Assembly: GCA_049281435.1 (NCBI GenBank)
Contig: JBAPSB010000016.1
Location: forward strand, 10,262 to 74,261
Source of the DNA: Desulfobacterales bacterium
Lineage (GTDB): Bacteria; Desulfobacterota; Desulfobacteria; Desulfobacterales; SG8-13
Direction of reading: 5' to 3'
DNA: 64,000 bases
Shown: positions 1-64,000 of the stretch, in pieces
How positions within the stretch are numbered: the first letter of the stretch is position 1
How the letters are laid out: each line of letters starts with the position of its first letter
Notes under the pieces: model-generated
Databases searched by the model: none
Told to the model about the DNA's origin: nothing
Seen by the model: only the letters and a program-made list of their open reading frames with translations
Program-made: the position numbers and the translations under genes

Positions 1-49
1 CTTCAGGTGCACCAGCAGGCAATGGCGGGCGCGGCCGTGTGCAACCGGG

Positions 50-217
50 CTATTCCAGAATTTCCACGATTGCGCGGGCGCAGTCGGACTTCGCATCATC
101 GGGACCGTCGAGGTTGATGGTTTTCTGATCGAGATCGATATCGACAATTTTACAGCCATATTTTTCGACCACGTTTTGAACGACGGTCAGCAGCTGGGCA
201 TCGGTGAGTTCTGTCAT
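50..217 (-). CDS. small hypothetical protein, 55 aa (MTELTDAQLLTVVQNVVEKYGCKIVDIDLDQKTINLDGPDDAKSDCARAIVEILE)
   Basis: Hand translation (below the ORF-track cutoff). ATG at 215-217 with AAGGAG upstream; TAG at 50-52. No family recognised. Confidence 0.4.
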   Translation of the reverse strand: MTELTDAQLLTVVQNVVEKYGCKIVDIDLDQKTINLDGPDDAKSDCARAIVEILE

Positions 218-280
218 GGGTCTCCTTTTGGATTACAGCTTAAGTTTCTAATTAGGCTTTGCCCGTGCATGTTCCCCAGT

Positions 281-308
281 ATAATAGCCACCAATTTTGC
301 CTTGACAA
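281..308 (-). promoter_or_regulatory. candidate sigma70 promoter (TTGTCA-N16-TATTAT) for the 55-aa ORF
   Basis: Revcomp of tgacaa (303-308) and ataata (281-286) with a 16-nt spacer, about 65 nt upstream of the ATG at 217. Confidence 0.3.
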
Positions 309-541
309 GCGGTACTTGTGCCGGGCCCCGTCACGCATTACTATAGCTTTAAGATAAAACTTTTGGTTGTGTTATCGCTCGTTGGCGTATGACTATCCAG
401 CCGCCTCTTTCTGGCCTTGCCAAAAGCTTTATCTTGAAGCCTTGTGTTTCAGATGACCTGCGAATTGCCGCACCGGGCGATTGCCGGCGGCTTATGAGCC
501 GGCCCAGGGCCTTTTAGGCCTGACCAATTTCCGGAGTTGAC

Positions 542-940
542 ATGACGACTGACTGGATTCCGTTTGAAGACGGCCTCTACGGCGTGCCCGAAGCTTTTCT
601 GATCACCATCGGCGGGGCGGCGGTGGTGCTCGACAACCCCTTCATCGAGATTTTTACGGGACAAACCGGCCGGCGGTGGCTCAAGGGCGGCAGCCTGGTG
701 CAGAATGAGCTGGTGGTGGCGCTGCTGGATGAAAGCGACGACATCGACATCCTTTTGAATGCGGGTGAGGATGTCGGCTTCCTGCTGCGCTCGCCCGATA
801 TTCAAGCCGGCAAGGTATTCGCGCGGTCGGTGAAGTCTTCCCTCAAGTTCATTCCCACCCAGCCCTGGGAGCCGCTGACCCCCGCCGAGTTTAGGCGGCT
901 GAAGTCCGGAGTCAGACTCCTGACGTCCCCGGTACCCTGA
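542..940 (+). CDS. hypothetical protein, 132 aa
   Basis: GGAG 5 nt before the ATG. Third codon positions are visibly G/C-rich on this strand, unlike the overlapping minus ORF 449..946. No family recognised. Confidence 0.5.
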   Translation: MTTDWIPFEDGLYGVPEAFLITIGGAAVVLDNPFIEIFTGQTGRRWLKGGSLVQNELVVALLDESDDIDILLNAGEDVGFLLRSPDIQAGKVFARSVKSSLKFIPTQPWEPLTPAEFRRLKSGVRLLTSPVP

Positions 941-943
941 AGA

Positions 944-985
944 CAAAAAAAGCCGAACCGTTCAAGAGGGCCGGCCTTGCGGCTT
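944..985 (-). terminator. probable rho-independent terminator of the DUF2333 gene
   Basis: On the minus strand: AAGCCG...CGGCTT outer stem with an inner CAAG/CTTG stem, followed by a T7 run (revcomp of 945-951). It starts right after the stop at 991. Confidence 0.4.
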
Positions 986-990
986 GGGGT

Positions 991-1953
991 TCACCGATTG
1001 ACGGATTGGGCCACGTCGCTAAGCCTTTCCCGCACCTCGATCAGGTAGCGCGCCATCTTCCCGCGATGGTCGGCCATGACCGAGTCGTGGTTGCCTCTCA
1101 GCACGATCAGCGGATCGAAACTGCAGATGCGCTCGATGCCCCGCATAGCGGTCCGGATGTTGTCGGCCCCGCCCTTTTCGCTGATTTCCGGATAGAGGTG
1201 AAACAGGGCCGTCAGGACATCCCGCAACACCAGTACCACTCCTTGCGTGTAATAAATCCTGTCGTCGATATCAAAATAGGGCACTTCGCTGTTGCTCTGG
1301 ACCAGAAGTCCGAGAGGCTGGTCGAGAAATTGCTTGCTGGTGATAAACATCAGGATATCGTAACGATCGTCGGAACGCATGTTGAAGACCGCCTTGTTGG
1401 CGAGCAGGTCGGCCTCGTAGTGCCGCATGAGTTCAAGGCCGTTGCGATATTCTTTTTCGGTCGACGGAAACCACCAGCTGTCCTCGGTGAAGGCAAACCG
1501 TTTTTCGCGGGCCTCTTTGAGCAGCGGGTTTTCGGCATCGACGTTACCGAGCTTGGAAAGGTTGGTGGAGGAAAACCCCAAAAGCATCCGGACGGCGAAA
1601 ATAGTGCCTTTTTGCCGATTGGCGCGGTTGTCGAGCCAGCGTGTCGGCGAGATCCACAAATCGTTGACCGACCAGCCGAAAGCCGAGGTCATCTCTTTTT
1701 CCAACCGGTTTCGCAGCGCCATCGACATCACCACGCCTTTTTCCACTTCCGAAGCGCTGGGCGGCGTTTTGGCGAGTGCTTCCTTCAAAGCTGGATCCAG
1801 ATCCGGAAACTTCGTGCGGTCGATGAGGGTGTAGCCCCGGTAAATCAGGACGTACACCCCGACCGTCAGCGGCCAGATGAGCATGAAAGCAAGCAGAAAA
1901 AAAATGATGCGTTTGCCGAGGGTCGTGAAGCGTGGTAGCTTTTTGTTTTCCAT
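991..1953 (-). CDS. DUF2333-family membrane-anchored protein
   Basis: N-terminal TM helix (RIIFFLLAFMLIWPLTVGVYVLIY), then sequence resembling DUF2333 proteins by recall. I chose the ATG at 1953 (MENKK, AAAGGAAAG upstream) rather than the ORF-track start at 2058. Confidence 0.6.
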   Translation of the reverse strand: MENKKLPRFTTLGKRIIFFLLAFMLIWPLTVGVYVLIYRGYTLIDRTKFPDLDPALKEALAKTPPSASEVEKGVVMSMALRNRLEKEMTSAFGWSVNDLWISPTRWLDNRANRQKGTIFAVRMLLGFSSTNLSKLGNVDAENPLLKEAREKRFAFTEDSWWFPSTEKEYRNGLELMRHYEADLLANKAVFNMRSDDRYDILMFITSKQFLDQPLGLLVQSNSEVPYFDIDDRIYYTQGVVLVLRDVLTALFHLYPEISEKGGADNIRTAMRGIERICSFDPLIVLRGNHDSVMADHRGKMARYLIEVRERLSDVAQSVNR

Positions 1954-2188
1954 GGCAAAGTCTTTCCTTTGGGCGGCCGTGTCGGATAATCGGTTAACCT
2001 CGAACAAGATTCGGATTTTTTCCCGGTTGGATCGGTAATGCCGGCATTTTAAGCACATCGAGACCGATCGTCAATGCCGCACCGGTTGTTTACGACGCCA
2101 CCGTCCCCGTGGTATTTCAGTCCTGGCCGTAACGAAGAGCTGAAATCCCGCCCCAAAATGCTGTCGGCCGGTGACGCAAGGATGCGCA

Positions 2189-3370
2189 ATGGGGGTTCCC
2201 GGAAGACTCGTCAATACCTGGTGGAAGGTCGCCATCCTGAGCTGTTGCGCCGTTATCGGAGCCAATCTGGCGATTCAGGCCCTCTGGCAGGTCCCCTGCG
2301 ACTGGCGCCGGTTCGCCGGGCCGCTTCTGCCGCTGGTCTACGTGCTGGCGGCCCTCCGCGCGGGGCTGCCCCTCAACCGGCGCTCCGGTGACACCCGCGT
2401 GCTGGACCACCTGGGGGCGGCCAATGCCATCACGATGGCGCGGGGAGTACTGGTATCGCTATTGGCCTGCTTCTGGAGCTGGCCGGCCGCAATGGCCTTT
2501 TCGATTCACCATCTGTATGCCTGGCTGCCGGGCCTCATCTACATCGCGGCGGCGCTGCTCGATCTATTGGACGGGGCGGTCGCCCGGCGCAGCGGTCATG
2601 TCACCCGCCTGGGCGAACGGCTGGACACCCGCTTCGACGCTCTCGGGCTCCTGTGTGCCGTCCTGGTCGGGATCGGCCTGAATCAACTGCCCCTGATTTA
2701 CCTGGCGGTGGCCCTGGCCTATTATGTGTTTACGGCCGGAATGGTCCTCCGGCGCCGCAGCGGCCGCAGGCTGGCTCCCCTTACGCCCCGGCCGGCCGCG
2801 CGTCTGAGCGCCGGTTTCACCATGGGCTTCGTGGGCGCGGCGCTGCTGCCGCTGTTCGGGCCGCCGGCCACGACCCTTGCGGCCGCTGTGTTCATGGTGC
2901 CTTTTCTGGCCGGCTTTGTGCGGGACTGGTTGGTGGTCAGCGGTCGGATCGAACCCGGCACCGAACAACCGGCCCGCTGGGAGGAACTGTGGCAGCGGCT
3001 GTTCCGCGATGGCCTGCCGGTCGCGCTGCGGGCGGTGCTATTCGTGTGCGCCCTGGCCGCCATGGAAAAGACCGCCGCTTTTTCCAGCGGAGACACAGCG
3101 GGTCCGTTTTACGCCTTCGCACCGTTTTTCCGGCCGGTTTTTCTGCTGGCGGTCGTTTGCGCCGCACTGGGCGCGGCCGGTCGCACGGCGGCCTTGCCGA
3201 TCCTGCTGTCAAGCGGCCTCTGGATCAGCCGCCGGGGGGCAGATCCGCTGACAGGCCTGCTCCTTATGACCGCCGCCGGCCTGCTGGTCGCCGGATCGGG
3301 GAATCTGTCCCTGTGGCGGCCGGAAGAAAAATTTCTGGGAATGTCGTCTCGAAGCTCTTCTTCTCTGTAA
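2189..3370 (+). CDS. CDP-alcohol phosphatidyltransferase family protein with an extra C-terminal polytopic domain
   Basis: Exact family motif D-x2-DG-x2-AR-x8-G-x3-D-x3-D in DLLDGAVARRSGHVTRLGERLDTRFD. Multiple TM helices. ATG 2189 has AAGGA 6 nt upstream; GTG 2171 is also possible. Confidence 0.75.
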   Translation: MGVPGRLVNTWWKVAILSCCAVIGANLAIQALWQVPCDWRRFAGPLLPLVYVLAALRAGLPLNRRSGDTRVLDHLGAANAITMARGVLVSLLACFWSWPAAMAFSIHHLYAWLPGLIYIAAALLDLLDGAVARRSGHVTRLGERLDTRFDALGLLCAVLVGIGLNQLPLIYLAVALAYYVFTAGMVLRRRSGRRLAPLTPRPAARLSAGFTMGFVGAALLPLFGPPATTLAAAVFMVPFLAGFVRDWLVVSGRIEPGTEQPARWEELWQRLFRDGLPVALRAVLFVCALAAMEKTAAFSSGDTAGPFYAFAPFFRPVFLLAVVCAALGAAGRTAALPILLSSGLWISRRGADPLTGLLLMTAAGLLVAGSGNLSLWRPEEKFLGMSSRSSSSL

Positions 3371-3430
3371 TCCGGCTGGTGGAAATCCTTTTTTTCTTTT
3401 CTTGGCGATCAGTGTATTTCCTGTTAAAGG

Positions 3431-4150
3431 ATGGAGATGTTCGACAAACTGATGCAGCAGGTAGCCGGTGCCGAAGCGTTTCGCCGGAAGCGCGGCCGGC
3501 CTTTGGTCATCCTCACATACGCCCAGAGCCTGGACGGCAGTATCGCCGCCCACGACCGTCGCCAGCTGCGCCTGAGCGGCACGGCGGCGATGGTCCTGAC
3601 CCACCGTCTGCGGTCCGGCAGCGACGCGATCCTGGTCGGCATCGGCACCGTTCTGAACGACAACCCGGAGTTGACCAATCGCCTGGCCGAAGGCCCCAGC
3701 CCCCGGCCGGTCATCCTCGACACGCGGCTGCGCACCCCTTTGGACGCGCGTTTGCTGCAAAGAAAGGACTGCGCCTGCTGGATCGTCAGCCGGACGGACG
3801 ACAACGACGGCCGGCGCGAAACCCTGGTGAAAGCCGGGGCGGTCGTCATGCCGTGTCGTACGGCGGCAGACGGTCGCATCGACCTTGCGGCGCTGATGCA
3901 GCTCCTAGTGGCGCATGAGATCAATGTCTTGATGGTGGAAGGCGGGGCCCGGGTCATCACGAGCTTTATCGGCGCCCGCCTGGTGGACCAGCTCATCGTC
4001 ACCGTGGCACCCAAGCTGATCGGCGGCCTGAATGCCATCGATGATCGCGGAACGGGCATGGACCCGTTCGTTCCACTCGCCCAGGTAGCCTATCAACAAT
4101 TGGGGAAGGACATGATTTTGTGGGCACAGCCGGACTGGAAGCCGGCGTGA
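3431..4150 (+). CDS. RibD C-terminal domain reductase (diaminohydroxyphosphoribosylaminopyrimidine reductase-like, DHFR fold)
   Basis: LVILTYAQSLDGSIA, SDAILVGIGTVLNDNPELT and VLMVEGGARV match the RibD_C / archaeal-type pyrimidine reductase pattern. No deaminase domain. Alternative start ATG 3437. Confidence 0.75.
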   Translation: MEMFDKLMQQVAGAEAFRRKRGRPLVILTYAQSLDGSIAAHDRRQLRLSGTAAMVLTHRLRSGSDAILVGIGTVLNDNPELTNRLAEGPSPRPVILDTRLRTPLDARLLQRKDCACWIVSRTDDNDGRRETLVKAGAVVMPCRTAADGRIDLAALMQLLVAHEINVLMVEGGARVITSFIGARLVDQLIVTVAPKLIGGLNAIDDRGTGMDPFVPLAQVAYQQLGKDMILWAQPDWKPA

Positions 4151-5187
4151 AGCGCACGGCGGTCATCTTCGACAAGCCCTTTGCCATATCCGTGGCCGCC
4201 GAAGCGGTCCCGGAAGGCCAACCGGACCAGGTCCTCGTCGAAACCCGGATGAGCGCCATCAGTCCGGGAACCGAACTCTTGGTTTACCGGGGCCGGGTCC
4301 CCGAGGGGTGGCCGGTCGACAGCACCATTTCGTCGCTCACGGGCGCTTTCGGCTACCCCCTGCGGTATGGATACGCCGCCGTAGGCCGGGTGGTCGCCGC
4401 CGGGCCGGCGGCCGATCCGGGCCTGATCGGGCGCCGGGTTTTTTCGTTCCAGCCACACCAGAGCCACTTCCGCACCCATCCCGCGGAGCTGATTCCCATT
4501 CCGACGGATATCGATGCGGAGGACGCGCTGTTCGTCCCCACCATGGAGACCGCCGTTAATTTTATGATGGACGGTCGGCCGATGATCGGCGAACGGGTGG
4601 TGGTGATCGGACAGGGCATCGTGGGACTGCTGACGACGGCCCTGCTCGCGCGCTTTCCCCTGTCCGAACTGGTGGCCGTCGACCGCTATGCTTTCCGGCG
4701 TCAAAAATCCCTGGAAGCCGGCGCGCAAAAAGCGCTCACCCCCGATAGCCTTCAAGATCGCGGCGCTCCGACCCGAAACCCGGCTGCCGATGCCCTTCAT
4801 GGCCCGGCCGATCTGGTTTACGAGGTTTCCGGCGACCCGGCCGCCCTGGATGAGGCCATCTTGGCCTGCGGCTTCGGCGGGCGGGTCATCGTCGGTTCCT
4901 GGTACGGAACGCGCCGCGCGGCCCCGAATCTCGGGCGGGAGTTTCATCGCAACCGAATCCGGTTGATCAGCAGTCAGGTCAGCACCATCGCCCCCGAATT
5001 GGCCGGGCGCTGGTCCAAGGACCGCCGGATGGCGGTGGTCTGGGACATGATCCGCGCCATTGGCCCGGCCCGCTTCATCACCCACCGCTTTGCGGTTGAA
5101 CAGGCCGCCCTGGCCTACGACCTGCTGGACCGCCACCCCGAATCCGCCGTCCAGGTCGTCATCACCTACGGCGGCTCGCCCACGTGA
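4120..5187 (+). CDS. medium-chain (zinc-type) alcohol dehydrogenase family oxidoreductase
   Basis: GroES-like N-terminus (VLVETRMSAISPGTELLVYRG) and Rossmann motif VVVIGQGIVGLL. In-frame GTG at 4147 overlaps the upstream stop (GTGA), which suggests translational coupling. Confidence 0.7.
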   Translation: MGTAGLEAGVKRTAVIFDKPFAISVAAEAVPEGQPDQVLVETRMSAISPGTELLVYRGRVPEGWPVDSTISSLTGAFGYPLRYGYAAVGRVVAAGPAADPGLIGRRVFSFQPHQSHFRTHPAELIPIPTDIDAEDALFVPTMETAVNFMMDGRPMIGERVVVIGQGIVGLLTTALLARFPLSELVAVDRYAFRRQKSLEAGAQKALTPDSLQDRGAPTRNPAADALHGPADLVYEVSGDPAALDEAILACGFGGRVIVGSWYGTRRAAPNLGREFHRNRIRLISSQVSTIAPELAGRWSKDRRMAVVWDMIRAIGPARFITHRFAVEQAALAYDLLDRHPESAVQVVITYGGSPT

Positions 5188-5193
5188 GGAAAA

Positions 5194-5583
5194 ATGAAAA
5201 GCAAGGAAAGGTATAGGGTCGCCGTTCGGCGTGAATTCAGCGCCCGGCATTACCTGATCGGCGGCAACTGGGGCGCGGAAAACGAGCCCCATGAACACCG
5301 CTACGCAGTTGAAATCCGTCTCGAAGGCCCTGAACTGGATCGGCACGGCTATCTGGTCGACATCGATGCCGTGACGGCCGCCCTGGCGGAGCAGGTCGCC
5401 CGCTTCCGGGACAAAACGCTCAATGACCTGCCCGAATTCGACGGCCTCAACCCCAGTGTGGAACACCTGGCGCGGATCATGGGCGAGTCGCTGGCCGCTG
5501 CTCGCCCTTCGCACCTGCAGGCCCTGACGGTCAGGATCTGGGAAAACGATAGCGCCTGGGTCGAGTATCGAAAAGAGTTCTGA
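5194..5583 (+). CDS. 6-pyruvoyl-tetrahydropterin synthase / QueD-family protein (non-canonical)
   Basis: FSARHYL ... PHEHRY ... GYLVDIDAV matches the PTPS fold signature (FsAaHrL, HGHnY, G.v.Df). No Cys is visible in the loop preceding the His motif. Confidence 0.7.
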   Translation: MKSKERYRVAVRREFSARHYLIGGNWGAENEPHEHRYAVEIRLEGPELDRHGYLVDIDAVTAALAEQVARFRDKTLNDLPEFDGLNPSVEHLARIMGESLAAARPSHLQALTVRIWENDSAWVEYRKEF

Positions 5584-6671
5584 TGCGCCTGGGACTGGTG
5601 ATCACCGGCGACCTGAAGACCCTGACCGGCGGCACGCTCTACGATCGCATCCTGGTCGATGACCTGCGCCGCCGGGGGCACGCGGTCACCATTTACTCAC
5701 TGCCGGCCGGGCAGGGATACCCGTGCCAGCTGGCCGCCAATCTGTCACGTTCTCTGGTCAGCAAAGTGCGGCACGATGCGCCGGACATCCTGCTCGAGGA
5801 CGGCCTCTGCCACCCGGCCCTTTTCCTTCAGAACCAGCGCCTGCGGGCAGTCGTCAACGGCCCGATCGTGGCGATCCTCCACCAGGTGTTGAGCAGCCAG
5901 CCCCGCCCGAACTGGCAAAACACCGTCTATGGCCTGGTTGAAAAGCGCTACCTGCACTCCGTGGATGCCTGCATTTTCAACAGCCGGACCACCCGCGAAG
6001 CCGCCGTGGCCGCCGGTGCGCCGGATGTCCCCGGCATTGTTGCCCGACCCGCCGGAGACCGGCTCGGCACCGTGACATCGAGCGCTTCTGTCTCGGCCCG
6101 TGCGCGGGAAAAGGGACCCTTGCGGCTGCTTTTTCTGGCCAACGTTCTGCCGCCCAAGGGCCTTCACCGCCTGATCGACGCACTGGCGGCCGTCTCTTTA
6201 CGGATGTGGCGCCTGACGGTCGTCGGCAGCCTGACCATGGACAGCCCTTATGCGCAAAAAACCATGACCCGCGTCGCCGCCCGCGGGCTGTCGCCCAATA
6301 TCCGCTTCCTGGGCGCACGGGACGGCCCCGAACTGGCCGGTATACTGAATGAAAGCCACCTGCTGGCACTGCCCTACTCGCACGAAGCCTTCGGCATCGT
6401 TTTTTTAGAGGGCATGGCCTTCGCGCTACCGGCGGTCGGTTCCACCGCCGGTGCCGCCCGCGAGATCATCCGGCACGGCGAAAACGGTTTTCTCGCGGAA
6501 CCGGGCGACCCGGCCGCTATGAAAAAAATCGTCGCCGGCCTGTTCGCCGGCCGCGACCGGCTCGATGCCATGAGCCACAAGGCTCTGGCGACTTTCCGCA
6601 GGTATCCCGGCTGGCGGGACACCATGGAAAAAATTCATGTTTTTCTGAAAAAACTGGCGGTGGGTAAGTGA
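5583..6671 (+). CDS. GT4-family (GT-B) glycosyltransferase
   Basis: C-terminal Glycos_transf_1 signature: EAFGIVFLEGMAFALPAVGSTAGAAREIIRHGENGFL. The start overlaps the upstream stop (TGATG). Confidence 0.8.
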   Translation: MRLGLVITGDLKTLTGGTLYDRILVDDLRRRGHAVTIYSLPAGQGYPCQLAANLSRSLVSKVRHDAPDILLEDGLCHPALFLQNQRLRAVVNGPIVAILHQVLSSQPRPNWQNTVYGLVEKRYLHSVDACIFNSRTTREAAVAAGAPDVPGIVARPAGDRLGTVTSSASVSARAREKGPLRLLFLANVLPPKGLHRLIDALAAVSLRMWRLTVVGSLTMDSPYAQKTMTRVAARGLSPNIRFLGARDGPELAGILNESHLLALPYSHEAFGIVFLEGMAFALPAVGSTAGAAREIIRHGENGFLAEPGDPAAMKKIVAGLFAGRDRLDAMSHKALATFRRYPGWRDTMEKIHVFLKKLAVGK

Positions 6672-7603
6672 TGGCGATTCCACGGGCCTATGATTTCACC
6701 GGTTATCTCGCCGCCAAGAAAAAAATCGACGACCGTTCGCTGAACCGCGGCGTCTGGGAACGCCTCGCCGGTGCCCTGCTCGACCGGCGGGCGCCCGAAC
6801 CGCTGCGCGTGCTTGAAATCGGCGCCGGCATCGGCACGATGGTAGAGCGGATGGCCGCAGGGCCGCTGCAGCACCGCTCGTCGGTGTATACCGCCGTCGA
6901 TATCGATCCGGAGTGCACGCGCGCGGCCCGCCGCCGGGTCAGGCGGTGGGCCGAAAAGTCGGGCTTTGCTGTCAGCCGCGAAAGTGCGGGCTGTCACCTC
7001 GAGTCGCAAGACACGTCAATCCGGCTGGAATTTCAAACGGTTGACGCCCATTTTTTTGCGTCAGCGGCGGCCGGAACCTCTTTTGATGTGCTTTTGGCCC
7101 ACGCCTTCTGGGACCTGGTCGATATCCCCACGCTTCTGCCCGGCATGCTGCGGATCCTGTCGAACGGCGGCCTGCTTTTTTTCAGCTTGAATTTCGATGG
7201 CGACACCGTCCTGCTGCCGGCGATCTCGGAGGATTTCGACGAGCGGGTGATCCGGTTGTACCATCGCAGCATGGACGAGCGTATCGTCGACGGACGCCCG
7301 TCCGGGCACAGCCGGACCGGACGCCGCCTGCTCCTGGCCCTGATGGAGCGGCCGGCCGACATCCTGGCGGCCGGTGCCTCCGACTGGGTCGTCTATCCCC
7401 ACCGCCACCGCTATCCTGAAAAAGAATCCTGTTTCCTGCACCATATCGTCCACATGATCGATGCGGAACTGACGGATCATCCCGGGATCGAGCCCGATCG
7501 CTTCAAGGATTGGATCGCCCGGCGCCAGGGCCAGATCGAAAACGGCGAACTGGTTTTCATGGCCCGGCATCTCGATATCCTGGCCCGAAAAAAAGGCCCT
7601 TGA
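6668..7603 (+). CDS. class I SAM-dependent methyltransferase
   Basis: Motif I VLEIGAGIGTM. GTG 6668 / ATG 6671 overlaps the upstream stop (GTGATG). Confidence 0.7.
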   Translation: MMAIPRAYDFTGYLAAKKKIDDRSLNRGVWERLAGALLDRRAPEPLRVLEIGAGIGTMVERMAAGPLQHRSSVYTAVDIDPECTRAARRRVRRWAEKSGFAVSRESAGCHLESQDTSIRLEFQTVDAHFFASAAAGTSFDVLLAHAFWDLVDIPTLLPGMLRILSNGGLLFFSLNFDGDTVLLPAISEDFDERVIRLYHRSMDERIVDGRPSGHSRTGRRLLLALMERPADILAAGASDWVVYPHRHRYPEKESCFLHHIVHMIDAELTDHPGIEPDRFKDWIARRQGQIENGELVFMARHLDILARKKGP

Positions 7604-7609
7604 TCGACT

Positions 7610-7630
7610 TCAGGGGGCCCTGATTTTCTC
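7610..7630 (+). terminator. weak terminator-like hairpin after the methyltransferase gene
   Basis: TCAGG-GGGC-CCTGA followed by TTTTCTC. Short stem. Confidence 0.3.
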
Positions 7631-7635
7631 GGGCG

Positions 7636-7830
7636 TCAGTCCTCGACGATGATGGCGCCGGGCGCACACTCCCGGGCGGCTTGGCTGACGGCGTCTTCCA
7701 GATGGGCCGGGACGACGTCGACGAGAACCTTCGCGATCAGTTTATCCTGATCGTAGGCAAACACTTCGGGGCAGACCTTGTTGCAGTTCCGGTCGCCCAT
7801 GCACAGATCATAATCGATTTTGACTTTCAT
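7636..7830 (-). CDS. single-cluster ferredoxin (3Fe-4S/4Fe-4S type)
   Basis: 64 aa with CMGDRNCNKVCP ... CAPGAI, i.e. C-x2-D-x2-C-x3-CP plus a distal Cys, as in monocluster ferredoxins. Confidence 0.8.
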   Translation of the reverse strand: MKVKIDYDLCMGDRNCNKVCPEVFAYDQDKLIAKVLVDVVPAHLEDAVSQAARECAPGAIIVED

Positions 7831-7848
7831 GGTGTCTCCCTTGTCCGT

Positions 7849-7880
7849 TTAGCCTGTTGAGCCGGTTAGCCTGCTGAGCC
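7849..7880. repeat. tandem direct repeat TTAGCCTG(T/C)TGAGCC x2 (period 17)
   Basis: 7849-7863 and 7866-7880 differ at one base. The pair lies 19-50 nt upstream of the ferredoxin ATG. Confidence 0.8.
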
Positions 7881-8065
7881 TATTTTGTCGCGCTGCAGCG
7901 GAATTCAGCCGGTTGAAGGATTAAAGATACATCATCGATTTTATCGAATTAATGAATATATTTCTTCGGGCCTGCCACCGCAACCGCGTGGAGTTTGTAA
8001 ACCCCGAGGCTTGAACCCTGAACGCTTAGACTGTTGTCTGTTTTTATACCAAAGGGATCTGTGAA

Positions 8066-8782
8066 ATGGAAATCGTCAAGGGCATTTCCTACCAGCTGCG
8101 CGGGCTGATGCTGGCGTTAAAAACCCCCAAGCTCCTGATGCTGGGCCTGATTCGCCTCATCCTGGTGGTGGCGTTGACGGTGCTGGCGGCCGGCGTCATC
8201 CTGTACCACCACGATGAAATCTTAAGGCTCATCTGGGTCAAACCGGCCAGCGCCTGGCTGGTCTGGCTCTGGCATGTCGTCTCCTGGCTGCTGGCCGCAC
8301 TGTTGACGCTCGTGGCGGTCATTCTGGCCTACCTGCTCTCACAGCTGCTGTTCGCCGTCATCATCATGGATGCCATGTCACGGATCACCGAGCGGCTCCT
8401 GACCGGCCGCGAGCTAGCCCCTCAAACCCGGCCCTTTTTACAGCAGTACTTTTTTTTGTTCGCACAGGAAATTCCGCGAACGACCCTGCCGGTGCTGATC
8501 ACGCTCGTGCTGATGGCACTCGGGTGGCTGACGCCTTTAGGGCCGTTGCTGACGTTGATAACCTCCGGGGTGGCCGCCATCTTTCTGACCTGGGACAACA
8601 CCGACCTGGTCCCGGCCCGCCGGTTGCGCCCCTTCCGGGAGCGATTCCGCTTCCTGACGAAAACGCTGGGGTTTCATTTGGGGTTCGGACTGCTTTTTCT
8701 GGTGCCGTTTCTGAACATTTTACTGCTCTCTTTCGCCCCGGTCGGCGCCACGCTTTATTACATAGAGAATCACGACCGTTAA
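8066..8782 (+). CDS. EI24/CysZ-family integral membrane protein
   Basis: Polytopic protein. The N-terminal G..L....P.L motif region and the C-terminal FLVPFLNILLLSFAPVGATLYY resemble CysZ (iPllNl...P.av.GAT). Confidence 0.55.
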   Translation: MEIVKGISYQLRGLMLALKTPKLLMLGLIRLILVVALTVLAAGVILYHHDEILRLIWVKPASAWLVWLWHVVSWLLAALLTLVAVILAYLLSQLLFAVIIMDAMSRITERLLTGRELAPQTRPFLQQYFFLFAQEIPRTTLPVLITLVLMALGWLTPLGPLLTLITSGVAAIFLTWDNTDLVPARRLRPFRERFRFLTKTLGFHLGFGLLFLVPFLNILLLSFAPVGATLYYIENHDR

Positions 8783-8891
8783 CCGGCCGGCAGGCTTGAC
8801 CGGTTTCCGCCACGGTATTATGCTTCGAGATTCGCTATTCTGAGAGGTATCAAAAGTTTCCATCATCACCGGTTCAGAAAAGGAGAAGGCC

Positions 8892-9074
8892 ATGACGGAT
8901 TCGACCAAAGACAAAGGGTCCGAAGACGACCTCAAGTGTCCCGACTGCCGCTACCCGTTGAAGCGACGCCGCGGGCGTCAGGCGGATGACTGTGAAATGC
9001 TCTGCGGCGGCTGCGGGCGGACGTTCGATGTGTGTGATCTCGACACGCTGGACGCCATAAAAAAACAGTCGTGA
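8892..9074 (+). CDS. small zinc-ribbon protein, 60 aa
   Basis: CPDC ... CGGC pairs. AAGGAGAAGG RBS before the ATG. GC-rich third positions. Confidence 0.55.
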   Translation: MTDSTKDKGSEDDLKCPDCRYPLKRRRGRQADDCEMLCGGCGRTFDVCDLDTLDAIKKQS

Positions 9075-9083
9075 CGGCGTCGA

Positions 9084-9821
9084 TCAGAGGATTTCAAGGG
9101 TCAGAATGTCGTTGATTTTCGCCGCAAGGTCTTGCGCGGCCGCGGCGGCGATCCGTTGGCCCCATTCGGAGGTCGCCAACCAAGGCGCGGATTCCATCCG
9201 GCCGTCCGGGAAAAAAGTTCTCATCTCGGTTGCCGTCAAGGGCCAGTAATACTTCGGTTTTTTAACCGTAAGGGCCGTGGTGGCCTTGCCGTCGAAGACC
9301 GACGGGCGCAGGTACTTGGTCAGCGACACCTCGCTGGGCGTGGCGTGTTGCCCGTCGTGATCGCCAAATGCCTCCCGGCAGGCCTTTTTCACGCCCGCTC
9401 CCGCATACCATGAGATCACATCGAAGTAACCGGCCAGGCCCTCGTCTTTGAGCTGACCGAAAGCGGTCTTCAGCGGAACGATATTGCCCCCGTGCCCGTT
9501 GATGAAGAGGATGCGCCGGAAGCCGTGGGCTACCAGCGACCGGACGATGTCTGCGGCCGTCATTATCAGCGTGGCGGGGCTCAGTGCGATGGTGCCCTTG
9601 AAAGCCATGTGATGGGGCGAAACGCCGTAGCAGACGGTCGGCGCCACCAGGAGTTCCAGGTCGCCCCCCACGCTGCGGGCGATGGCTTCGGCCGCGATAA
9701 AATCGGTCCCGATCAAGCCGTAGGGGCTGTGTTGTTCCACCGAACCGACCGGCACGAGAACAATATCCTTTTTCTCCAGATAGGTCTCCACCTCGGTGTA
9801 GGCCATGTTTTCGAGCAGCAT
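9084..9821 (-). CDS. creatininase-family amidohydrolase
   Basis: VLVPVGSVEQHSPYGLIGTD and FINGHGGN are creatininase / ArfB-deformylase / MftE family signatures. Confidence 0.8.
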   Translation of the reverse strand: MLLENMAYTEVETYLEKKDIVLVPVGSVEQHSPYGLIGTDFIAAEAIARSVGGDLELLVAPTVCYGVSPHHMAFKGTIALSPATLIMTAADIVRSLVAHGFRRILFINGHGGNIVPLKTAFGQLKDEGLAGYFDVISWYAGAGVKKACREAFGDHDGQHATPSEVSLTKYLRPSVFDGKATTALTVKKPKYYWPLTATEMRTFFPDGRMESAPWLATSEWGQRIAAAAAQDLAAKINDILTLEIL

Positions 9822-10309
9822 CAGTTGGCCTGCATGATTTTTTGCCGCGCGCTGGTAAACTCTTCGGCCGAGATCAGGTCATCCGCCAGCAGACGCGCCA
9901 GTTCGGCCAACTCCCGCTTGCGGATGGCCCCCATGTCTTCGAGTTGCGCGATCGGCCGGCCGCTGTGGTATTCCAGGGCCGCCGGGGCGTTGGCCTCCCC
10001 CACTTTGAAAGACATCATTCCCCCGAGAAAACTGATTTCGAAAGGCCGCCCCTTCATCGCAGGCACATCGAGGCTATTGATCAGTTCGCGTCCGCCGGCT
10101 CGGGCGCGGCGGTACAAAACAAACGCCAGGACCAGCAAGGCCGCGCCGCCACCCAGCAGGACCCACAGCAGATAGCGGGCCACTCCGCCGATCAACACCA
10201 CCGTGACCCCGATGGCGGCGACCACCAAGAGCTGCAGCAATATGATGAGATGCGCCAGAAGGAGACCCTTGATCGTCTCGCTGTTTTTTATTTTATCTAT
10301 TAATCTCAT
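9821..10309 (-). CDS. membrane protein with C-terminal SHOCT domain
   Basis: Two TM helices, then LADDLISAEEFTSARQKIM (SHOCT-like). The stop overlaps the creatininase ATG by 1 nt (TGATG). Start chosen at MRLIDK (10309) but no SD is visible. Confidence 0.55.
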   Translation of the reverse strand: MRLIDKIKNSETIKGLLLAHLIILLQLLVVAAIGVTVVLIGGVARYLLWVLLGGGAALLVLAFVLYRRARAGGRELINSLDVPAMKGRPFEISFLGGMMSFKVGEANAPAALEYHSGRPIAQLEDMGAIRKRELAELARLLADDLISAEEFTSARQKIMQAN

Positions 10310-10566
10310 CGATGATGGTCTTTTTTTACCGTCAGCGGGAGGCGCCCGCGGCGCCTTTCCCGCCGGTCCGTTGAAAAAACGGTGACGAAGATAACCATAA
10401 AACAATCGGCACCAATGGGCAAGTGCCAACTGCCCGCTTGCGGGTCAAGGCGCACGCGGGCAGCGGCCGGCCAGCGGACAGCGGTGGGGCCGCACCGCTC
10501 GAAACGGTAGCCCCAAGGCCGGCACTCTGTCTGAGGCCAGAGGGTGCCTGGCGCCTTCGGCCACGC

Positions 10567-10595
10567 TTGAACTCGCCGGCCGAATCTTGTATGGT
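10567..10595 (+). promoter_or_regulatory. candidate sigma70 promoter TTGAAC-N17-TATGGT
   Basis: Pattern match about 155 nt upstream of the rubrerythrin-like gene. It implies a GC-rich structured leader. Confidence 0.3.
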
Positions 10596-10748
10596 ACCCC
10601 TGCTGTCGAAAGAGTACCGGCCGCCCCGGTACAACGGCCGATCGGGGCGGGCGCTGTCTTTGGACCGGGACGGCGCCACGCGTCAAATTCTGATAAGCCC
10701 CGGCTGACCCGATCTTCCCCTTTTCATCCGGTCGCCGAAAAAGATATC

Positions 10749-11243
10749 ATGGAGGTGATGGTGTTTTCAGCAAATGAAATCCTGGATATGGCCATCCGTT
10801 TGGAAAAAAATGGCGAAACCATTTATCGCGACGCAATTGAAAAAGTCCGTGATCCGGACCTGTCCCTGCTATTGGAATGGATGGCCGATGAAGAGGCCCG
10901 GCACGCTCACTGGTTTTCGAAAATGCGGTCCAGGCTGATCCTGGAATCGCCCGACCCGCAAACGGCAAAAATGGGCCGCGACATGCTCGATAACCTGCTG
11001 GCCGGCCAAAGTTTTTCACTGGAAGAGGTCGACTTCGGCCGCATTGACCACATCAATGCCATGCTCGCGAAATTTATCGAGTTTGAAAAAGATACCATTC
11101 TTTTTTATCAGATGCTCGAAGCGTTTATTCAGGAGGAGTCGGCCCGGGTGGAGTTGAAGAAGATCGTCGCCGAAGAAGAGCAACACATCGAAAAATTAAA
11201 GACCCTCAGGCACCGGGAGGCCCCGGCGACCTCCGCGGGCTGA
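10749..11243 (+). CDS. rubrerythrin/ferritin-like diiron-domain protein
   Basis: Four-helix-bundle pattern with E..H pairs (EEARHAHWF, EEEQHIEKL) and LEKNGETIYRDA. Start chosen at MEVMVF; the upstream ORF-track extension is Pro/Arg-rich. Confidence 0.65.
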   Translation: MEVMVFSANEILDMAIRLEKNGETIYRDAIEKVRDPDLSLLLEWMADEEARHAHWFSKMRSRLILESPDPQTAKMGRDMLDNLLAGQSFSLEEVDFGRIDHINAMLAKFIEFEKDTILFYQMLEAFIQEESARVELKKIVAEEEQHIEKLKTLRHREAPATSAG

Positions 11244-11269
11244 CCAACAGCCCCTAGCCCCGGCCCGGG

Positions 11270-11488
11270 CTAGTGCCGAAAGCTCCGGAACAGTTTCAGG
11301 GCGAGGAGAATGGTTGGCAGGAGGTGGTAAAAAAGATCGAAGATGTCGATCGGCCGGACCAGGGTCCCGTTCTTCAGCATGGTCAGTTTTTCCAGCACGT
11401 GCGGCATGGGGCGAAAGGGTGTCAGCAGCAAGAAAATAGCCATCACGATCAACAGCGTGTAGGGAATCCGATCGAGCAGTGCCCCCAT
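11270..11488 (-). CDS. small membrane protein, 72 aa
   Basis: GGAGGG RBS 6 nt before ATG 11488. Two hydrophobic helices. No family recognised. Confidence 0.5.
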   Translation of the reverse strand: MGALLDRIPYTLLIVMAIFLLLTPFRPMPHVLEKLTMLKNGTLVRPIDIFDLFYHLLPTILLALKLFRSFRH

Positions 11489-11875
11489 GTTTTTACCCTC
11501 CTGCGGTGTTAAGGGCTCGCGCAAAAATACGGTCACAATTTCAGGCATCGAGGCGCCCGGCCGGTAAGGCGCGAAAACGCCGGAATAGCTGGATATTCCG
11601 AGTTTTCACACCGGCCGCCGGACGGGATGGATCGAGGTCTGACATGTGACGTTGTTTTTGAGCGAGCCCTGAAGTTCCCATCGGCGGCGGTCAGCAAACC
11701 GTGCCCGCCTGCGAAAAACGCCGCCGTCTGCGGGCTCCGTGTTTGCCGCCTGGCCGACCTCACACGGTTACGGCGGGCGCACCCGATCTTCCGCGGTTTA
11801 AAGCCGACGGCGCTGGGCCGCACGCTCGGGCCGGTATCCGGCCGGCACCGGTTAAGTTCCTTGGCCAGAATTCCG

Positions 11876-11904
11876 ATGGTCTTTTTTACGCGGCGGTTGC
11901 AGCG
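11876..11904 (+). repeat. fragment of the intergenic repeat family (ATGGTCTTTTTTACGCGGCGGTTGCAGCG)
   Basis: Aligns with 61196-61230 and with the revcomp of 38379-38413, needing one 6-nt gap. Confidence 0.6.
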
Positions 11905-12034
11905 CCACCGGCGATGATTAGATTAGGCCCTGCATAGGATGCTACCCGGTCGCATGTCAAAAAAAATCGGTGAGCCAGCCGGGCAATGATGCCGCAGTTG
12001 ACCAATTTATCGCAGCAGTTGAAAGGAGTCGGAA

Positions 12035-12568
12035 ATGATCGGTGATAGACTGAACAAGGCCATCAACGACCAGATTAAGAACGAACTCGAAAGTTATTAC
12101 ATCTACCTGTCCATGGCCGCCTACTTTCATTCCGTGAGCCTGGACGGGATGGGGCATTGGATGCGCTGCCAGGCCCATGAGGAAATGATTCATGCCATGA
12201 AATTCTTCCAGCACGTCCTGGATCGGGGCGGCAAGATCGAGCTGCAAGACCTCAAACAGCTCAAGACGAAATGGTCGTCGCCGTCCGAGGCCTTCAAGGA
12301 TGCCTACGACCACGAAAAGTTCATCACCGGCAAGATCAACGACCTGACGACCATCGCCAGGGAAGAGAAGGACTATTCCGCCGAACCCATGCTGGCCTGG
12401 TTTTCCGACGAACAGGTCGAAGAGGAGGCCAATGCGTCGAAGATAGCCGATCAGTTGGAGATGGTCGGCCAGGACAAGTCGGGCCTCTTGATGCTGGACC
12501 GTGAATTGGCCCAACGGGCGTATCCCCCGGGGACCCCGTTCGATCCGGCCAGTGCGGCCGCGGCCTAA
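12035..12568 (+). CDS. ftn: non-heme ferritin
   Basis: NDQIKNELESYYIYLSMAAYF ... HEEMIHAMKF ... EQVEEE is the classic ferritin ferroxidase-centre pattern. AAAGGAG RBS. Confidence 0.9.
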   Translation: MIGDRLNKAINDQIKNELESYYIYLSMAAYFHSVSLDGMGHWMRCQAHEEMIHAMKFFQHVLDRGGKIELQDLKQLKTKWSSPSEAFKDAYDHEKFITGKINDLTTIAREEKDYSAEPMLAWFSDEQVEEEANASKIADQLEMVGQDKSGLLMLDRELAQRAYPPGTPFDPASAAAA

Positions 12569-13098
12569 AGCCCATTCCTAACATGACCCTGAAGGGGCGG
12601 ATAACCTTTCGAGCGCCCCTTCAGCGCGATCCGGTGCCTGCGCCCGGAGAGCCGGATGACATACGCATCGTCTTCGAAGGTCAGGAGGCCCGATACCGCC
12701 ATCAGGCTGCGGTCGGTAAACTTCACCCGCTGATCGCCGCGGATAACGTAAAGACTGTCGTTTTGGACGCACAGCTCCCGCGGCTCGAGCACAAAGCGCT
12801 CGCCGGTATTGAGCTCCAGCGTGACGGGATCGCTCAAGATCACATCGAAAACGAACAGGGCCGTGTCCTCGTAAGCAAAATAAACCTTTTCCGTGCAGCT
12901 GCCCCTGTTCTGAAACAAAAAATATCCGCCGGCGTCGTGGCGGATGGACGCATGGAAATAGTCGATGATTTTTTTATTTTCGAACCGGCCGCCGTCGTTG
13001 TGCCAGCAGCCGTTGGCATCCAGCCGGAAGACGGCTTTTTCTTTGGGGATGACAATTTCCGCCGGGCCGGAACCGGCCGTCTCTGAATCCGTAGTCAT
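12565..13098 (-). CDS. hypothetical protein, possibly DUF1285-like
   Basis: FRLDANGCWHNDGGRFENKKIIDYFHASI...GGYFLF resembles the DUF1285 N-terminal pattern (by recall). Its stop overlaps the ferritin stop (CTAA). Confidence 0.45.
   Translation of the reverse strand: MTTDSETAGSGPAEIVIPKEKAVFRLDANGCWHNDGGRFENKKIIDYFHASIRHDAGGYFLFQNRGSCTEKVYFAYEDTALFVFDVILSDPVTLELNTGERFVLEPRELCVQNDSLYVIRGDQRVKFTDRSLMAVSGLLTFEDDAYVIRLSGRRHRIALKGRSKGYPPLQGHVRNGL
12589..12624. other. perfect 11-bp inverted repeat (CTGAAGGGGCG-N14-CGCCCCTTCAG) between or over convergent gene ends
   Basis: Read directly. No T-tract on either side. It lies inside the last ~20 codons of the minus-strand ORF. Confidence 0.7.
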
Positions 13099-13116
13099 GG
13101 GTGCCCTTGTCGTTAC

Positions 13117-14238
13117 TCAGTGAAAATTCTCCCGGTAAGCCGCCCGTTTTTCTTTGGGCCATTGGGGACAGATGGCCGGCCGGCCCTTCATCACCAGCTG
13201 GAAACAGGCGTCACACCTGGGATTGCAGTTCAGGATCTTGTCATCGTCGCTGCGGCGCGCTTTTTGCGGCCAGTGCGGATCGACCCACAGCATGCGCGCC
13301 AGACCGATGAAGTCGGCCTGACCGGCCTGGAGGATGGCCTCGGCCTGGGCCGGGCTCGATATCCGGCCGGCGGCGATGACCGGCACCTTGACCACCTCCT
13401 TGACCGCCTGGGCCAGCGGCACCATGTAGCCGGGTTGCCGTGATTTCTCCACCACCTCCGGCCGGAAAAATGACTCGTAAGTCCCGCCCATGACCGAAAG
13501 GTAAGCCGCGCCGTGTTCCGCCAGCGCTTTTGCCAGCACGCAGGCGTCCTCGAGCGTCAGGCCGCCCGGCAGCCATTCATCGGCCAGGAGCCGGTATCCG
13601 ACCGGAAAATCGCCCACCTGGTCCTTGACGTGCTTCAAGGTCTCGAGCGGAAAGCGGACCCGGTTTTCGATCGGCCCGCCGTAGGCATCACCTCTCAGGT
13701 TGGTCCGCGGCGACACGAATTGGCTCAGCAGGTATCCGGTGCCGCCATGCAGTTCGACCCCATCGAAGCCGGCCTTTTGGACTCTGGCCGCGGCGCGCGC
13801 GAACTGCTTTTGAATCACCGCAATTTCTTTCGACGACAACGCCCGCGGCAAACGACCGAAAGCCGGCACGTCCGAGGCCGACACCGGCTCGGCGGCCGCG
13901 GCATAGCGCCCGGCATGATTGATCTGGAGGACCGCCCGGCAGCGCTGCTCCTTGATGGTCCCGGCAATTTGCGCCAGACCGCCCAGGTAGCGGTCATGGT
14001 CACAGCGCAGGGTCCGTGGCGACCCGCTGCCGGCCGGCGTGATGCTGGAGTTCTCCACGACGATCATGGCCGCCCCGCTTTGGGCCATCGTGCGGTAATG
14101 CGCCAGCAGCAGGGGCGAAACCTTGCCGCCCGCGGCGGCGTAGCCCAGGTAGAGCGGGGCCATGGTGATCCGGTTCTTCAATCGCAGCCCGTCGATGTTC
14201 TTGGCCTTGAACAGTGTTGGATACGTCGGTTTCTTCAT
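13117..14238 (-). CDS. Old Yellow Enzyme family NADH:flavin oxidoreductase
   Basis: RITMAPLY and GFDGVELHGGTGYLLSQFVSPRTNLRGDAYGG. C-terminal Cys cluster (CNPRCDAC...C). AAAGGAGAGG RBS before ATG 14238. Confidence 0.85.
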   Translation of the reverse strand: MKKPTYPTLFKAKNIDGLRLKNRITMAPLYLGYAAAGGKVSPLLLAHYRTMAQSGAAMIVVENSSITPAGSGSPRTLRCDHDRYLGGLAQIAGTIKEQRCRAVLQINHAGRYAAAAEPVSASDVPAFGRLPRALSSKEIAVIQKQFARAAARVQKAGFDGVELHGGTGYLLSQFVSPRTNLRGDAYGGPIENRVRFPLETLKHVKDQVGDFPVGYRLLADEWLPGGLTLEDACVLAKALAEHGAAYLSVMGGTYESFFRPEVVEKSRQPGYMVPLAQAVKEVVKVPVIAAGRISSPAQAEAILQAGQADFIGLARMLWVDPHWPQKARRSDDDKILNCNPRCDACFQLVMKGRPAICPQWPKEKRAAYRENFH

Positions 14239-14314
14239 CGCCTCTCCTTTCCTTTGCGCCTGCCGGCCGTGAAAGGGGCCGTCGCCACCCGATCTCCCCG
14301 GACAACAAGCGCCT

Positions 14315-14740
14315 TCAGTCATGGTCTCCCGCAACGATCCGCCGCATTTTCTTGAGATGCCCGCGACGTTTTTTTTGCGCCAGCTGGCGCTCTTTGGATG
14401 CCAGGCTCGGGCGCGTCTTCACCCGGCGTTTCGGCTTTTGCGCGGCGCGCCGGACCAGCTGGACGAGACGATCGACAGCATCCTGGCGGTTGCGCTCCTG
14501 GGTGCGAAACCGGGCGGCCTGGATGATGAGCACGCCCTGGGTCGTCACCCGTTTTCCGGCCAGGCGAATCAGTCGTTCCCGAACCGCCGGGGGAAGCGCT
14601 GCGGTGTTGCGCACATCGAAGCGCAGCTGAACGGCGGACGAGACCTTGTTGACATTCTGGCCCCCGGGACCCGAAGCCCGGACAAAGTCCATGTGGAGTT
14701 CGGACTCGTCAATGGCGATGGCGGCTGTGACGGGAATCAT
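14315..14740 (-). CDS. arfB: alternative ribosome-rescue factor ArfB (peptidyl-tRNA hydrolase, RF-1 domain)
   Basis: 141 aa with GGQ motif (SGPGGQNVNKV) and a basic C-terminal tail. The ORF-track N-terminal extension is rejected. Confidence 0.85.
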   Translation of the reverse strand: MIPVTAAIAIDESELHMDFVRASGPGGQNVNKVSSAVQLRFDVRNTAALPPAVRERLIRLAGKRVTTQGVLIIQAARFRTQERNRQDAVDRLVQLVRRAAQKPKRRVKTRPSLASKERQLAQKKRRGHLKKMRRIVAGDHD

Positions 14741-14999
14741 GGCAGCGGTATTTCTTTTGGTCAGGCCCACCGGCCTTCTTGACAACCAGGCGGCCGGCAC
14801 GCTCGGCGGCGGCAACGGGCGTCGGCCGTTCCATCTGCACGCCGGCCGGGTAAATGGGCCTTGCGGCGCCCCGTGACAGGCGGCGATGCCTCTTTCCCGC
14901 TGTTGGCTCGCGGCGGTACCCGGTGGCCGCATCGGGCCGTACCACCGAGGATCCGGCAATTGGCAAAACGGGTTTCTGGCCACGAGTCGGCCGGCTGGC

Positions 15000-16079
15000 T
15001 CATCCGCGCCGGCCGATATCGCCCAGCAGGCGCCGCTCGATCTCCTTGGCCGCCCACTGCGGGTCCTGCCGGCGCTGGCCTTCGCCGTGCACCGCCAGCA
15101 TGGTTTCGGCATTCCGGCGGGCGGTACGGTGACCAGCAAGGGCCGCCTCGGCAATCAGCTGCCAGTCGCCGGAGCCGATGAAAAGCTGAAACGCGACCAT
15201 CAGTTCCGGGAAGAACTCTTTTCCCAGGCCATCGAAAAAAGCCACGTAAAATCCGAGGGCGGCGGCATCCTGGCTGTCCACGATGTGCTGCAGCGGACCT
15301 CTTTCGCCGGTATCGGCCAGAAGATCTTTCACCGCGCGGGCGGCGAGTTCAACCGGCGTGTGGGGGTGGGCGGCGATGATCTCGCGCCATGTGTCGCGCC
15401 GGAAAACCGCGTCTTCCCTCTCGCCAATTTCATGATAGATGTAGGTCTGGCTCTGTACGGCGAGGATCCGGCCCAGGCTGCGCTGCACTTCCTCATAGCC
15501 CGGGTTCTGCAGGCCGCAGTGATGAAAGGCGAAATTAAGCGCCGGGCGGCCCGATTTCTTGATGTAAAAAATCTTATCCCACAAAAAGAGCCGCGCCGCC
15601 TCCTGGCGCAGGACAATGCCGTCCACCTGGGAGAGGGCCGGGATGGTCAGCAAATCGCGTGCCAGCTCCCGGCCGAGGGTGTAAACCGTGTGGCCGTCAA
15701 CCGGCGACTTGTCCGCAAGGCCGGCCAGCAGAAAGGTCGGCTTCAGGCTGTGGGCATACCCGGCCCCGTAAAAAAAACCGCGGGGTTCGAGCATGGCATT
15801 TATGTTTTGGGTGTCGAAAAGATCGAAACGCCGACCGTCGATGTAAAGGTCGGTCGGCTGTTTGTCGGCCAGCTTTTCCCACTGGTTCTCTTTGGCATCG
15901 ATCCACTCCAGGATTTCGGCCGAATCCTTTTCGACCCACGGGGGCAGCCGGTTTTCCCACTTGTAGAGATCGCGCAGCCGCAGGGCCAAGCCGCAGATGG
16001 AATAAAAGCCGGCATGCCGGGCGTCCGAAATGTCGCAGTTGCGCCGCACCTGCCGGGTGATGTCGTCGATATCGACCAT
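15000..16079 (-). CDS. conserved hypothetical protein, 359 aa, partner of the MreB paralogue
   Basis: The ATG follows the upstream TAA with 0-nt spacing (TAAATG). No domain recognised by eye. Confidence 0.6.
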   Translation of the reverse strand: MVDIDDITRQVRRNCDISDARHAGFYSICGLALRLRDLYKWENRLPPWVEKDSAEILEWIDAKENQWEKLADKQPTDLYIDGRRFDLFDTQNINAMLEPRGFFYGAGYAHSLKPTFLLAGLADKSPVDGHTVYTLGRELARDLLTIPALSQVDGIVLRQEAARLFLWDKIFYIKKSGRPALNFAFHHCGLQNPGYEEVQRSLGRILAVQSQTYIYHEIGEREDAVFRRDTWREIIAAHPHTPVELAARAVKDLLADTGERGPLQHIVDSQDAAALGFYVAFFDGLGKEFFPELMVAFQLFIGSGDWQLIAEAALAGHRTARRNAETMLAVHGEGQRRQDPQWAAKEIERRLLGDIGRRG

Positions 16080-17111
16080 TTATGCGAGCGATGCGCGTTG
16101 CAGGAGTTTTTCATCCTCGAGCAGCCGCACGGCGCCGATAACCCCCGCGGATAGAGGTTCTGGTGCGGTTTTCACATTGAGGCAGAGTTCTTTTCCCAGG
16201 TAGCGACCAAGATTTCCGAGCAGGGCCACGCCGCCGGTCAACGTGATGCCCCTGTCGATGACGTCCGCCGAGAGTTCCGGGGGGATTTTTTCAAGGACAA
16301 TTTTTATCAGCCGGGCAATGGCGTCGATCTGGCCGGAAATCGCCTTCAAGATATCCCGCGCGGCGATGGTCTTGGTCTTGGGAATGCCCGTGTGCGGGTC
16401 GCGCCCCCTGATCTCGATTTGTTGATCAAGCCGGTTTGACTCATTGCAGCAGCTGAGCTGCTGCTTGATGATTTCGGCCGTGCTGTCGCCCACCAGAAGC
16501 TCATAGGTGTTTTTGACGTGCTGGCTGATGGCAAAATCCATGCGGTTGCCCGAGGCCTGGATCGACTGGCAGTAGACGATTCCAAGCAGTGATATGGCCG
16601 CCGCCTCGGTCTTGCCCGCGCCGATATCGACAACCATACTGCAGGTGGCGTCGGCCACCGGCATACCGGCGCCGATGGCGGCCGCGACCGGTCCGCTGAC
16701 CAGCGCGGCGGCCCTGGCCCCCACCATTTCGGCCGTTTCCCGAATGGCGCGCTTTTCGACCTCGGTGATGGCGTTCGGCACGGCGAAGACGATCCTGGGC
16801 TTGACGAATTGATGCCGGCCGTGGACCTTGCGGATCAAAAACTTGAGCAGGGCGGCAATTGCCTCGAAATCGGCGATGACGCCGTCGCGAACGGGATGCA
16901 CGAGCGTGATGTCGGCCGGCGTCTTGCCCTGCATGTCCTTGGCTTCGGATCCGAAGGCGATCGCCTTGCTTCGCGTCCCGTTCATTTTTCGCACAGCCAC
17001 GATCGACGGTTCGTTCAACACGGCGCCCTTGGCATGGATGCGGGTGTTGGCGGTGCCCAGGTCAACGGCCAGATCACTCGAAAACGCACTTAAGATCCCA
17101 TTGAGTTTCAT
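16080..17111 (-). CDS. MreB/Mbl-family actin-like ATPase (divergent paralogue)
   Basis: Collinear with MreB: DLGTANT, NEPSIVAV, DGVIADF, AAAIGAG, VVDIGAGKTE, LTGGVALL. No mreC/mreD follows. Confidence 0.8.
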   Translation of the reverse strand: MKLNGILSAFSSDLAVDLGTANTRIHAKGAVLNEPSIVAVRKMNGTRSKAIAFGSEAKDMQGKTPADITLVHPVRDGVIADFEAIAALLKFLIRKVHGRHQFVKPRIVFAVPNAITEVEKRAIRETAEMVGARAAALVSGPVAAAIGAGMPVADATCSMVVDIGAGKTEAAAISLLGIVYCQSIQASGNRMDFAISQHVKNTYELLVGDSTAEIIKQQLSCCNESNRLDQQIEIRGRDPHTGIPKTKTIAARDILKAISGQIDAIARLIKIVLEKIPPELSADVIDRGITLTGGVALLGNLGRYLGKELCLNVKTAPEPLSAGVIGAVRLLEDEKLLQRASLA

Positions 17112-17215
17112 GTTTGCCCGCGGGCATCCTTTCTGAGCTGTCTGATTCCAAGCCGCTTATTTTCCCATAATTCCTGTGAAAAGGAAATCGGAAAAAAAAC
17201 CTTTCGGCCGGCCGT

Positions 17216-17926
17216 CTATATGCCCAGATACGCGGTCTTGATGTGCGGGTCCTCCAGCAGTTCACGGGCCGTTCCTTCCATCGCGGTCCGCCCGTGTTCG
17301 AGCACGTAACCCCGGTCGCTCAGACCGAGCGAATTTTTCACGTCCTGTTCCACCAGCAGAACCGTGGTCCCCTGATCCGCAATCTTGCGCACGGTGTCAA
17401 ATATGTTCCGGATCAGAATCGGCGCCAGGCCGAGTGAGGGCTCATCGAGCATCAGCAGTTTGGGGCGGGCCATCAATCCCCTGCCGATGGCGACCATCTG
17501 CTGCTCGCCGCCCGAAAGCGTCATGGCCAGCTGAGACGCTCTTTCCTTGAGCCGGGGCAGCAGGCTGAAAACCTCCGTCAGGGTTTGGCCCCGCCGCCGG
17601 TCGGCGCGGCTGTTGTAGGCGCCGACGATCAGGTTGTCCCTCACGCTCATGAGCGTGAAAAGCCGGCGGCCCTCGGGCACCTGGACGATGCCGCGCTCGA
17701 CGATCTTTTCGGGCGGCTGGTCGTGGATCGGAAAACCCTCGAAGACGATGTCACCACGGGCCGGCGCCATCAGGCCGGAAATGGTTTTGAGCAGAGTCGA
17801 TTTGCCGGCGCCGTTGCTGCCGATGATGCTGACCACCTCGCCCTCTTCGATCTTGAGGGACAGGTCGTAAATCACCTGCACATCGCCGTAAAAGACGTCG
17901 ATGCCGCGCAGCTCAAGCAATGGCAT
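17216..17926 (-). CDS. livF: branched-chain amino acid ABC transporter ATP-binding protein (LivF-type)
   Basis: Walker A GSNGAGKST, signature LSGGEQQ, Walker B LLMLDEPS. Confidence 0.85.
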   Translation of the reverse strand: MPLLELRGIDVFYGDVQVIYDLSLKIEEGEVVSIIGSNGAGKSTLLKTISGLMAPARGDIVFEGFPIHDQPPEKIVERGIVQVPEGRRLFTLMSVRDNLIVGAYNSRADRRRGQTLTEVFSLLPRLKERASQLAMTLSGGEQQMVAIGRGLMARPKLLMLDEPSLGLAPILIRNIFDTVRKIADQGTTVLLVEQDVKNSLGLSDRGYVLEHGRTAMEGTARELLEDPHIKTAYLGI

Positions 17927-18638
17927 ACTCTTCTCCCAGATAGGCCTTGACGACCTTCTCGTCGGCCGCGACCCGCCGGGGCGGCCCCTCGGCGATCTTG
18001 CGGCCGAACTGGATCACGACGACCCGGTCGGAAAGGGCCATGATGGCCCGCATGATGTGTTCGATGACAAAGATGGTGACCCCCTGGTCGCGCAGCCGGC
18101 GGATGATCGCCACCATGTCATCAACTTCGGCCGGCCGCAGCCCGGCCATCACCTCGTCGAGCAGCAGCAGTCTGGGTTCGGTCGCCAGGGCCCGGGCAAT
18201 TTCAAGCCGTTTGCGGTCGGCGATGGTCAGGTTGCCGGCGCGGATGTCCTTGCGGTCCGCGAAATTCAAATAGTCCAGCACCTCCAATGCCTTCTCGCGG
18301 GCCTCGCTCGTTTTGGCGGTGACGGCGAACGCCCCCACCATCACGTTGTAGAGCACGCTCTTTGTGGCAAAGGGCTTGACGATCTGAAACGTGCGGGCCA
18401 GCCCGTATTTGCAAAGGTCCCAGGGTTGGCACCCGCTGATCTCCTCGCTGCGAAAGTAGATGTGGCCCTGCGACGGCGCAAAGACCCCGGCGACGCAATT
18501 GAACACCGTCGATTTACCGGCGCCGTTGGGGCCGATCAATCCCAGGATCTCACCTTCTTCGATATCCAGGTCAAGGCCGTCGACGGCGCGCAACCCGCCG
18601 AAGTCCTTGGTCAACTGCTGTACTTCGAGTATCTTCAT
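17913..18638 (-). CDS. livG: branched-chain amino acid ABC transporter ATP-binding protein (LivG-type)
   Basis: GPNGAGKST, LLLLDEVMAG. Overlaps livF by 14 nt. Confidence 0.85.
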   Translation of the reverse strand: MKILEVQQLTKDFGGLRAVDGLDLDIEEGEILGLIGPNGAGKSTVFNCVAGVFAPSQGHIYFRSEEISGCQPWDLCKYGLARTFQIVKPFATKSVLYNVMVGAFAVTAKTSEAREKALEVLDYLNFADRKDIRAGNLTIADRKRLEIARALATEPRLLLLDEVMAGLRPAEVDDMVAIIRRLRDQGVTIFVIEHIMRAIMALSDRVVVIQFGRKIAEGPPRRVAADEKVVKAYLGEEYAIA

Positions 18639-18641
18639 CTG

Positions 18642-19649
18642 TCAGGTTTCCATGGCTTTCGGCGTCAAGAACCGCGCCTGCACCTTTCGATACATGCGGG
18701 TCAGCGGTTCCTGGAGTCCGCGCGGCTGAAACAGCATGACCAGGATCAGCACCGTCCCGAAGATGACCAGGTGCAGCCCGGGCAGGGTGGCACCGAAATA
18801 AATCCGTGAAAAATCGCTCACCGGACGCAGCAATAATGCGCCGAGCACCGGCCCCGCGATCGACCCGCGGCCGCCGATCAGGGCGATGAAGGCGATTTCG
18901 AAGGACAGGTCCAGGGAGATGATGCTCTTGGGATGGATGTAGAGGGTGAACTGGGCGTAAAAGGTGCCGGCCAGAGCCGTGAGGAATGAACTCAGCGCCA
19001 TGGCCACGAGTTTGACCCGCGCCACGTTGATCCCCAGCGCCATGGCGGCTTCGGGTTCCTCTCCGCCGGCCGTGAGGAGATAGCCGAGCCTGGAGCGCGA
19101 AATGAGCCCTGTGATGGCCAGCACCCCGGCCAGCATCACCAGGATGATATAATAATACGGCACCTTGCTGATGAACATGAAATTAACGACCCCGGTTTCG
19201 AGCGGCGGAATCTGCAGGCCGCTGGGACCGTTGAGGATAAACGGGCCCAGCCGGTCGATGTTTTCCACCATCACCCGCAAGCCTTCGGCAAAGGCGATAG
19301 TCGCCAGGGCGAAATAGGCCCCGCGCATTTTCAACGTCGGAAACCCGATGACGATGCCCACGATCGTCGCCAGCACTCCGCCGATCACCATGCCGATCCA
19401 GGGGCTGATGCCGTACTGCAGCCAGAGGATGGTCGAGGTGTAGGCGCCGATGCCGACGAAGGCGGCATGACCCAGGGGCAGCACGCCGGCAAAACCGCCG
19501 ACCAGGTTCCAGCTCGTGGTCAGGTAGGCATACAGCCAGAGCAGGACCAGGATATGCAGATACGTCGCGCTGCGAACCACCAGCGGCAGGCCGAAAGCGA
19601 GAAGCGCGACCCCGACCAGGGCAATGGTGTTGAATTTTTCTCTCGTCAT
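18642..19649 (-). CDS. livM: branched-chain amino acid ABC transporter permease (LivM-type)
   Basis: Polytopic. Typical LivM pattern NLVGGFAGVLPLGHAAF. Confidence 0.8.
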   Translation of the reverse strand: MTREKFNTIALVGVALLAFGLPLVVRSATYLHILVLLWLYAYLTTSWNLVGGFAGVLPLGHAAFVGIGAYTSTILWLQYGISPWIGMVIGGVLATIVGIVIGFPTLKMRGAYFALATIAFAEGLRVMVENIDRLGPFILNGPSGLQIPPLETGVVNFMFISKVPYYYIILVMLAGVLAITGLISRSRLGYLLTAGGEEPEAAMALGINVARVKLVAMALSSFLTALAGTFYAQFTLYIHPKSIISLDLSFEIAFIALIGGRGSIAGPVLGALLLRPVSDFSRIYFGATLPGLHLVIFGTVLILVMLFQPRGLQEPLTRMYRKVQARFLTPKAMET

Positions 19650-19679
19650 GCCGCACGCCTTTTTTTGTCGGAACAGCGG

Positions 19680-20567
19680 TTACCAGTCGTATTTCATGCC
19701 GAACAACCCGGACGGCCGCACAAAAAGAAACAGCAGAAAAAGGCCGTAGACGATGGCCTCGGTCCAGGTGGCCGTCATGAACTGGGGCGCCACCGACTCG
19801 ATCAGCCCGATGATGATGCCGCCCAGAATCGCACCGCCGATGCTGCCCAACCCGCCCAGCACCACGATGATGAACCCCTTGATGTCGAAAAGGACCCCGA
19901 CGGTGGGAAATATGTTGTAAAACGGCACGAGCGTGACCGCGGCGATTCCCGCCGTGGCCGTGCCGATGCCAAAGGCCACGTTGTAGATCTTGTATTGGTT
20001 GATGCCCATCAGGCTGGCCGCTTCCCGGTCCAGGCTGGTGGCCCGGATGGCCCGCCCCATGCGGGTTTTCTGAAAGAACAGATAGATGACCGCCGCCGTG
20101 AGAACGGCGGTCGCAAAGCCCCACAACTTCGGCACCGAAATCAGTATCTGCCCGAACTCCAGCATTTGGCCCTGCAGGGGATTGTGTTGGATGCTGCGGT
20201 ACTGCGGGCCGAATATCAGCAGGGCCAGGTTGTCCAGAACGTACCACAGCCCGGTGGTGACGATAATGACCGTGATCGGCTCACGGACGTTCTTTTCAGC
20301 CTTGAAGATCGGCTTGATGATAATGTCCTGCAGGTAGTAGCCGAACAGAAACATCACCGGAATGACGAACACCAGCGCCAGGTAGGGGTGCAGACCACTC
20401 AGCCTGACCGTCCAATAGGCCACGTACATGCCGACCATCAGCAGCGATCCGTGCGCAAAATTGATGACTTTGAGCACCCCGAAAATGATGGTCAGCCCCA
20501 GGGCGGTCAATCCGTAAATGGAGCCCATCAAAATACCGTTGATGGCATCTTCCAGTATGTAAATCAT
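19680..20567 (-). CDS. livH: branched-chain amino acid ABC transporter permease (LivH-type)
   Basis: MIYILEDAINGILMGSIYGLTALGLTIIFG is a typical LivH N-terminus. AGGAGA RBS before ATG 20567. Confidence 0.8.
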   Translation of the reverse strand: MIYILEDAINGILMGSIYGLTALGLTIIFGVLKVINFAHGSLLMVGMYVAYWTVRLSGLHPYLALVFVIPVMFLFGYYLQDIIIKPIFKAEKNVREPITVIIVTTGLWYVLDNLALLIFGPQYRSIQHNPLQGQMLEFGQILISVPKLWGFATAVLTAAVIYLFFQKTRMGRAIRATSLDREAASLMGINQYKIYNVAFGIGTATAGIAAVTLVPFYNIFPTVGVLFDIKGFIIVVLGGLGSIGGAILGGIIIGLIESVAPQFMTATWTEAIVYGLFLLFLFVRPSGLFGMKYDW

Positions 20568-20793
20568 GACCGTCTCCTGAACCGGCGGACCGCTCGCACG
20601 GCTGGCGAACCAGTTGACGATTCGCCTCCCGTGCGGTGGCAAGATACTGATTCCGCTTGGGAAACCCCGCCAAAAACACCGTCACCCGTTGGGGGCTGAC
20701 CGATTTTGTCGGGCTGCGTTGCGCACCCCCGGGAATTTTTGTAGCGCCTCGGCGGCCGAAGGCCGCAAGGGCCACTAGGATTTTTTTCCGGCC

Positions 20794-22047
20794 TCACGGC
20801 ATGGGAAAGACCGGGGTGTACCCCGCGCGCCGGGCCCCTTTGGGCCACACCGTAATGCGTTCGAGCCCGTTGCCCAGATCGTTGACCTGAACGATCGACA
20901 GGGCCGCATGTTTGTTCTGGCCGCTGTCGTCGAATTCGATTGCATCGTAGGAGGCGATCATGGCCGGGCCGCTGCGCAGATTGGTTTGGGCCAGGGCGGC
21001 GCGGATTTTTTCCGGATCGAGCGACCCGGCGCGCTCCAGGGCATCCTTGATCACATACATGGCGAGGTAGGCATCCACCGATTCGCCCGCCAGGTTATAC
21101 CCGTAGCGGGACTTGAACTTGGCGTTGATCTCCGTGACACCCGGTTTGTTGACGTCGGTCTCCCATTCGACGATGTCGAAGAGGTAGCGGGCATTGTCGC
21201 CGGTCGCCTTCAGAAATGACGGGTCGGCATGCCCGCCGCCGCTGGCGATGATGGCCTTGAGCTTGACCTTGTAGTCGGCCAGGGTGTTGGTTAGCAGGAT
21301 GGCGTCGGCCGCGTTGGATACCAGCATCAGCACATCGGGCCGGGCGCGGCGGATCTTCTGCACCACCGGGCTCATGTCCGTAGCCGTCGACGGGTAGGGC
21401 TCGTCGAGCACGATCTTGTAGCCGTTTTTCTCGGCCAATGCGCGCCACTGGCCGGCAAAGCCCTTGCCCCAGTCCCCGTTCTCGTAAACGAAGGCCAGCG
21501 TTTTGATCTCGGTTTTAAACTCCTGCTGGATATCTTTCAGGAAGGCGAACTGGTCCCTGGTCCACCAGCTGTCCTTGGCGGCGATCCGGAAGATGGTTTT
21601 GAAGCCCTGCTCGGTGATCTTGTCGGCCACCGACACCGGCACCACGAAAGGGATCCCGTAGCGCTCGGCCACGGCGCTGGTCGGATAGGTGACGGCCGAA
21701 TTCCAGCAGCCGGTCAGAAGATGAACCTTCTCGGTGTTGATCATGCGCTCGGCCTCGGCCACCCCTTTTTCCGGTTTGGACTCGGAATCGGCATACAGCA
21801 TCTCCAGCTTGGCCCCGCCCAGAGATTTGATGCCGCCGGCCGCATTGATCTCTTCGACCGCCATGTCGCGCGCATTTTTCCCCTGCTGCCCCACCGACGC
21901 CGAGGGACCCGATAGCGGGATGATATTGCCGACCCGGACCACTTTCTCCGCGGCCTGCAGGCTGGCGCCGGCCCCGAGCAGCAGCACGGCACCGGCGACC
22001 GTCAGCCACAGGCCTGCATTGCGTAACACGTAGTATTTTCTGTTCAT
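20794..22047 (-). CDS. livK: ABC transporter periplasmic substrate-binding protein (Leu/Ile/Val-binding family)
   Basis: Signal peptide. VRVGNIIPLSGPSASVGQQ is typical of the type I periplasmic binding fold. AAGGAGGAG RBS. Confidence 0.8.
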   Translation of the reverse strand: MNRKYYVLRNAGLWLTVAGAVLLLGAGASLQAAEKVVRVGNIIPLSGPSASVGQQGKNARDMAVEEINAAGGIKSLGGAKLEMLYADSESKPEKGVAEAERMINTEKVHLLTGCWNSAVTYPTSAVAERYGIPFVVPVSVADKITEQGFKTIFRIAAKDSWWTRDQFAFLKDIQQEFKTEIKTLAFVYENGDWGKGFAGQWRALAEKNGYKIVLDEPYPSTATDMSPVVQKIRRARPDVLMLVSNAADAILLTNTLADYKVKLKAIIASGGGHADPSFLKATGDNARYLFDIVEWETDVNKPGVTEINAKFKSRYGYNLAGESVDAYLAMYVIKDALERAGSLDPEKIRAALAQTNLRSGPAMIASYDAIEFDDSGQNKHAALSIVQVNDLGNGLERITVWPKGARRAGYTPVFPMP

Positions 22048-22270
22048 GGATACTCCTCCTTTTAAGATGTGAACCGCTTATGGCCCCGCCGGACCCGATA
22101 CCGCCTGCCCTTTGCGCCCGTCTGCGGCGGGATCCAGCCGTCGTTTGAAACCGTTTACCGGACGTCTCCGATCAGCTCGCAATTGTCCTTGAGCGCATGC
22201 TCAATAGCGCCGTGAGTCAGGTTATACCCCATGCGCAGCACCGAAAGCAAGCGGCGGCCACACTGACCTT

Positions 22271-22286
22271 TGGCAGTGTTATTGCA
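22271..22286 (+). promoter_or_regulatory. sigma54 -24/-12 promoter TGGCAG-TGTTA-TTGCA
   Basis: GG and GC are at canonical spacing. It lies 239 nt upstream of the HDOD kinase GTG. Confidence 0.55.
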
Positions 22287-22524
22287 TGATCTGGCACCAC
22301 GGCTGGTCTGGAGCGGACAATCAATGACGGTCAGATCGCGGTCCTCTTGACGGGCAACGCCATCTGGCCTTAGTAGAAAGGCTGACCGGAAAAAAGTCGC
22401 CGGGCGTCAAGGGCCCGTGAAAAACAAGAGTGGAAGAGTGTGGTGCTAACTGCATACTCCTGTGGAAATTGGGATAGAGTAATTGGGAAATATTTTACCG
22501 TCGGCTGCCCAACACCCTGAATAA

Positions 22525-24681
22525 GTGAAAAATCCGCCCAAGATATACAACAAGATCAACACGGCCATTCCGCTGCCGTGCCACCCGCAGGTGTTAATTG
22601 CGCTCAACCGCCTGTGTAACAGCGGGACGGCGACCTTGCGGGACATGGCCCGTGTGGCGACCATGGATCCCGGCCTGACGATAAAACTCATGCGGGTGCC
22701 GCGGGCCGGCGATCCCATGGCCTCCAGCCGCGAGGCGATCGAACGGCGTATGGCCCGACTGGGCCCGGCCACCATCAAGAACGTTGCCCTCTTGTGCCTG
22801 AGCAATCCGCTGTCGAATCCCTTGCTGTGGAAAACCGACGCCAATTTCAATCAGTTCTGGCTGCATTCGCTGCGCTGTGCGGTTGTCGCCCGATCGATCA
22901 GCGCGCACCTGTTGCCCGGGCTTGCCGATGAGGCTTACACCGCCGGATTGCTCCACGATGTCGGCAAGCTGCTGCTCTGGTCAAATTTTAAAAAGGACTA
23001 CGAACCGCTTTTCAAGAAGTCGGTTCAGGCCGACAGCGCGCTTCCGTCGGAAAACGACCGTATCGGCACCAACCACTGCGAAGCCGGATGGAGCGTGATT
23101 CGAGCGCTCGAGACCCATCCGTTCGTGGCCGATGCGGTATTGTATCACCACTGCACTCCCGCAGCCGTCGCGGACGCGCTGCCGCTCGTTAAAATCGTTT
23201 TCGTCGCCAATATCCTCTGCAACCAGGGACGCAGGGCAGACCCTGTCAACCTTGCGCGGACCCTCGGCCTCGATCTGCCGGCCGATCGGCTCGATCACAT
23301 TTTAGCGCAGGCACAGACCCAAACCGGGGAGCTTCTGGAAGAGGTGGAGCTGACCGCGGAAGCGCTCGAAAAAGGTCCTTCTCCCGCGAGCGATACACGC
23401 AACGCCGCCGTGCACGGCATCATCGGAGAATTCCGTGAGGTGTGCCTCCGGCATCTCACGTTCGAACACGCGCCCGGCGACGACGGGGCGGTGGCCACCC
23501 AAAAGAACCTGTTGCAGGTTTTTAACATCCTCTTCGATGTCGCCGCCGCACTTTTGTTTTTCTACGATCCGGACCGCGGGGTCCTGGTGGGCCGGCCCGC
23601 CGAAACAGCCACCGGTGAACAGGCCGTCGAGCAGATCGAACTGCCGGCTGCAACCGGCCGGAACCTTCCCGCCCTGGCACTCGGCCGCCGCCAGATTTAC
23701 GATTCATTCGGATATCTGACCAATGAGGTGATCACGATCGCAGACGAACAAGTGATTCGCCTGCTGGACACCGAGGGCATGCTGTGCCTGCCGCTGGTTC
23801 ATGCCGGGCGCCCGATCGGTGTCATCTGCGCCGGAATCGACGAGCCGCGGTTCCCGCTCTTGTGGGAACAGCTGAACCTTCTGACCACTTTTGCCGATCA
23901 GGCCGCAGCACTCCTCGACCAAACGCTCGCCGATGGCACCCGGCCGTCCTGCGCCCGCAAGACGGGCGTACCCCTGGATGACGACGCCATTGGCCGCGTT
24001 CTGCACGAGGTCAACAACCCGCTTGGCATCGTCAAAAATTACCTGGCCGTGATCGGTGAAAAGATCGGCAACCGCACAGACGTCAAAGAGGAGATCGCGC
24101 TGATCCAAAACGAGATCGAAAGAATCCCGGGCATGATCGCCCGCTTGTCGGCCGCCCGCGCCAAGCTCGCCGCCGGTGATGACCTCCTGGATATCAACGG
24201 CATTGTTTCCGATTTGTCGAAATTGCTGTCTACTTCCATCCTCGAACCCGCTCACGTCGCATTGACATTCGCCCCCGGTCCCAAACTGCCGCCCTGGCCC
24301 GGGAAGAAAAGCCTGCTGAGCCAGGTGCTCATCAACCTGTTGATAAATTCCGCGGAAGCCATGCCCTCCGGCGGCAGCATCTCCATTGCAACCACCTGCG
24401 AACCCGGCCGGCGGGGTGCGGGGGAAAGCGACATTATCATCACCATCCGCGACGATGGTCCCGGCATACCCGCGAACATCCTTGCCCGGCTCTTCGAAGC
24501 CGGCGGCAGCTCCAAGGGCGGCGAACATTTAGGCCTGGGCCTGTCGATCAGCAAAGAACTTATCGACAGCTTCGGGGGTACCATCAGCTGCCGGAGCCGC
24601 GTGGGCGGCGGGACAACCTTTCGGATCAGCCTGCCGGTTTCGGTTCGTCACCGCCGGTATCCAGACGCGAGGAAAACATGA
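22525..24681 (+). CDS. HDOD-GAF sensor histidine kinase
   Basis: HDOD (MDPGLTIKLMRV, GLLHDVGKLLL), a central GAF-like region, HEVNNPL phospho-acceptor box, and HATPase N/G boxes (LINLLINSAEAM, GLGLSIS). GTG start directly after a TAA. Confidence 0.75.
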   Translation: MKNPPKIYNKINTAIPLPCHPQVLIALNRLCNSGTATLRDMARVATMDPGLTIKLMRVPRAGDPMASSREAIERRMARLGPATIKNVALLCLSNPLSNPLLWKTDANFNQFWLHSLRCAVVARSISAHLLPGLADEAYTAGLLHDVGKLLLWSNFKKDYEPLFKKSVQADSALPSENDRIGTNHCEAGWSVIRALETHPFVADAVLYHHCTPAAVADALPLVKIVFVANILCNQGRRADPVNLARTLGLDLPADRLDHILAQAQTQTGELLEEVELTAEALEKGPSPASDTRNAAVHGIIGEFREVCLRHLTFEHAPGDDGAVATQKNLLQVFNILFDVAAALLFFYDPDRGVLVGRPAETATGEQAVEQIELPAATGRNLPALALGRRQIYDSFGYLTNEVITIADEQVIRLLDTEGMLCLPLVHAGRPIGVICAGIDEPRFPLLWEQLNLLTTFADQAAALLDQTLADGTRPSCARKTGVPLDDDAIGRVLHEVNNPLGIVKNYLAVIGEKIGNRTDVKEEIALIQNEIERIPGMIARLSAARAKLAAGDDLLDINGIVSDLSKLLSTSILEPAHVALTFAPGPKLPPWPGKKSLLSQVLINLLINSAEAMPSGGSISIATTCEPGRRGAGESDIIITIRDDGPGIPANILARLFEAGGSSKGGEHLGLGLSISKELIDSFGGTISCRSRVGGGTTFRISLPVSVRHRRYPDARKT

Positions 24682-26630
24682 GCGAACGCGCGGCCGTCTT
24701 CGTCGTCGATGATGAACTAAGGATGTGCGAGAGTCTGAAGGCATTGTTACAGCCGCGGGGCTACGACGTAACAGCGGCCACCTCCGGAGAAGAAGCCTTT
24801 CGGATCATCGGCCGGCAAAACTTCGACCTTTTCCTGCTTGACATCTGCATTCCCGATCACGACGGGTTCAGTTTGATGGAGCACATTCTCAACCAGCTGC
24901 CCGATACCCCGGTCATCATGATGACCGGCGAGGCATCGGTTGATTCCGCCGTCAAGGCCTTGCGTGAAGGGGCCTATGACTACCTGAAAAAACCGTTCGA
25001 AACCGAAGAGCTGGTCAAAACGATCGACAATGCCCTGCGGCAGAAAATGCTCCAGGAGATCAACCAGGAAATGGAAGATCGGTTGCGCGCCTCTGAAAAA
25101 CGCTTTCGCTTCATGGTGCAACAGTCTCCGGACATGATCTACACCCTGGATGCGCACGGCCGATTTACCTTTATCAACAGCGCCGCCGAGAAACTCTTCG
25201 GCTACCGCGCCACCGATCTGGTGGGAAAATCCTACCAGACGATGCTCTACGAAACCGACATCGACAAGGCCTGCTGGAAGTTCAATGAAAGGCGCACCGG
25301 CAAACGGGCGACCTCCGCCTTCGAACTGCGACTGAAGCCCGGCCCCCGCAAGGAATCAGAGGCCGGCCGGCCGGGTGACTTCGCCGTCGTCGAGTTGAAT
25401 GCCACGGGCGTATATCGCCGCGCCGGCACCCGCCGGCAGCTGATCGGGACTTACGGCGTGGCGCGCGACAAAACCTTTCGCAAGATCCTGGAAACCCAGC
25501 TCTTGCAGGCCAAGAAAATCGAGGCGCTCGGCAATCTGGCCGGTGGCATCGCCCACGATTTCAACAACCTGCTCATGGGCATCCAGGGTATTGTCTCGTT
25601 GATCCTGTTTAAGATAGAGGCCGGCAGCCCTTTCAAGAGCCAGCTCCAAACGGTCGAACAGTATATCCAGGACGGTGCCGGTCTGACGCGGCAGTTGCTG
25701 ACCTTCGTGCGGGGCGGGGCGCTCGAGATCCAGCCCACCGATGTCAACGCCCTGCTCCAGAAGCAGAACCAGTTGTTCGGTCGCACCCGCAAAGCCATCC
25801 GGATCACCGAGAAGCTGGCCCCCAAGGTCCTCTTGATCGAAGCCGACCCCTCCCAGATCGAACAGGTCTTCCTGAACATCTACGTCAACGCCGGGCATGC
25901 CATGCCCGGCGGCGGAGAGCTGCACGTTCAAACCGCGAACGTCCGCCTGACGGAAAAAAGTCTTCTCACCCGCTCGCGGAATCTGAAGCCGGGGCGCTAT
26001 GTCAAAATCTCAGTTTCCGATACCGGTATCGGCATGGACGAATCGATCGTGCAACGGATTTTCGATCCTTTTTTTACGACGAAGAAACTCGGCAAAGGAT
26101 CGGGACTCGGCTTGTACAGCGCTTACGGCATCATCAAGAATCACGGCGGCCATATCCAGGTGACCAGCAAGCAAGGAAGCGGCACCACCTTTACGATCTA
26201 TCTTCCCGCCACAGAGAGAAAACTCGAGCCGTCGGAGGCCCCGGCACCCCGTCAGGTCCTGGGCCGCGAGACCGTTCTGCTGGTCGACGATGAAGACAGG
26301 ATTCGCGAGGTGTGCCGCGAAGGCCTGAAGCTGCTGGGCTATTCGGTCGTGGTGGCAGAAAGCGGCGAACGGGCCGTTGAACTCTACAAAAAAATGGCCG
26401 GCGCTATCGACATCGTTGTCCTGGACATGATCATGCCCGGCCTGAGCGGCAAGGAGACATACCTGCACCTGAAGCTGATCAATCCCAAGGTCCGGGTATT
26501 GATTGCCAGCGGTTATTCGGTGGACCAGGACGGTGCCGACATCATGGACGGCGAAACCCACCCCATGATTCAAAAACCGTTTAAGATCGAAGACCTGTCA
26601 TTGAAAATTCAAGAAGTAATGTCCAGCTAA
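24678..26630 (+). CDS. hybrid sensor kinase: receiver-PAS-HisKA-HATPase-receiver
   Basis: N-terminal REC (VFVVDDE...LLDICIPDHDG), PAS, GGIAHDFNNLL, DTGIGMD/GSGLGL, and a C-terminal REC (LLVDDED...VLDMIMPGLSG). ATGA overlap with the upstream gene. Confidence 0.8.
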   Translation: MSERAAVFVVDDELRMCESLKALLQPRGYDVTAATSGEEAFRIIGRQNFDLFLLDICIPDHDGFSLMEHILNQLPDTPVIMMTGEASVDSAVKALREGAYDYLKKPFETEELVKTIDNALRQKMLQEINQEMEDRLRASEKRFRFMVQQSPDMIYTLDAHGRFTFINSAAEKLFGYRATDLVGKSYQTMLYETDIDKACWKFNERRTGKRATSAFELRLKPGPRKESEAGRPGDFAVVELNATGVYRRAGTRRQLIGTYGVARDKTFRKILETQLLQAKKIEALGNLAGGIAHDFNNLLMGIQGIVSLILFKIEAGSPFKSQLQTVEQYIQDGAGLTRQLLTFVRGGALEIQPTDVNALLQKQNQLFGRTRKAIRITEKLAPKVLLIEADPSQIEQVFLNIYVNAGHAMPGGGELHVQTANVRLTEKSLLTRSRNLKPGRYVKISVSDTGIGMDESIVQRIFDPFFTTKKLGKGSGLGLYSAYGIIKNHGGHIQVTSKQGSGTTFTIYLPATERKLEPSEAPAPRQVLGRETVLLVDDEDRIREVCREGLKLLGYSVVVAESGERAVELYKKMAGAIDIVVLDMIMPGLSGKETYLHLKLINPKVRVLIASGYSVDQDGADIMDGETHPMIQKPFKIEDLSLKIQEVMSS

Positions 26631-29600
26631 GCGTCCTCTTTCTTCTTTGCTTCGGTAAAACGGCCTTCCTTGCGCTGGCTGCCCAACAGAGACTGGGCGG
26701 TAAACAGCATGCGGGCCGCCGCGCCGGTGTACCAGCTCCACCCGCCCCGGCCCTCGTAGCCCGGCCCGCAATAAACATCGGCCGGCTGCTGGTGCGGCGG
26801 CAGACCGTACACCGCCATATTTTCCGCCGAGAGATGGCCGAGCGGTGAGATCTTGCGCCACAGATTCTGCGCTTTGGCCCGGTAATCGGCGGCGATTTCC
26901 AATTCGCCCCGCGTCTTTGCTTCTTCCGATAGAACCAGCAGGGCATCCACCAGCCACGACACGCCGTGCGAATACTGGCCGCCGTTCTCGCGGACCCCCG
27001 GCGGATAATCGGCCAGCCGGCCGGGGTAGATGGTGTCACTTTCCGTAAACGGCGGCGCAAAGAGTTGGACGAGGGTCTCCTTTTCGAGTTCTTTCAGGGC
27101 CGTGGCCATGGCCCGCCGCCCCTTTTCCGGACCCGCGACGCCGGATATTATCGACCAGGCGGCCACCAGGGCGTTGGCGCGGGTTATCTGCCGCCCGTCA
27201 TCGGTGTAATAGTTGACATACCGGTCTCCCAGCCACGTCGCGTCGAGACGGTTTCTCAATGCCGCGGCTTTCACCAGCAAGTCCTTCTTCCGGCCTTGCC
27301 CTTCTTTTTTCGCCACCAGGTCGGCGAAGTGGATCAAAATATCGTGGAAGAAGAATCCGAGCCAGACACTCTCGCCCCTGTTTCTGATCCCGGCCGCATC
27401 GAGACCGTCGTTCCAATCGCCGGCCCCCAGAAGCGGCAAACCGTGCGGCCCGGTTTTCTGAAAAGTGAAGTCGATCGCCTTGACACAATGCTCATAGAGG
27501 CTCGCCGTGTCGCGGGAAGGACGCTGCGCCGCCACCCGCGTGGCGGACATTTTCCCCAGTGGTCCGCCTTCCAGGTAAGGCGTTTTTTCGTCCAGAATTA
27601 GCCAGTCTCCCGTGGCGTTCACGTAATGGTAGACCATGTAAGGCAGCCACAGGTGAGGGTCCGAAGCCCGTCCATGGGCGCCGATGCCCGTTTTTTCTTC
27701 CCAGGATCGATGCCACCACTGCAAGACGTCCCCGCCGTGAAACTGCTGGGCGGAGTGAAGCAGAATCTGCTGGCGGGCCAGCTCGGGTTTGTGATGAAGA
27801 AACGGCAGGACATCCTGGAGCTGGTCGCGGAAACCGAAGGCCCCGCTGCGCTGGTACGGTCCCAGCCGGCCCCAGAGACGGGCCACCAGCACCTGATACG
27901 GCAGCCAGCAATTGGCCATCCGGTCGAAAGCGATGTCGCCAGAGCAGGCCGGCGGCTCCCCGAGACATTGCCGCCACCACTGCCGGGTTTCAACAAAAGC
28001 CCTTTGAGCGGCGGGGACATCGCGAAACTTGCGGATGATCTCCGCGGCTTGTTCCCGGCTGCGGGTCTGGCCGAATATAAAACTCACCGTCACCTCGCCG
28101 AATGCGGGAACCTGCACCTCGCCGGCGAAAGCCGCACAGCGAAAGCCGTCATCGGGTTGGCGCGCATCGGAGGTGCCGTTTTGCAGCATGAAAGGATTGG
28201 TGAGGTCCCGCCCGCCGCCGCCGATGACTCTGGCCCGCACCGTCTCGAATGCGGCCGCCGGCAGACTCGTGGCGGCAAAAGCCCAGCCGCGCCAGAAGTC
28301 ATTGCGAGGATTGGAGAAGAAAAGCGCGGCCAGGTCTCGGTCGTGTTCCGTTACGATCCGGCCGCGCGTATCCACCGGCATCTCCCCCAACATGACCTGC
28401 CAATACGGCAGGACGCGATACGCCACAGATTCTGCGGTGCGATTGCGAATCGTGAGCAATCGGATCTCGGCCGGCTGGTCGGGCAAAACGAAATGGCACA
28501 TGTCCAGTTCGAGCGCCTCGCTGCGGTTCCTGGAAATCGCATAGCCCGGGCCCCAGCTGACATCGAAAGACCGGTCTTTTCTTCGCAAGGGAATGAAGGT
28601 GGGTGTATCCGCCTGGCCGGTCGTCCGGTTCAGCAGGTAGAAAACCTGCCCGGGCAGCTGCGAGGAAACCGAGTCGGTGTCGAACGGCGTCAGCCCGTTT
28701 TGCTGCGAATTCCGCATGAAGGAATAGCCGGCGCCCTGGTTCGTCACCACGCAGCCGTAGCCGAGGGGATTGGCCATCACATGATTCCAGGGCCGGGGGG
28801 TGTCACAACCGACGGTGAGTTTGCCGCCGTCGGGCGAAAACCGGTAGAAAAGAGGCGCGGGCTCGCCGCTGCCGGCTTTTTCCGCAGCGATTCGCCGGTT
28901 CAGACTGCGCGTGCGGGTAAACGCGGGCCCATCGCGGACATTCGCCGGTGGGGGCAGGCCGATGTGTTTCGCGATAAGCGCCAGGGCCTGGCGCTCGTCG
29001 AGCCCATACCCGTCGACGAAGGTCACCGTGGCCGAGCCGAGCGGTGGCAGTTCGACCCGCAGGCTCAGGCTGGCAACCGGGTCGAAGGTGTAACAGAGGC
29101 CTTCGTCCCCGGGATCGCGCCGGCCGTCCGTCAGTCCCGCGGGAGCCGACAGCGTCTCGCGGCCGATGAAAAGCGAGCGGGAATCCTGGTATCCGATGAG
29201 GGCGATCCCGTTCGCCGCATCCTCTTTCACCGCGTGAAAGGCCGTCTCTGCGGAAGACTGCCGCCCGGTCGCGTCCTTTTGGGCCCTCTTGAGCAGACGG
29301 TTGCCGGCCAGCAGGGCGCCCAGCGGGCGAACGAACCGCGTGCCGATATGCAGGTGGTTGAAAAAGGGGTGGCGCCTGTAAGCGTCGGTGTTGTTCAGGC
29401 CGAACTCCTGATAACTGGTCAGCTCGATGATCCGGGGCCGTGGCTCGAGATTTTTCAGCTGCACGTGCCGGATTTCAACCGGTTCGTATTCACCCACGCG
29501 CAGTTTCATCTCGGCGTAAATGCCCCCTTGTTCCGTTGCCATTTCCAGGGCCAGCGGATCGGTCTGCACCGCCCGGTAATCGCCTGCCCGGCGCCGCGCA

Positions 29601-32107
29601 GGGGCAGAGCCGATCGACCAGAACCGATCGGGATCATCCGGCGAACCGGTAAACTCCCTAAGATAAAAAAATTTGCCCCGCATCTGAAGCGGGTCATCCG
29701 GCCGGCGGGTGATATCGATCTCGAAGCCCTTTCTCAGGCCGCTGAAAACCCGGCTGTACCCCCTGCCGTCGCCAGTGATCTCGGCGGTGTACGTGCCGTT
29801 GGACAGGACGAATTTTTCGCGCCCGTCCGGCGATTGACGACCCTTGAGTTCCCCTGATACCGGCCGGATGACCGCCGGCGGAGACCGGCGTTTTTGGCAG
29901 GCGAAAAAAAGTCCCAGCGCAGCGGCGACAAATAAAAATCCGCCCACGACATAGTACACCGGCGACCAGGCGGCGTCGGCCAACCGGGCGGCGCGTTCGG
30001 CCGAGGTTTGCCAGACGTAATTCCATTCCGTACCGCGTGGCAGGTAGAAAGGAATCAGCAGGGGCGCCCAGGTGGCAAACCGCCTCAAGCCCAGGGGCAT
30101 GCAGCGGGCTCGGGCCGAATAACCGATGGCCCGGGCCGCCTTTTCGTCCAGAATGTCGGCGCCGACGAAAGACAAATTGACCAGGGTGGCCACCCGCAAC
30201 CCCATGTGGTCGACCCAGATCAGGATGCGGAACCAGTCGTAGACCAGCAGATTGAGGAAAACGTTCAGGCTCCAGGCGCGAAAGCTCTCGGGATCGAGGG
30301 TCCAGCTCTTGAATGTGGCCACGAGCGTCCGGATGGCGCCGTCCTGGTTGTACCACGTCGGATCCGGAGACATGCGCAGGAAGGAATAGATGACCGGTGC
30401 CATCCACAATCCCCACCGCAGAACGCGCACGGCCTGCTCGACCAGCGCTATCACCCCATTGCGCGTGAAAAGCTCCTTCAAGGGCGCGCTGCTGCGCTGG
30501 AGCAAGGCATTGAGAACGACAAGGTTGATGCTGAAGAGCGGGGCGGCCAGTGACCAGTTGATCACGCCCGAGAGCGCCTCGTTGTAAAGCAGCCGGACAC
30601 CGCCGGGGGTGTGGCCCAGGTTCAGGGCGCCCCATTTGCTGAAAAGCGGATAGATGACATAGTCGGCCACGGCCTTATCGGCCGCGGGATAGTAAAGTGC
30701 GGCGTATTTGAAGAACTTGCTGGTCAGCACCCGCAACTGCAAGGTGTCGGCGTACCAGGCCAGGCCGCCGCCGGCGACGCCGCCCAAAATAATCCCCAGG
30801 GCATACACGCGCCAGGCCTGCAGGCGCTGCCTTCTGCCGCTCAGCACCTCGAAGGCATCCCTCAGGAAATCGACGCCCCCGTAGCCCGCGGCCCCGGCCA
30901 GGAGCCCGAAAAAAAACCGTTCGTAGCCGCCGACCATCGGCAGGCCATTGGCGAAGGCATCCCCGCAAAAACCGCCCAGCACGGCCCCGCGCAGCAAACT
31001 AACTGGCTGGCGGTAATTTTGGCCGGCTCTCTGGAAAAACCTGTCGCTGCCGTCGAAGGTTTCGATGATGGTCTTGAGAAACGGGAAGACCAGGGCCCCC
31101 GCAAAGGCGGAGAATATCACGGGGGCGGCCCTGGCCAGTGAGACGACGGCGTCCATCCGCATCAGCACGGCCAGGAGTTGGATGATCGAAATGAAAACCA
31201 GGCTGTAGACCGCCCCTTTGGTAAAGCCGGACCGGAAGTGGTCGGAGCCCCAGTACCAGGTCGGCTGCTGGCCGTGAAAGGCGTCCATTATCAGGCCGGT
31301 AATCAGGAAGGTCTGGCTCCAGAGTCCCGCCTGGGAGAGCATGGCAAAAAAAAGGGCCGCCGGCACGGCGGCAATCCCGGGCAGGACGGCCAGGTAGGCG
31401 GCCGATCCCCAGTCGGCGAATTCCGGCGTGACGGCCGCCATCAGGGCGCTGCCCAACAGCAGGGCGTGCACCCTCGCATCTGCGACCAGGCGCCGGGCCA
31501 CCAGCAGGCCGATCAGGTTGGCGACCGCCTCGTTGAACAGCCCCAAAATGACGCTGCGCCCCAGGAAAACCGCCAGGGCGGAACCGATGGCCGTGCCGGG
31601 CAGGGCCGCATTTCCGATCCGTCCCACGAGATTCGTGGTTCCGATGAGAAGCAGGCCATTGAAAAGAAAGGGAATCACCAGGATCGTGCCGGCCAGCAGC
31701 GGCTGCGGGTGCCGTCCGGCAACCGCCAGATGTTGAACCACGGCCAGACTGTAGACCGCGGCAAACAGGCTCGCGGCCAGGCCGGTCATAAAAAAAGGAT
31801 CATCTAACGTCCTGGGCACCTGCCATACGTCGAGGCCGGCCCGAACGCCGAGCGCAAAGACGGCCGGCACGAGAAAGTCCTGAAATCCTTCGACCAGCGT
31901 GAGCCACTTACCGGTGAAGTGCAACTTAAAGAATCCGGCGGCAAGCAGTCCGAGAACACCCGCCGGCATGGCGCTCACCCACCCCTGTCCCCGCGCGGCG
32001 GCATAAATGGAGGCCGCCGCGGCCAGGGTGCCGCACAAGAAAAGAAACCCGCTGCGCAGCGGGCGGTCTTTTGCAACAGCGCCGGTTTCGTGGGCCTTAT
32101 CTGTCAT
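26627..32107 (-). CDS. 1826-aa fusion: large polytopic membrane domain + GH94-type (cellobiose/beta-1,2-glucan phosphorylase-like, former GT36) domain
   Basis: About 700 aa of TM helices. The C-terminal half has GH94 hallmarks: FGFRDQLQD, DVLQWWH, SDPHLWLPY, GDWNDGLD, ENGGQYSHG, GGWSWYTGAA. Confidence 0.75.
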   Translation of the reverse strand: MTDKAHETGAVAKDRPLRSGFLFLCGTLAAAASIYAAARGQGWVSAMPAGVLGLLAAGFFKLHFTGKWLTLVEGFQDFLVPAVFALGVRAGLDVWQVPRTLDDPFFMTGLAASLFAAVYSLAVVQHLAVAGRHPQPLLAGTILVIPFLFNGLLLIGTTNLVGRIGNAALPGTAIGSALAVFLGRSVILGLFNEAVANLIGLLVARRLVADARVHALLLGSALMAAVTPEFADWGSAAYLAVLPGIAAVPAALFFAMLSQAGLWSQTFLITGLIMDAFHGQQPTWYWGSDHFRSGFTKGAVYSLVFISIIQLLAVLMRMDAVVSLARAAPVIFSAFAGALVFPFLKTIIETFDGSDRFFQRAGQNYRQPVSLLRGAVLGGFCGDAFANGLPMVGGYERFFFGLLAGAAGYGGVDFLRDAFEVLSGRRQRLQAWRVYALGIILGGVAGGGLAWYADTLQLRVLTSKFFKYAALYYPAADKAVADYVIYPLFSKWGALNLGHTPGGVRLLYNEALSGVINWSLAAPLFSINLVVLNALLQRSSAPLKELFTRNGVIALVEQAVRVLRWGLWMAPVIYSFLRMSPDPTWYNQDGAIRTLVATFKSWTLDPESFRAWSLNVFLNLLVYDWFRILIWVDHMGLRVATLVNLSFVGADILDEKAARAIGYSARARCMPLGLRRFATWAPLLIPFYLPRGTEWNYVWQTSAERAARLADAAWSPVYYVVGGFLFVAAALGLFFACQKRRSPPAVIRPVSGELKGRQSPDGREKFVLSNGTYTAEITGDGRGYSRVFSGLRKGFEIDITRRPDDPLQMRGKFFYLREFTGSPDDPDRFWSIGSAPARRRAGDYRAVQTDPLALEMATEQGGIYAEMKLRVGEYEPVEIRHVQLKNLEPRPRIIELTSYQEFGLNNTDAYRRHPFFNHLHIGTRFVRPLGALLAGNRLLKRAQKDATGRQSSAETAFHAVKEDAANGIALIGYQDSRSLFIGRETLSAPAGLTDGRRDPGDEGLCYTFDPVASLSLRVELPPLGSATVTFVDGYGLDERQALALIAKHIGLPPPANVRDGPAFTRTRSLNRRIAAEKAGSGEPAPLFYRFSPDGGKLTVGCDTPRPWNHVMANPLGYGCVVTNQGAGYSFMRNSQQNGLTPFDTDSVSSQLPGQVFYLLNRTTGQADTPTFIPLRRKDRSFDVSWGPGYAISRNRSEALELDMCHFVLPDQPAEIRLLTIRNRTAESVAYRVLPYWQVMLGEMPVDTRGRIVTEHDRDLAALFFSNPRNDFWRGWAFAATSLPAAAFETVRARVIGGGGRDLTNPFMLQNGTSDARQPDDGFRCAAFAGEVQVPAFGEVTVSFIFGQTRSREQAAEIIRKFRDVPAAQRAFVETRQWWRQCLGEPPACSGDIAFDRMANCWLPYQVLVARLWGRLGPYQRSGAFGFRDQLQDVLPFLHHKPELARQQILLHSAQQFHGGDVLQWWHRSWEEKTGIGAHGRASDPHLWLPYMVYHYVNATGDWLILDEKTPYLEGGPLGKMSATRVAAQRPSRDTASLYEHCVKAIDFTFQKTGPHGLPLLGAGDWNDGLDAAGIRNRGESVWLGFFFHDILIHFADLVAKKEGQGRKKDLLVKAAALRNRLDATWLGDRYVNYYTDDGRQITRANALVAAWSIISGVAGPEKGRRAMATALKELEKETLVQLFAPPFTESDTIYPGRLADYPPGVRENGGQYSHGVSWLVDALLVLSEEAKTRGELEIAADYRAKAQNLWRKISPLGHLSAENMAVYGLPPHQQPADVYCGPGYEGRGGWSWYTGAAARMLFTAQSLLGSQRKEGRFTEAKKKEDA

Positions 32108-32319
32108 GTCCGTTCCCGATTCCGTCGCAAATCGTGATGACCGGCTCTACAGGCTTTAAAATAAAGGTGACGGTGTCCGGGGGGCGTGTTGCCCTGCACC
32201 ACCCTTCCCCTGGCCGCGTCAGACGCTTTATCTGAGAGAACCGGCAGGCGGACAATCAGCCGGACGAAGCGGCTCCCCGAGCCGAAACGAGCGCTCCGTC
32301 CAGCTGATCGGTGTTCGCA

Positions 32320-33894
32320 TCAGGGTTGATAGACATAGCTCCAGGTTTCACTGAGAACGTCGGGGCCTCTTTTCAAAAAGGCCCGGATTTCGATAGGGCC
32401 CGCTGGGCCGGGGTCGGCCTGCTTTTCAGGGGCGATCTGAAAGACCAGGCGCCAGTGCCCGGTTTGCGGTACTTTGGCGAGCTGCTGTTCGACAAGGGTG
32501 GCATTGGGGCTGACATGGATGGCCGCTTCGAGCGGTTGATCGGCGGCAAGCGCGGCCAGATCGCCGCCGGTGAAATCGACCACGAACTTGCGCAGCCCGG
32601 GCGCTTTGCCTTCGGCCGTGCGGGATGCATCCACGTACGCGCCCGGCGGGCGATGCCCGGCGGCGAAGTAATGCCAGCTCATGCGGTAGTCGAAGCTGAC
32701 GGGCTGGCCGACCGGGGGCGGGGTGGCGGGAACCCAGAAGGCCACGATATTGTCGTGGATCTCTTCGTCGGTCGGGATCATGATCAACTGCACCCGCCCG
32801 GCGCCCCAGCTGCCGACCGGCGCCACCCAGAGGCTGGGCCGATTTTCATAGTTGCTCTCGATGTCCTGGTAGTGATCATACGCCTGGTCCCGCTGCAGGA
32901 GACCGAAGCCTTTGGGGTTGGTCATCTGAAAGGAGGTCACCAGAAGCTTGGGCGGGTTGACCAACGGGCGCCAGATCCATTCGCCGGACCCGGTCTCCAT
33001 CATCAAGCCGTCGGTGTCGTGAATTTCGGGCCGAAAATCGTCTACCGGCCGCGGATACGTGTTTTCACCGTAGAAGAACATGCTCGTCATCGGCGCAATG
33101 CCGAGTTGCTCGATTTTTCTCCTGGGAAAAAGAGTGCTTCTGACATCCATGACCGTCTCTTTTCCGGGATGAATGACAAACTGATAGGCACCGGCAATGC
33201 TGGGGCCGTCGAGAATGGCATAGAGGGTGAGTTCCTGCGCGTCGGGCGCCGGTTTTTGGATCCAGAACTTGCGGAAGTACGGAAATTCTTCGCCGCTCGG
33301 CAGATAGGTGTCGATGGCCAGCCCGCGGGCCGAAAGGCCGTAGTTCATGTTCCGGCCGACCGCCCGGAAATAGCTGGCCCCGAGAAACACGGCCACCTCG
33401 TCCTGATATTCCGGCTTGTTGATGGGATAGTGGATCCGAAACCCGGCGAAGCCCAGATCATCGGGCACGAGATCCGCGACCCTTTTTTTCTTGTAGTCGA
33501 AGAGATCTTTCGAGAAGCGCACCGGATGGATGGTGCCCGACGGTTCGATCACGTTGATCTTCACCGTCCGATCGAAATAAAGGCCCGGATGAAAAAACTG
33601 CAGCGTGAAGGGCAGATTTTCATCGCGCCACAGGGCCTTGGGCGGCTTGAAGCGAATGTCACGCCAGTCGTCATAGTCGATTTTCATGAGCCGCTCGGGC
33701 ACTTCACCGGCCGGACTCTTGTAAGGGGCGAGCGACAGCTGGCGGGCTTCGTCGAGCGCCGTTTCAAAAGTAAAGGGAGCATTGGCCGCGGCCTCGGAGA
33801 GATCGAACTGGGCGCAGCCGCTGAAAATAGCGAAAAGAAAAAAAAGAAGAAAAATTTGACGGTGGTGGAACCAGTTAAAAAATTTCAAAATCAT
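32320..33894 (-). CDS. opgG: periplasmic glucan biosynthesis protein OpgG/MdoG family (beta-1,2-glucanase fold)
   Basis: MdoG-like over the full length (IDYDDWRDIRF, FFHPGLYF, GASYFRA, NPKGFGLLQRD). Signal peptide with possible lipobox FSGC. Confidence 0.8.
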   Translation of the reverse strand: MILKFFNWFHHRQIFLLFFLFAIFSGCAQFDLSEAAANAPFTFETALDEARQLSLAPYKSPAGEVPERLMKIDYDDWRDIRFKPPKALWRDENLPFTLQFFHPGLYFDRTVKINVIEPSGTIHPVRFSKDLFDYKKKRVADLVPDDLGFAGFRIHYPINKPEYQDEVAVFLGASYFRAVGRNMNYGLSARGLAIDTYLPSGEEFPYFRKFWIQKPAPDAQELTLYAILDGPSIAGAYQFVIHPGKETVMDVRSTLFPRRKIEQLGIAPMTSMFFYGENTYPRPVDDFRPEIHDTDGLMMETGSGEWIWRPLVNPPKLLVTSFQMTNPKGFGLLQRDQAYDHYQDIESNYENRPSLWVAPVGSWGAGRVQLIMIPTDEEIHDNIVAFWVPATPPPVGQPVSFDYRMSWHYFAAGHRPPGAYVDASRTAEGKAPGLRKFVVDFTGGDLAALAADQPLEAAIHVSPNATLVEQQLAKVPQTGHWRLVFQIAPEKQADPGPAGPIEIRAFLKRGPDVLSETWSYVYQP

Positions 33895-33949
33895 TACGTG
33901 CCTCCATGGGTCGGTCTAGGTCGAGTCATGTGTCGCCGGTGTGCTGACC

Positions 33950-35596
33950 CTAGCGGAACTGTTTGCGCAGGGCCCTTTTGTTGAGTTTGCCGACGCTTGT
34001 TTTGGCGATGCTCTCGACCAGAAGCACCTGGCCGGGCACGCCGAACTTGGGGATCGTCCCGTTCTGAACGAATTTCATGAAAAAGTTCAGCAGGTCTTCT
34101 TCCTTTACTTTGCCCGCGAACTCTTTTTTCAGAACGACCAGGGCCAGGGGGCGTTCGCCCCACTTTTCGTCCGGCACGGCGATGACCGCCGCCTCGCTGA
34201 TGGCCTCGTGCTGGCTGATGATGTCCTCCAGGGTCAGCGAGGACACCCATTCACCGCCGGACTTGATGACGTCCTTGATCCGGTCGGTGATCTTCAGGTA
34301 GCCTTCGCCGTCGATGAAACCGACGTCGCCGGTGTGCAGCCAGCCGCCGCGCCACAGCTCTTCGCTGCGCTCGGGTTCTTTCAGGTAGCCCTGGGTCAGC
34401 CAGGGCGCGCGGGCCACCACCTCTCCGGTCGCCTGACCGTCGTGCGGCAGCGATTTTCCTTCCGGGTCGACGATGTCGAGCAGGACGTTGGGGATCGGCA
34501 ATCCGGTCCGGCAGCGGATGTCGACCTGCCGGTCGCGGTCCCAGTCCAGCATGTGCGGCTTGAAGTTGGCCAGGGTCAGGATCGGGCAGGTCTCGGACAT
34601 GCCGTAGCCGGTGAAAACGTTGATCCCCAGATCGAGCGCCGCCCGGCAGAGGCCCTTCGGCAGCGCGGAGCCGCCGATGATCACCTTCCAGTGCGACAGG
34701 TCGACCTTTTTCACGGCCGGGCTGGAGACCAGCATGTGCAGGATGGTCGGCACGCAGTGGGAAAAGGTGACATTTTCCGCGGCGACCAGCTTCAGCAGCA
34801 TTTCCGGTTCGTAGCGGCCCGGATAGACCTGCTTGGTCCCCAGCAGCGTCATCAGGTAGGGGATGCCCCAGGCGTGGACGTGGAACATCGGCGTCATGGG
34901 CATGTAGACGTCGCCCGAATCGATTGTGGCCTGGGTCTTGTAGGCGCACAGTCCGGCGATGACACCGTAGGTGTGCAGCACCAGCTGGCGATGGCTGAAG
35001 TAAACCCCCTTGGGCAGGCCGGTGGTGCCGGTGGTGTAGAAGGTGGTCGCCATCGTGTTTTCATCAAAATCGAGAAACTCGTAGCCCCCGTCGTTCTCAC
35101 CGAGCAGGGCCTCGTATTCCCCCGCGATGGCCAGGGCGGTGGGCGGCGTATCGTCGGCATCATTGATAAGAATAATTTTTTTGACCGTTTCGAACTGGTC
35201 TTTTAGCCCCTCGAGCAACGGCAAAAACTCGGCGTTGACCAGGATGATGTCGTCCTCGGCGTGGTTGATGGTGTAAATGAGCTGCTCGGACGACAGGCGC
35301 ACATTGACGGTGTGCAGCACGGCGCCCATCATCGGCACCGCAAAAAAACACTCCAGGTAGCGGTGGCTGTCCCAGTCCATCATCGCCACGGTATCACCCG
35401 GCTTCACGCCCTGCCGCTGCAGCATGCCGGCCAGCCGCGTCACGCGGTTGAAAAACGTTTCATAGTCGTAGCGCACCCGGTCGCGGTAAACGATTTCCTG
35501 TTGCGGAGCGTAGATCAGAGGGGTGGACAGCATGTTCTTGATCAGGAGCTGATACGGATAGGCTGACGGAGTTCGGTGGATCTGTTTAGCCGGCAT
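33950..35596 (-). CDS. AMP-forming fatty-acyl-CoA synthetase
   Basis: AMP-binding signature [42 protein letters not shown]. Confidence 0.85.
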
Positions 35597-35774
35597 GGTA
35601 AACTCCTTTCTGCGATCGGTTGATTCACGCGAAAGCCCTTGTCATCAGAGCTGTTTTATCTCAAATTTCGGCCAAGTCTTCAAGAACGTATTCTCTGCGA
35701 GGCCCACCGTCTAAAAGGAAATACGGGCGTCTCAATCCCCCGGAATCGTTCTGTTCTGTTTTTTGGCGAGACCT

Positions 35775-38198
35775 TTAGGACCAGTCCGGCACCAACCGCC
35801 CGCCGGGCTGCCGGCGGTAGGGCAGCCACAGCAAACCGAAAACCTCGAGCGCAATGTCGGTGCTCCGGGGGGTCACGCGGACCGCCTCTAAAAGCTCGCT
35901 CGCAGGGTCATAGGCGGCATCCAACTTGTCGATGTCACTCTGCAGGCGTGTCTCAAGATCGGCAATTTTGTTGTTTACATTCGCCATCGTTTCCTGCGCC
36001 CGGGCGACATCCATCTGCTCCTTGCTCAACCGCCCGGCCGACTTCATGGCCGTTCCCACCCGTGTCACATTTCCTGAACTGACGGCTTTACGGCCGAGAA
36101 ACGCCCCCAGAATAGCGGTGCCAAAGGAAATCACGCTTTCTATTTTCTTGCTCTGGGCCTGCTCCTGCTCCCGCGCCAAAACTTGGTCGGCCCGCATCCG
36201 GCGGTCCTGGAGAACGGCGTACTCTTCTGCGTATTTGCGGCGCAGATTTTCGACCGCGAGGTCCCTCTGCTCGCGGGCCGCCTGAGTCAGGCGCGCCCGG
36301 AAGGCGCCTTCGGCCTCGCCGGGAGAACTGGTCAGTTTAAACTTTTTAGACTGGTAGAGAATCAGGGGACGGTTCTGGCGGACCCAGCGCAGCATGTCCT
36401 TGCACCATTTTTTATAATCCCCGGCCCGGTTGGCGGCAGCGGGCAGATCCGCGAACGCGGCCCCGGCCAGCGGAGAACCGGCCAGGTCCCCGGCAGCGCC
36501 CGCCAACTCCAGGGCCTGGTCCCAATCGACCGTCAGGGGACCGTCGTCGATGGGCGACGCCAGGGCAACGGTTTTACCGACATCGACGTCGTAGCCGCGA
36601 TGGCTGTAATGAACATTCAGCCAGCCCCCGGCCGCCGGGACATAAAAAAGGCCCTGGCCCACGCCCGAGGCCGGTAGATAAAACACCGCGACATCGGTCG
36701 GGGGAAGGGGCGGCAATCCGCTGCCGGCAGCCGGCGCCGCCGCTGAAGACGTGCCGGGCGGCGGTAGCGCACCCGGCGCAGGGTGCCCCGTGAGCGCACC
36801 GGCGCCAAGCATCTTGATCTGCTCCCGGGTCATCGGCCCCGCCAGAAAAGACATCGTCCAGCGGGTCTCGAAAACCACCGGTTCACTGTCGTGCACGTTA
36901 TTCATCAGAAACACCCGTTGACCGAGACCGGCCAGAATTTCACCCATTTTCTGCCGGTTGAACCGCGCACCGGCCGCCGCACCTTCGAGTCCGGCCATCA
37001 CGCGCTCCTTGTCGTTCTCGGTCTGCAGCCGCCCGATAAACCAGGTGCCGGTGTTGGCCAGACCCTTGTAATCGAGATCGACCGGGTTCTGGGTCGACAG
37101 CACCACCCCGAGACCGAAAGCCCGGGCCTGTTTCAACAGCGTCAACAGCGGCGGTTTGGACGGCGGGTTTTTTACCGGCGGAAAGAACCCGAATATTTCG
37201 TCCATGTACAGAAGTGCCCGAAGGCTGGCGGTCCCCGGCTGGGTTCGCACCCAGCCGAGGATTTCAGTGAGCAGCAACGCGGTGAAGAACATGCGTTCGG
37301 CATCTGAGAGGTGGCTGATGGAAAAGATCGCGGCCCTTGGCTTACCGGCGGGGGTATGCAGCATCCGGCCGATGTCCAACGGGTCGCCGGTCAACCAGGC
37401 TTCAAAGCCGGGAGCCGCCAGCAGGTTGTTTAAGCGCAGGGCCAGCTGGAAACGCTCCTTGGCGGGATAAAACGACTCCAGATCCATCACCCCGACACGC
37501 TCCAGCAGCGGCTGCTGAATCAGCCGGATGAGTCCGGCCAGGTCCATGCCGCGGCCGGCACTCCAGGCCTGTTCGAAAATGTTGGAGATCAGGATATGCT
37601 CGCGGCTGTTGAGGACTTCGGCGTCGATGCCCATCAGGGCCAACAGCGCGGTGACCGTCGTTTGGATCCGCTCCCGGAACAGGTCGGTGTCCGCGCGCAC
37701 CTCCGCCGGCGGCGGGGCGAAGCTGCGCAGAACATTGACCGGCAAACCGGCACTGCTGCCCGGCGTGTAAACGGCGAAATCGGCGGCGGCGCGCAGCCGG
37801 GCAATTCGCTCCGGCTCCTGGTCCCACGCCGCCAGCCCGTCGCGCCACAGGGCGGCGGTTTTTTCGGCAAACTGCTCCGGGTTCAGTCCCTGGCGCGCCG
37901 CGTCACCGGGCTGGATCCAGGGCCGGAAGTCTTGCGGCTGCAGATCGGGAAAGCCGAGAAGCAGGTTGGCAAGATCGCCCTTGGGATCGATAGCGATCAC
38001 CGGGATATTGTCGATCAGCGCTTCCTCCAGCATCCCGATCCCCAAGCCGGTCTTGCCGCTGCCGGTCATGCCGATGATGACGGCATGCGTGAGAAGGTCC
38101 CTGGAATCATAGAGGAGCGGTTCATCCCGCCGTTTGCGGGTGGCCTGGTCGAAAACTTTCCCCAGATAAAAAACTCCCAGTTTTTCGTAAGCCTTCAT
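35775..38198 (-). CDS. HerA/FtsK-like P-loop NTPase (DUF87-type), 807 aa with a C-terminal coiled coil
   Basis: Walker A GMTGSGKTG, DPKGD, Walker B LLYMDEIF. AAAGGAGG RBS. Confidence 0.6.
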   Translation of the reverse strand: MKAYEKLGVFYLGKVFDQATRKRRDEPLLYDSRDLLTHAVIIGMTGSGKTGLGIGMLEEALIDNIPVIAIDPKGDLANLLLGFPDLQPQDFRPWIQPGDAARQGLNPEQFAEKTAALWRDGLAAWDQEPERIARLRAAADFAVYTPGSSAGLPVNVLRSFAPPPAEVRADTDLFRERIQTTVTALLALMGIDAEVLNSREHILISNIFEQAWSAGRGMDLAGLIRLIQQPLLERVGVMDLESFYPAKERFQLALRLNNLLAAPGFEAWLTGDPLDIGRMLHTPAGKPRAAIFSISHLSDAERMFFTALLLTEILGWVRTQPGTASLRALLYMDEIFGFFPPVKNPPSKPPLLTLLKQARAFGLGVVLSTQNPVDLDYKGLANTGTWFIGRLQTENDKERVMAGLEGAAAGARFNRQKMGEILAGLGQRVFLMNNVHDSEPVVFETRWTMSFLAGPMTREQIKMLGAGALTGHPAPGALPPPGTSSAAAPAAGSGLPPLPPTDVAVFYLPASGVGQGLFYVPAAGGWLNVHYSHRGYDVDVGKTVALASPIDDGPLTVDWDQALELAGAAGDLAGSPLAGAAFADLPAAANRAGDYKKWCKDMLRWVRQNRPLILYQSKKFKLTSSPGEAEGAFRARLTQAAREQRDLAVENLRRKYAEEYAVLQDRRMRADQVLAREQEQAQSKKIESVISFGTAILGAFLGRKAVSSGNVTRVGTAMKSAGRLSKEQMDVARAQETMANVNNKIADLETRLQSDIDKLDAAYDPASELLEAVRVTPRSTDIALEVFGLLWLPYRRQPGGRLVPDWS

Positions 38199-38294
38199 CG
38201 CAAGCCTCCTTTATTCGATGGCGCCGTTCCCGGGACAAAAGATAGCCGGAAAGCAAATACCCGCAAGAAAAGCCGATGGCGTCTTTTCTGAATG

Positions 38295-38433
38295 GTGCCC
38301 ATCCGCGATCATTTGAGTGTCCAATTCATAAATATGAAGTTGTTCGCTGGGCAAGGCCATCCCGCCCCAGGCGGGAACCCGCTGCGACCGGCCGCCATGC
38401 GGGCAAAAGACCATTTATGGATGGACACTGAGT
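38295..38433 (-). repeat. intergenic palindromic repeat element, copy A (139 bp)
   Basis: The revcomp aligns with 61179-61363 apart from two internal indels. Shares the ~20-nt inverted arms and the GATCGCGGATGGGCAC tail. Confidence 0.8.
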
Positions 38434-38712
38434 GACAGGATCGAGATGAACCTTATATTTCACCAAACCGGCTGGCAAACCGGTGACGCACCATATCATA
38501 AGTGCACCGGCAGGCGGAGCCTTAAATACAGGCTTCAAGATAAAGGATTTGGCCGTGTTATTCGGTCGGTGGCGTACTACACTACAGCCGCCTTGCTCCG
38601 GCCTGGCCGAAATTTTTTCTAAAAGCCTGTCGAAATTTAACCCTCGAAACCCGGGACCCGTAACCCGCAACTCGTAACCACGCAGGGCGGGGTGGCGGCT
38701 TCAGGAGGCAGT

Positions 38713-39555
38713 ATGAGACCGATGCGGAAGAAGATACTGGCGGCCCTGTCCGGGGCGACCTTTCTGATTTGCGCCGCTTCGGCGGCGGCGGCACCCGCAG
38801 CGGACCTCTGGGAACGCTGGACGGCAAACGACCCCGGTTCAGCCGTGCGGGTGGACCACGCGGCCTGGGACCGGTTCCTGAAAGCCTATCTGATCAACGG
38901 ACCCGACGGGGTAACCCTGGTTCGGTACGGCCAGGTCTCGGTTGCCGACCGCACGGCCCTCGAACGCTACATCCGGCGGCTGGCGCAAACCGAGGTGAGT
39001 CGACTCAACCGGAACGAACAGAAAGCCTTCTGGATCAACCTTTACAATGCCTTGACGGTGAAGGTCATCCTCGACCATTACCCGGTCAGGAGCATCCGCG
39101 CCATCGACATCTCGCCCGGGCTTTTTTCCGACGGCCCGTGGGGCAACAAGCTGGTCAGTGTGGAAGGACAAGAGGTCAGCCTGGACGACATCGAACACCG
39201 CATCCTGCGCCCGATCTGGCAGGACGCCCGGATCCATTACGGCGTCAATTGTGCTTCCATTGGGTGTCCGAATCTGCCCCCGGCGGCATTTACCGCCGAA
39301 AACACCGACGAATTGCTGGAAAAGGGGGCCCGTGAGTTCGTCAACAGTCCCCGCGGCGCGCGGGTTGAAAACGGCAAACTGACGGTTTCGAGCCTCTACG
39401 TCTGGTTCCAGTCCGATTTCGGCGGCACGGATGCCGGGGTCATCGATCATCTGAAAAAATACGCGCGCGCCGATTTGCGGGCACAGCTCGACCGGGTCAC
39501 GCGCATCTCGGACCACCGCTACGATTGGACCTTGAATGCGGCCCCCGGTCAATGA
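38713..39555 (+). CDS. DUF547-domain protein with signal peptide
   Basis: FWINLYNALTVKVILDHYPVRSIRAI and HYGVNCASIGCPNL are DUF547 signatures. AGGAGG before the ATG. Confidence 0.75.
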   Translation: MRPMRKKILAALSGATFLICAASAAAAPAADLWERWTANDPGSAVRVDHAAWDRFLKAYLINGPDGVTLVRYGQVSVADRTALERYIRRLAQTEVSRLNRNEQKAFWINLYNALTVKVILDHYPVRSIRAIDISPGLFSDGPWGNKLVSVEGQEVSLDDIEHRILRPIWQDARIHYGVNCASIGCPNLPPAAFTAENTDELLEKGAREFVNSPRGARVENGKLTVSSLYVWFQSDFGGTDAGVIDHLKKYARADLRAQLDRVTRISDHRYDWTLNAAPGQ

Positions 39556-39601
39556 GGTGCGTCCGAGAGCGGCACCGGCCCGATGAGAGACGGGCTTTGG
39601 C

Positions 39602-42151
39602 TCAGGCCCAGGCAATCAACCCCGGAAGGTTCTTCATGGCCGCATCGCCCCGGGGCCCCACCCGCACCGTAAAGCCGTAACGGCCGGAAATCAGACAGGG
39701 CACCTGGCCCTCATACAGATAGCGGCCGTTGCCCTGATACTCCGCGGCCGCCATCGGCGCCGTCCAGACGCCTTCCAGCGCATCCACCGATTTCATGTGG
39801 CCGCTGTAAAGCTCCACGTCCACGTCTTCGGGCTTCAACTCGCCGAGGCTGACCTCCACCTTGACGGCGAACTGCTCGCCGACCCGAAAAGGCCCCTTGC
39901 CGCTTTGGACCGGCAGTCCGATCGCGATGTCCTTCCAGAAGCCGACCAGTCGTTTTTCCTGGATCGCCAGATTGTGGGCTTCCAGCCCGCCTTTTTCGAG
40001 CAGGGCTTCGAGACGCCGAACGATCGGCTGGTAGTAGCGCTCCTCGTACTCTCCCACCATCCGCAGGCTGCAGTAGTCCTGCATGGCCATTTTCATCGAG
40101 GCCTTCATCATTTTTACCCAGCGGGCCGGCAACTCGCCGGTGCGCTCCTCGTAGAAACAGGGCACCACTTCGTTTTCGAGCACATTGTAAAGCGCCTGGC
40201 TCTCGACGGCGTCCTGGTAGGCCGGATCCTGGTATTCCTCGCCGCCGCCGATACACCAGCCGCGGTCCTCGGCGTAGCCTTCACACCACCAGCCATCCAG
40301 GATGCTCAGGTTCAGGACACCGTTGATCGCCGCTTTCATGCCCGAGGTCCCGCAGGCCTCGTTGGGTCTGCGGGGGGTGTTCAGCCACACGTCCGCTCCC
40401 TGCACGAGGCAGCGCGCCAGGCTCATGTCGTAGCCTTCGATAAAGACCACCCGCTGGCGAATTTCCGGTTTTCGCACGAATTCGAGCAGCCGCTTGATCA
40501 TCTCCTTGCCCTGGGTGTCGCGCGGGTGCGCCTTGCCCGCGAAAATCAGTTGCACGGGCCGTTTGTCCGAGTGCAGAATGGCGGCCAGGCGTTCGGGGTC
40601 CTGCAGGATCAGATCGGCCCTTTTGTAGCCGGCAAACCGCCGGGCAAAGGCGATCGTGAGAATTTCAGGATCCAGGATCGTTTCCAGCCGGGCCAGAACA
40701 CTGCGGTGCGCATTGCGTCTTTCGTACTGTTTTTTCAACATTTCGCGGCAGGTGCGGATAAGCCGGGTGCGGTTCATCTCGTGCGCCTGCCACAGTTCTT
40801 CATTGTAGATTTCATCGATGCGCGGGATGTTTTCAGGCCGGCGCGAACTCATGTACCAATCGGGCCCGAGATGCCGCTCGAAAAGCCGGCTGAATTCCAT
40901 CGAAACAAAGGTCGACACGTGAATTCCGTTGGTGACATGCGAGATGGGGACCTCGTCTTCGGGCAGCTCCGGCCACAGGCCGGCCCACATCTTGCGGGCG
41001 ATCATCCCGTGCAGCCGGCTGACGCCGTTGCGGTACTGGGACATCCGCGAGCCCAGAATGAACATCGACAGGGGGGCATTCGGTCCGGCCCCGGGCGGCT
41101 GGCCCCAGGACAGGATTTCGTTTTCCTCGACGCCCAGGCTTTCCCGGAGCGGGCGAAGGTAAGGCCGGATAAAATCCGCCGCGAAGACGTCATGTCCGGC
41201 AGCCACCGGGGTGTGGGTCGTAAAGACCGTGCAGCGTCGCACGATCTGCAGTGCGGTCTGAAGGTCGATGTGACAGCGGTCCATGACGATCGCCAGTCTT
41301 TCAAGGGTCGAAAACGCCGAGTGCCCTTCGTTCATGTGGCACACCGACGGGAAAATGCCCATGGCCGACAGGGCCCGCATCCCGCCGATTCCCAGGAGCA
41401 CTTCCTGCGCCAGGCGGATTTTGGGCTCGGCGGCGTAAAGGCGGGCGGTGATTTCCCGGGCCTCGGGCGGATTTTCGGGCAAATTGGTGTCGAGCAGAAA
41501 CAGGTGGGTGCGCCCCACCTTGATTCGCCAGACAAAGGCCTTGATGCGGCCGTCGGGCCCGGTCAGCTCGATCGTGATTTCATTGCCGGCCGCGTCCCGG
41601 GCCCTTTCGACCGGAAGATAATACAGCTCGACCTCCGGATAGGCCTCCTGCTGCAGGCCGTCCTGATCGAGATACTGCCGAAAATACCCCTTGCGGTACA
41701 TCAGGCCAATCCCCACCAGGGGCAGGGCCATGTTGGACGCCGCTTTCAGGTGATCCCCGGCCAACACGCCCAGGCCGCCCGCAAAAAGAGGCATGCTTTC
41801 GTGGATGCCAAATTCCATCGAGAAATAGGCGATCGGCCCGATGCGGGAAAAAATTGTCCGGTCCTGATCCAGGTTGTTGGTCACCCGGTCGTGGAACCGT
41901 TCGGCAACGTGATTCAGGTGCGCCAGAAAACTGTCGTCGGACGCCAGTTGCTCCAGACGGGCCTGTTTGACATGCGACAGAAGAAATATCGGGTTGTTGT
42001 TCGATTCTTTCCAGAGCAAAGGATCGATGCGCCTGAACAGATCCACCGCATCGGGTTTCCAGCACCACCAGAGGTTTCTTGACAGCACCTCGAGAAAGGA
42101 CAGGGATTCCGGTATGGTCGGATGGACCTGGTAGGTCAGGATCCGCTTCAT
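39602..42151 (-). CDS. glgP: alpha-glucan phosphorylase (GT35, archaeal/maltodextrin type)
   Basis: FSMEFG, GGLGVLAGDHLK, and PLP-lysine region EACGTSGMKAAINGVLNLS. Confidence 0.9.
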   Translation of the reverse strand: MKRILTYQVHPTIPESLSFLEVLSRNLWWCWKPDAVDLFRRIDPLLWKESNNNPIFLLSHVKQARLEQLASDDSFLAHLNHVAERFHDRVTNNLDQDRTIFSRIGPIAYFSMEFGIHESMPLFAGGLGVLAGDHLKAASNMALPLVGIGLMYRKGYFRQYLDQDGLQQEAYPEVELYYLPVERARDAAGNEITIELTGPDGRIKAFVWRIKVGRTHLFLLDTNLPENPPEAREITARLYAAEPKIRLAQEVLLGIGGMRALSAMGIFPSVCHMNEGHSAFSTLERLAIVMDRCHIDLQTALQIVRRCTVFTTHTPVAAGHDVFAADFIRPYLRPLRESLGVEENEILSWGQPPGAGPNAPLSMFILGSRMSQYRNGVSRLHGMIARKMWAGLWPELPEDEVPISHVTNGIHVSTFVSMEFSRLFERHLGPDWYMSSRRPENIPRIDEIYNEELWQAHEMNRTRLIRTCREMLKKQYERRNAHRSVLARLETILDPEILTIAFARRFAGYKRADLILQDPERLAAILHSDKRPVQLIFAGKAHPRDTQGKEMIKRLLEFVRKPEIRQRVVFIEGYDMSLARCLVQGADVWLNTPRRPNEACGTSGMKAAINGVLNLSILDGWWCEGYAEDRGWCIGGGEEYQDPAYQDAVESQALYNVLENEVVPCFYEERTGELPARWVKMMKASMKMAMQDYCSLRMVGEYEERYYQPIVRRLEALLEKGGLEAHNLAIQEKRLVGFWKDIAIGLPVQSGKGPFRVGEQFAVKVEVSLGELKPEDVDVELYSGHMKSVDALEGVWTAPMAAAEYQGNGRYLYEGQVPCLISGRYGFTVRVGPRGDAAMKNLPGLIAWA

Positions 42152-42241
42152 GGCACCCTCCTCTGAAATTGTGACCGATTGCCGCTACCATGGCGGATTT
42201 TGGGGGTGATCTATCCGCCGTTGGCGCCTTTTTGCCGAAAA

Positions 42242-42257
42242 AGCAAGGGCTATGCCA
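42242..42257 (-). promoter_or_regulatory. sigma54 promoter TGGCAT-AGCCC-TTGCT upstream of glgP
   Basis: Canonical GG/GC spacing. About 90 nt upstream of ATG 42151. Confidence 0.6.
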
Positions 42258-42267
42258 AGCCGTCCCC

Positions 42268-42296
42268 TTGACGCCCACGTCCCTAACAAATTTAAT
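42268..42296 (+). promoter_or_regulatory. candidate sigma70 promoter TTGACG-N17-TTTAAT
   Basis: Pattern match. Would give a ~300-nt leader before the TTG start at 42607. Confidence 0.3.
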
Positions 42297-42606
42297 TTAA
42301 AAGCTTTTTTATTAAAGGGGGGTGGTGGCTGCCATCTGTTGCGTCGGTTTTTTTTACACCTCGTAAAGCGGACAGGGTCATCCGGGGTGCTTTATGTTTG
42401 CGATTGGGGTCGCGGTGGCCTATATTGGGCGCAACCAGCCGCTGTTCGCAGCCGCCCATCCGGGCTGCAGCCCATCTGCACGTACGCACCGGTTTATGCG
42501 GCCGGCGGTCCGGGAGACGGTGCAGGTCAGGCGAAAGGTGCCGCCCGGCTCGCCCCTCTCCGATCGAAAGCCAGCGGTTCACTGCAACGAAGCAAGGAGG
42601 TCAAAC

Positions 42607-44484
42607 TTGGCAGGTTCACAATACTGGGCCGACAATTACATCGAGAAGAAAAAAAGCACGGCCGATGCCATCGGCCTGATCCGGCCGGGACGGCGCGTGT
42701 TCATTGGATCGGCCTGCGGGGAACCGCAGGCATTGGTCCGCGCGCTTTCCGAGGCGGCGCCCCGGTCGTCGGGCCTGGAGATCGTGCGGCTGATGAGCAT
42801 GGAAACCACATCGCTCACGGCCATCGCCAACCGGACCCAGGATCACAGCCTGAGCGTGCGGACCATCTATCTGGGCTCGGCCCGCGAGGACGAGGTCATC
42901 ACGCGCAACAAGCGCTTTATTACTCCCATGAACATGTCGGATGTTCCGGGGTTGTTCAAGACGCACAAACTGCCGATCAACGTCGCCCTGATCCAGGTCT
43001 CTCCCCCGGATGATTTCGGCTGGATGAGCCTGGGCATTTCAGTGGATGTCACCCTGGCGGCGGCGGTTTCGGCGGACCTGGTCATCGCGCAGGTTAATTC
43101 AAAAATGCCGCGGGTGCTGGGTCAGAGCTTCATCCACGTCAACGACGTGGATGTTATCGTGGAGCACGATGAGGACCTGCTGGCCGTCGGTCCCCGGCCG
43201 TCATCGGAAACCGCCGCCCGCATCGGGCAGCACATCGCCCGGCTCATCGACGATGGCTCCACCCTTCAGATCGGGTTGGATGCCGCCTCCCAGGCGACCC
43301 TGCAGGCCCTTTCCAATAAAAACGACCTGGGGATCCATTCCCAGTACCTGATCGACGACATCATGCACCTCTACGCCAAAGGAGTCATAACGAACCGCAA
43401 GAAGGGGTTCAACGACGGCAAGCTGGTCGCTTCGGCCGCCATCGGGTCCCGGAACCTCTACGATTTCATCGACGACAACCCGGCGGTCGATTTTCGCCCG
43501 TCGGACTACGTCAACGATCCGTTCGTCATTTCACGCCACAACCGGATGGTATCGATCAATGTCGCCAAGGCTATCGACCTCACCGGCCAGGTAGCGGCCG
43601 AGGCCTCGGCCCAGACGTTTTATGCCGGCGTCTCCGGGATCGCCGATTTCGTCCGCGGGGCGCGGCGGGCGCCGGGCGGCAAGTCGATCCTGATGCTGTT
43701 TGCCACCTCGGAGGACGGGAAAACCAGCAACATCGTTCCAGCGCTCGGCGAAACGGCGGTGGTGGTGCCACGCGGAGACGTTCACTATGTGGTCACGGAA
43801 TACGGCGTGGTCAACCTGTTCGGCAAGAGTTACCAGGAACGGGTGATCGCCATGATCGAAATAGCCCACCCGGACTTCAGGAAGGAACTCTTCGAGCAGG
43901 CCAAGCACGCCGGCATCATCGGATCCGAACGCTCCCTGGGCGAGGCCGTGCGCGGGATCTATCCTGTGCGCCTCGAAGAAATCTTCGAAATCGACGGCGA
44001 AGAGGTCACCATCCGTCCCGCCAAGCCGGTAGACGAGCGCCGCATCCAGGAGCATTATTACAACCTCGACAAGGACGACATCTTTTCGCGCTTCTTCCAT
44101 GAAAAAACCAGCTTCGCCCGCAAGGAGGTCGAAAGCAAGTCCCAGATCGATTATGTCAAAGACCTGACGCTCGTCGGAGTGGTCGGGGAGTTCGGATTCG
44201 GCCGGGTGGTGGCCGTGGGCGAGAGCATGCTACTGGTGGACAGCAACATGGCCGAAGTGGCGTTTTCGGTGAACGCAAAGTACCAGAACAAGGGGCTCAG
44301 CCGTCGCATCATGCGCAAGCTGGCGGACGCGGCGCGCGAAAACGGCATTGCCGGTCTGATCGCCTACACCGCCCCGCACAACCAGGCGATGATTCGGCTG
44401 TTTAAAACCCTGCCCTACAAAGTCAAAACATCATACGACGGCGAGGGCGTCTACCTGAAATGCCGGTTCGACGAACTGGCGTAA
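42607..44484 (+). CDS. acetyl-CoA hydrolase/transferase family domain fused to a C-terminal GNAT acetyltransferase
   Basis: FIGSACGEPQAL and the hydrolase/transferase body, then a GNAT at the C-terminus (YQNKGLSRRIMRKL). TTG start with AAGGAGG 6 nt upstream; the ORF-track extension is rejected. Confidence 0.7.
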   Translation: MAGSQYWADNYIEKKKSTADAIGLIRPGRRVFIGSACGEPQALVRALSEAAPRSSGLEIVRLMSMETTSLTAIANRTQDHSLSVRTIYLGSAREDEVITRNKRFITPMNMSDVPGLFKTHKLPINVALIQVSPPDDFGWMSLGISVDVTLAAAVSADLVIAQVNSKMPRVLGQSFIHVNDVDVIVEHDEDLLAVGPRPSSETAARIGQHIARLIDDGSTLQIGLDAASQATLQALSNKNDLGIHSQYLIDDIMHLYAKGVITNRKKGFNDGKLVASAAIGSRNLYDFIDDNPAVDFRPSDYVNDPFVISRHNRMVSINVAKAIDLTGQVAAEASAQTFYAGVSGIADFVRGARRAPGGKSILMLFATSEDGKTSNIVPALGETAVVVPRGDVHYVVTEYGVVNLFGKSYQERVIAMIEIAHPDFRKELFEQAKHAGIIGSERSLGEAVRGIYPVRLEEIFEIDGEEVTIRPAKPVDERRIQEHYYNLDKDDIFSRFFHEKTSFARKEVESKSQIDYVKDLTLVGVVGEFGFGRVVAVGESMLLVDSNMAEVAFSVNAKYQNKGLSRRIMRKLADAARENGIAGLIAYTAPHNQAMIRLFKTLPYKVKTSYDGEGVYLKCRFDELA

Positions 44485-44730
44485 GCGACACCAGCGCATC
44501 CGTAAAAGGACGCCTAGTGGATGACATTGCCCGGCGTTGCCGCTGAAAGCCGGACGCATCGCCGAGGTGGACTCTTCGTCGCGCTTTTTACCCGGCTTGG
44601 CGGTGCCGGTCGCCGGATGGCGCATCATGCAGCAGTCAGGGATAACGAATTCTATAAGAATATCAAGCGGCCAGGATCGAGGACCTACTGAAGGGGCGGG
44701 AAAGTGGCCGTCGCAAAATAAGTGAGCGCG

Positions 44731-44934
44731 TCACTCCGGCTTTGTCTGTTCTTCGTGTAAATCCTTGAAAAGCTTCTTGAGAGTTTCGTAGTCGACGGTA
44801 AACGTATCCATCGGGTTTATGTCGAGTTCATCGTCTAAATCGATCCGTCCGTTTTTGAGGTATTCATCGCAACGGCCATCAGGGGTGGGTTTTCGTTTAC
44901 AGTCTTTTTGATGGTAGCAGTGTCCGCAAATCAA
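44731..44934 (-). CDS. small Cys-containing protein, 67 aa
   Basis: TTG start with AAGGAGG 6 nt upstream. CGHC...C...C, then an acidic tail. Confidence 0.5.
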   Translation of the reverse strand: MICGHCYHQKDCKRKPTPDGRCDEYLKNGRIDLDDELDINPMDTFTVDYETLKKLFKDLHEEQTKPE

Positions 44935-45023
44935 CGGTAATCCTCCTTTGTCTGTATAATAAACGGCGTCAGTCGATCACCCGCGGAGGCAGAATTAAGC
45001 ATGTCGCTGCCGGACAAAAATTA

Positions 45024-45039
45024 AGCAAAAAGCATGCCA
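45024..45039 (-). promoter_or_regulatory. sigma54 promoter TGGCAT-GCTTT-TTGCT
   Basis: Canonical spacing, about 90 nt upstream of the TTG at 44934, within an AT-rich tract. Confidence 0.6.
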
Positions 45040-45267
45040 TAATTTTTTATATAATATCTTGTTTAATTTTAATATGTTGTGCAATATTATCTCATATTCT
45101 CGCGCTCGGGTGCCAAAAAATGGTGCCGTTACGGGCCGATTTTCGGCAGATTTATTTCTTCCCTTCCCATCCGTTTTGAATCTCCGGATCGACGTTAATA
45201 CGAAAAATGCACCCCCTTTAAAAAAAACAACACCGCACTTGTCGGTGAAAGATGGAGTGGAGGAATT

Positions 45268-45456
45268 ATGCCGTCCGTGGAGTTTATATGCAGCGCCTGC
45301 GGTCACACCTTCAGCCGAGTGGTGTTCAAGGGCGACGATACCCCGGGGACGGTGTGCCCTCGCTGCGGCAGCGACCGCATCCGGACCTCGCCCACCTCGG
45401 AGAGCCTGTTCGACGGGATAGCTTCCTTCAGCAGCCTTTCGACGGATGTCAACTGA
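45268..45456 (+). CDS. FmdB-family zinc-ribbon protein
   Basis: FICSACGHTF ... CPRCGS (CxxC-x-CxxC). GGAGG RBS. Confidence 0.65.
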   Translation: MPSVEFICSACGHTFSRVVFKGDDTPGTVCPRCGSDRIRTSPTSESLFDGIASFSSLSTDVN

Positions 45457-45711
45457 ACGCGTTGAGCTTACCGCGGCGGTCGCCGCGGGCAGTGGCCGTG
45501 ATCGGACAATCGGCGTTTCAGGACCTTGACAAACCCGCCCCGGTTCGTAAGGTTTCAGCATGCGGGGGTACAAGGATCCCTCGGCGGTCGATGGACGCAA
45601 TCAACCGCCGCAGATTGGTGGGGCATCCCGATCCCCTATGTGCCGGCTAAGGAGCGCCCATTTCATGAGCCGACGCGTTCGCTTGCAGCGATGCCCGAAG
45701 CCAGAGCGCTA

Positions 45712-45972
45712 TCAATAGCCCGTGCCCGCCTTTCCGCAACAGCTTCCGGGGCCGGCGCAACCGGCATGCGACGGCGTGGAACCGCAGCAGGGCGTGTCGC
45801 CGCGGCCGGGAAGGCTGCGGGTCTGGGCGCCGGAAAGGGACGAGGAGGCCGAAAGCATTTTTTTCAGACGGGTGCCCGCGCAGCTTTTGCACTGCGGGGT
45901 TTCCGCCTGATTCAATGAAAAAATTTCACTCACCTGGCCGCAGTCGAGGCAAAGGTAGTCAAAAAGCGGCAT
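45712..45972 (-). CDS. FmdB-family zinc-ribbon protein with a Cys/Gly-rich tail
   Basis: MPLFDYLCLDCG ... CKSCAG is the typical FmdB N-terminus. Tail: CCGSTPSHAGCAGPGSCCG. Confidence 0.7.
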   Translation of the reverse strand: MPLFDYLCLDCGQVSEIFSLNQAETPQCKSCAGTRLKKMLSASSSLSGAQTRSLPGRGDTPCCGSTPSHAGCAGPGSCCGKAGTGY

Positions 45973-46087
45973 GATACGCTCCCTTCAGTAATTTATAACA
46001 CCCGCAGATTTAAACACAAAAACACTTCCGTCCATTAAGCCGTGTTGATCGCCCTTCAAGAGAATTCATCAGCAAAAATGTCATCGT

Positions 46088-46468
46088 TCAATGCGCGCAC
46101 CCGCCGTGGGCCCCGTGACCGGCACAGGTCATGTTGAACGAAAATTCCGGCAGCCGGTTGGCTCGAATAAGGCCCAGGTTCTGATCCAGGGTCCCCTCGA
46201 TCGCACGGTAGACCTTTATACTGGATGACAATAATTTCTGTAATGCGCCGCCACCGATGCCTCCGACCACCACGGCGTCGACTTTGATACCGCCCAGGGC
46301 CGCCAGCGGCTGACAGTGACCGTGAAGATGATCACGATCGGCGTTGACGATGGTTTCAAACGATCCCGTAGCATCGTCGACGATCAGAAAGTAGTCGGCT
46401 GAACCGAAATGGGCGAAGACCGGGCTTTCCAGGCCTTGATCGACTTGGGTGGGAAAAGCGATTTTCAT
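46088..46468 (-). CDS. NifB/NifX-type FeMo-cofactor-binding-domain (dinitrogenase iron-molybdenum cofactor family) protein
   Basis: MKIAFPT...HFG...FLIVD...VDAVVVGGIGGGA pattern. C-terminal CAGHGAHGGCAH. AGGAGA RBS. Confidence 0.65.
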   Translation of the reverse strand: MKIAFPTQVDQGLESPVFAHFGSADYFLIVDDATGSFETIVNADRDHLHGHCQPLAALGGIKVDAVVVGGIGGGALQKLLSSSIKVYRAIEGTLDQNLGLIRANRLPEFSFNMTCAGHGAHGGCAH

Positions 46469-46500
46469 TTGGTTTAATCTCCTGTTTGACAAACCTGATC

Positions 46501-46529
46501 ATATTAAGCCGGCCGGATGGCAGTGTCAA
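46501..46529 (-). promoter_or_regulatory. sigma70 promoter TTGACA-N17-TAATAT
   Basis: Consensus -35, good -10 and a 17-nt spacer, about 30 nt upstream of ATG 46468. Confidence 0.55.
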
Positions 46530-46785
46530 GACACGCTACAGAATGTCATATTGCAATTCTGCAATGTGTGCTTAGGATTACAACTAAGTCATTATCAGTG
46601 ATTTTCGAGCTTACTTGGGTAGACCTTTGGTTCTGCGAAGCTTCCTTCCTCAAGCAAGCTGTATTTGCCCCGTTACATTAAAATAGGTGTAGGTGCGTCC
46701 GCTTCGGGACCGATATCGACACGTCGAGCCGGCCACTTTTCCCATTTTCATGTTACCTTTTTATAGGCAAGTATGGTGATCTAAA

Positions 46786-47106
46786 ATGCTTAAACGAACC
46801 TGCCGGGTTTGCGGAAAAGAGTTTCACGTCCCCCCCAAACAGGCGACGCGTGCGTATTGCGAACGGACGGCCTGCCAGGAGGAAAGACGCCGCAAGCAGC
46901 TGGCTCAGGAAAGGCGAAAATACCGTCTAATTCAAAATGGAGCGAAAAAAATCAAGGCCAGGCAAAAGCCTGACGAGGGACGAAAGTGCCGGCGGTGCGG
47001 GGAAAACTGCTTTCCGAACTATTTTTATTGCCCGGAGTGCCATCACTACGTGTCCTGCAATGACTGGCGGTCGGAAAGCGATGAAGAAAACTGTGCCTGC
47101 AGTTGA
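46786..47106 (+). CDS. Cys-rich small protein, 106 aa (two zinc-ribbon-like CxxC pairs)
   Basis: CRVCG...C...C and CRRCG...CPEC...C...CAC. No family recognised. Confidence 0.5.
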   Translation: MLKRTCRVCGKEFHVPPKQATRAYCERTACQEERRRKQLAQERRKYRLIQNGAKKIKARQKPDEGRKCRRCGENCFPNYFYCPECHHYVSCNDWRSESDEENCACS

Positions 47107-47140
47107 CGGACTTATATAGCCGGGCTTCACTCCCTTGCCG

Positions 47141-48496
47141 TTATGACCTGAAATTGAAATCGATTATCGCCCGGGCCATTTCGGTGGCGCGGGTGCCGAG
47201 CTTTTCGCCGTGGACCGCCAGAACGCCGACACAGATGCCGTCGTTTCCATTCGGCGCCAGCGCAAAGGCCGTAGCCCAGTCATACTTGAATTGGTCGGTG
47301 ACATCGTTGATGGTGCCGGTTTTGATGCCGAGGTCAAAATCCTTGAACACTTTGCCGCGGCGCAACTTGTGAAAGGTTCTGCGCCCGGTGCCGTAAGCGA
47401 CGGCATCCTCCATCATCAGTTTTAAATCGGCGGCTGTTTGCTGACTGACCGGGGCTTCGAGCACTAGGCGTTTGGCCTGGTAGTGAACGTTGTGCGCGGC
47501 ATCGGTGACGGACTCGATCAACCAGGGCGCCGCCATCCGGCCCTGGTTGACGACCGTGCAGGCCAGCAAGGCGGCATGCAGCGGAGAAACGCGGGTACGC
47601 TTGTTGAAGCCGGAGGCGATTTCGGCCAGCCCGTATTCATCCTGGGGCACGTCGGCCGCGCTGACTTCCACCGGCAGATCGAACGGTATGGGCCGGTTGA
47701 AGTAGAACTTTTGCGCATATTCGGCCATGATCTGCGGACCGAGGGTGTAAATGCCGAGTTTGCCGAAGATCGAATTGTTGGATACCGCAAAAGCCTTGCG
47801 GAGCTGGGTTTCGGTAGTGTAGCGCCCCCGCTGCTGTTTCAACTGATTTTTATAGAGGGTGTGGCGGTTGCCGTCAAAGTAGAGCGTTTTTTCGGGTGTG
47901 TAGCCGGCCGCCTCCAGAGCGGCCGCGGCCGACACGATTTTAAAAAGGCTTGCGGCCGGGTATTCGGCCTTGAGGCATATACCGGGGTCGGCACCGTTCT
48001 TGTCATGACCGGCTATGACCAGGACGCGTCCGTCACGGGGGTCCAGCACCACCACGGCCGCCTGCAGCGTTTTGGAACGTTCGAGCAACTTGTCGACGTA
48101 AGACTGCAGTTTGGGATTCACGGTGGTTTTCAGCGTATAATGGACGCCTTTGTTTTCAAAGACCATCTCATCGGACAGCTGAAGGCTGCCGCCTGAAAAA
48201 GGATCGAACAGGGTGGCGAGCATCGGGCGCGAAAAACCGTTCGGGGCGGCTTCCGCTATCGGGGTCGGAGGTGGGGCCGGCTGCTTTTTTGGGGGTGGCG
48301 GCGCTGCAACGGGGCGGTCTAACCGGCTGCTCATCCAGGCTCCGGAAAAAACAAGGGCCAGCACGCAGCCGATCACCCCGCCGATGAGAACAAGTTTTTT
48401 CTTCCAGAGCCTGGTGCGCGTCTCGCGCTGGAGGCTTGTCTGATAGGTTCGCCAACCGGCGCCTCTGAACTCATTTTGCCGCATAGTCGATGTCAC
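47141..48496 (-). CDS. penicillin-binding transpeptidase-domain protein (membrane anchored)
   Basis: N-terminal TM helix. SLFK (SxxK), SNN (SxN), KTGT. Confidence 0.75.
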   Translation of the reverse strand: MTSTMRQNEFRGAGWRTYQTSLQRETRTRLWKKKLVLIGGVIGCVLALVFSGAWMSSRLDRPVAAPPPPKKQPAPPPTPIAEAAPNGFSRPMLATLFDPFSGGSLQLSDEMVFENKGVHYTLKTTVNPKLQSYVDKLLERSKTLQAAVVVLDPRDGRVLVIAGHDKNGADPGICLKAEYPAASLFKIVSAAAALEAAGYTPEKTLYFDGNRHTLYKNQLKQQRGRYTTETQLRKAFAVSNNSIFGKLGIYTLGPQIMAEYAQKFYFNRPIPFDLPVEVSAADVPQDEYGLAEIASGFNKRTRVSPLHAALLACTVVNQGRMAAPWLIESVTDAAHNVHYQAKRLVLEAPVSQQTAADLKLMMEDAVAYGTGRRTFHKLRRGKVFKDFDLGIKTGTINDVTDQFKYDWATAFALAPNGNDGICVGVLAVHGEKLGTRATEMARAIIDFNFRS

Positions 48497-48601
48497 TCTC
48501 GGGGTTACATTCGGATCGGAATGCAGGTAAGTTTATTATTTACCATTCTTTGCGCTGTTTTTCAAGGTGGCGCCACGCCCCGGCACCATTAAAACCATAT
48601 T

Positions 48602-48630
48602 TTGAAAACAGCAGCGGCTTGTGCTATAAA
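48602..48630 (+). promoter_or_regulatory. candidate sigma70 promoter TTGAAA-N17-TATAAA
   Basis: Pattern match about 80 nt upstream of the Pal-like gene. Confidence 0.4.
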
Positions 48631-48710
48631 TTCCTGTTAACGGCCGGAACCACGGTCAGTCCGGCCCGGTCCTTTTTTTTCCAACAAAAAACGAGATGGA
48701 GGTTGCGGCC

Positions 48711-49268
48711 ATGCGAAAAGTTACCATTGTCTTGCTTGTCACAAGTGTCACATTGATGTTCCTGTTCGCCTGTTCCAAACCGATTGTCAGATCGGGACCG
48801 TCGAGTTCCTCCGGATCCGATGCCCCGTCGATCGGGGCGGGACAGCCGGGCGCGATTACCGAAGAAAGCCTCGGCGCGGCCGGGGCGGCCGGATCGTCCC
48901 TTTCGCCCGGGCAGGCCGCCGAGACCCGCAAGGCGTTCGAAAACCAAGACATCCATTTCGACTATGACAGCGCCCTGCTCACACCGCAGGCCCAGGAAAT
49001 ACTGCGCGAAAAAGCCCGCTTCATGCAGGAAAACTCCGCGACCAAGGTCATCATCGAAGGCCACTGTGACGAACGCGGCACTAACGAGTACAACCTGGCA
49101 CTCGGCGAACAACGGGCGAAGATGACCGCCGAGTTTCTGGCCGCCCTGGGCGTTTCCGCCACGCGGATCAAAACGGTCAGCTACGGCGAAGAACGCCCGC
49201 TGGTCCGGTCAAACAGCGAGGATGCCTGGGCCGCAAACCGGCGCGCCCACTTCGTCGTTACAAACTGA
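48711..49268 (+). CDS. pal: OmpA-domain peptidoglycan-associated lipoprotein (Pal-like)
   Basis: Lipobox LFAC. OmpA_C motifs: FDYDSALL, GHCDERGTNEYNLALGEQRA, NRRAHF. Confidence 0.8.
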   Translation: MRKVTIVLLVTSVTLMFLFACSKPIVRSGPSSSSGSDAPSIGAGQPGAITEESLGAAGAAGSSLSPGQAAETRKAFENQDIHFDYDSALLTPQAQEILREKARFMQENSATKVIIEGHCDERGTNEYNLALGEQRAKMTAEFLAALGVSATRIKTVSYGEERPLVRSNSEDAWAANRRAHFVVTN

Positions 49269-49285
49269 CAAATGGGCGGGGCCTG

Positions 49286-51229
49286 TTATCCAACCGGCAC
49301 AACCGATCCGCGAAGTGCCGTCAAACCTTCACCCGGCAAGGTTTCGGGCACCTCGCCGTAGGTGCCCAGGATTTTCAGGAAATCCGTCTTTTGCTCCAGT
49401 TGCTCTCGCACGGGTTTCAAGGCATCGGCACCGAGGTCCGCCTCGATATCCATGTAAAACATGTAACGCCACGGTTCTCCCTGCAGGGGCCGGGACTCGA
49501 GCTTGATCAGGTTGATGCGGTTTTCAGCAAAAATCTTCAAGGTCTCGTAGAGGGCACCGGGCTCGTTGCTGGTCGAGCAGATGAGCGAGGTCCTGTCGGC
49601 AAAACCCTTGCAGAGTGGGCTCTTGGCGATGATGACAAAACGGGTGTAATTGCGCGGGTTGGCTTCGATGTTCTCCGCCAGCACCTGCAAATTGTATTCC
49701 TGAGCGGCCACCAGGCCGGCGATGGCGGCATCGGCGGTCGTTTCACCGGCAGCCACGCGCTGGGCGGCCGCGGCGGTATCGCTGACCGCCACCAGTTCCC
49801 AGTCGTGCTGTTCGAGAAACTGGCGGCATTGACCGAACACCTGCGGATGCGACAGGACGCGTCGGATGCCGTCGATGGCCGCACCGGGCAGCGCCATCAG
49901 ATGATGCATGATGCGCAATTTGATCTCACCAATGATTTTCAAATCGTAATCCTTCAAGAAATCGTAGTTTTCATGAATACTGCCGCTGAGTGAATTCTCC
50001 AGCGGTATGACGCCGAAGTCGGCGGCATCGGTTCTGACGGCCTCGAAGACGCCTTTGAAAGAAGGCACCGGCAGCGCCTCGACCTCGCCGCCGAAATACT
50101 GCCGGCAGGCCTTGTGGCTGAAAGTACCGACACGCCCCATGAAAGCCGCCCGCTGCCGGCCGCCATGGGTATGGCGGCTGCGCATCTCGACGGCCCGGGC
50201 CTTTTCAATATAGCCGAAGTCGAGCTGCTTGCCGACGACCGGAGCGATGACGTAAAGATCTCGCATCAGCTGGCCGAACTGCAGGGGGTACAAACTCTGC
50301 GGACCATCCGAAAGCGCCTTATCGGGTTCGTGATGAACCTCGATCATCAGCCCGTCGGCGCCGGCGGCAATGGCGGCCCGGGCCATGGGGCTTACTTTTT
50401 CCCGGCTGCCGGTGGCGTGACTCGGATCGATGATGATCGGCAGGTGGGTTATTTTTCTCAGGACCGGAATGGCCGTCAGGTCCAGGGTGTTGCGCGTGTA
50501 GGGTTCGAAAGTGCGGATGCCGCGCTCGCACAGCATGACGTGTGGATTGCCTTCGGAGAGGATGTACTCCGCCGACATGAGCCATTCTTCGATCGTGCCG
50601 GACAGGCCACGCTTCAGAAGAACCGGCAGGCCCATGCGGCCGACCACCTTGAGCAGTTCGAAGTTCTGCATGTTGCGGGCGCCGATCTGAACCACGTCCA
50701 CGTATTTCAGCATGAGATCGGCCTGGGACGGGGCGGTCATCTCGGTGACGACGCCCAGGCCGCAGGTGTCGCGGACTTCGGCCAGGATCTTCAAGCCCTC
50801 TTCTTCCAACCCCTGAAAAGAATAGGGCGAGGTCCGCGGTTTGAAGGCCCCGCCGCGGAACAAGACCGCTCCGGCCTTTTTGACCCAGCGGGCGATGATC
50901 AGCGCCTGCTCGCGACTTTCGATGGCGCACGGGCCGGCAATGACCGTTAAACGATCCCCACCGATCAGCGCATCCCCCACGCGAACCAGCGTATCCTGCG
51001 GGTGCATTTGACGGCCGGCGAGCTTGTAGGGCGTGCCGACGGCGACCGTCCGGGCCACTCCGGGCAGTTTCCTGTAAAAATCCTCGGGGTGTCGTTTCGG
51101 GTTCATGACGCCGATGCGTTGAACATCGGTGTCCGGCAACTCCCGTAAATCGCAGCGCCGTTCCTGCAGAATCGCCATCAGCGCGGTTTTTTCAGTGTTT
51201 GTCATGTTGGGCGTCAGTTCGAGTATCAT
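49286..51229 (-). CDS. bifunctional type I-beta DAHP synthase (with N-terminal regulatory domain) / prephenate dehydratase + ACT
   Basis: N-terminal half: [31 protein letters not shown]-terminal half: [18 protein letters not shown], then ACT with ESRP. Confidence 0.85.
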
Positions 51230-51304
51230 CGCTCTTTTTCCTTTCACGGGTTAGTGGGTATTCAGTCATAACTGCTTTTTTTCCGCTGGACTGCCGGAGC
51301 ACAT

Positions 51305-51336
51305 AAAAAAAGCCCCGGAAAAAAATTCCGGGGCTT
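51305..51336 (-). terminator. rho-independent terminator hairpin 2 (GCCCCGGAA-T7-TTCCGGGGC + T7)
   Basis: Perfect 9-bp GC-rich stem followed by TTTTTTT on the minus strand. Confidence 0.7.
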
Positions 51337-51337
51337 T

Positions 51338-51380
51338 AAAAAAAAATCCCCGGACAGACCGGTTCACGATCCATCCGGGG
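51338..51380 (-). terminator. terminator-like hairpin 1 (CCCCGGA-N19-TCCGGGG + A T9)
   Basis: 7-bp stem followed by a T9 run on the minus strand. Its 3' arm is also complementary to the 5' arm of hairpin 2. Confidence 0.5.
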
Positions 51381-51582
51381 CGTTTCAGCTGTTTACGTCA
51401 TTTAAGCCGGATGGACGCTTCTAAAGCAAAAAAAGAAGCGCCCGAAACCGTTAAAGTTCACCTTGAGTAATGTAGTGTCCACGATGGTCTATCCCCTGTT
51501 TTAAAGCCCGATGATCGGTCAATCGTCAGCACCTGTCAAGCATTATCTCAGGCTGGCCCGCCGGTTCTGTCCTTCTTTTTCT

Positions 51583-52251
51583 TCATCGAGACACGGTCTC
51601 GGCCACCTGCTGAAATGCCTCCAGGCCGATGCGGTCGATCATCTTTCCCAGGCGCTCCCCTTTGTTTGCGTTCTCCTGATAGTACCCGACCACCGCTTCT
51701 ATGGCCGCCAGCGCGCGGTCGTCATCCAGGCCATTGGCACACTCCTGGGCGATCCGCGGCGCCGCGCCCACGTTGCCCCCGATCACCAGCGACCAGCCGT
51801 CTTTTTTCCCGATGAGGCCGACGTCGCGCACCCAGGACTCGGCGCAGCTCAAATGGCAGCCGGATACGGCCATCTTGAATTTTCCCGGCAACTGCTTGCC
51901 GTGATAGACCTCGTCCAGTTTCAACCCCAATTTAATGGCATCCTGCTGGCCCAGCTTGCAGTAGGTATTGCCGGGGCAGGTTCTGACGCTGCGAACGCAC
52001 AATCCCACGGCGGCGCCCTTTCCCAGGCGCAGCATCTCCCAGGCCCCGTCGATATCCTCTTCTTTGAGGCCCACGATCGCGATGCGGGTCGCACCGGTGA
52101 TCTTGATCGCCTGCGCATCAAACTTTTCGGCCACGTCCGCGATTCGCCGCAACAGTTCCGGTGTGACCAGCCCGCAGGGAATGTGCGGCGCAATGGCGTA
52201 GGTTTCATTGTCGCGCTGGGGAATGGCACCCTTTTCTCCCAATTTCAACAT
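51583..52251 (-). CDS. small nitrite/sulfite reductase-like hemoprotein (low-molecular-weight assimilatory-type sulfite reductase family)
   Basis: 222 aa. NIR_SIR ferredoxin-like half domain plus siroheme/4Fe-4S Cys motifs (RTCPGNTYC, SGCHLSC). AAGGAGG RBS before ATG 52251. Confidence 0.6.
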   Translation of the reverse strand: MLKLGEKGAIPQRDNETYAIAPHIPCGLVTPELLRRIADVAEKFDAQAIKITGATRIAIVGLKEEDIDGAWEMLRLGKGAAVGLCVRSVRTCPGNTYCKLGQQDAIKLGLKLDEVYHGKQLPGKFKMAVSGCHLSCAESWVRDVGLIGKKDGWSLVIGGNVGAAPRIAQECANGLDDDRALAAIEAVVGYYQENANKGERLGKMIDRIGLEAFQQVAETVSR

Positions 52252-52333
52252 TACCGTCCTCCTTGTCGCCGCTCGCCCCCCGATCGTCCGTCGCCGGCGT
52301 GAGTGAGTCGACCTGTTCAGCAGGTTATAAATA

Positions 52334-52366
52334 GCCCATCCGCGATCTTTTTTAGGCACTTTTCAG
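52334..52366 (-). repeat. leader motif shared with 61334-61361 (AAGTGCCTAAAAAAGATCGCGGATGGGC)
   Basis: 28/28 identical to the tail of repeat copy B in reverse complement. The GATCGCGGATGGGC core also occurs at 38297-38310. Confidence 0.8.
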
Positions 52367-52397
52367 GACCACCCGGAGTGTTCCTGATTGCGGCGGC

Positions 52398-52427
52398 ACT
52401 ATAGGAAAAAGGGACCGGGTTTGTCAA
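52398..52427 (-). promoter_or_regulatory. sigma70 promoter TTGACA-N18-TATAGT
   Basis: Consensus -35. The -10 context TTTTTCCTATAGTGCC resembles TTTTTGCCTATAGTGGCC at 61152-61169. Confidence 0.55.
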
Positions 52428-52737
52428 GAAAGGCGCGCGGGTTGAATGGCGGCAGGCAACTGACGCGTTCAGCGCTTCGATTCGGACCGATTATCTCCTG
52501 CGGTCGGTGTCCGACACCGGCGCCGGCCGCAGAAAAGGGAATTTCGAATTCCGATACCCCCTAATTAAGTCCCGGGAGTTCTCATCCCGGGTCTGTTGCT
52601 TTTATCCTGCCAAGTCAACCGGTTATTGCGGTCGCACTCGCCGGGCGATCCCTTTGGGGGAGGAAAATTAGAAGGGCGCGTTCGGCGCACCGGGTTCCAA
52701 AATTATTATATCTATTATTATCTGATAGTTAACCTGT

Positions 52738-52753
52738 TGGCACCGCTCTTGCT
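52738..52753 (+). promoter_or_regulatory. sigma54 promoter TGGCAC-CGCTC-TTGCT
   Basis: Perfect consensus, preceded by a 40-nt AT-rich tract. 152 nt upstream of ATG 52905. Confidence 0.7.
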
Positions 52754-52904
52754 TTGACTAGGCCGTCACAGGAATTTCGGAAGAAAGCGGTGAGGCCTGA
52801 TGGCGGGGTCGCCGGTTGCGCTTGCGGCCGGAGGAAATCTTCTCAAACAGGTTCATCGTGACTTCCGAAGAAATCAAACCCAACGAACAGGTCAGGAGGC
52901 GAGG

Positions 52905-53291
52905 ATGAAACTTTTCAAGGCAGCGGTTTGCACGATGATGGTGGCGCTATTTCTGTTTGCCGGCATGGCATTCCAGGCAAACCAGGCAATGGCCAGTGAC
53001 AAGGAAGCAAAACAGGTCGAAATTTTCGGCACGGTTCAGAATTCCCCCAATGGTTTTATCGTTATGTCCGAAGGCAAGCAATATCGCCTGGAAGGGCAGG
53101 ACCTTTCCAGCATGAAAGGCAAAATGGTGACCATCAAGGGAACCGTCAGCGAGGAGGGCGGGAAAAAAGTCCTGCATGTCACCTCGGCCGCCAAGAAGGA
53201 ATCAGTTGGAAAGGGAATTTTTTTAACGCTGCGTAAAATGAAAGACGGAAGAAGGCCGGCCCGCCAGTCGGCCTTCTTCCGTTTTACGTGA
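52905..53291 (+). CDS. small secreted protein, 128 aa
   Basis: AGGAGG RBS. Signal peptide MKLFKAAVCTMMVALFLFAGMAFQANQAMA. No family recognised. Confidence 0.6.
   Translation: MKLFKAAVCTMMVALFLFAGMAFQANQAMASDKEAKQVEIFGTVQNSPNGFIVMSEGKQYRLEGQDLSSMKGKMVTIKGTVSEEGGKKVLHVTSAAKKESVGKGIFLTLRKMKDGRRPARQSAFFRFT
53247..53286 (+). terminator. rho-independent terminator (GGAAGAAGGCCG-N10-CGGCCTTCTTCC + GTTTT)
   Basis: Perfect 12-bp stem. It lies inside the last 15 codons of the ORF. Confidence 0.7.
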
Positions 53292-53372
53292 TCGACCGCC
53301 GCCGCCCGATGCCCCGCACAGGTGGTGAAGATTCGCCCTTGCGTCCCCTCTACCCCCGCCTGTCATTTTTTG

Positions 53373-55625
53373 TTAAATCAAAGATTTGCAGTAAACCACC
53401 TTGCCGTCACCCGGCGCGTAAAAATCCGCCAGCACGCTCTCCAGGTGATAGCCGCCGCTTTCGTAAAACGCCCGCGTACTGGCGTATTGCACCCGCTGGG
53501 AGGTTTCGACGTAAATGCGCGTCCCGCCGCGCTGCCGTATCAGGCGCTCGGCCTCCTTTAAAATCCTGCGTCCCAAGCCTTTGCCCTGATAATCCGGATG
53601 GACCGCTATCCAGTAAATATCGTAGCTCGACACCGTACAGGCGATCGGCCCATAACAGGCGTAGCCGGCCAGGCGCCCGTAGTGTTCGGCCATGACATAG
53701 TGGTATCCGCTGGCCTCCCCCTTGGCCAGGCGTTCGTTGACAAGCTCGACCGCCACCTGCACTTCGTCGGCGGTGAAAAAACCGGTGATGTCCGTTAATC
53801 GAGAGATCCTTTCGGGATCCTGCGGCTGCGGCTCATAGCGAAAGACGATGCCGTGCAGCCGGACCTTGGGCTCCGGGCGCCGGCCGACCGCTTGCATGTG
53901 CGCCTCCGCCAGGCCCTTGAAGAAACTGCGGGCGTTCTGGCCGAGGGTCCGGGTGCGGTAACCGCCTTCCTGAACGACCACTGTCGGCACGGCCATCGCG
54001 CCGATCAGGCGCCCGTTTTCCTCGAAATCTTTGGCCATCAACGCCCAGGAGCCGGTCGGATCGCCCTTGGCGGTGTCCAGGCCCAGGGCCACCACCAGAA
54101 ATTGCGGGCCGTATTCTTCTATTCTCTGAAGGGCCTTGACCAGCACCCGGCGGTATTTTTCACCGTCCAGATGCTCCTGCAGGGGAAAGTTCAGGTTGAA
54201 TCCCTCGCCTTCACCGTCGCCGCGTTCGTCCTCGAAGCCGGAGAAATAGGGGTAGGCGAACCGGGGGCTGCCGTGGATCGAAACGGTCAGCACATCGGAC
54301 CGGCGGTAGAAAATATCCTGTTGGCCGTTGCCGTGGTGATAGTCGATGTCGAGGATGGCGACCTTTCCGTAGGCGCAAAGGTACTGGGCCGCGATGGCGT
54401 TGTTGTTGAAATAGCAGAAGCCGCCGAAGGCCCGGCGTTCGGCGTGATGGCCCGGCGGACGCACCAGGGCGTAAGCCATGCGCCGACCGTCCAGGATTTC
54501 ACGGGCGGCGGTCAGCGCGCAGTCCACCCCGCGCCGCGCCGCCGGATACGCGTTGCGGTTGATGGGGGTGAAGGTGTCGATGCAGTAGTAGCCTGACAGG
54601 ACCGACGGCTCTTTCGGGGGGCGGGTCTTGTTGCGAACCGGAAACACGTATGGATAGAGGGATTTGCCCTCGGGCACATCCGCGGAGGCGTGGTGCAGAT
54701 AGCCGACGAAATCGGCATCGTGAACGGCGTGGATGGTCTTGTCCGGAAACGCCCGTGGTTTGAGCCGGGCAAACAGGCCGCTCTTGTCGAGTTCCGCCAG
54801 GATGCTGCGCACTCTGACGGGCGACTCCACGTATCCGCGCTCGTGCACGTGATGGATGTGGTGGCGGTCATTGACGATCAGGGCGATCTGCTCGATGGAG
54901 CGGTCATCGACCGTCGTCTTCACGGCCTGTGGTTTGACATACCGAAACTCGCGCAGCGCCACCGGATCTTCCTGAATAGAGGCCACCACCTTCTCGACGT
55001 ATTCGGCCGGGCAATACCCGCTGTACTTTCTTTCCAGGATGGCCCGCACCACTTTGCGCACAAAAGCGCGGCGCAATGGTTTGACGGCATCCAGGGCATC
55101 GTAGACCAGATGGGGCATGCAGCTGTCCCCCGGATTGACGGGCAGCTCGTAGCCGGTGTGAACAATCGGCCGGGCGCCGTAGCGCTCGTAAAATCGCAGG
55201 CGCGCCCGGTTTTCCTTCAGCAGGGTTTCGTCGGGGCAGTTTTCGGCATCGTCCGGCAGGCACTCGAAAAAAAGCCCGCCGGCGCCCAGGGCGACCGATT
55301 CCCTGCGCACCCGGTCATACAGGGCACCGCCCAATCCGCCGCCGGTTTTGCCGCTGGCCGTGGCAATCCAGTCCAGATAGCAGAAGCCGATTTCGGGCTC
55401 GTGCAGCAGCATGGCAAAGCCCTTGACGCGGCTGCGCAGGGTCTTGGCCACAAAGAGGATGGGGCGGAACCGCTGCTTGAAAGGGTTGCGCAGCTTGGCG
55501 CCGATTTGCTCGATTTCTTCTTCGGGGACTTGGCTGAAGCGGTCGCGCAGGATGGCCTTTACCTGTTCCAGGGTCTCCTTGTTGACCGGCAGGACGTCAT
55601 CGAAAATGCGGCGAATACGCAGCAT
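53373..55625 (-). CDS. three-domain fusion: GNAT-like / HDAC-family (acetylpolyamine amidohydrolase-like) deacetylase / GNAT
   Basis: Central RPPGHHA, DIDYHHGNG and EGGY. C-terminal GNAT YQGKGLGRRILKEAE. The N-terminal ~200 aa are GNAT-like. ATG 55625 lies 5 nt after the upstream stop. Confidence 0.75.
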   Translation of the reverse strand: MLRIRRIFDDVLPVNKETLEQVKAILRDRFSQVPEEEIEQIGAKLRNPFKQRFRPILFVAKTLRSRVKGFAMLLHEPEIGFCYLDWIATASGKTGGGLGGALYDRVRRESVALGAGGLFFECLPDDAENCPDETLLKENRARLRFYERYGARPIVHTGYELPVNPGDSCMPHLVYDALDAVKPLRRAFVRKVVRAILERKYSGYCPAEYVEKVVASIQEDPVALREFRYVKPQAVKTTVDDRSIEQIALIVNDRHHIHHVHERGYVESPVRVRSILAELDKSGLFARLKPRAFPDKTIHAVHDADFVGYLHHASADVPEGKSLYPYVFPVRNKTRPPKEPSVLSGYYCIDTFTPINRNAYPAARRGVDCALTAAREILDGRRMAYALVRPPGHHAERRAFGGFCYFNNNAIAAQYLCAYGKVAILDIDYHHGNGQQDIFYRRSDVLTVSIHGSPRFAYPYFSGFEDERGDGEGEGFNLNFPLQEHLDGEKYRRVLVKALQRIEEYGPQFLVVALGLDTAKGDPTGSWALMAKDFEENGRLIGAMAVPTVVVQEGGYRTRTLGQNARSFFKGLAEAHMQAVGRRPEPKVRLHGIVFRYEPQPQDPERISRLTDITGFFTADEVQVAVELVNERLAKGEASGYHYVMAEHYGRLAGYACYGPIACTVSSYDIYWIAVHPDYQGKGLGRRILKEAERLIRQRGGTRIYVETSQRVQYASTRAFYESGGYHLESVLADFYAPGDGKVVYCKSLI

Positions 55626-55630
55626 CGTGG

Positions 55631-56698
55631 TCAAGCTCCTCTGGGGCGGGTGCCCGGTGTGCCGCACCGTCGGCCGCACCTCAGCGCATCTTCCAGGATT
55701 TTTTGAACGGCCTCCGGAAAGGACACCCCGGCTTCGGTGAGAGCGGCGGCGAAACCGGCATCGGGCGACAGACACGGGTTGGTATTGACCTCCAGGATCC
55801 AGGGGGTGCCGTGCGGATCTACTCGAAAATCGACACGCGCGTAGCCGCCGAGACCGAAGATGCGCCAGCAGTCGAGGGCCTCGGCCTTCAGGCGGCCCAG
55901 CAGCCCGTCATCGGCGGACGGAAAATCAAATCGTCGCGGGGTGTGGTGGTACTCGTAGGAATCCGGCGCCCATTTGGCTCGGTACCCGACAATCCGCGGT
56001 TTGTGGTCGTCATAGCCCTCGAAGACAATCTCGGCCGGCGGCAGGACAAGGGGCCCGGTCGCATCGGCCAGCATGGCCAGGTTGAACTCGCGGCCGTCCA
56101 CATAGCCTTCCGCGAAACAGGATCCGCCGAGGCGCGGGGCGCGGTCGCGCAAGACCGTCTCGATCTCCTCTTGGCTGAGATCGGCGACCAGCGCATCTTC
56201 TTCCATACCGAACGAGGCATGCTCCCAGACGGATTTGACGATCCAGCGATCGCCGTGCGTGTTGGCGGGGCGCGCCGCCGCGGCGGGTAGCAGTGACAGC
56301 GGCTCGGCCGGATACGGTCCCCGCCAGGCCGGCGTGCGCAGACCGGCGGCCATCAAAAGTTCCTTGGCCATGATCTTGTGGGTGGTCAGCTGCAGCGTCA
56401 CCGCCGGTGAACCGGTGTAGGGCAGCACCATCGCATCCAGCAGCGCGGGAAACAGGTGGGCCAGGCACCCGTGGTCATCGAGCGACTCCACCAGGTTGAA
56501 GACGAGATCCGGCCGGGCCTGCTCCAACCGATCCCGGGCGCCCGCCAGGTCAAGGGAGCAGGGGAAGGTGTGCGCCGCGTGCCCGAGCACGGCCAGCGCT
56601 TTTTCGACGGCTGCCGCCTGGGCCAGCACGTCTATCGCATCGGGGGCGCTGTCCCGGGTCACGGCGTTGTGCACGACGGCCACACGCATATCAGTCAA
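55631..56698 (-). CDS. D-alanine--D-alanine ligase-like ATP-grasp protein (paralogue 1)
   Basis: ATP-grasp C-terminal pattern ARVDFRVDPHGTPWILEVNTNP. Overlaps the upstream gene by 8 nt. Confidence 0.7.
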   Translation of the reverse strand: MTDMRVAVVHNAVTRDSAPDAIDVLAQAAAVEKALAVLGHAAHTFPCSLDLAGARDRLEQARPDLVFNLVESLDDHGCLAHLFPALLDAMVLPYTGSPAVTLQLTTHKIMAKELLMAAGLRTPAWRGPYPAEPLSLLPAAAARPANTHGDRWIVKSVWEHASFGMEEDALVADLSQEEIETVLRDRAPRLGGSCFAEGYVDGREFNLAMLADATGPLVLPPAEIVFEGYDDHKPRIVGYRAKWAPDSYEYHHTPRRFDFPSADDGLLGRLKAEALDCWRIFGLGGYARVDFRVDPHGTPWILEVNTNPCLSPDAGFAAALTEAGVSFPEAVQKILEDALRCGRRCGTPGTRPRGA

Positions 56699-57704
56699 CG
56701 GCTCCTTTTCGGTTGGCCGCCGAGTCGATCCGCCGGGCCGCAGAAGCCACGATGTCCCGGATCAGCTCCTCATAGGGCATCCCGATGTGGCTGCAGATGA
56801 TCGGCAGGTCCGAATGGAAGGGGTGCAAGCCGGCCAGGGGGTTGACCTCCATGAAATTCGGCCGGCCGTTTTCATCGCAGCGCAAATCGATCCGGCCGGC
56901 ATCCCGGCACTCGAGCACCCGCCAGGCCCGCAGGGCAACGTCTTCGGCCTGCTTCACCGGCAAATCGTCATCCGGGCGGCCGAGCCGGTATTCGACCAGC
57001 TCCTCGCAGCGTTCCTTGTTGACATAGGAATAGACCTCGGGTTCGGCGGCCGCCAGCAGGTGCACTTCGATAGTGCCGAGAACCCTGGCCTGCGCGCCGG
57101 TTCCCACGATGCCGACCGTAAACTCCCGGCCCGGCAGATAGCGCTCGACCAGAACGGGCTGGTGGAAGGCGGCGATCAGAGATTCGCAGGCGGCGGATAG
57201 ATCTTCCGACCGCCGCACGATCGATTGGGGCGTAATCCCCTTGCCGGTACCCTCCGCCACCGGCTTGACGAAGTACGGCGGGGGAAAGGGCAGCGGCCCG
57301 GCGGCCTCGCCCGGTCGGACCACGGCAAAATCCGGTGTGGGGATGCCGGCATCGCGCACCACGCGCTTGGTCACCGCCTTGTGCAGGGTCAGGGCCATGA
57401 CCAGGGGATCCGAAAAGGTGTAGGCAATGCCGTAGACATCCAGCGCCGAGGGGACCTGGGCCTCGCGGCCGATGCCCTTGAGTCCCTCGGCGATATTGAA
57501 AACAAGGTCCCAGCGGTCGCCGGTGGTCAGACGCCCGAACAGGCTGCGGACACTGCCGATGCGATCGGTGGCATGCCCCAGGCCGCGGAGGGCTTTTTCG
57601 ATGGCCACCACGGTATCGTCACGGTCGAACTCGGCGGTTTCCTCTTCACCGAATCCGGCCGCCAGGTATTCCGAACGCAGGTCGTAGGTCAGACCGATTT
57701 TCAT
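56691..57704 (-). CDS. D-alanine--D-alanine ligase-like ATP-grasp protein (paralogue 2)
   Basis: YFVKPVAEGTGKGI and GRIDLRCDENGRPNFMEVNPLAG. Start chosen at MKIGLTYDL. Confidence 0.7.
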   Translation of the reverse strand: MKIGLTYDLRSEYLAAGFGEEETAEFDRDDTVVAIEKALRGLGHATDRIGSVRSLFGRLTTGDRWDLVFNIAEGLKGIGREAQVPSALDVYGIAYTFSDPLVMALTLHKAVTKRVVRDAGIPTPDFAVVRPGEAAGPLPFPPPYFVKPVAEGTGKGITPQSIVRRSEDLSAACESLIAAFHQPVLVERYLPGREFTVGIVGTGAQARVLGTIEVHLLAAAEPEVYSYVNKERCEELVEYRLGRPDDDLPVKQAEDVALRAWRVLECRDAGRIDLRCDENGRPNFMEVNPLAGLHPFHSDLPIICSHIGMPYEELIRDIVASAARRIDSAANRKGAVD

Positions 57705-57790
57705 TGCTTGAATCCTTTGGTAGGTTCTCCTGCGGATGCCCACCTCTACATCACCGGCGAAAACCGGGCAAGTTAAAACCCCGGCCGGGT

Positions 57791-57833
57791 TTCGAAAACC
57801 GTTTCCGGTTCCGAAACCCGGCCGATTCAGCGG
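57791..57833 (-). terminator. long intercistronic hairpin (13-bp stem CGGCCGGGTTTCG / CGAAACCCGGCCG) followed by GGGTTTT
   Basis: Read directly. Lies between the kamA stop (57870) and the first ATP-grasp start (57704). Short U-tract. Confidence 0.4.
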
Positions 57834-57869
57834 GCGGAGAAATATGATCTATGGAGGGGATTCCGGCCG

Positions 57870-59219
57870 TCAGACCGAAGCGCCGGGGTCGATATCCGCG
57901 GCCCGGCAATCGGGATAGCGATACAGCCGATTTTCGTAGTTGCGAAGCAGCAGATCGGATCCCTCCCGGCCGGCCGTGTAATCGGGCATCAGCGGGACCT
58001 TGCCGCCGCCGCCGGGCGCATCCACGACATAGGTCGGCACGGCGTATCCGCTGGTAAACCCCCTCATCCCCCGGATGATCTCCAGGCCCTGGGCGATCGA
58101 GGTCCGGAAATGGCCCGAACCGGTTATCGGGTCGCACTGGTAGAGGTAGTAGGGCCGCACCCGCATCCGCAGCAGACCGTGACACAGCGCGGTCATCGTC
58201 GCCACCGAATCGTTTACGCCTTTGAGCAGGACCGTCTGCGAGCCTAACGGTATGCCGGCATCGGCCAGCATTCCACAGGCGCGGGTGGTCTCCGGCGTGC
58301 ACTCGTCCGGGTGGGTGAAATGCAGGCTCATCCAGAGCGGGTGGTACTTGCGCAGCATCCGTACCAATCGCCCGGTGACCCGCTGCGGCAGAACGGCCGG
58401 GATCTTGGTCCCGATCCGCACGACCTCCACGTGGGGTATCCGCCGCAGACGCGCCAGAATCCACTCCAACCGGTCGTCGTTGAGGGTCAACGGGTCGCCG
58501 CCGGACAACAGCACGTCGCGCACGGACGGCGTCGCACGGATATAGTCGATCGCCTGCTCGAGACGCGACCGGCTCGGCAAAATGGCGCCGTGCCCCACCA
58601 CCCGGGACCGCGTGCAGTAGCGGCAATACGTGGAACAGAAATCGTGCACCAGCAGAAGGACCCGGTCGGGGTAGCGGTGGACGAGGCCTGGTACCGGGCT
58701 CTGGTTCTCCTCTCCGAGCGGATCGTTTGCCTCTCCCGCCGAGCTGACAAACTCGCTCATCGTCGGCACGACCGTGCGCCGCAAAGGCTGGTCGGCGTCA
58801 TCGGCGGACAGCAGGCTCATGTAATACGGTGTTATGCCCATTGGCAGCTTGGGACCGGTATGCTCGCCGACGGCTTTTTCCAAAGCGGAGAGATTCAGCA
58901 TCGACTGAAGCTGCCGGTAGTGCCGGATCCGGTTTCGGATCTGCCATTGCCAATCATTCCAGGATTTGTCGGGCACGCCGGGGAAAAACTTGCGCCGGAA
59001 GGCGCGCGTGGTTACGGAGGTGCGAGCGACACGCTCGGGGGGGAATCTGAGGACGACGGCCGCGTCATTGCAGCGCGGGGCTCGCCGAAGTACGCAGCTG
59101 GCAGTCGGCTCGGAAGCCGCTGCCTGTCTACCCGGAGGCTCTTCGTCTTCCCTTCCCTGCAAGGCGTCCTGGGGGCCGTTTGCAACGGTCGGTTGAAAAA
59201 TGGACGGGTTAGGATGCAT
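57870..59219 (-). CDS. kamA: KamA-family radical SAM lysine 2,3-aminomutase
   Basis: WNDWQWQIRNRI, radical SAM CSTYCRYCTRS, GGDPL, and a PLP-region pattern. AAGGAG RBS. Confidence 0.85.
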   Translation of the reverse strand: MHPNPSIFQPTVANGPQDALQGREDEEPPGRQAAASEPTASCVLRRAPRCNDAAVVLRFPPERVARTSVTTRAFRRKFFPGVPDKSWNDWQWQIRNRIRHYRQLQSMLNLSALEKAVGEHTGPKLPMGITPYYMSLLSADDADQPLRRTVVPTMSEFVSSAGEANDPLGEENQSPVPGLVHRYPDRVLLLVHDFCSTYCRYCTRSRVVGHGAILPSRSRLEQAIDYIRATPSVRDVLLSGGDPLTLNDDRLEWILARLRRIPHVEVVRIGTKIPAVLPQRVTGRLVRMLRKYHPLWMSLHFTHPDECTPETTRACGMLADAGIPLGSQTVLLKGVNDSVATMTALCHGLLRMRVRPYYLYQCDPITGSGHFRTSIAQGLEIIRGMRGFTSGYAVPTYVVDAPGGGGKVPLMPDYTAGREGSDLLLRNYENRLYRYPDCRAADIDPGASV

Positions 59220-59318
59220 TACCGGTTCTCCTTTTCTGTTGGGATCAAAGTCGACCCTGGGGGGTGTCGCCCTTAGTGCCGGACGCCCAGCGGTCAGTCC
59301 GGCTTTTGCCCTTCGCTT

Positions 59319-59334
59319 AGCAAAACAGGTGCCA
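59319..59334 (-). promoter_or_regulatory. sigma54 promoter TGGCAC-CTGTT-TTGCT upstream of kamA
   Basis: Perfect consensus about 100 nt upstream of ATG 59219. Confidence 0.7.
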
Positions 59335-59752
59335 AATAATCAAAACACCTGAAAAAAATCGCCGGCGCCGAATGCACGCCGCTGAAAGACGCCAGCCCTT
59401 TATTTTAGACGGTTCGGCCGCATCGTCAAACCGGATGCGGGTCGGCGTGCCCGTTGACGCACCGCCAGCGGGGTGACAGTGAAGAACTCACGGTTCCTTT
59501 TTTGGCCTCTAAGGGAATTATGTGTTCGCGTAGGGCGGTCGGGGGGCCCGGCACCTGATTTCAAAAATTCCACCACGGACAAACGGGTCCGCCGATTTCA
59601 TTTATATCTTTATCTTCAGTAGGTTGAATTTCCGGATTCTATTATCCGCAAATCGGCCCGTGGCCCGCGCGCCAGCCCGACCGGAACACTCAGTTCCACC
59701 CGTCTGCCGGCCGGCAAAGATTTAACCGGGATGATAACCAGGTGTTACGCGC

Positions 59753-59768
59753 CCGGCACGGGAATTGC
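59753..59768 (+). promoter_or_regulatory. sigma54-type promoter CGGCAC-GGGAA-TTGCT
   Basis: GG/GC at canonical spacing. 82 nt upstream of ATG 59850. Confidence 0.55.
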
Positions 59769-59849
59769 TCTTTGAAACCGGATTTCAGCGCTCACAGCGC
59801 CCGTCGATCGGCGCCATCGTCAACTTCACCAACAAGGAGAATACGTCAG

Positions 59850-60128
59850 ATGAAACGACATAAGGATGCCCGGCAGGAGGTCACACTCATCGGTTTCGTC
59901 GATCCGCTGGACGACGATGATGACAACACCGGCGTTAAGATCTCGACCGATGAGGACGAATATATCGTCGAGATGAACCGGACGGGAAAAAAGCTTTTAA
60001 ACATGATAGACGAAGAGATCGAGGCGACCGGAAGTGTGTCGCTCGATGCCAACGGAGCGAAAATATTCAGCGTGACCTCTTATGACTACGCTCCGTATGA
60101 CGAAAACGAAGAAGATGCCGCCCAATGA
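59850..60128 (+). CDS. small acidic protein, 92 aa
   Basis: AAGGAGA RBS. Asp/Glu-rich (DPLDDDDDNTG, YDENEEDAAQ). No family recognised. Confidence 0.55.
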   Translation: MKRHKDARQEVTLIGFVDPLDDDDDNTGVKISTDEDEYIVEMNRTGKKLLNMIDEEIEATGSVSLDANGAKIFSVTSYDYAPYDENEEDAAQ

Positions 60129-60289
60129 AAAAAACCGGCCGCTGCCCAATCGAAATCCGAACGCGGATGGCCGGATGGCCTCGCGCCGGAAGATCCCGCC
60201 CATCGCGGGCCATCGACGAGGCCGTTTAGTACAAAATAGAAGCCCTTTTGCCCGCGCCGCGTTCGCTCACACCATTTCCTTCGGCAGCG

Positions 60290-60958
60290 TCAGAGCAATG
60301 ATGGACGCCGCCGCTGGCGTTTGAGGCTGAATCCGACAATGAAGCCGAAAAGGAGAACCCCCGAACCGGCCAGAAACCATTTGATGGCATAACTGCGCTC
60401 GAGTTTCACCACTTGCTCTTCGAGCTGGCTGGCCTTGCGGGCCTCGGCATCGAGATGGGTCGCCGTTTTCTCGTATTTGGATTTCATTGCCAGGAACTCA
60501 CCCGATTCCGATTTGAGCGTTTCGTATTCGTTGCGGACCTGGTTCAGGCCTTTGTCCGTGGTTGAAAGCGCAGTGGACAGTTTCTTGTTTTCGGCCTTGA
60601 GTTGCTGGTTTTCCTGGAGCAGGGTGGCATTTTGCTCCATCACGCTTTTTTGCTTCTCCTCCAACATTTCCAGTTTGATTTTGCTGGTCGGCTCGGGCGT
60701 CAGGTAACGGGTCAAGACCCAGCCATCTTTTCCATTGGCCGTGCGCACGTGCGCCCATTGGTCATTCATCTGGAGAATCTCTAGCCGTTGACCGGACTGC
60801 AGGAAGCTCAATATCTTATGGTCGAGGCTCTGGCCGGTTCGCAGGGTTATTTCCACCACATCGTTCACGTACATCGTGGTCGCGTGAACCGGAACGGCGA
60901 ACAACACCAGGCAAATTCCACAAAAAACAAGGCGTTTCATCAGCATCATCATGATCAA
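60290..60958 (-). CDS. SH3b-domain / coiled-coil / C-terminal TM protein (YgiM/TIGR04211-like)
   Basis: Signal peptide, SH3-like WAHVRTANGKDGWV, a long coiled coil, and a C-terminal TM helix plus RRRP. Several in-frame Met codons make the start ambiguous (60958-60940). Confidence 0.65.
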   Translation of the reverse strand: MIMMMLMKRLVFCGICLVLFAVPVHATTMYVNDVVEITLRTGQSLDHKILSFLQSGQRLEILQMNDQWAHVRTANGKDGWVLTRYLTPEPTSKIKLEMLEEKQKSVMEQNATLLQENQQLKAENKKLSTALSTTDKGLNQVRNEYETLKSESGEFLAMKSKYEKTATHLDAEARKASQLEEQVVKLERSYAIKWFLAGSGVLLFGFIVGFSLKRQRRRPSLL

Positions 60959-61135
60959 TACTTTCCTCAGTTGGTTACTGTAGATCTGGTTTTTGGAATC
61001 AAGCAGAGGGAGCCGTCCATTAATTCCCTTTTATATCGACTTTTGAACACTTTAGCAATACCTGCGAGGGGCCCCCTGCGTGAAAACAATGCGTCGGCAC
61101 CCGGATGATCGGCGGCGCACGGCGGCGGTTCGGCA

Positions 61136-61165
61136 TTGAATGTTGACGGGATTTTTGCCTATAGT
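61136..61165 (+). promoter_or_regulatory. candidate sigma70 promoter TTGAAT-N18-TATAGT
   Basis: Its -10 context is shared with 52398-52410. It would start transcription a few nt before repeat copy B. Confidence 0.45.
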
Positions 61166-61178
61166 GGCCCGGCACGAG

Positions 61179-61363
61179 TCAGTGTCCATCCATAAATGGT
61201 CTTTTTTCCGCTGGGCGGCCGGTTGCAGCGGGTTTCAGGCTGCGGCGTATATAAAGTACGCCTCGCCGTCCCGCCCAGGCGGGATGCGGCTTTGTCCAGC
61301 GAACAACTCCGCATTTATGAATTGGGCACTGAGAAGTGCCTAAAAAAGATCGCGGATGGGCAC
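61179..61363 (+). repeat. intergenic palindromic repeat element, copy B (185 bp)
   Basis: Arms TCAGTGTCCATCCATAAAT (61179-61197) and ATTTATGAATTGGGCACTGAG (61313-61333) are inverted. Internal hairpin TCCCGCC/GGCGGGA. Tail GATCGCGGATGGGCAC. Confidence 0.8.
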
Positions 61364-61403
61364 GAGTTAGCTGCCCTGCCCCCCATTGCCGAGGAGGTTC
61401 TCG

Positions 61404-63734
61404 ATGGACCAGCAGATTTATCAATATATATCGGGCATGCCCCATTTTTCTTTCCTGCCCCGCGAAGAGCGCCAAAAAATTGCCACCGCCGCGATCGAGG
61501 AAAGCCACGCCAAGGGCACGCCGTATGCCGTTCAGGGACAGACCAGGGTCGACAGCATTTTCATTGTGAGAAAGGGCTCTCTGGCGCTTTTCGACGAGAA
61601 AATAAACGGTGAAAAACCGACCGGCCACATCAAACAAGGTGAAGTTTTCGGCGGGATCACGATCCTGCTCAATGCCGGGATATCGCTGCGGACTGCCATA
61701 GTCGCCGACGACTGCACCGGATACAGGGTTCCGGAAGAAAATTTTCTGGACCTCTGCACGCGTTACAAAGCCTTTTATGAATATTTTCTGGAAAATTTCA
61801 GTCGCAACATATTCGACACTTCGCTGGCATCGATCATCGAATCCGGACAGGCCAGGAACTTTTTGTCCCGCCTGCCGCCCTTCTCGGTTTTACCGGCCGC
61901 GGAACTCGATAACATCGTGACAGACCTGACGATGGTCCACTATCCCAAGGACACCGTTTTATTCGTTCAGGGCCGCACCCGCGTTGGATACCTCTACATT
62001 CTTCAGAAAGGCTCCGCGGAACGCTACTATGAAGAACAGAACAAAAAATCGATGGTGGAACGGCTGGGCGCAGGCGACATTTACGGCGGCATTTCGATTC
62101 TATTGAACGACGGCATTTCGGTGCGCACGATGCGGGTGATCGAAAAGTCCTTTTTTTACCTGCTGCCCAAGCAAACGTTTCTGGAGGTCTGCAAGCGATT
62201 CGAAGCCTTCACCGAGCACTTCACGGACATTTTCGGCCGCCGCATGCTCGAGAAATCATATGCGAGCATCATCGCCAAGGCCTTGCAGCCCCAGCAGGAG
62301 GGCCTGCAATTTTTTAATCAACCGGTGGCCAGCATTTACACGCGCCAGCCGGTTTTCGGCAGCGTCGACATGACGGTTCAAGACGCCGCGCAAGTGATGG
62401 ACCAGAAAAAAATCAGCTCGATCTTTCTCAAGACCCCCTCCGGCCAGTGCGTGGGCGTCCTAACGGAAAAAGATCTGGCCTTGAAGGTGATCGCCCCGGG
62501 ACTGGACATCCGGCGGCCGGTAAAAGACGTCATGTCCTCGCCGGTCCGCACGATTGCCGACCAGGCGCTGATTTTTGAAGCCCTGATGCTGATGATGAAG
62601 GATGACATCCGCCATCTGGCAGTCATGGATGCCACCGATGAGGTGGTGGGAATCCTGTCGAGCCGTGATCTCCTGTCGGCGCAGGGGCAGTCGCCGCTGT
62701 TTCTGCTGCGGGAAATCACCGAGGCGGACAGCATGACCCAAATTATCGAGCGCAACCGCCGGATGCCGCAACTGCTCCGCAGCCTGATCACCAGCGGCGC
62801 ACGGGCCCAGAACCTGACGCGCTTCATCACCGCCGTCTCCGACGCCATTCTCAAAAAGGTCATGGCGTTTACCCTAAATGAGTTGGGGCCGCCGCCGATT
62901 CCGTTTGTGTTCATGATCATGGGCAGCGAAGGCCGGCACGAGCAGACCCTGAAAACCGATCAGGACAATGCCATCGTTTACCAGGACCTCGGGGAACAGG
63001 ACGAGCCGGCTGTAAGGGCGTATTTCTTGAAATTCGGGGAAAAGGCGTGCTTTCTGCTGGACCAGGCCGGTTTTGAATACTGCACCGGTGGCGTCATGGC
63101 TCAAAATCCCAAATGGTGCCAGTCGCTCTCGACCTGGAAGGCCTATTTTTCGGCCTGGATTCATGCGGCCGAACCGGAAGATTTACTCCAGGCCAGCATC
63201 TTTTTCGACTTTCGGCATGGCTATGGAGAGGCGTCACTGATCGAGGCCCTGCGCAAACACCTTTTTGCCTCCCTCGAGGGCTGGTCCGGTTTTTTTCGAC
63301 ACCTGACTGAAAATGCCCTGCACTTCAAACCGCCCATCGGCTTTTTTCGCAACTTCGTGGTCGAATCCAAGGGCCAGCACCGCAGCGCCCTTGATATAAA
63401 GAGTGCAATGACACCCATCGTTGATTTCGCCCGGATTTATGCCCTCAAACACAAAATCGAAGAAACGAACACGCTGGAACGCCTGAGTCATTTGCAGTTG
63501 AAGAAGGTCATTACGGCACCCGAGTATGAAGAGGTCGAAAAAGCCTACACTTTTTTGATGCAATTGCGGTTCGTGCGGCAGGTCACGGCGGTCGTCGATG
63601 AAAAAACCGCGCCCGACAATTACATCAATCCCAAAAAACTGACCAACATCGAACAGAAAATGTTGAAGGAAATCTTCAAGCGGGTCGAAAAGTTTCAGAC
63701 CAAACTGGAGTTCGAGTTCACCGGCTTGGTCTGA
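61404..63734 (+). CDS. 2x cNMP-binding + CBS pair + DUF294 nucleotidyltransferase + DUF294_C protein
   Basis: Two cyclic-nucleotide-binding-like domains (GEVFGGITILL, GDIYGGISILL), a CBS pair, and NTase motif GSEGRHEQTLKTDQDNAIVY. GAGGAGG RBS. Confidence 0.8.
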   Translation: MDQQIYQYISGMPHFSFLPREERQKIATAAIEESHAKGTPYAVQGQTRVDSIFIVRKGSLALFDEKINGEKPTGHIKQGEVFGGITILLNAGISLRTAIVADDCTGYRVPEENFLDLCTRYKAFYEYFLENFSRNIFDTSLASIIESGQARNFLSRLPPFSVLPAAELDNIVTDLTMVHYPKDTVLFVQGRTRVGYLYILQKGSAERYYEEQNKKSMVERLGAGDIYGGISILLNDGISVRTMRVIEKSFFYLLPKQTFLEVCKRFEAFTEHFTDIFGRRMLEKSYASIIAKALQPQQEGLQFFNQPVASIYTRQPVFGSVDMTVQDAAQVMDQKKISSIFLKTPSGQCVGVLTEKDLALKVIAPGLDIRRPVKDVMSSPVRTIADQALIFEALMLMMKDDIRHLAVMDATDEVVGILSSRDLLSAQGQSPLFLLREITEADSMTQIIERNRRMPQLLRSLITSGARAQNLTRFITAVSDAILKKVMAFTLNELGPPPIPFVFMIMGSEGRHEQTLKTDQDNAIVYQDLGEQDEPAVRAYFLKFGEKACFLLDQAGFEYCTGGVMAQNPKWCQSLSTWKAYFSAWIHAAEPEDLLQASIFFDFRHGYGEASLIEALRKHLFASLEGWSGFFRHLTENALHFKPPIGFFRNFVVESKGQHRSALDIKSAMTPIVDFARIYALKHKIEETNTLERLSHLQLKKVITAPEYEEVEKAYTFLMQLRFVRQVTAVVDEKTAPDNYINPKKLTNIEQKMLKEIFKRVEKFQTKLEFEFTGLV

Positions 63735-63901
63735 TGCGTGCGGCCGGGACGCCGCTGAGTGGTTGTTTTCTGCAGTGCCGGAAAAAATGTTTGCCTCGCC
63801 AATTTGTTTCTTGAAAAAAGGCGGCATCTGAATTAGGGTGGCAAGCTACGAATTTTACTTTTAACCCGCGCGCCCGAGTTCGGGACGTGAGGGGCCCATG
63901 G

Positions 63902-63940
63902 ATGGTGAATTGAGCACAGGGTGATTCACCATTGTTTTTT
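63902..63940 (+). terminator. rho-independent terminator (ATGGTGAAT-N13-ATTCACCAT + TGTTTTTT)
   Basis: Perfect 9-bp stem plus a T-tract, 168 nt after the DUF294 stop. Confidence 0.5.
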
Positions 63941-63966
63941 ACAATCGATCAAGGACAGGCAAATTT

Positions 63967-64000
63967 ATGGACGACAAGGAGCCTGGCGGTAGTCCTGACC
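63967..64000 (+). CDS. 5' end of an unidentified gene (MDDKEPGGSPD...), truncated by the window
   Basis: ATG with AAGGACAGG upstream. Only 11 codons are visible. Confidence 0.2.
   Translation, partial: MDDKEPGGSPD

Follow-up and report, generated by a model that had tools for sequence, protein, structure and literature searches.

In Enterobacteria and Yersinia, ERIC/IRU elements are palindromic MITEs of ~127–140 nt that lie between genes and form a long hairpin kept by compensatory changes. They are often co-transcribed, come in variants with internal insertions or deletions, duplicate TA at their target, and lack an identified partner insertion sequence (IS). In Neisseria, the Correia elements (CREE) are short MITEs bounded by terminal inverted repeats and found near promoters and in 5′ UTRs. 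They too duplicate TA, carry defined promoter and RNase III sites, occur in multiple assembly-breaking copies, and can alter expression. Roles as RNA stabiliser, processing site or translational modulator have been reported for both ERIC and Correia elements when co-transcribed. REP/BIME palindromes are intergenic as well, yet much shorter, without terminal inverted repeats or target duplication, and are linked to RAYT transposases. Among autonomous elements, the ISDol1 group, named after Desulfococcus oleovorans, has a length of 1.6–1.9 kb and repeats of 6–7 bp in the ISfinder family table.

Two repeats in the window (the whole 64-kb stretch of DNA analysed here, 60% G+C) are very probably MITE copies, non-coding deletion derivatives of a 1.7-kb IS of the ISNCY family. 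We refer to them as copies A and B (Table 1). Like ERIC/IRU, they belong to an intergenic palindromic MITE family of similar length with a compensated long hairpin and indel variants; unlike ERIC/IRU, the family resides in a different host clade, duplicates 6 bp rather than TA, and has an identified partner IS. The Correia elements offer a similar parallel, being short, multi-copy, assembly-breaking MITEs that end in inverted repeats and land next to promoters and in 5′ UTRs, again with TA rather than 6 bp duplicated. REP/BIME elements are alike in being intergenic and palindromic, but differ in length, ends, target duplication and linked transposase. A non-autonomous mobile element was one of two readings offered by the first-pass annotation, and it is borne out by terminal inverted repeats, a duplication of fixed length, a small non-coding body present in hundreds of copies in unrelated contexts, empty orthologous sites, and an autonomous IS with matching ends.

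Table 1. Coordinates of the repeat copies, their parts, flanking duplications and related features in the window.
Feature	Position	Strand	Remarks
MITE copy A	38295..38428	-	134 nt, tail-type, central hairpin deleted
Copy A left end, GTGTCCATCCATAAATGG	38428-38411	-	sequence
Copy A right end, GGATGGGCAC	38304-38295	-	sequence
Small GC palindrome nested in A, TCCCGCCCCAGGCGGGA	38360..38376		pattern match
Copy A duplication, first, TGAATG (+ strand)	38289..38294		sequence; relatives have single TGAATG or CAATG
Copy A duplication, second, TGAGTG (+ strand)	38429..38434		sequence; 5/6 same as first
MITE copy B	61182..61363	+	182 nt, complete tail-type element
Inverted internal copy of left end in B, CATTTATGAATTGGGCAC	61312..61329	+	first-pass "right arm", not terminus
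Tail of B	61330..61363	+	matches transposase-proximal IS end; reverse complement GTGCCCATCCGCGATC
Small GC palindrome nested in B, TCCCGCCCAGGCGGGA	61269..61284		replaces body sequence found in other copies
Copy B duplication, first, GAGTCA	61176..61181		sequence
Copy B duplication, second, GAGTTA	61364..61369		sequence; 5/6 same as first
Promoter-like TTGAAT-N18-TATAGT	61136..61165	+	host context; conserved in relatives; ends 17 nt upstream of B
Solo tail fragment	52334..52366	-	32/33 identity to B tail, E 5e-11
Degenerate left-end fragment	51258..51297	+	absent from first-pass list; points away from both minus-strand neighbours
First-pass core fragment	11876..11904	+	two exact 11-12-nt words split by indel; membership doubtful

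Copies A and B are homologous, as the first-pass annotation had held. Three collinear blastn segments join them (56 nt at 91%, E 3e-15; 35 nt at 89%, E 4e-5; 16 nt at 100%, E 2e-3), and a repeat finder recovered the pairing as three repeat pairs. We also built an nhmmer family profile from 15 copies in other genomes only, with window sequence excluded; it matched B at model positions 1–176 (E 1.2e-36) and A across the whole model (E 3.7e-19). The inverted arms, the TCCCGCC/GGCGGGA hairpin and a third half-site in the tail, all described before, are present in the sequence. Where 0.03 matches to the hairpin would be expected in the window, there are 2, both inside the MITE copies. Elsewhere, a 16–17-nt palindrome of the form TCCCGCC-N2-3-GGCGGGA occurs within MITE bodies of L005, L030, L055, L087, L094, L105 and L110, where its position varies between genomes and stretches of the body are replaced. 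Other small palindromes, such as CCGCCGGAGGCGG and GTCCCGCTTTGCGGGGAC, behave likewise inside MITE bodies.

The family is dispersed across many genomes and is common in sulfate-reducing Desulfobacterales. Scanning one genome per GTDB species for the exact 18-mer GTGTCCATCCATAAATGG, a seeding that favours copies with intact left ends, we found this end at at least 119 loci in ~69 species-level assemblies (counted by accession prefix). Among the matches listed, nearly all carriers are Desulfobacterales or Thermodesulfobacteriota MAGs; the list also includes one complete genome, that of Desulfosarcina alkanivorans PL12, as well as a few bins with other labels. Extra copies occur near the seeds at ~38 per Mb. 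Many seed matches lie 100–130 nt from a true contig end, as expected of a multi-copy repeat that exceeds the assembler's k-mer. The flanking genes share no theme, ranging over histidine kinases, ABC ATPases, sigma-54 activators, acyl-CoA ligases and oxidoreductases. A scan of viral contigs gave no ends without a MITE body following.

This spread bears on the possibility, raised in the first-pass annotation, that the similarity reflects a recent local duplication confined to the source contig. The solo tail fragment, nearly identical to the tail of B, would fit such an event. Yet the family also occurs in all the genomes above and on 81 metagenome contigs, and A and B are only ~87–91% identical overall and sit in different contexts, making a local duplication vanishingly improbable.

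Family members come in two main layouts. Sizes run from 124 to 262 nt with a sharp mode at 141–142 nt. The common 141-nt type starts with GTGTCCATCCATAAATGG and ends with CATTT(A/C)TGGATGGACAC; the tail type, which includes A and B, continues for ~30 nt past the inverted end and finishes in ...CG(C/T)GGATGG(G/A)CAC. A 45-nt mini element consisting of just the two ends (GTGTCCATCCATAAATGGCCGGTTTGCCTGTTTCTGGACGGACGC) lies at about 4844–4888 of L095, a segment of the D. alkanivorans PL12 chromosome (896001–904000). That strain is cultured and completely sequenced, and the mini copy could serve experiments.

The tail, not the inverted arm, closes the element. Both window copies begin with GTGTCC on the left and end with GGGCAC on the right. 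In all tail-type copies the target duplication comes after the tail and never after the inverted internal arm, which identifies the tail as a real terminus. The first-pass annotation had correctly seen the arm ATTTATGAATTGG(G/A)CAC, which is an internal second copy of the end and not the terminus. Across A, B and 50 other complete copies, the terminal inverted repeats read GTGTCCATCC... on the left and ...GGATGG(A/G)CAC on the right.

Target-site duplications of exactly 6 bp flank the elements. Copy B is bounded as GAGTCA/GTGTCC...GGGCAC/GAGTTA and copy A, read on the minus strand, as CACTCA/GTGTCC...GGGCAC/CATTCA. A 17-nt repeat previously reported at both ends of B holds up as an observation, and it amounts to this 6-bp duplication plus adjacent bases. 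For each seed copy we compared the hexamer preceding GTGTCC with the one that follows the candidate right end. Among ~85 seed copies with a recognisable right end, the flanks were identical at 6/6 positions in 34 and at 5/6 in 18; a 6/6 match is expected by chance once in 4096. The target is the palindrome (C/T)TA(A/G)(C/T)TA(A/G), or YTARYTAR.

Both copies are insertions and not conserved leaders, because the orthologous intergenic sites are empty. On the B side, DUF294 orthologues are 84–85% identical and the gene order SH3(-), DUF294(+) is kept in three contigs (L120, L121 and L123). Intergenic alignment showed that these regions lack exactly B plus one duplication copy, with conserved sequence on both sides, as for a single clean insertion. 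On the A side, DUF547 orthologues are 79–88% identical, and copy A is precisely absent from the orthologous site in all four relatives that keep the order HerA-like(-), DUF547(+) (L124, L125, L127 and L128). L125, for example, has a single CTGAATGACAGG where the window reads CTGAATG, then copy A, then TGAGTGACAGG.

The insertions sit close to the control regions of neighbouring genes. Pfam confirmed the four neighbours that had been named before: a ferritin, a DUF87/HerA-like ATPase, a small NIR_SIR sulfite reductase and a cNMP/CBS/DUF294 protein. Copy B lies within the predicted 5′ UTR of the DUF294 gene, between a promoter-like site and the ribosome-binding site; relatives have this promoter-like site in the form TTGAAT-N18-TATA(G/A)T. 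On the DUF547 side, a promoter-like GTGACA-N16-TATATT at 38432–38459, kept in relatives, begins at a distance of 4 nt from A. The -35 of this site, which reads ATGACA in relatives, overlaps A's mutated duplication copy. From this arrangement, local effects are plausible both at DUF294, where B would add a 182-nt 5′ UTR hairpin, and at DUF547, where A abuts the -35.

A second, unrelated MITE-like repeat of ~100 nt lies between copy A and the DUF547 gene (window 38528–38630) and again near the window start (about 343–443). Its ends are imperfect inverted repeats of ~26 nt (ACAGGCTTCAAGATAAAGGATTTGGCC ... GGCCGAAATTTTTTCTAAAAGCCTGT). L127 and L128 have it at the orthologous site, L124 and L125 do not, and a relative of it adjoins the MITE in L034.

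The partner IS emerged from metagenomes. As the first-pass annotation had stated for the window, tblastn found no transposase homologue in its 64 kb; nor was one of the ISNCY family found among the at least 119 listed genome loci. Distant inverted ends, ORF clusters, Pfam matches and solo ends at those loci led only to ordinary host genes, and the ORFs in L057 and L086 are host genes too. We then scanned metagenome contigs for the 18-mer followed by a non-MITE body (non-T at position 23), which returned 81 loci. About 20 contigs from one sample shared the end and then, 150 nt in, an ORF starting MREKHQKQMPLM. A whole element, 1696 bp long and with an ORF of 451 aa, is present at one of the metagenome loci, L146. 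This ORF scored 470.7 bits against the NCBIfam model NF033593 for ISNCY family transposases (cut-off 325, E 4e-141), stayed below the cut-offs of the IS5 and IS1182 models, and contains the Pfam domains DUF772 and DDE_Tnp_1. Its homologues number in the thousands, mostly on 1.6–2.3 kb contigs, and those annotated by NCBI bear the name ISNCY family transposase. Complete copies on the long contigs L210, L211 and L212 measure 1682, 1699 and 1682 bp and have perfect 6-bp duplications (TAGGTA, AAACTA and TACTTA, respectively). Overall, the partner IS is 1.68–1.70 kb long, encodes one ISNCY-family DDE transposase of 451–457 aa, and is flanked by a TAGCTA-like target, as is the MITE.

The ends of the IS account for the layout of the MITE. 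They are unlike each other: the ORF-distal end (GTGTCCATCCATAAAT... and then a T-run) can be aligned to the left end of the MITE across ~26 nt, and the ORF-proximal end, GTG(T/C)CCATCC(A/G)(C/T)GAA..., aligns with the reverse-complemented MITE tail over ~14–16 nt. Tail-type MITEs thus carry both IS ends, and the 141-nt type carries two distal ends. The third half-site noticed earlier in the tail is explained as the other IS end. IS21-, IS481-, Tn7-like and IS630 partners, considered in view of the end sequences and of the doubling at the right end, were dropped once the ISNCY element was found. With its single ORF, ~1.7 kb and 6-bp repeats, the partner agrees with the description of the ISDol1 group in size and repeat length. 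ISDol1 has been treated as a subfamily of ISNCY (PMC8147514). Set against ISNCY/ISDol1-like ISs, the window holds the non-coding derivative only. An active ISNCY partner in the source genome is an unproven candidate, with no transposase among the regions searched.

A DDE partner also speaks to the REP-like label of the first-pass annotation, under which the repeats would be REP/BIME-type palindromes spread by a RAYT (HUH tyrosine) transposase. Intergenic, palindromic and multi-copy elements would suit that origin. REPs, however, are 20–40 nt long and have neither target duplications nor long inverted repeats, whereas the elements here measure 124–262 nt with exact 6-bp duplications, and their matching autonomous element encodes a DDE, IS5-like ISNCY transposase. 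We consider a RAYT-driven origin extremely unlikely.

Some partner IS copies occur in composite arrangements. At L146 55–72, L148 3356–3373 and L205 2629–2646, an IS end is separated from another IS end or a MITE end by exactly 6 bp (TAACTA, TAGCTA and TAACTA, respectively). One explanation is reinsertion into an existing duplication, as a duplication plus the terminal G recreates YTARYTAR; another is a circle or tandem-dimer junction. In L204, about 500–1620 (ORF on minus), a broken copy of the ISNCY element is followed by an ORF starting …GIDVAKDKH…, which we take to resemble an IS110-type transposase. If that identity is correct, L204 contains nested IS insertions.

Orientation relative to genes is random across the family. 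We assigned element strand from the profile match and genes from a greedy longest-ORF set, a heuristic. Among 139 elements at the at least 119 loci, 24 were co-oriented and 19 anti-oriented between tandem genes (p = 0.54), and the nearest downstream gene lay on the same strand in 37 cases and on the opposite strand in 46 (p = 0.38), although copies are related by descent and these are not independent events. Seeds alone gave 15 versus 13 between tandem genes and 29 versus 36 for the downstream gene. The first-pass annotation had reported that every copy points toward its adjacent gene, and had taken random orientation elsewhere as the sign of a plain REP or MITE. The counts point to a plain MITE, and even in the window the degenerate left-end fragment breaks the pattern. 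Co-orientation there is a small-sample coincidence of two full copies and two fragments.

The other reading in the first-pass annotation, a shared structured 5′ leader or cis-regulatory RNA, is largely refuted by the empty sites. Such a leader would act like a riboswitch or attenuator, its 5′ arm switching between the proximal arm and the tail. Several features of the window fit: both copies face an adjacent gene, B is positioned downstream of a conserved promoter-like site and upstream of a ribosome-binding site, its hairpin is of a kind kept by compensatory changes, and GUGUCCAUCC is able to pair with either of two downstream partners. As RNA, B folds strongly (-91.2 kcal/mol, z -6.6), its left end and tail forming the outer helix; A, whose centre is lost, is unremarkable (-53.7 kcal/mol, z -1.7). 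But the element is missing altogether from the orthologous leaders of these genes, gene-relative orientation is random, and the neighbouring genes are functionally unrelated. The two downstream partners are the two IS ends, given the 6-bp duplications and the partner IS. Rfam 15 at the gathering threshold had no match in the window, and typical copies (L084 and L006) matched nothing apart from a tRNA. A conserved leader is therefore very unlikely.

The hairpin of the MITE body is nonetheless maintained by compensatory changes, which the first-pass annotation had proposed looking for in the arms. In 18 copies of 140–145 nt from diverged subfamilies, one long common hairpin had 20 of 47 pairs changed on both sides on the given strand. 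Paired cells reached 92.0%, whereas column shuffles gave 80.6% and none of the 500 attained the observed value; the covariation score was 0.320 against 0.128 when shuffled and at most 0.132 with partners slid. The reverse strand gave a similar picture: both partners had changed in 22 of 43 pairs, and the consensus energy was lower. As RNA it also folded better in 48 of 52 complete copies (means -71.0 versus -61.6 kcal/mol). This strand, complementary to the GTGTCCATCCATAAATGG orientation, owes its advantage of ~9 kcal/mol partly to conserved U-G pairs within a GUUCGA/UCGGGC helix; the asymmetry may be inherited from the founder copy. G-U versus A-C asymmetry was discarded as evidence for an RNA strand, since conserved wobbles occur on both strands and the better strand is not the mRNA sense of B.

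Compensation of this kind is real, and its possible sources include at least selection for RNA or single-stranded DNA foldback, a requirement of transposition, and arm-to-arm conversion. It exceeds the need of a pure selfish relic, which hints at an added constraint. We do not read it as host function, given the random orientation relative to transcription and a better-folding strand that differs from the mRNA sense of B. A secondary role could still be layered on the MITE origin, with the hairpin recruited to stabilise RNA, to serve as a processing site or to modulate translation. The double compensatory changes, pairing and covariation above controls, a length held at 141–142 nt across diverged subfamilies, the strand asymmetry in folding, and the placement of B inside a 5′ UTR would all be consistent with recruitment. 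Yet random orientation with respect to transcription argues against a strand-specific RNA role, the better-folding strand is opposite to the mRNA sense of B, gene conversion between arms or a foldback requirement of the transposase would mimic compensation, and copies related by descent do not give independent counts. We regard recruitment as unlikely, though less so than a conserved leader. A somewhat more doubtful extension is that the 141-nt foldback body is under selection across Desulfobacterales as a dispersed hairpin module that hosts exploit, for example in transcript stabilisation or processing. If true, it would account for the compensatory changes, the fixed length and the strand folding asymmetry together.

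The window contains two ageing full copies plus two or three fragments. The solo tail fragment, reported before as a recurrence of the tail, sits ~80 nt upstream of the small sulfite-reductase gene; judged by its identity to B, it is a real remnant of a B-like copy, even with a family-profile E of 0.58. The degenerate left-end fragment aligns with the family consensus at a local score of 41, with 26 of 29 aligned positions identical (CATAA(A/C)TG...TTTTTTCCGCTGGACTGC), and with the profile at E 0.32. Directly after it, 51296–51345 contains an A-run, then a GC hairpin and a T-run (AAAAAAAGCCCCGGAAAAAAATTCCGGGGCTTTAAAAAAAAA), resembling an intrinsic terminator for both directions that separates two genes on the minus strand. 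Membership in the family could not be upheld for the core fragment. Its local score against B is 35, where random 120-nt windows have a 99.9th percentile of 30, but it scored only 22 against the family consensus and did not match the family profile, so its resemblance to B may be chance. Copies A and B may themselves be immobile relics, as their duplications are imperfect and A lacks the central hairpin.

These data suggest how the copies would have arisen and reached their sites. The IS transposase (DDE; DUF772 plus DDE_Tnp_1) would recognise the terminal GTG(T/C)CCATCC and subterminal bases at both ends and make 6-bp staggered cuts at the palindromic YTARYTAR, so that insertion yields the 6-bp duplication. 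The tail-type layout comprises the transposase-distal end of the IS, a palindromic body, an inverted distal end, and ~30 nt ending in the proximal end. Because the window is without a transposase, A and B were probably mobilised in trans, by an ISNCY transposase. Insertion presumably followed the split from relatives whose orthologous proteins are ~77–88% identical, and each window copy would since have gained one mutation in its duplication. B inserted downstream of the DUF294 promoter and ahead of that gene's ribosome-binding site, and A directly against the -35 of the DUF547 promoter, with any effect on these genes a by-product of insertion.

The MITE family is apparently absent from the searchable literature, yet conceptually it is not new. 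A full-text search did not find the end sequence, and searchable papers describe neither this MITE family nor any MITE of the ISNCY/ISDol1 group. For annotation, the repeats should be masked as mobile DNA and not carried forward as riboswitch or small-RNA candidates. In metagenome-assembled genomes of Desulfobacterales, many contig breaks are accounted for by MITE copies. The MITE and the partner IS, whose ends and YTARYTAR target are defined, are usable as a marker for strain-level insertion polymorphism. The insertions at the DUF294 and DUF547/HerA-like genes are a natural test case for how promoter and 5′ UTR insertions relate to expression.

Follow-up and report, generated by a model that had tools for sequence, protein, structure and literature searches.

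A cross-phylum operon joining a lysine 2,3-aminomutase-type enzyme, two ATP-grasp ligases and an acetyltransferase-deacetylase protein: a candidate route to a beta-lysine-containing product

Gene and domain content of the locus

Within the window analysed here, a 64-kb stretch of DNA from a Desulfobacterales bacterium, four ORFs lie together on the minus strand: kamA (57870..59219), encoding a lysine 2,3-aminomutase-type radical SAM/PLP enzyme; grasp1 (56691..57743) and grasp2 (55631..56698), encoding two paralogous Ddl-like ATP-grasp ligases; and a gene (53373..55625) for a 750-aa fusion protein of GNAT, acetylpolyamine-amidohydrolase (APAH)-like and GNAT domains. The grasp1 and grasp2 ORFs overlap by 8 nt and the fusion gene starts 5 nt past the end of grasp2; the probable conserved start of grasp1 is M14, at 57704. 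These gene positions, the overlap, the gap and the sequence motifs were all as described in the original prediction when read from the ORFs, and profile domain calls bore out its domain assignments for the four proteins.

KamA (449 aa) has a variable N-terminal extension of ~75 aa, the Pfam domains Radical_SAM and LAM_C and the motif CSTYCRYC. Its best-scoring family was the AblA model (TIGR03820), at 479.7 bits and thus below the cut-off of 525.4, and the Glu-, Arg- and EpmB-type models scored lower; it matched LAM (PDB 2A5H) with E = 1.9e-137. CxxxCxxC and the equivalents of D293, D330 and K337 were invariant in all 66 KamA homologues (66/66). The enzyme is of the lysine type, as it retains the radical-SAM cysteines, the lysine for PLP and the two aspartates that bind the epsilon-amine of lysine. 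Assignment as a glutamate mutase was rejected on the same residues. An EpmB identity, with efp or epmA nearby, had been raised in the original prediction as an outcome that would speak against it; this was not what we found, as TIGR03821 scored 252 bits where its cut-off is 369, the lysine-type residues are retained, and efp and epmA are missing from the window and from every locus fetched. By class and pocket, KamA is assigned to the lysine 2,3-aminomutase type, and conversion of lysine is its predicted activity.

The two ligases share 27% identity and match Dala_Dala_lig_C with E = 4e-25 (grasp1) and E = 1.5e-14 (grasp2). All Ddl models fell far below their cut-offs against grasp1, and its nearest solved structures were Ddl enzymes only. 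The ATP/Mg residues are invariant in both proteins. The pocket of grasp1 carries the changes Y216->E, L282->D and S150->T, and that of grasp2 the changes Y216->W, S281->A, L282->G and G276->C, with E15 not conserved. Both were therefore rejected as true D-Ala-D-Ala ligases, the D-Ala pocket residues being lost and the ATP/Mg residues kept, in agreement with the original prediction. Across phyla, 111 grasp1 residues do not vary; many of these are acidic, and the strongly acidic invariant pocket would fit a cationic diamino substrate. The solved relatives found for the Ddl-like clade of both ligases are free-amino-acid ligases, and grasp1 and its profile weakly matched the ATP-grasp domain of cyanophycin synthetase. 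Residue conservation indicates that grasp1 and grasp2 are both catalytically competent; the substrates we infer for them are given below.

The fusion protein contains the motifs RPPGHHA, DIDYHHGNG, EGGY and YQGKGLGRR. Its N-terminal domain with a helical linker (residues 1-245; 54891..55625, minus strand) gave weak Pfam GNAT matches in the window protein; PF00583 and PF13508 are precomputed for this domain in many homologues, and its family profile matched the GCN5, YpeA and RimI structures. The AF2 model has GNAT topology with good pLDDT, and in 64 sequences neither G97/G99 of the P-loop nor the FYE motif (145-147) varies, so we assign it, from sequence and model, as a divergent GNAT. The central domain (residues 246-575; 53901..54890, minus strand) matches Hist_deacetyl at residues 266-571 (E = 1e-76). 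Its best PDB sequence matches were APAHs (E = 2e-71), with HDAC6 also matched (E = 1e-56), and APAH structures led the Foldseek search (TM 0.88-0.93, identity 36-38%). Invariant residues are HH393-394, D426, H428->D428/H430, D517 and Y556. The HDAC fold proposed for this domain was correct, and we refine the assignment to a predicted small-molecule enzyme of the APAH type, nearer to APAHs than to protein deacetylases. Fold and catalytic residues are those of the APAHs of Mycoplana, Marinobacter and Pseudomonas; the present domain differs in that a GNAT is always fused in front of it and, in Desulfobacterales, another behind it, and in that it sits in a beta-lysine/ligase operon.

The C-terminal GNAT (residues 592-750 plus the stop codon; 53373..53852, minus strand) is RimI-like, with Acetyltransf_1 and Acetyltransf_7 matches at residues 638-727 (E ~6e-18) and a match to PDB 2r7h (E = 3.9e-41). 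Neither GNAT of the fusion matched the AblB model TIGR03827. Weak matches linked the C-terminal GNAT to streptothricin acetyltransferase, far below the family cut-off, and the N-terminal GNAT profile to putative streptothricin and nourseothricin acetyltransferase structures. The three-domain architecture is present here as predicted but is not general: it joins two genes and is confined to Desulfobacterales, the C-terminal GNAT having an ORF of its own (141-196 aa) in loci L170, L171, L172, L095, L174 and L092, and the conserved core is the N-terminal GNAT plus the deacetylase (~580 aa).

Promoter region and distribution across phyla

A -24/-12 element, TGGCACCTGTTTTGCT (TGGCAC-CTGTT-TTGCT; 59319..59334, minus strand), places its -12 GC ~100 nt upstream of the kamA ATG. 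Matches to this 16-mer with one mismatch or fewer number 8 in the window, 3 of them perfect, against a chance expectation of 2.1, so that a lone perfect match can do little more than suggest a promoter. In 16 of 59 related loci the motif precedes kamA (chance ~8e-4 per locus), and it is invariant in an alignment of 10 promoter regions (alignment A3). This conservation, together with enhancer-like palindromes further upstream, supports the sigma-54 call. The putative enhancer (59483..59530) comprises GGAACCGTGAGTTCT at 59483-59497, a perfect match to GGAAC-N5-GTTCY, and a second half-palindrome, GAACACATAATTCC, at 59514-59527, both conserved in alignment A3. Zero-mismatch palindromes of this type occur in the window only at 59483-59497 and at 59683-59697, the latter (GGAAC-N5-GTTCC) lying in the intergenic region between kamA and a small divergent gene. 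The same palindrome type precedes the sigma-54 promoter of L174, where an enhancer-binding-protein (EBP) gene is adjacent, and a response-regulator activator adjoins the operon in some lineages. The sigma-54 element of the original prediction is thus perfect and conserved but not operon-wide: it turned up in part of the Desulfobacterales and in one 'Abyssubacteria' locus, whereas the Calditrichota and Acidobacteriota loci have sequences reading like sigma-70 -35/-10 boxes instead. On these motifs we judge sigma-54 control of the operon to be real, yet lineage-specific.

The small divergent gene (59850..60128, plus strand) encodes an acidic protein of ~92 aa with no Pfam family. Its homologues adjoin kamA in 15 loci, including L174 of 'Abyssubacteria', and the EBP gene in L071 and L072, and a sigma-54-like CGGCAC-N5-TTGCT lies at 59754-59769. 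Most loci are without it, and neither its acidic tail nor its lysines are conserved; it is an accessory gene, probably co-regulated with the operon.

The order kamA-grasp1-grasp2-fusion was syntenic in ~72 of 80 Desulfobacterota loci, and the same five enzyme units were found in Calditrichota (Calditrichaceae), KSB1, Acidobacteriota and 'Abyssubacteria' MAGs and in two metagenome contigs. The synteny expected in the original prediction therefore extends from sulfate-reducing bacteria to at least four other phyla. Culturable carriers include Desulfococcus multivorans, Desulfosarcina widdelii and Desulfatitalea alkaliphila. Outside Desulfobacterota the last GNAT is its own gene and gene order is permuted in L174 and L092; identities to the window proteins in these phyla are 56-64% for KamA, 57-60% for grasp1, 37-44% for grasp2 and 58-61% for GNAT-APAH. 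This recurrence across phyla, with gene order sometimes shuffled, argues strongly for one functional module. Contig L023 is without grasp1, which was counted against a beta-lysine conjugate.

In 8 Desulfobacterota loci, and on many contigs of Proteobacteria, Nitrospirota and Eremiobacterota, GNAT-APAH has none of the other operon genes nearby. It thus has, or could have, a role that does not depend on beta-lysine, and this too was counted against such a conjugate. In Nitrohelix and another MAG its partner is a Ddl-like ligase of another kind that carries a fused methyltransferase, which points to a general partnership of ligation with acetylation and deacetylation.

A proposed beta-lysine conjugate and the alternatives

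We consider the chances about even that the operon, as a module conserved across phyla, uses ATP to assemble a small amide conjugate that contains beta-lysine, with acetyl groups serving for protection or turnover. KamA would convert L-lysine to beta-lysine, and the translationally coupled ligases would each form one amide bond via an acyl-phosphate, joining beta-lysine to one or two amino/carboxyl partners or to further beta-lysine units. Free amines would then be N-acetylated by the two GNAT domains with acetyl-CoA as donor, and the APAH-like domain may take the acetyl group off an aminoalkyl amide. This last step could belong to a protect, couple and deprotect sequence that guards the epsilon-amine against side reactions, or alternatively act as a built-in switch between an acetylated (neutral) and a free (cationic) product. 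In the present bacterium the sigma-54 promoter would be activated by a dedicated EBP at the GGAAC-N5-GTTC sites. Acetylation and deacetylation by a single polypeptide would cycle futilely if both acted on the same nitrogen without regulation, which counts against this reading.

The proposed chemistry has parallels, AblA/AblB among them. Carnosine synthase is an ATP-grasp enzyme that acts on a beta-amino acid, a precedent for the ligation. In pyrrolysine biosynthesis by PylB/PylC, radical-SAM isomerisation of lysine is followed by a Ddl-like ATP-grasp enzyme that couples the product carboxylate to an amine, the same chemical logic; however, the present KamA is a PLP-dependent 2,3-aminomutase rather than a PylB-type mutase, grasp2 gave no match to the PylC model TIGR03909, PylC structures were not among the PDB profile matches of the ligases, the Pyl system is without a GNAT or deacetylase, and the present operon is without PylD. 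Synthesis of the osmolyte NAGGN (Ngg, a GNAT plus ATP-grasp protein, and AsnO) makes an N-acetylated dipeptide-type solute and likewise relies on an N-acetyltransferase together with a peptide ligase of the ATP-grasp type, but the Ngg ligase is RimK/cyanophycin-like with glutamine substrates, and aminomutase and HDAC-fold deacetylase are lacking there.

One alternative is that KamA and one GNAT, as an AblB analogue, make N-epsilon-acetyl-beta-lysine, as AblA/AblB do from one operon in methanogens and some bacteria, with the APAH-like domain for breakdown and the ATP-grasp proteins peripheral. AblA is the closest model to KamA, the carriers of the operon are sediment anaerobes, and N-epsilon-acetyl-beta-lysine resembles the N-acetyl-diamine substrates of APAHs. 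We nevertheless consider this unlikely: the operon goes beyond an AblAB pair by two ligases, a further GNAT and a deacetylase of the APAH type, the ligases are catalytically intact, co-inherited across phyla and rank with the best conserved of the operon's proteins, neither GNAT matches AblB, and AblAB systems do without such extra genes (PMC3543383). The shortfall of KamA against the AblA equivalog cut-off and the GNATs' lack of an AblB match were also counted against the conjugate. Unlikely to a similar degree is a protein-modification system, analogous to EpmA/EpmB, RimK, LysX/LysW or TTL, in which the ATP-grasp pair ligates beta-lysine or another residue to a protein, the modified lysines or those beside them being then acetylated and deacetylated. 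The KamA-family enzyme EpmB is a precedent, supplying beta-lysine for ATP-dependent ligation to EF-P; the C-terminal GNAT is RimI-like, HDAC6 is matched, the small acidic-tailed protein, apparently co-regulated at its 15 loci, could be target or carrier, and a Peptidase_M32 carboxypeptidase occurs in the related methyltransferase-ligase/GNAT-APAH clusters. Yet KamA is not of the EpmB type (34% identity to E. coli EpmB), the present ligases are Ddl-like ATP-grasp enzymes, not RimK-, LysX- or TTL-like and not class II aminoacyl-tRNA synthetase paralogues as EpmA is, EpmA itself is missing, the nearest relatives of the deacetylase act on small molecules, and the small protein is as sporadic and variable as described above. 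The absence of EF-P and EpmA near any locus, the APAH-like deacetylase and the free-amino-acid ligase relatives were counted in favour of a small conjugate.

It is improbable that the two different ligases build a polymer for nitrogen storage, be it a homo-oligomer of beta-lysine or a polyamide resembling cyanophycin, which the GNATs would cap and the amidohydrolase would mobilise. The two non-identical ligase sites recall those of cyanophycin synthetase, which grasp1 weakly matches, streptothricin/nourseothricin acetyltransferases, weakly matched by the GNATs, acetylate beta-lysine chains, and nitrogen control typically works through sigma-54 and an activator of the response-regulator kind. 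These likenesses to cyanophycin and streptothricin enzymes are, however, generic and far under family cut-offs, a primer-binding domain and a dedicated depolymerase are both absent, the matched HDAC-fold enzymes cleave small acyl amides rather than peptide backbones, and sigma-54 control is not general across the loci. Lysine catabolism via acetyl-protected beta-lysine, modelled on Bacillus kamA-yodP-yodQ and the Pseudomonas beta-lysine pathway, we consider very improbable. The Bacillus subtilis operon (kamA-yodP-yodQ-yodRST) shares three activities with ours, namely KamA, beta-lysine acetyltransferase and deacetylase, but its deacetylase has the M20 (YodQ) and not the HDAC fold, its CoA-transferase and aminotransferase are absent here, as are dehydrogenase and thiolase in or adjoining the operon in any phylum, and it has no ATP-grasp ligases, two of which, consuming ATP, would be senseless in catabolism.

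For the favoured small amide conjugate, a search of the literature and of family models found no publication or curated model covering the gene set, in agreement with the earlier statement that no characterised system has this composition, and the product is probably a beta-lysine-containing compound so far undescribed. As to role, the leading candidates are a compatible solute rich in nitrogen and a metabolite for export. In L174 an MFS transporter gene follows the operon immediately downstream, which was counted in favour of a conjugate; that an adjacent transporter occurs in this locus only was counted against it.

A conserved operon of aminomutase, ligase and acetyltransferase-deacetylase genes

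The four co-directional minus-strand genes of the original prediction were recovered in the open reading frame (ORF) list at exactly the predicted coordinates: kamA at 57870-59219 (-), the first ATP-grasp gene (grasp1) at 56691-57743 (-), the second (grasp2) at 55631-56698 (-), which overlaps grasp1 by 8 nt, and a fusion gene encoding a 750-aa protein at 53373-55625 (-), 5 nt after grasp2. Direct reading of the sequence places a GGAG ribosome-binding site ahead of the kamA start codon. Pfam and NCBIfam searches confirmed the domain calls on all four proteins (Radical_SAM and LAM_C in KamA, Dala_Dala_lig_C in both ligases, and Hist_deacetyl followed by a C-terminal GNAT in the fusion protein), and every motif quoted beforehand was found. 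Full-text literature searches across 8 million papers, including those on the Pelobacter genome, the sigma-54 regulon and the Orca Basin, returned no published description of this gene set, and there is no curated NCBIfam model for the ligases or the fusion protein; the view that no characterised system has this composition has therefore held up. A recent survey of classical deacylases in bacteria makes no mention of GNAT fusions. An Rfam scan of the window and four cross-phylum loci at the gathering threshold detected neither a riboswitch nor any other RNA family, and the operon proteins matched no known or candidate defence system in PADLOC.

The distribution of the module was analysed by scanning one genome per species, and a relative of the fusion protein was found in at least 536 species, the best 80 of which all belong to Desulfobacterota. 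Among these 80, tblastn located kamA, grasp1 and grasp2 directly upstream, their order unchanged, in nearly all adequately flanked loci; the fusion protein stands alone in eight loci, and on one Desulfobacterales contig (L023, 845-5397) no grasp1 could be detected, kamA leading straight to grasp2 and then to the fusion gene. In an exhaustive search of representatives of 50%-identity clusters the 750-aa architecture proved rare, and a protein of ~575-590 aa, comprising the N-terminal GNAT and a deacetylase resembling acetylpolyamine amidohydrolase (APAH), much commoner. The near branch of this GNAT-APAH family shares 56-62% identity with the window protein and occurs in metagenome-assembled genomes (MAGs) labelled Calditrichaceae, KSB1, Acidobacteria, Krumholzibacteria, 'Abyssubacteria', Deferrisomatales and others. 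Three different phyla have the order kamA, grasp1, grasp2, GNAT-APAH and a separate small GNAT gene, as does the metagenome contig L095. At the 'Abyssubacteria' locus (L174) the small GNAT precedes GNAT-APAH, with genes for a response-regulator sigma-54 activator and an MFS transporter, plus a small ORF, flanking the operon; a further locus (L092) reads ligase, GNAT, short kamA, GNAT-APAH. The metagenome scan with the 575-aa family alignment relied on patterns inside the deacetylase domain, and 74 of its 80 loci were plain APAHs, leaving only L090-L095 as informative.

The proposed co-occurrence of KamA, two ATP-grasp ligases and GNAT/deacetylase domains is thus borne out by synteny in Desulfobacterota and in other phyla. 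That the same five catalytic units are kept through fusion, fission and reordering across phyla provides strong evidence that they work together. The predicted GNAT-deacetylase-GNAT fusion holds for Desulfobacterales but not elsewhere, the last GNAT being a separate gene in other phyla, and the Desulfobacterales 750-aa protein is, by this comparison, a fusion of the last two genes.

Two further features of the loci were recorded. In 25 Desulfobacterales loci an extra CxxCxxCC gene (PF03692, putative Zn/Fe-binding, ~173 aa) separates kamA from grasp1 and overlaps the start of the latter (e.g. L010 5446-5967 and L041 5449-5973); neither the window's lineage nor the other phyla carry it. Two complete operon copies were present on different contigs of one MAG in two cases (L005 and L008 of CAWBYM01; L035 and L037 of JAHECI01), which could be real duplication or strain mixing in the bin.

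Predicted functions of the enzymes

KamA was compared with the structure of Clostridium subterminale lysine 2,3-aminomutase (2A5H), with which 362 residues aligned (E = 1.9e-137). Lysine-type enzymes were recognised by the CxxxCxxC motif, the PLP lysine K337 and the aspartates D293 and D330 (2A5H numbering), the last two of which bind the epsilon-ammonium group of lysine. In KamA, C195/C199/C202 of the radical-SAM motif, D363, D400 and K407 are invariant in 66 of 66 homologues. The best-scoring NCBIfam model was AblA (TIGR03820), for which KamA fell below the equivalog cut-off (479.7 against 525.4 bits), and the KamA-family subfamily model TIGR00238 was passed (347 against 199 bits). Scores for glutamate 2,3-aminomutase (TIGR04368; 421.7 bits with 650 required) and for the Arg-mutase model (378 bits, cut-off 600) were also insufficient. 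Both aspartates are retained in KamA, and Ruzicka and Frey are said to have found them replaced in glutamate-specific enzymes (Lys and Asn for D293 and D330). An identity as EpmB, with a link to EF-P, was dropped: the EpmB model (TIGR03821) gave 251.7 bits against a cut-off of 369, identity with E. coli EpmB is 34%, and tblastn searches of the window and of all ~170 fetched loci gave no hit to EF-P or EpmA. Given the retained motif residues and the model scores, KamA is predicted to be a 2,3-aminomutase of the lysine type; its clade is sister to that of the characterised AblA enzymes, and it is distinct from EpmB.

The two ligases share 27% identity, and sequence and profile comparison with the PDB assigns both to the Ddl-like ATP-grasp enzymes. 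The ATP/Mg and acyl-phosphate residues of E. coli DdlB are all invariant in both families, the equivalents of K97, K144, E180, E187, K215, R255, D257, E270 and N272 being unchanged in 63 grasp1 and 69 grasp2 sequences. The D-Ala pocket, for which we tested DdlB E15, S150, Y216, S281, L282 and H63, does not retain the full set of D-Ala-D-Ala substrate residues. In grasp1, Y216 is replaced by E, L282 by D and S150 by T, with S281 and E15 kept; in grasp2, Y216 is replaced by W, L282 by G, S150 by A and S281 by A, and the E15 position is variable. Ddl and Van models scored far under their cut-offs for both proteins (best Ddl scores 145.8 and 103.5 bits against 243). As the ATP/Mg residues are invariant, the D-Ala pocket is rebuilt and the Ddl and Van scores are low, grasp1 and grasp2 are predicted to be active ligases with new substrates. 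Across phyla 111 grasp1 positions are invariant, with many invariant acidic residues around the pocket, and such a pocket would fit a cationic diamino substrate. PylC (TIGR03909) was not matched among 21 families for grasp2 nor among the best 25 of 36 for grasp1, and PDB profile searches with either ligase family returned no PylC structure and no closer characterised relative, only Ddl enzymes first and then generic ATP-grasp proteins. The module defines two new Ddl-like ligase subfamilies, currently annotated as D-alanine--D-alanine ligase.

The central domain of the fusion protein is nearest to APAHs by sequence (best match 6phr, E = 2e-71) and by predicted fold, Foldseek giving TM scores of 0.88-0.93 to APAH structures at 36-38% identity. 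It has the arginase-deacetylase fold of APAHs and class II HDACs (Hist_deacetyl E = 1e-76, APAH structures ranking top), and there is no variation in the tandem His, the Asp-His-Asp zinc ligands and the catalytic Tyr (H393-H394, D426, the H428/H430 region, D517 and Y556). Its invariably fused GNAT and its place in the operon suggest as its substrate an aminoalkyl amide other than N-acetylated polyamines. Both outer domains, judged by GNAT fold, acetyl-CoA P-loop (R/Q-x-x-G-x-G/A) and motif B, belong to the GNAT superfamily. At the C-terminus lies a RimI-like GNAT (Pfam E = 6e-18; nearest structure 2r7h, E = 4e-41). The N-terminal 245 residues form a divergent GNAT, for which Pfam matches are weak here and are called in many homologues. 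As a single sequence this domain found no useful match in the PDB; the family profile was needed, and it matched GCN5 and YpeA structures. Its AF2 model has a GNAT-like order of strands and helices (mean pLDDT 86), and the P-loop glycines G97/G99 and F145-Y146-E147 (FYE) are invariant. A family of such acetyltransferase/deacetylase fusions is also defined by the module.

Promoters and neighbouring genes

The predicted sigma-54 -24/-12 element, TGGCACCTGTTTTGCT, is present at 59319-59334 (-), ~100 nt 5' of the kamA ATG. An alignment of ten kamA promoter regions showed the promoter as an invariant block together with two conserved elements, GAACACATAATTCC and GGAACCGTGAGTTCT, ~150-190 nt upstream. 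Only two palindromes in the window match GGAAC-N5-GTTCY perfectly (59483-59497 and 59683-59697), and these putative enhancer sites both fall within the 530-nt region upstream of kamA. The 'Abyssubacteria' locus likewise carries a sigma-54 element, TGGCATAACTATTGCC, with an upstream palindrome of GGAAC-N5-GTTC type and an adjoining activator of the NtrC response-regulator family, and two Desulfobacterium MAGs have a homologue of this activator (50% identity) immediately ahead of kamA. A gene for such an enhancer-binding protein adjoins the operon or kamA in L174, L071 and L072; none was found beside the operon in the window. The -24/-12 motif precedes kamA in 16 of 59 Desulfobacterota loci. The description of the operon as sigma-54-preceded is therefore sound for the window but not general, since the motif is missing at the Calditrichota, KSB1, Acidobacteriota and L095 loci, two of which have sigma-70-like -35/-10 boxes instead on direct reading. 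Conserved in a subset of Desulfobacterota and in L174 and missing from the loci of other phyla, sigma-54 control is well supported here as a predicted feature restricted to certain lineages.

Divergent from kamA is a gene for a small acidic protein (59850-60128 (+), ~92 aa, without a Pfam family), preceded by a sigma-54-like CGGCAC-N5-TTGCT with one mismatch at 59754-59769 (+). Homologues stand beside kamA or the activator in 15 loci of two phyla, 'Abyssubacteria' included, and many end in a poly-acidic tail. A role as a LysW-like carrier or EF-P-like target was set aside as a minor rival only, the family having no cysteines and no conserved lysine or acidic tail.

A second perfect -24/-12 match, at 52738-52753 (+), lies ahead of a gene for a secreted DUF5818-like protein (52905-53291 (+)) that converges with the operon. 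This gene is probably outside the module because only the closest relatives (L001-L003 and L065) retain it. The third perfect TGGCAC-N5-TTGCT match in the window is at 15649-15664 (-). Separately, a single 653-aa ORF at 49286-51247 (-) comprises type I DAHP synthase, prephenate dehydratase and an ACT domain, joining the enzyme that opens the shikimate pathway to one that acts late in the phenylalanine branch.

A candidate beta-lysine pathway and its alternatives

Read from sequence, the module comprises a lysine-type aminomutase, two re-specified and catalytically intact ligases, two GNATs with intact cofactor motifs and an APAH-type zinc deacetylase, all tightly co-inherited. In the pathway that we infer, beta-lysine would be made first and then joined to further building blocks by one or two ATP-dependent amide bonds; acetylation and deacetylation might shield an amine while coupling takes place, or might toggle the product between a neutral and a cationic form. 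This logic of ligation and acetyl protection is supported by several precedents. In PylB/PylC a radical-SAM lysine mutase works alongside a Ddl-like ligase, NAGGN synthesis employs Ngg, which combines a GNAT with an ATP-grasp ligase, and carnosine synthase is an ATP-grasp enzyme whose substrate is a beta-amino acid. Arginine biosynthesis runs an N-acetyl protecting cycle, and glutathionylspermidine synthetase/amidase holds opposed activities in one polypeptide. The module belongs with known kinds of pathway, namely those for beta-lysine-derived metabolites and those using ATP-grasp peptide ligases, and is not a new category.

The alternatives are modification of a protein, plain N-acetyl-beta-lysine metabolism, a storage polymer and catabolism. 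A small-molecule product, read as an amide conjugate of beta-lysine, is favoured by the APAH-type fold, the Ddl-type ligases, the MFS transporter at one locus and the lack of a conserved target protein among the loci, and we give it about an even chance. On plain N-acetyl-beta-lysine metabolism, AblA is the best-scoring model for KamA, and the AblB model (TIGR03827) had no match to the fusion protein in the NCBIfam scan at E ≤ 0.01, the best hits being RimI-type and under their cut-offs. The full reading is more specific: an undescribed multi-phylum pathway to a new beta-lysine metabolite, with protection, ligation and deprotection by GNAT-APAH, its own two-component sigma-54 activator in some lineages, possibly a small acidic partner, and the ~580-aa GNAT-APAH as a general partner of Ddl-like ligases. 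We hold this reading tentatively, at a little under even probability.

The module is widely distributed and strongly conserved, its genes are mis-annotated, and it lends itself to direct testing. Few bacterial fates of beta-lysine are known, and the module would add one widely found in sediment anaerobes. Should the product serve as an osmolyte or a nitrogen store, or be exported, it would be relevant to salt or nitrogen stress in sulfate reducers and their neighbours; whatever its role, the four to five genes are a clear, clonable target for metabolite discovery.

GNAT-APAH also occurs outside the module. A distant branch, with 38-45% identity to the window protein, often stands alone and is found in MAGs of Proteobacteria, Nitrospinota, Nitrospirota and Bdellovibrionota-like lineages. 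Because GNAT-APAH adjoins a ~640-aa fusion of a SAM methyltransferase and a Ddl-like ligase, together with a Peptidase_M32 carboxypeptidase, in Nitrohelix vancouverensis (L082 5941-9719) and one other MAG (L087 5710-11152), its predicted partnership with Ddl-like ligases reaches beyond beta-lysine. These two loci represent a second type of cluster around GNAT-APAH, independent of beta-lysine. On a contig whose GNAT-APAH protein NCBI assigns to a 'Candidatus Eremiobacteraeota' MAG, the lone GNAT-APAH gene adjoins an IS605 OrfB/TnpB-like gene (L173 5302-8743), which hints at mobility of the GNAT-APAH gene.
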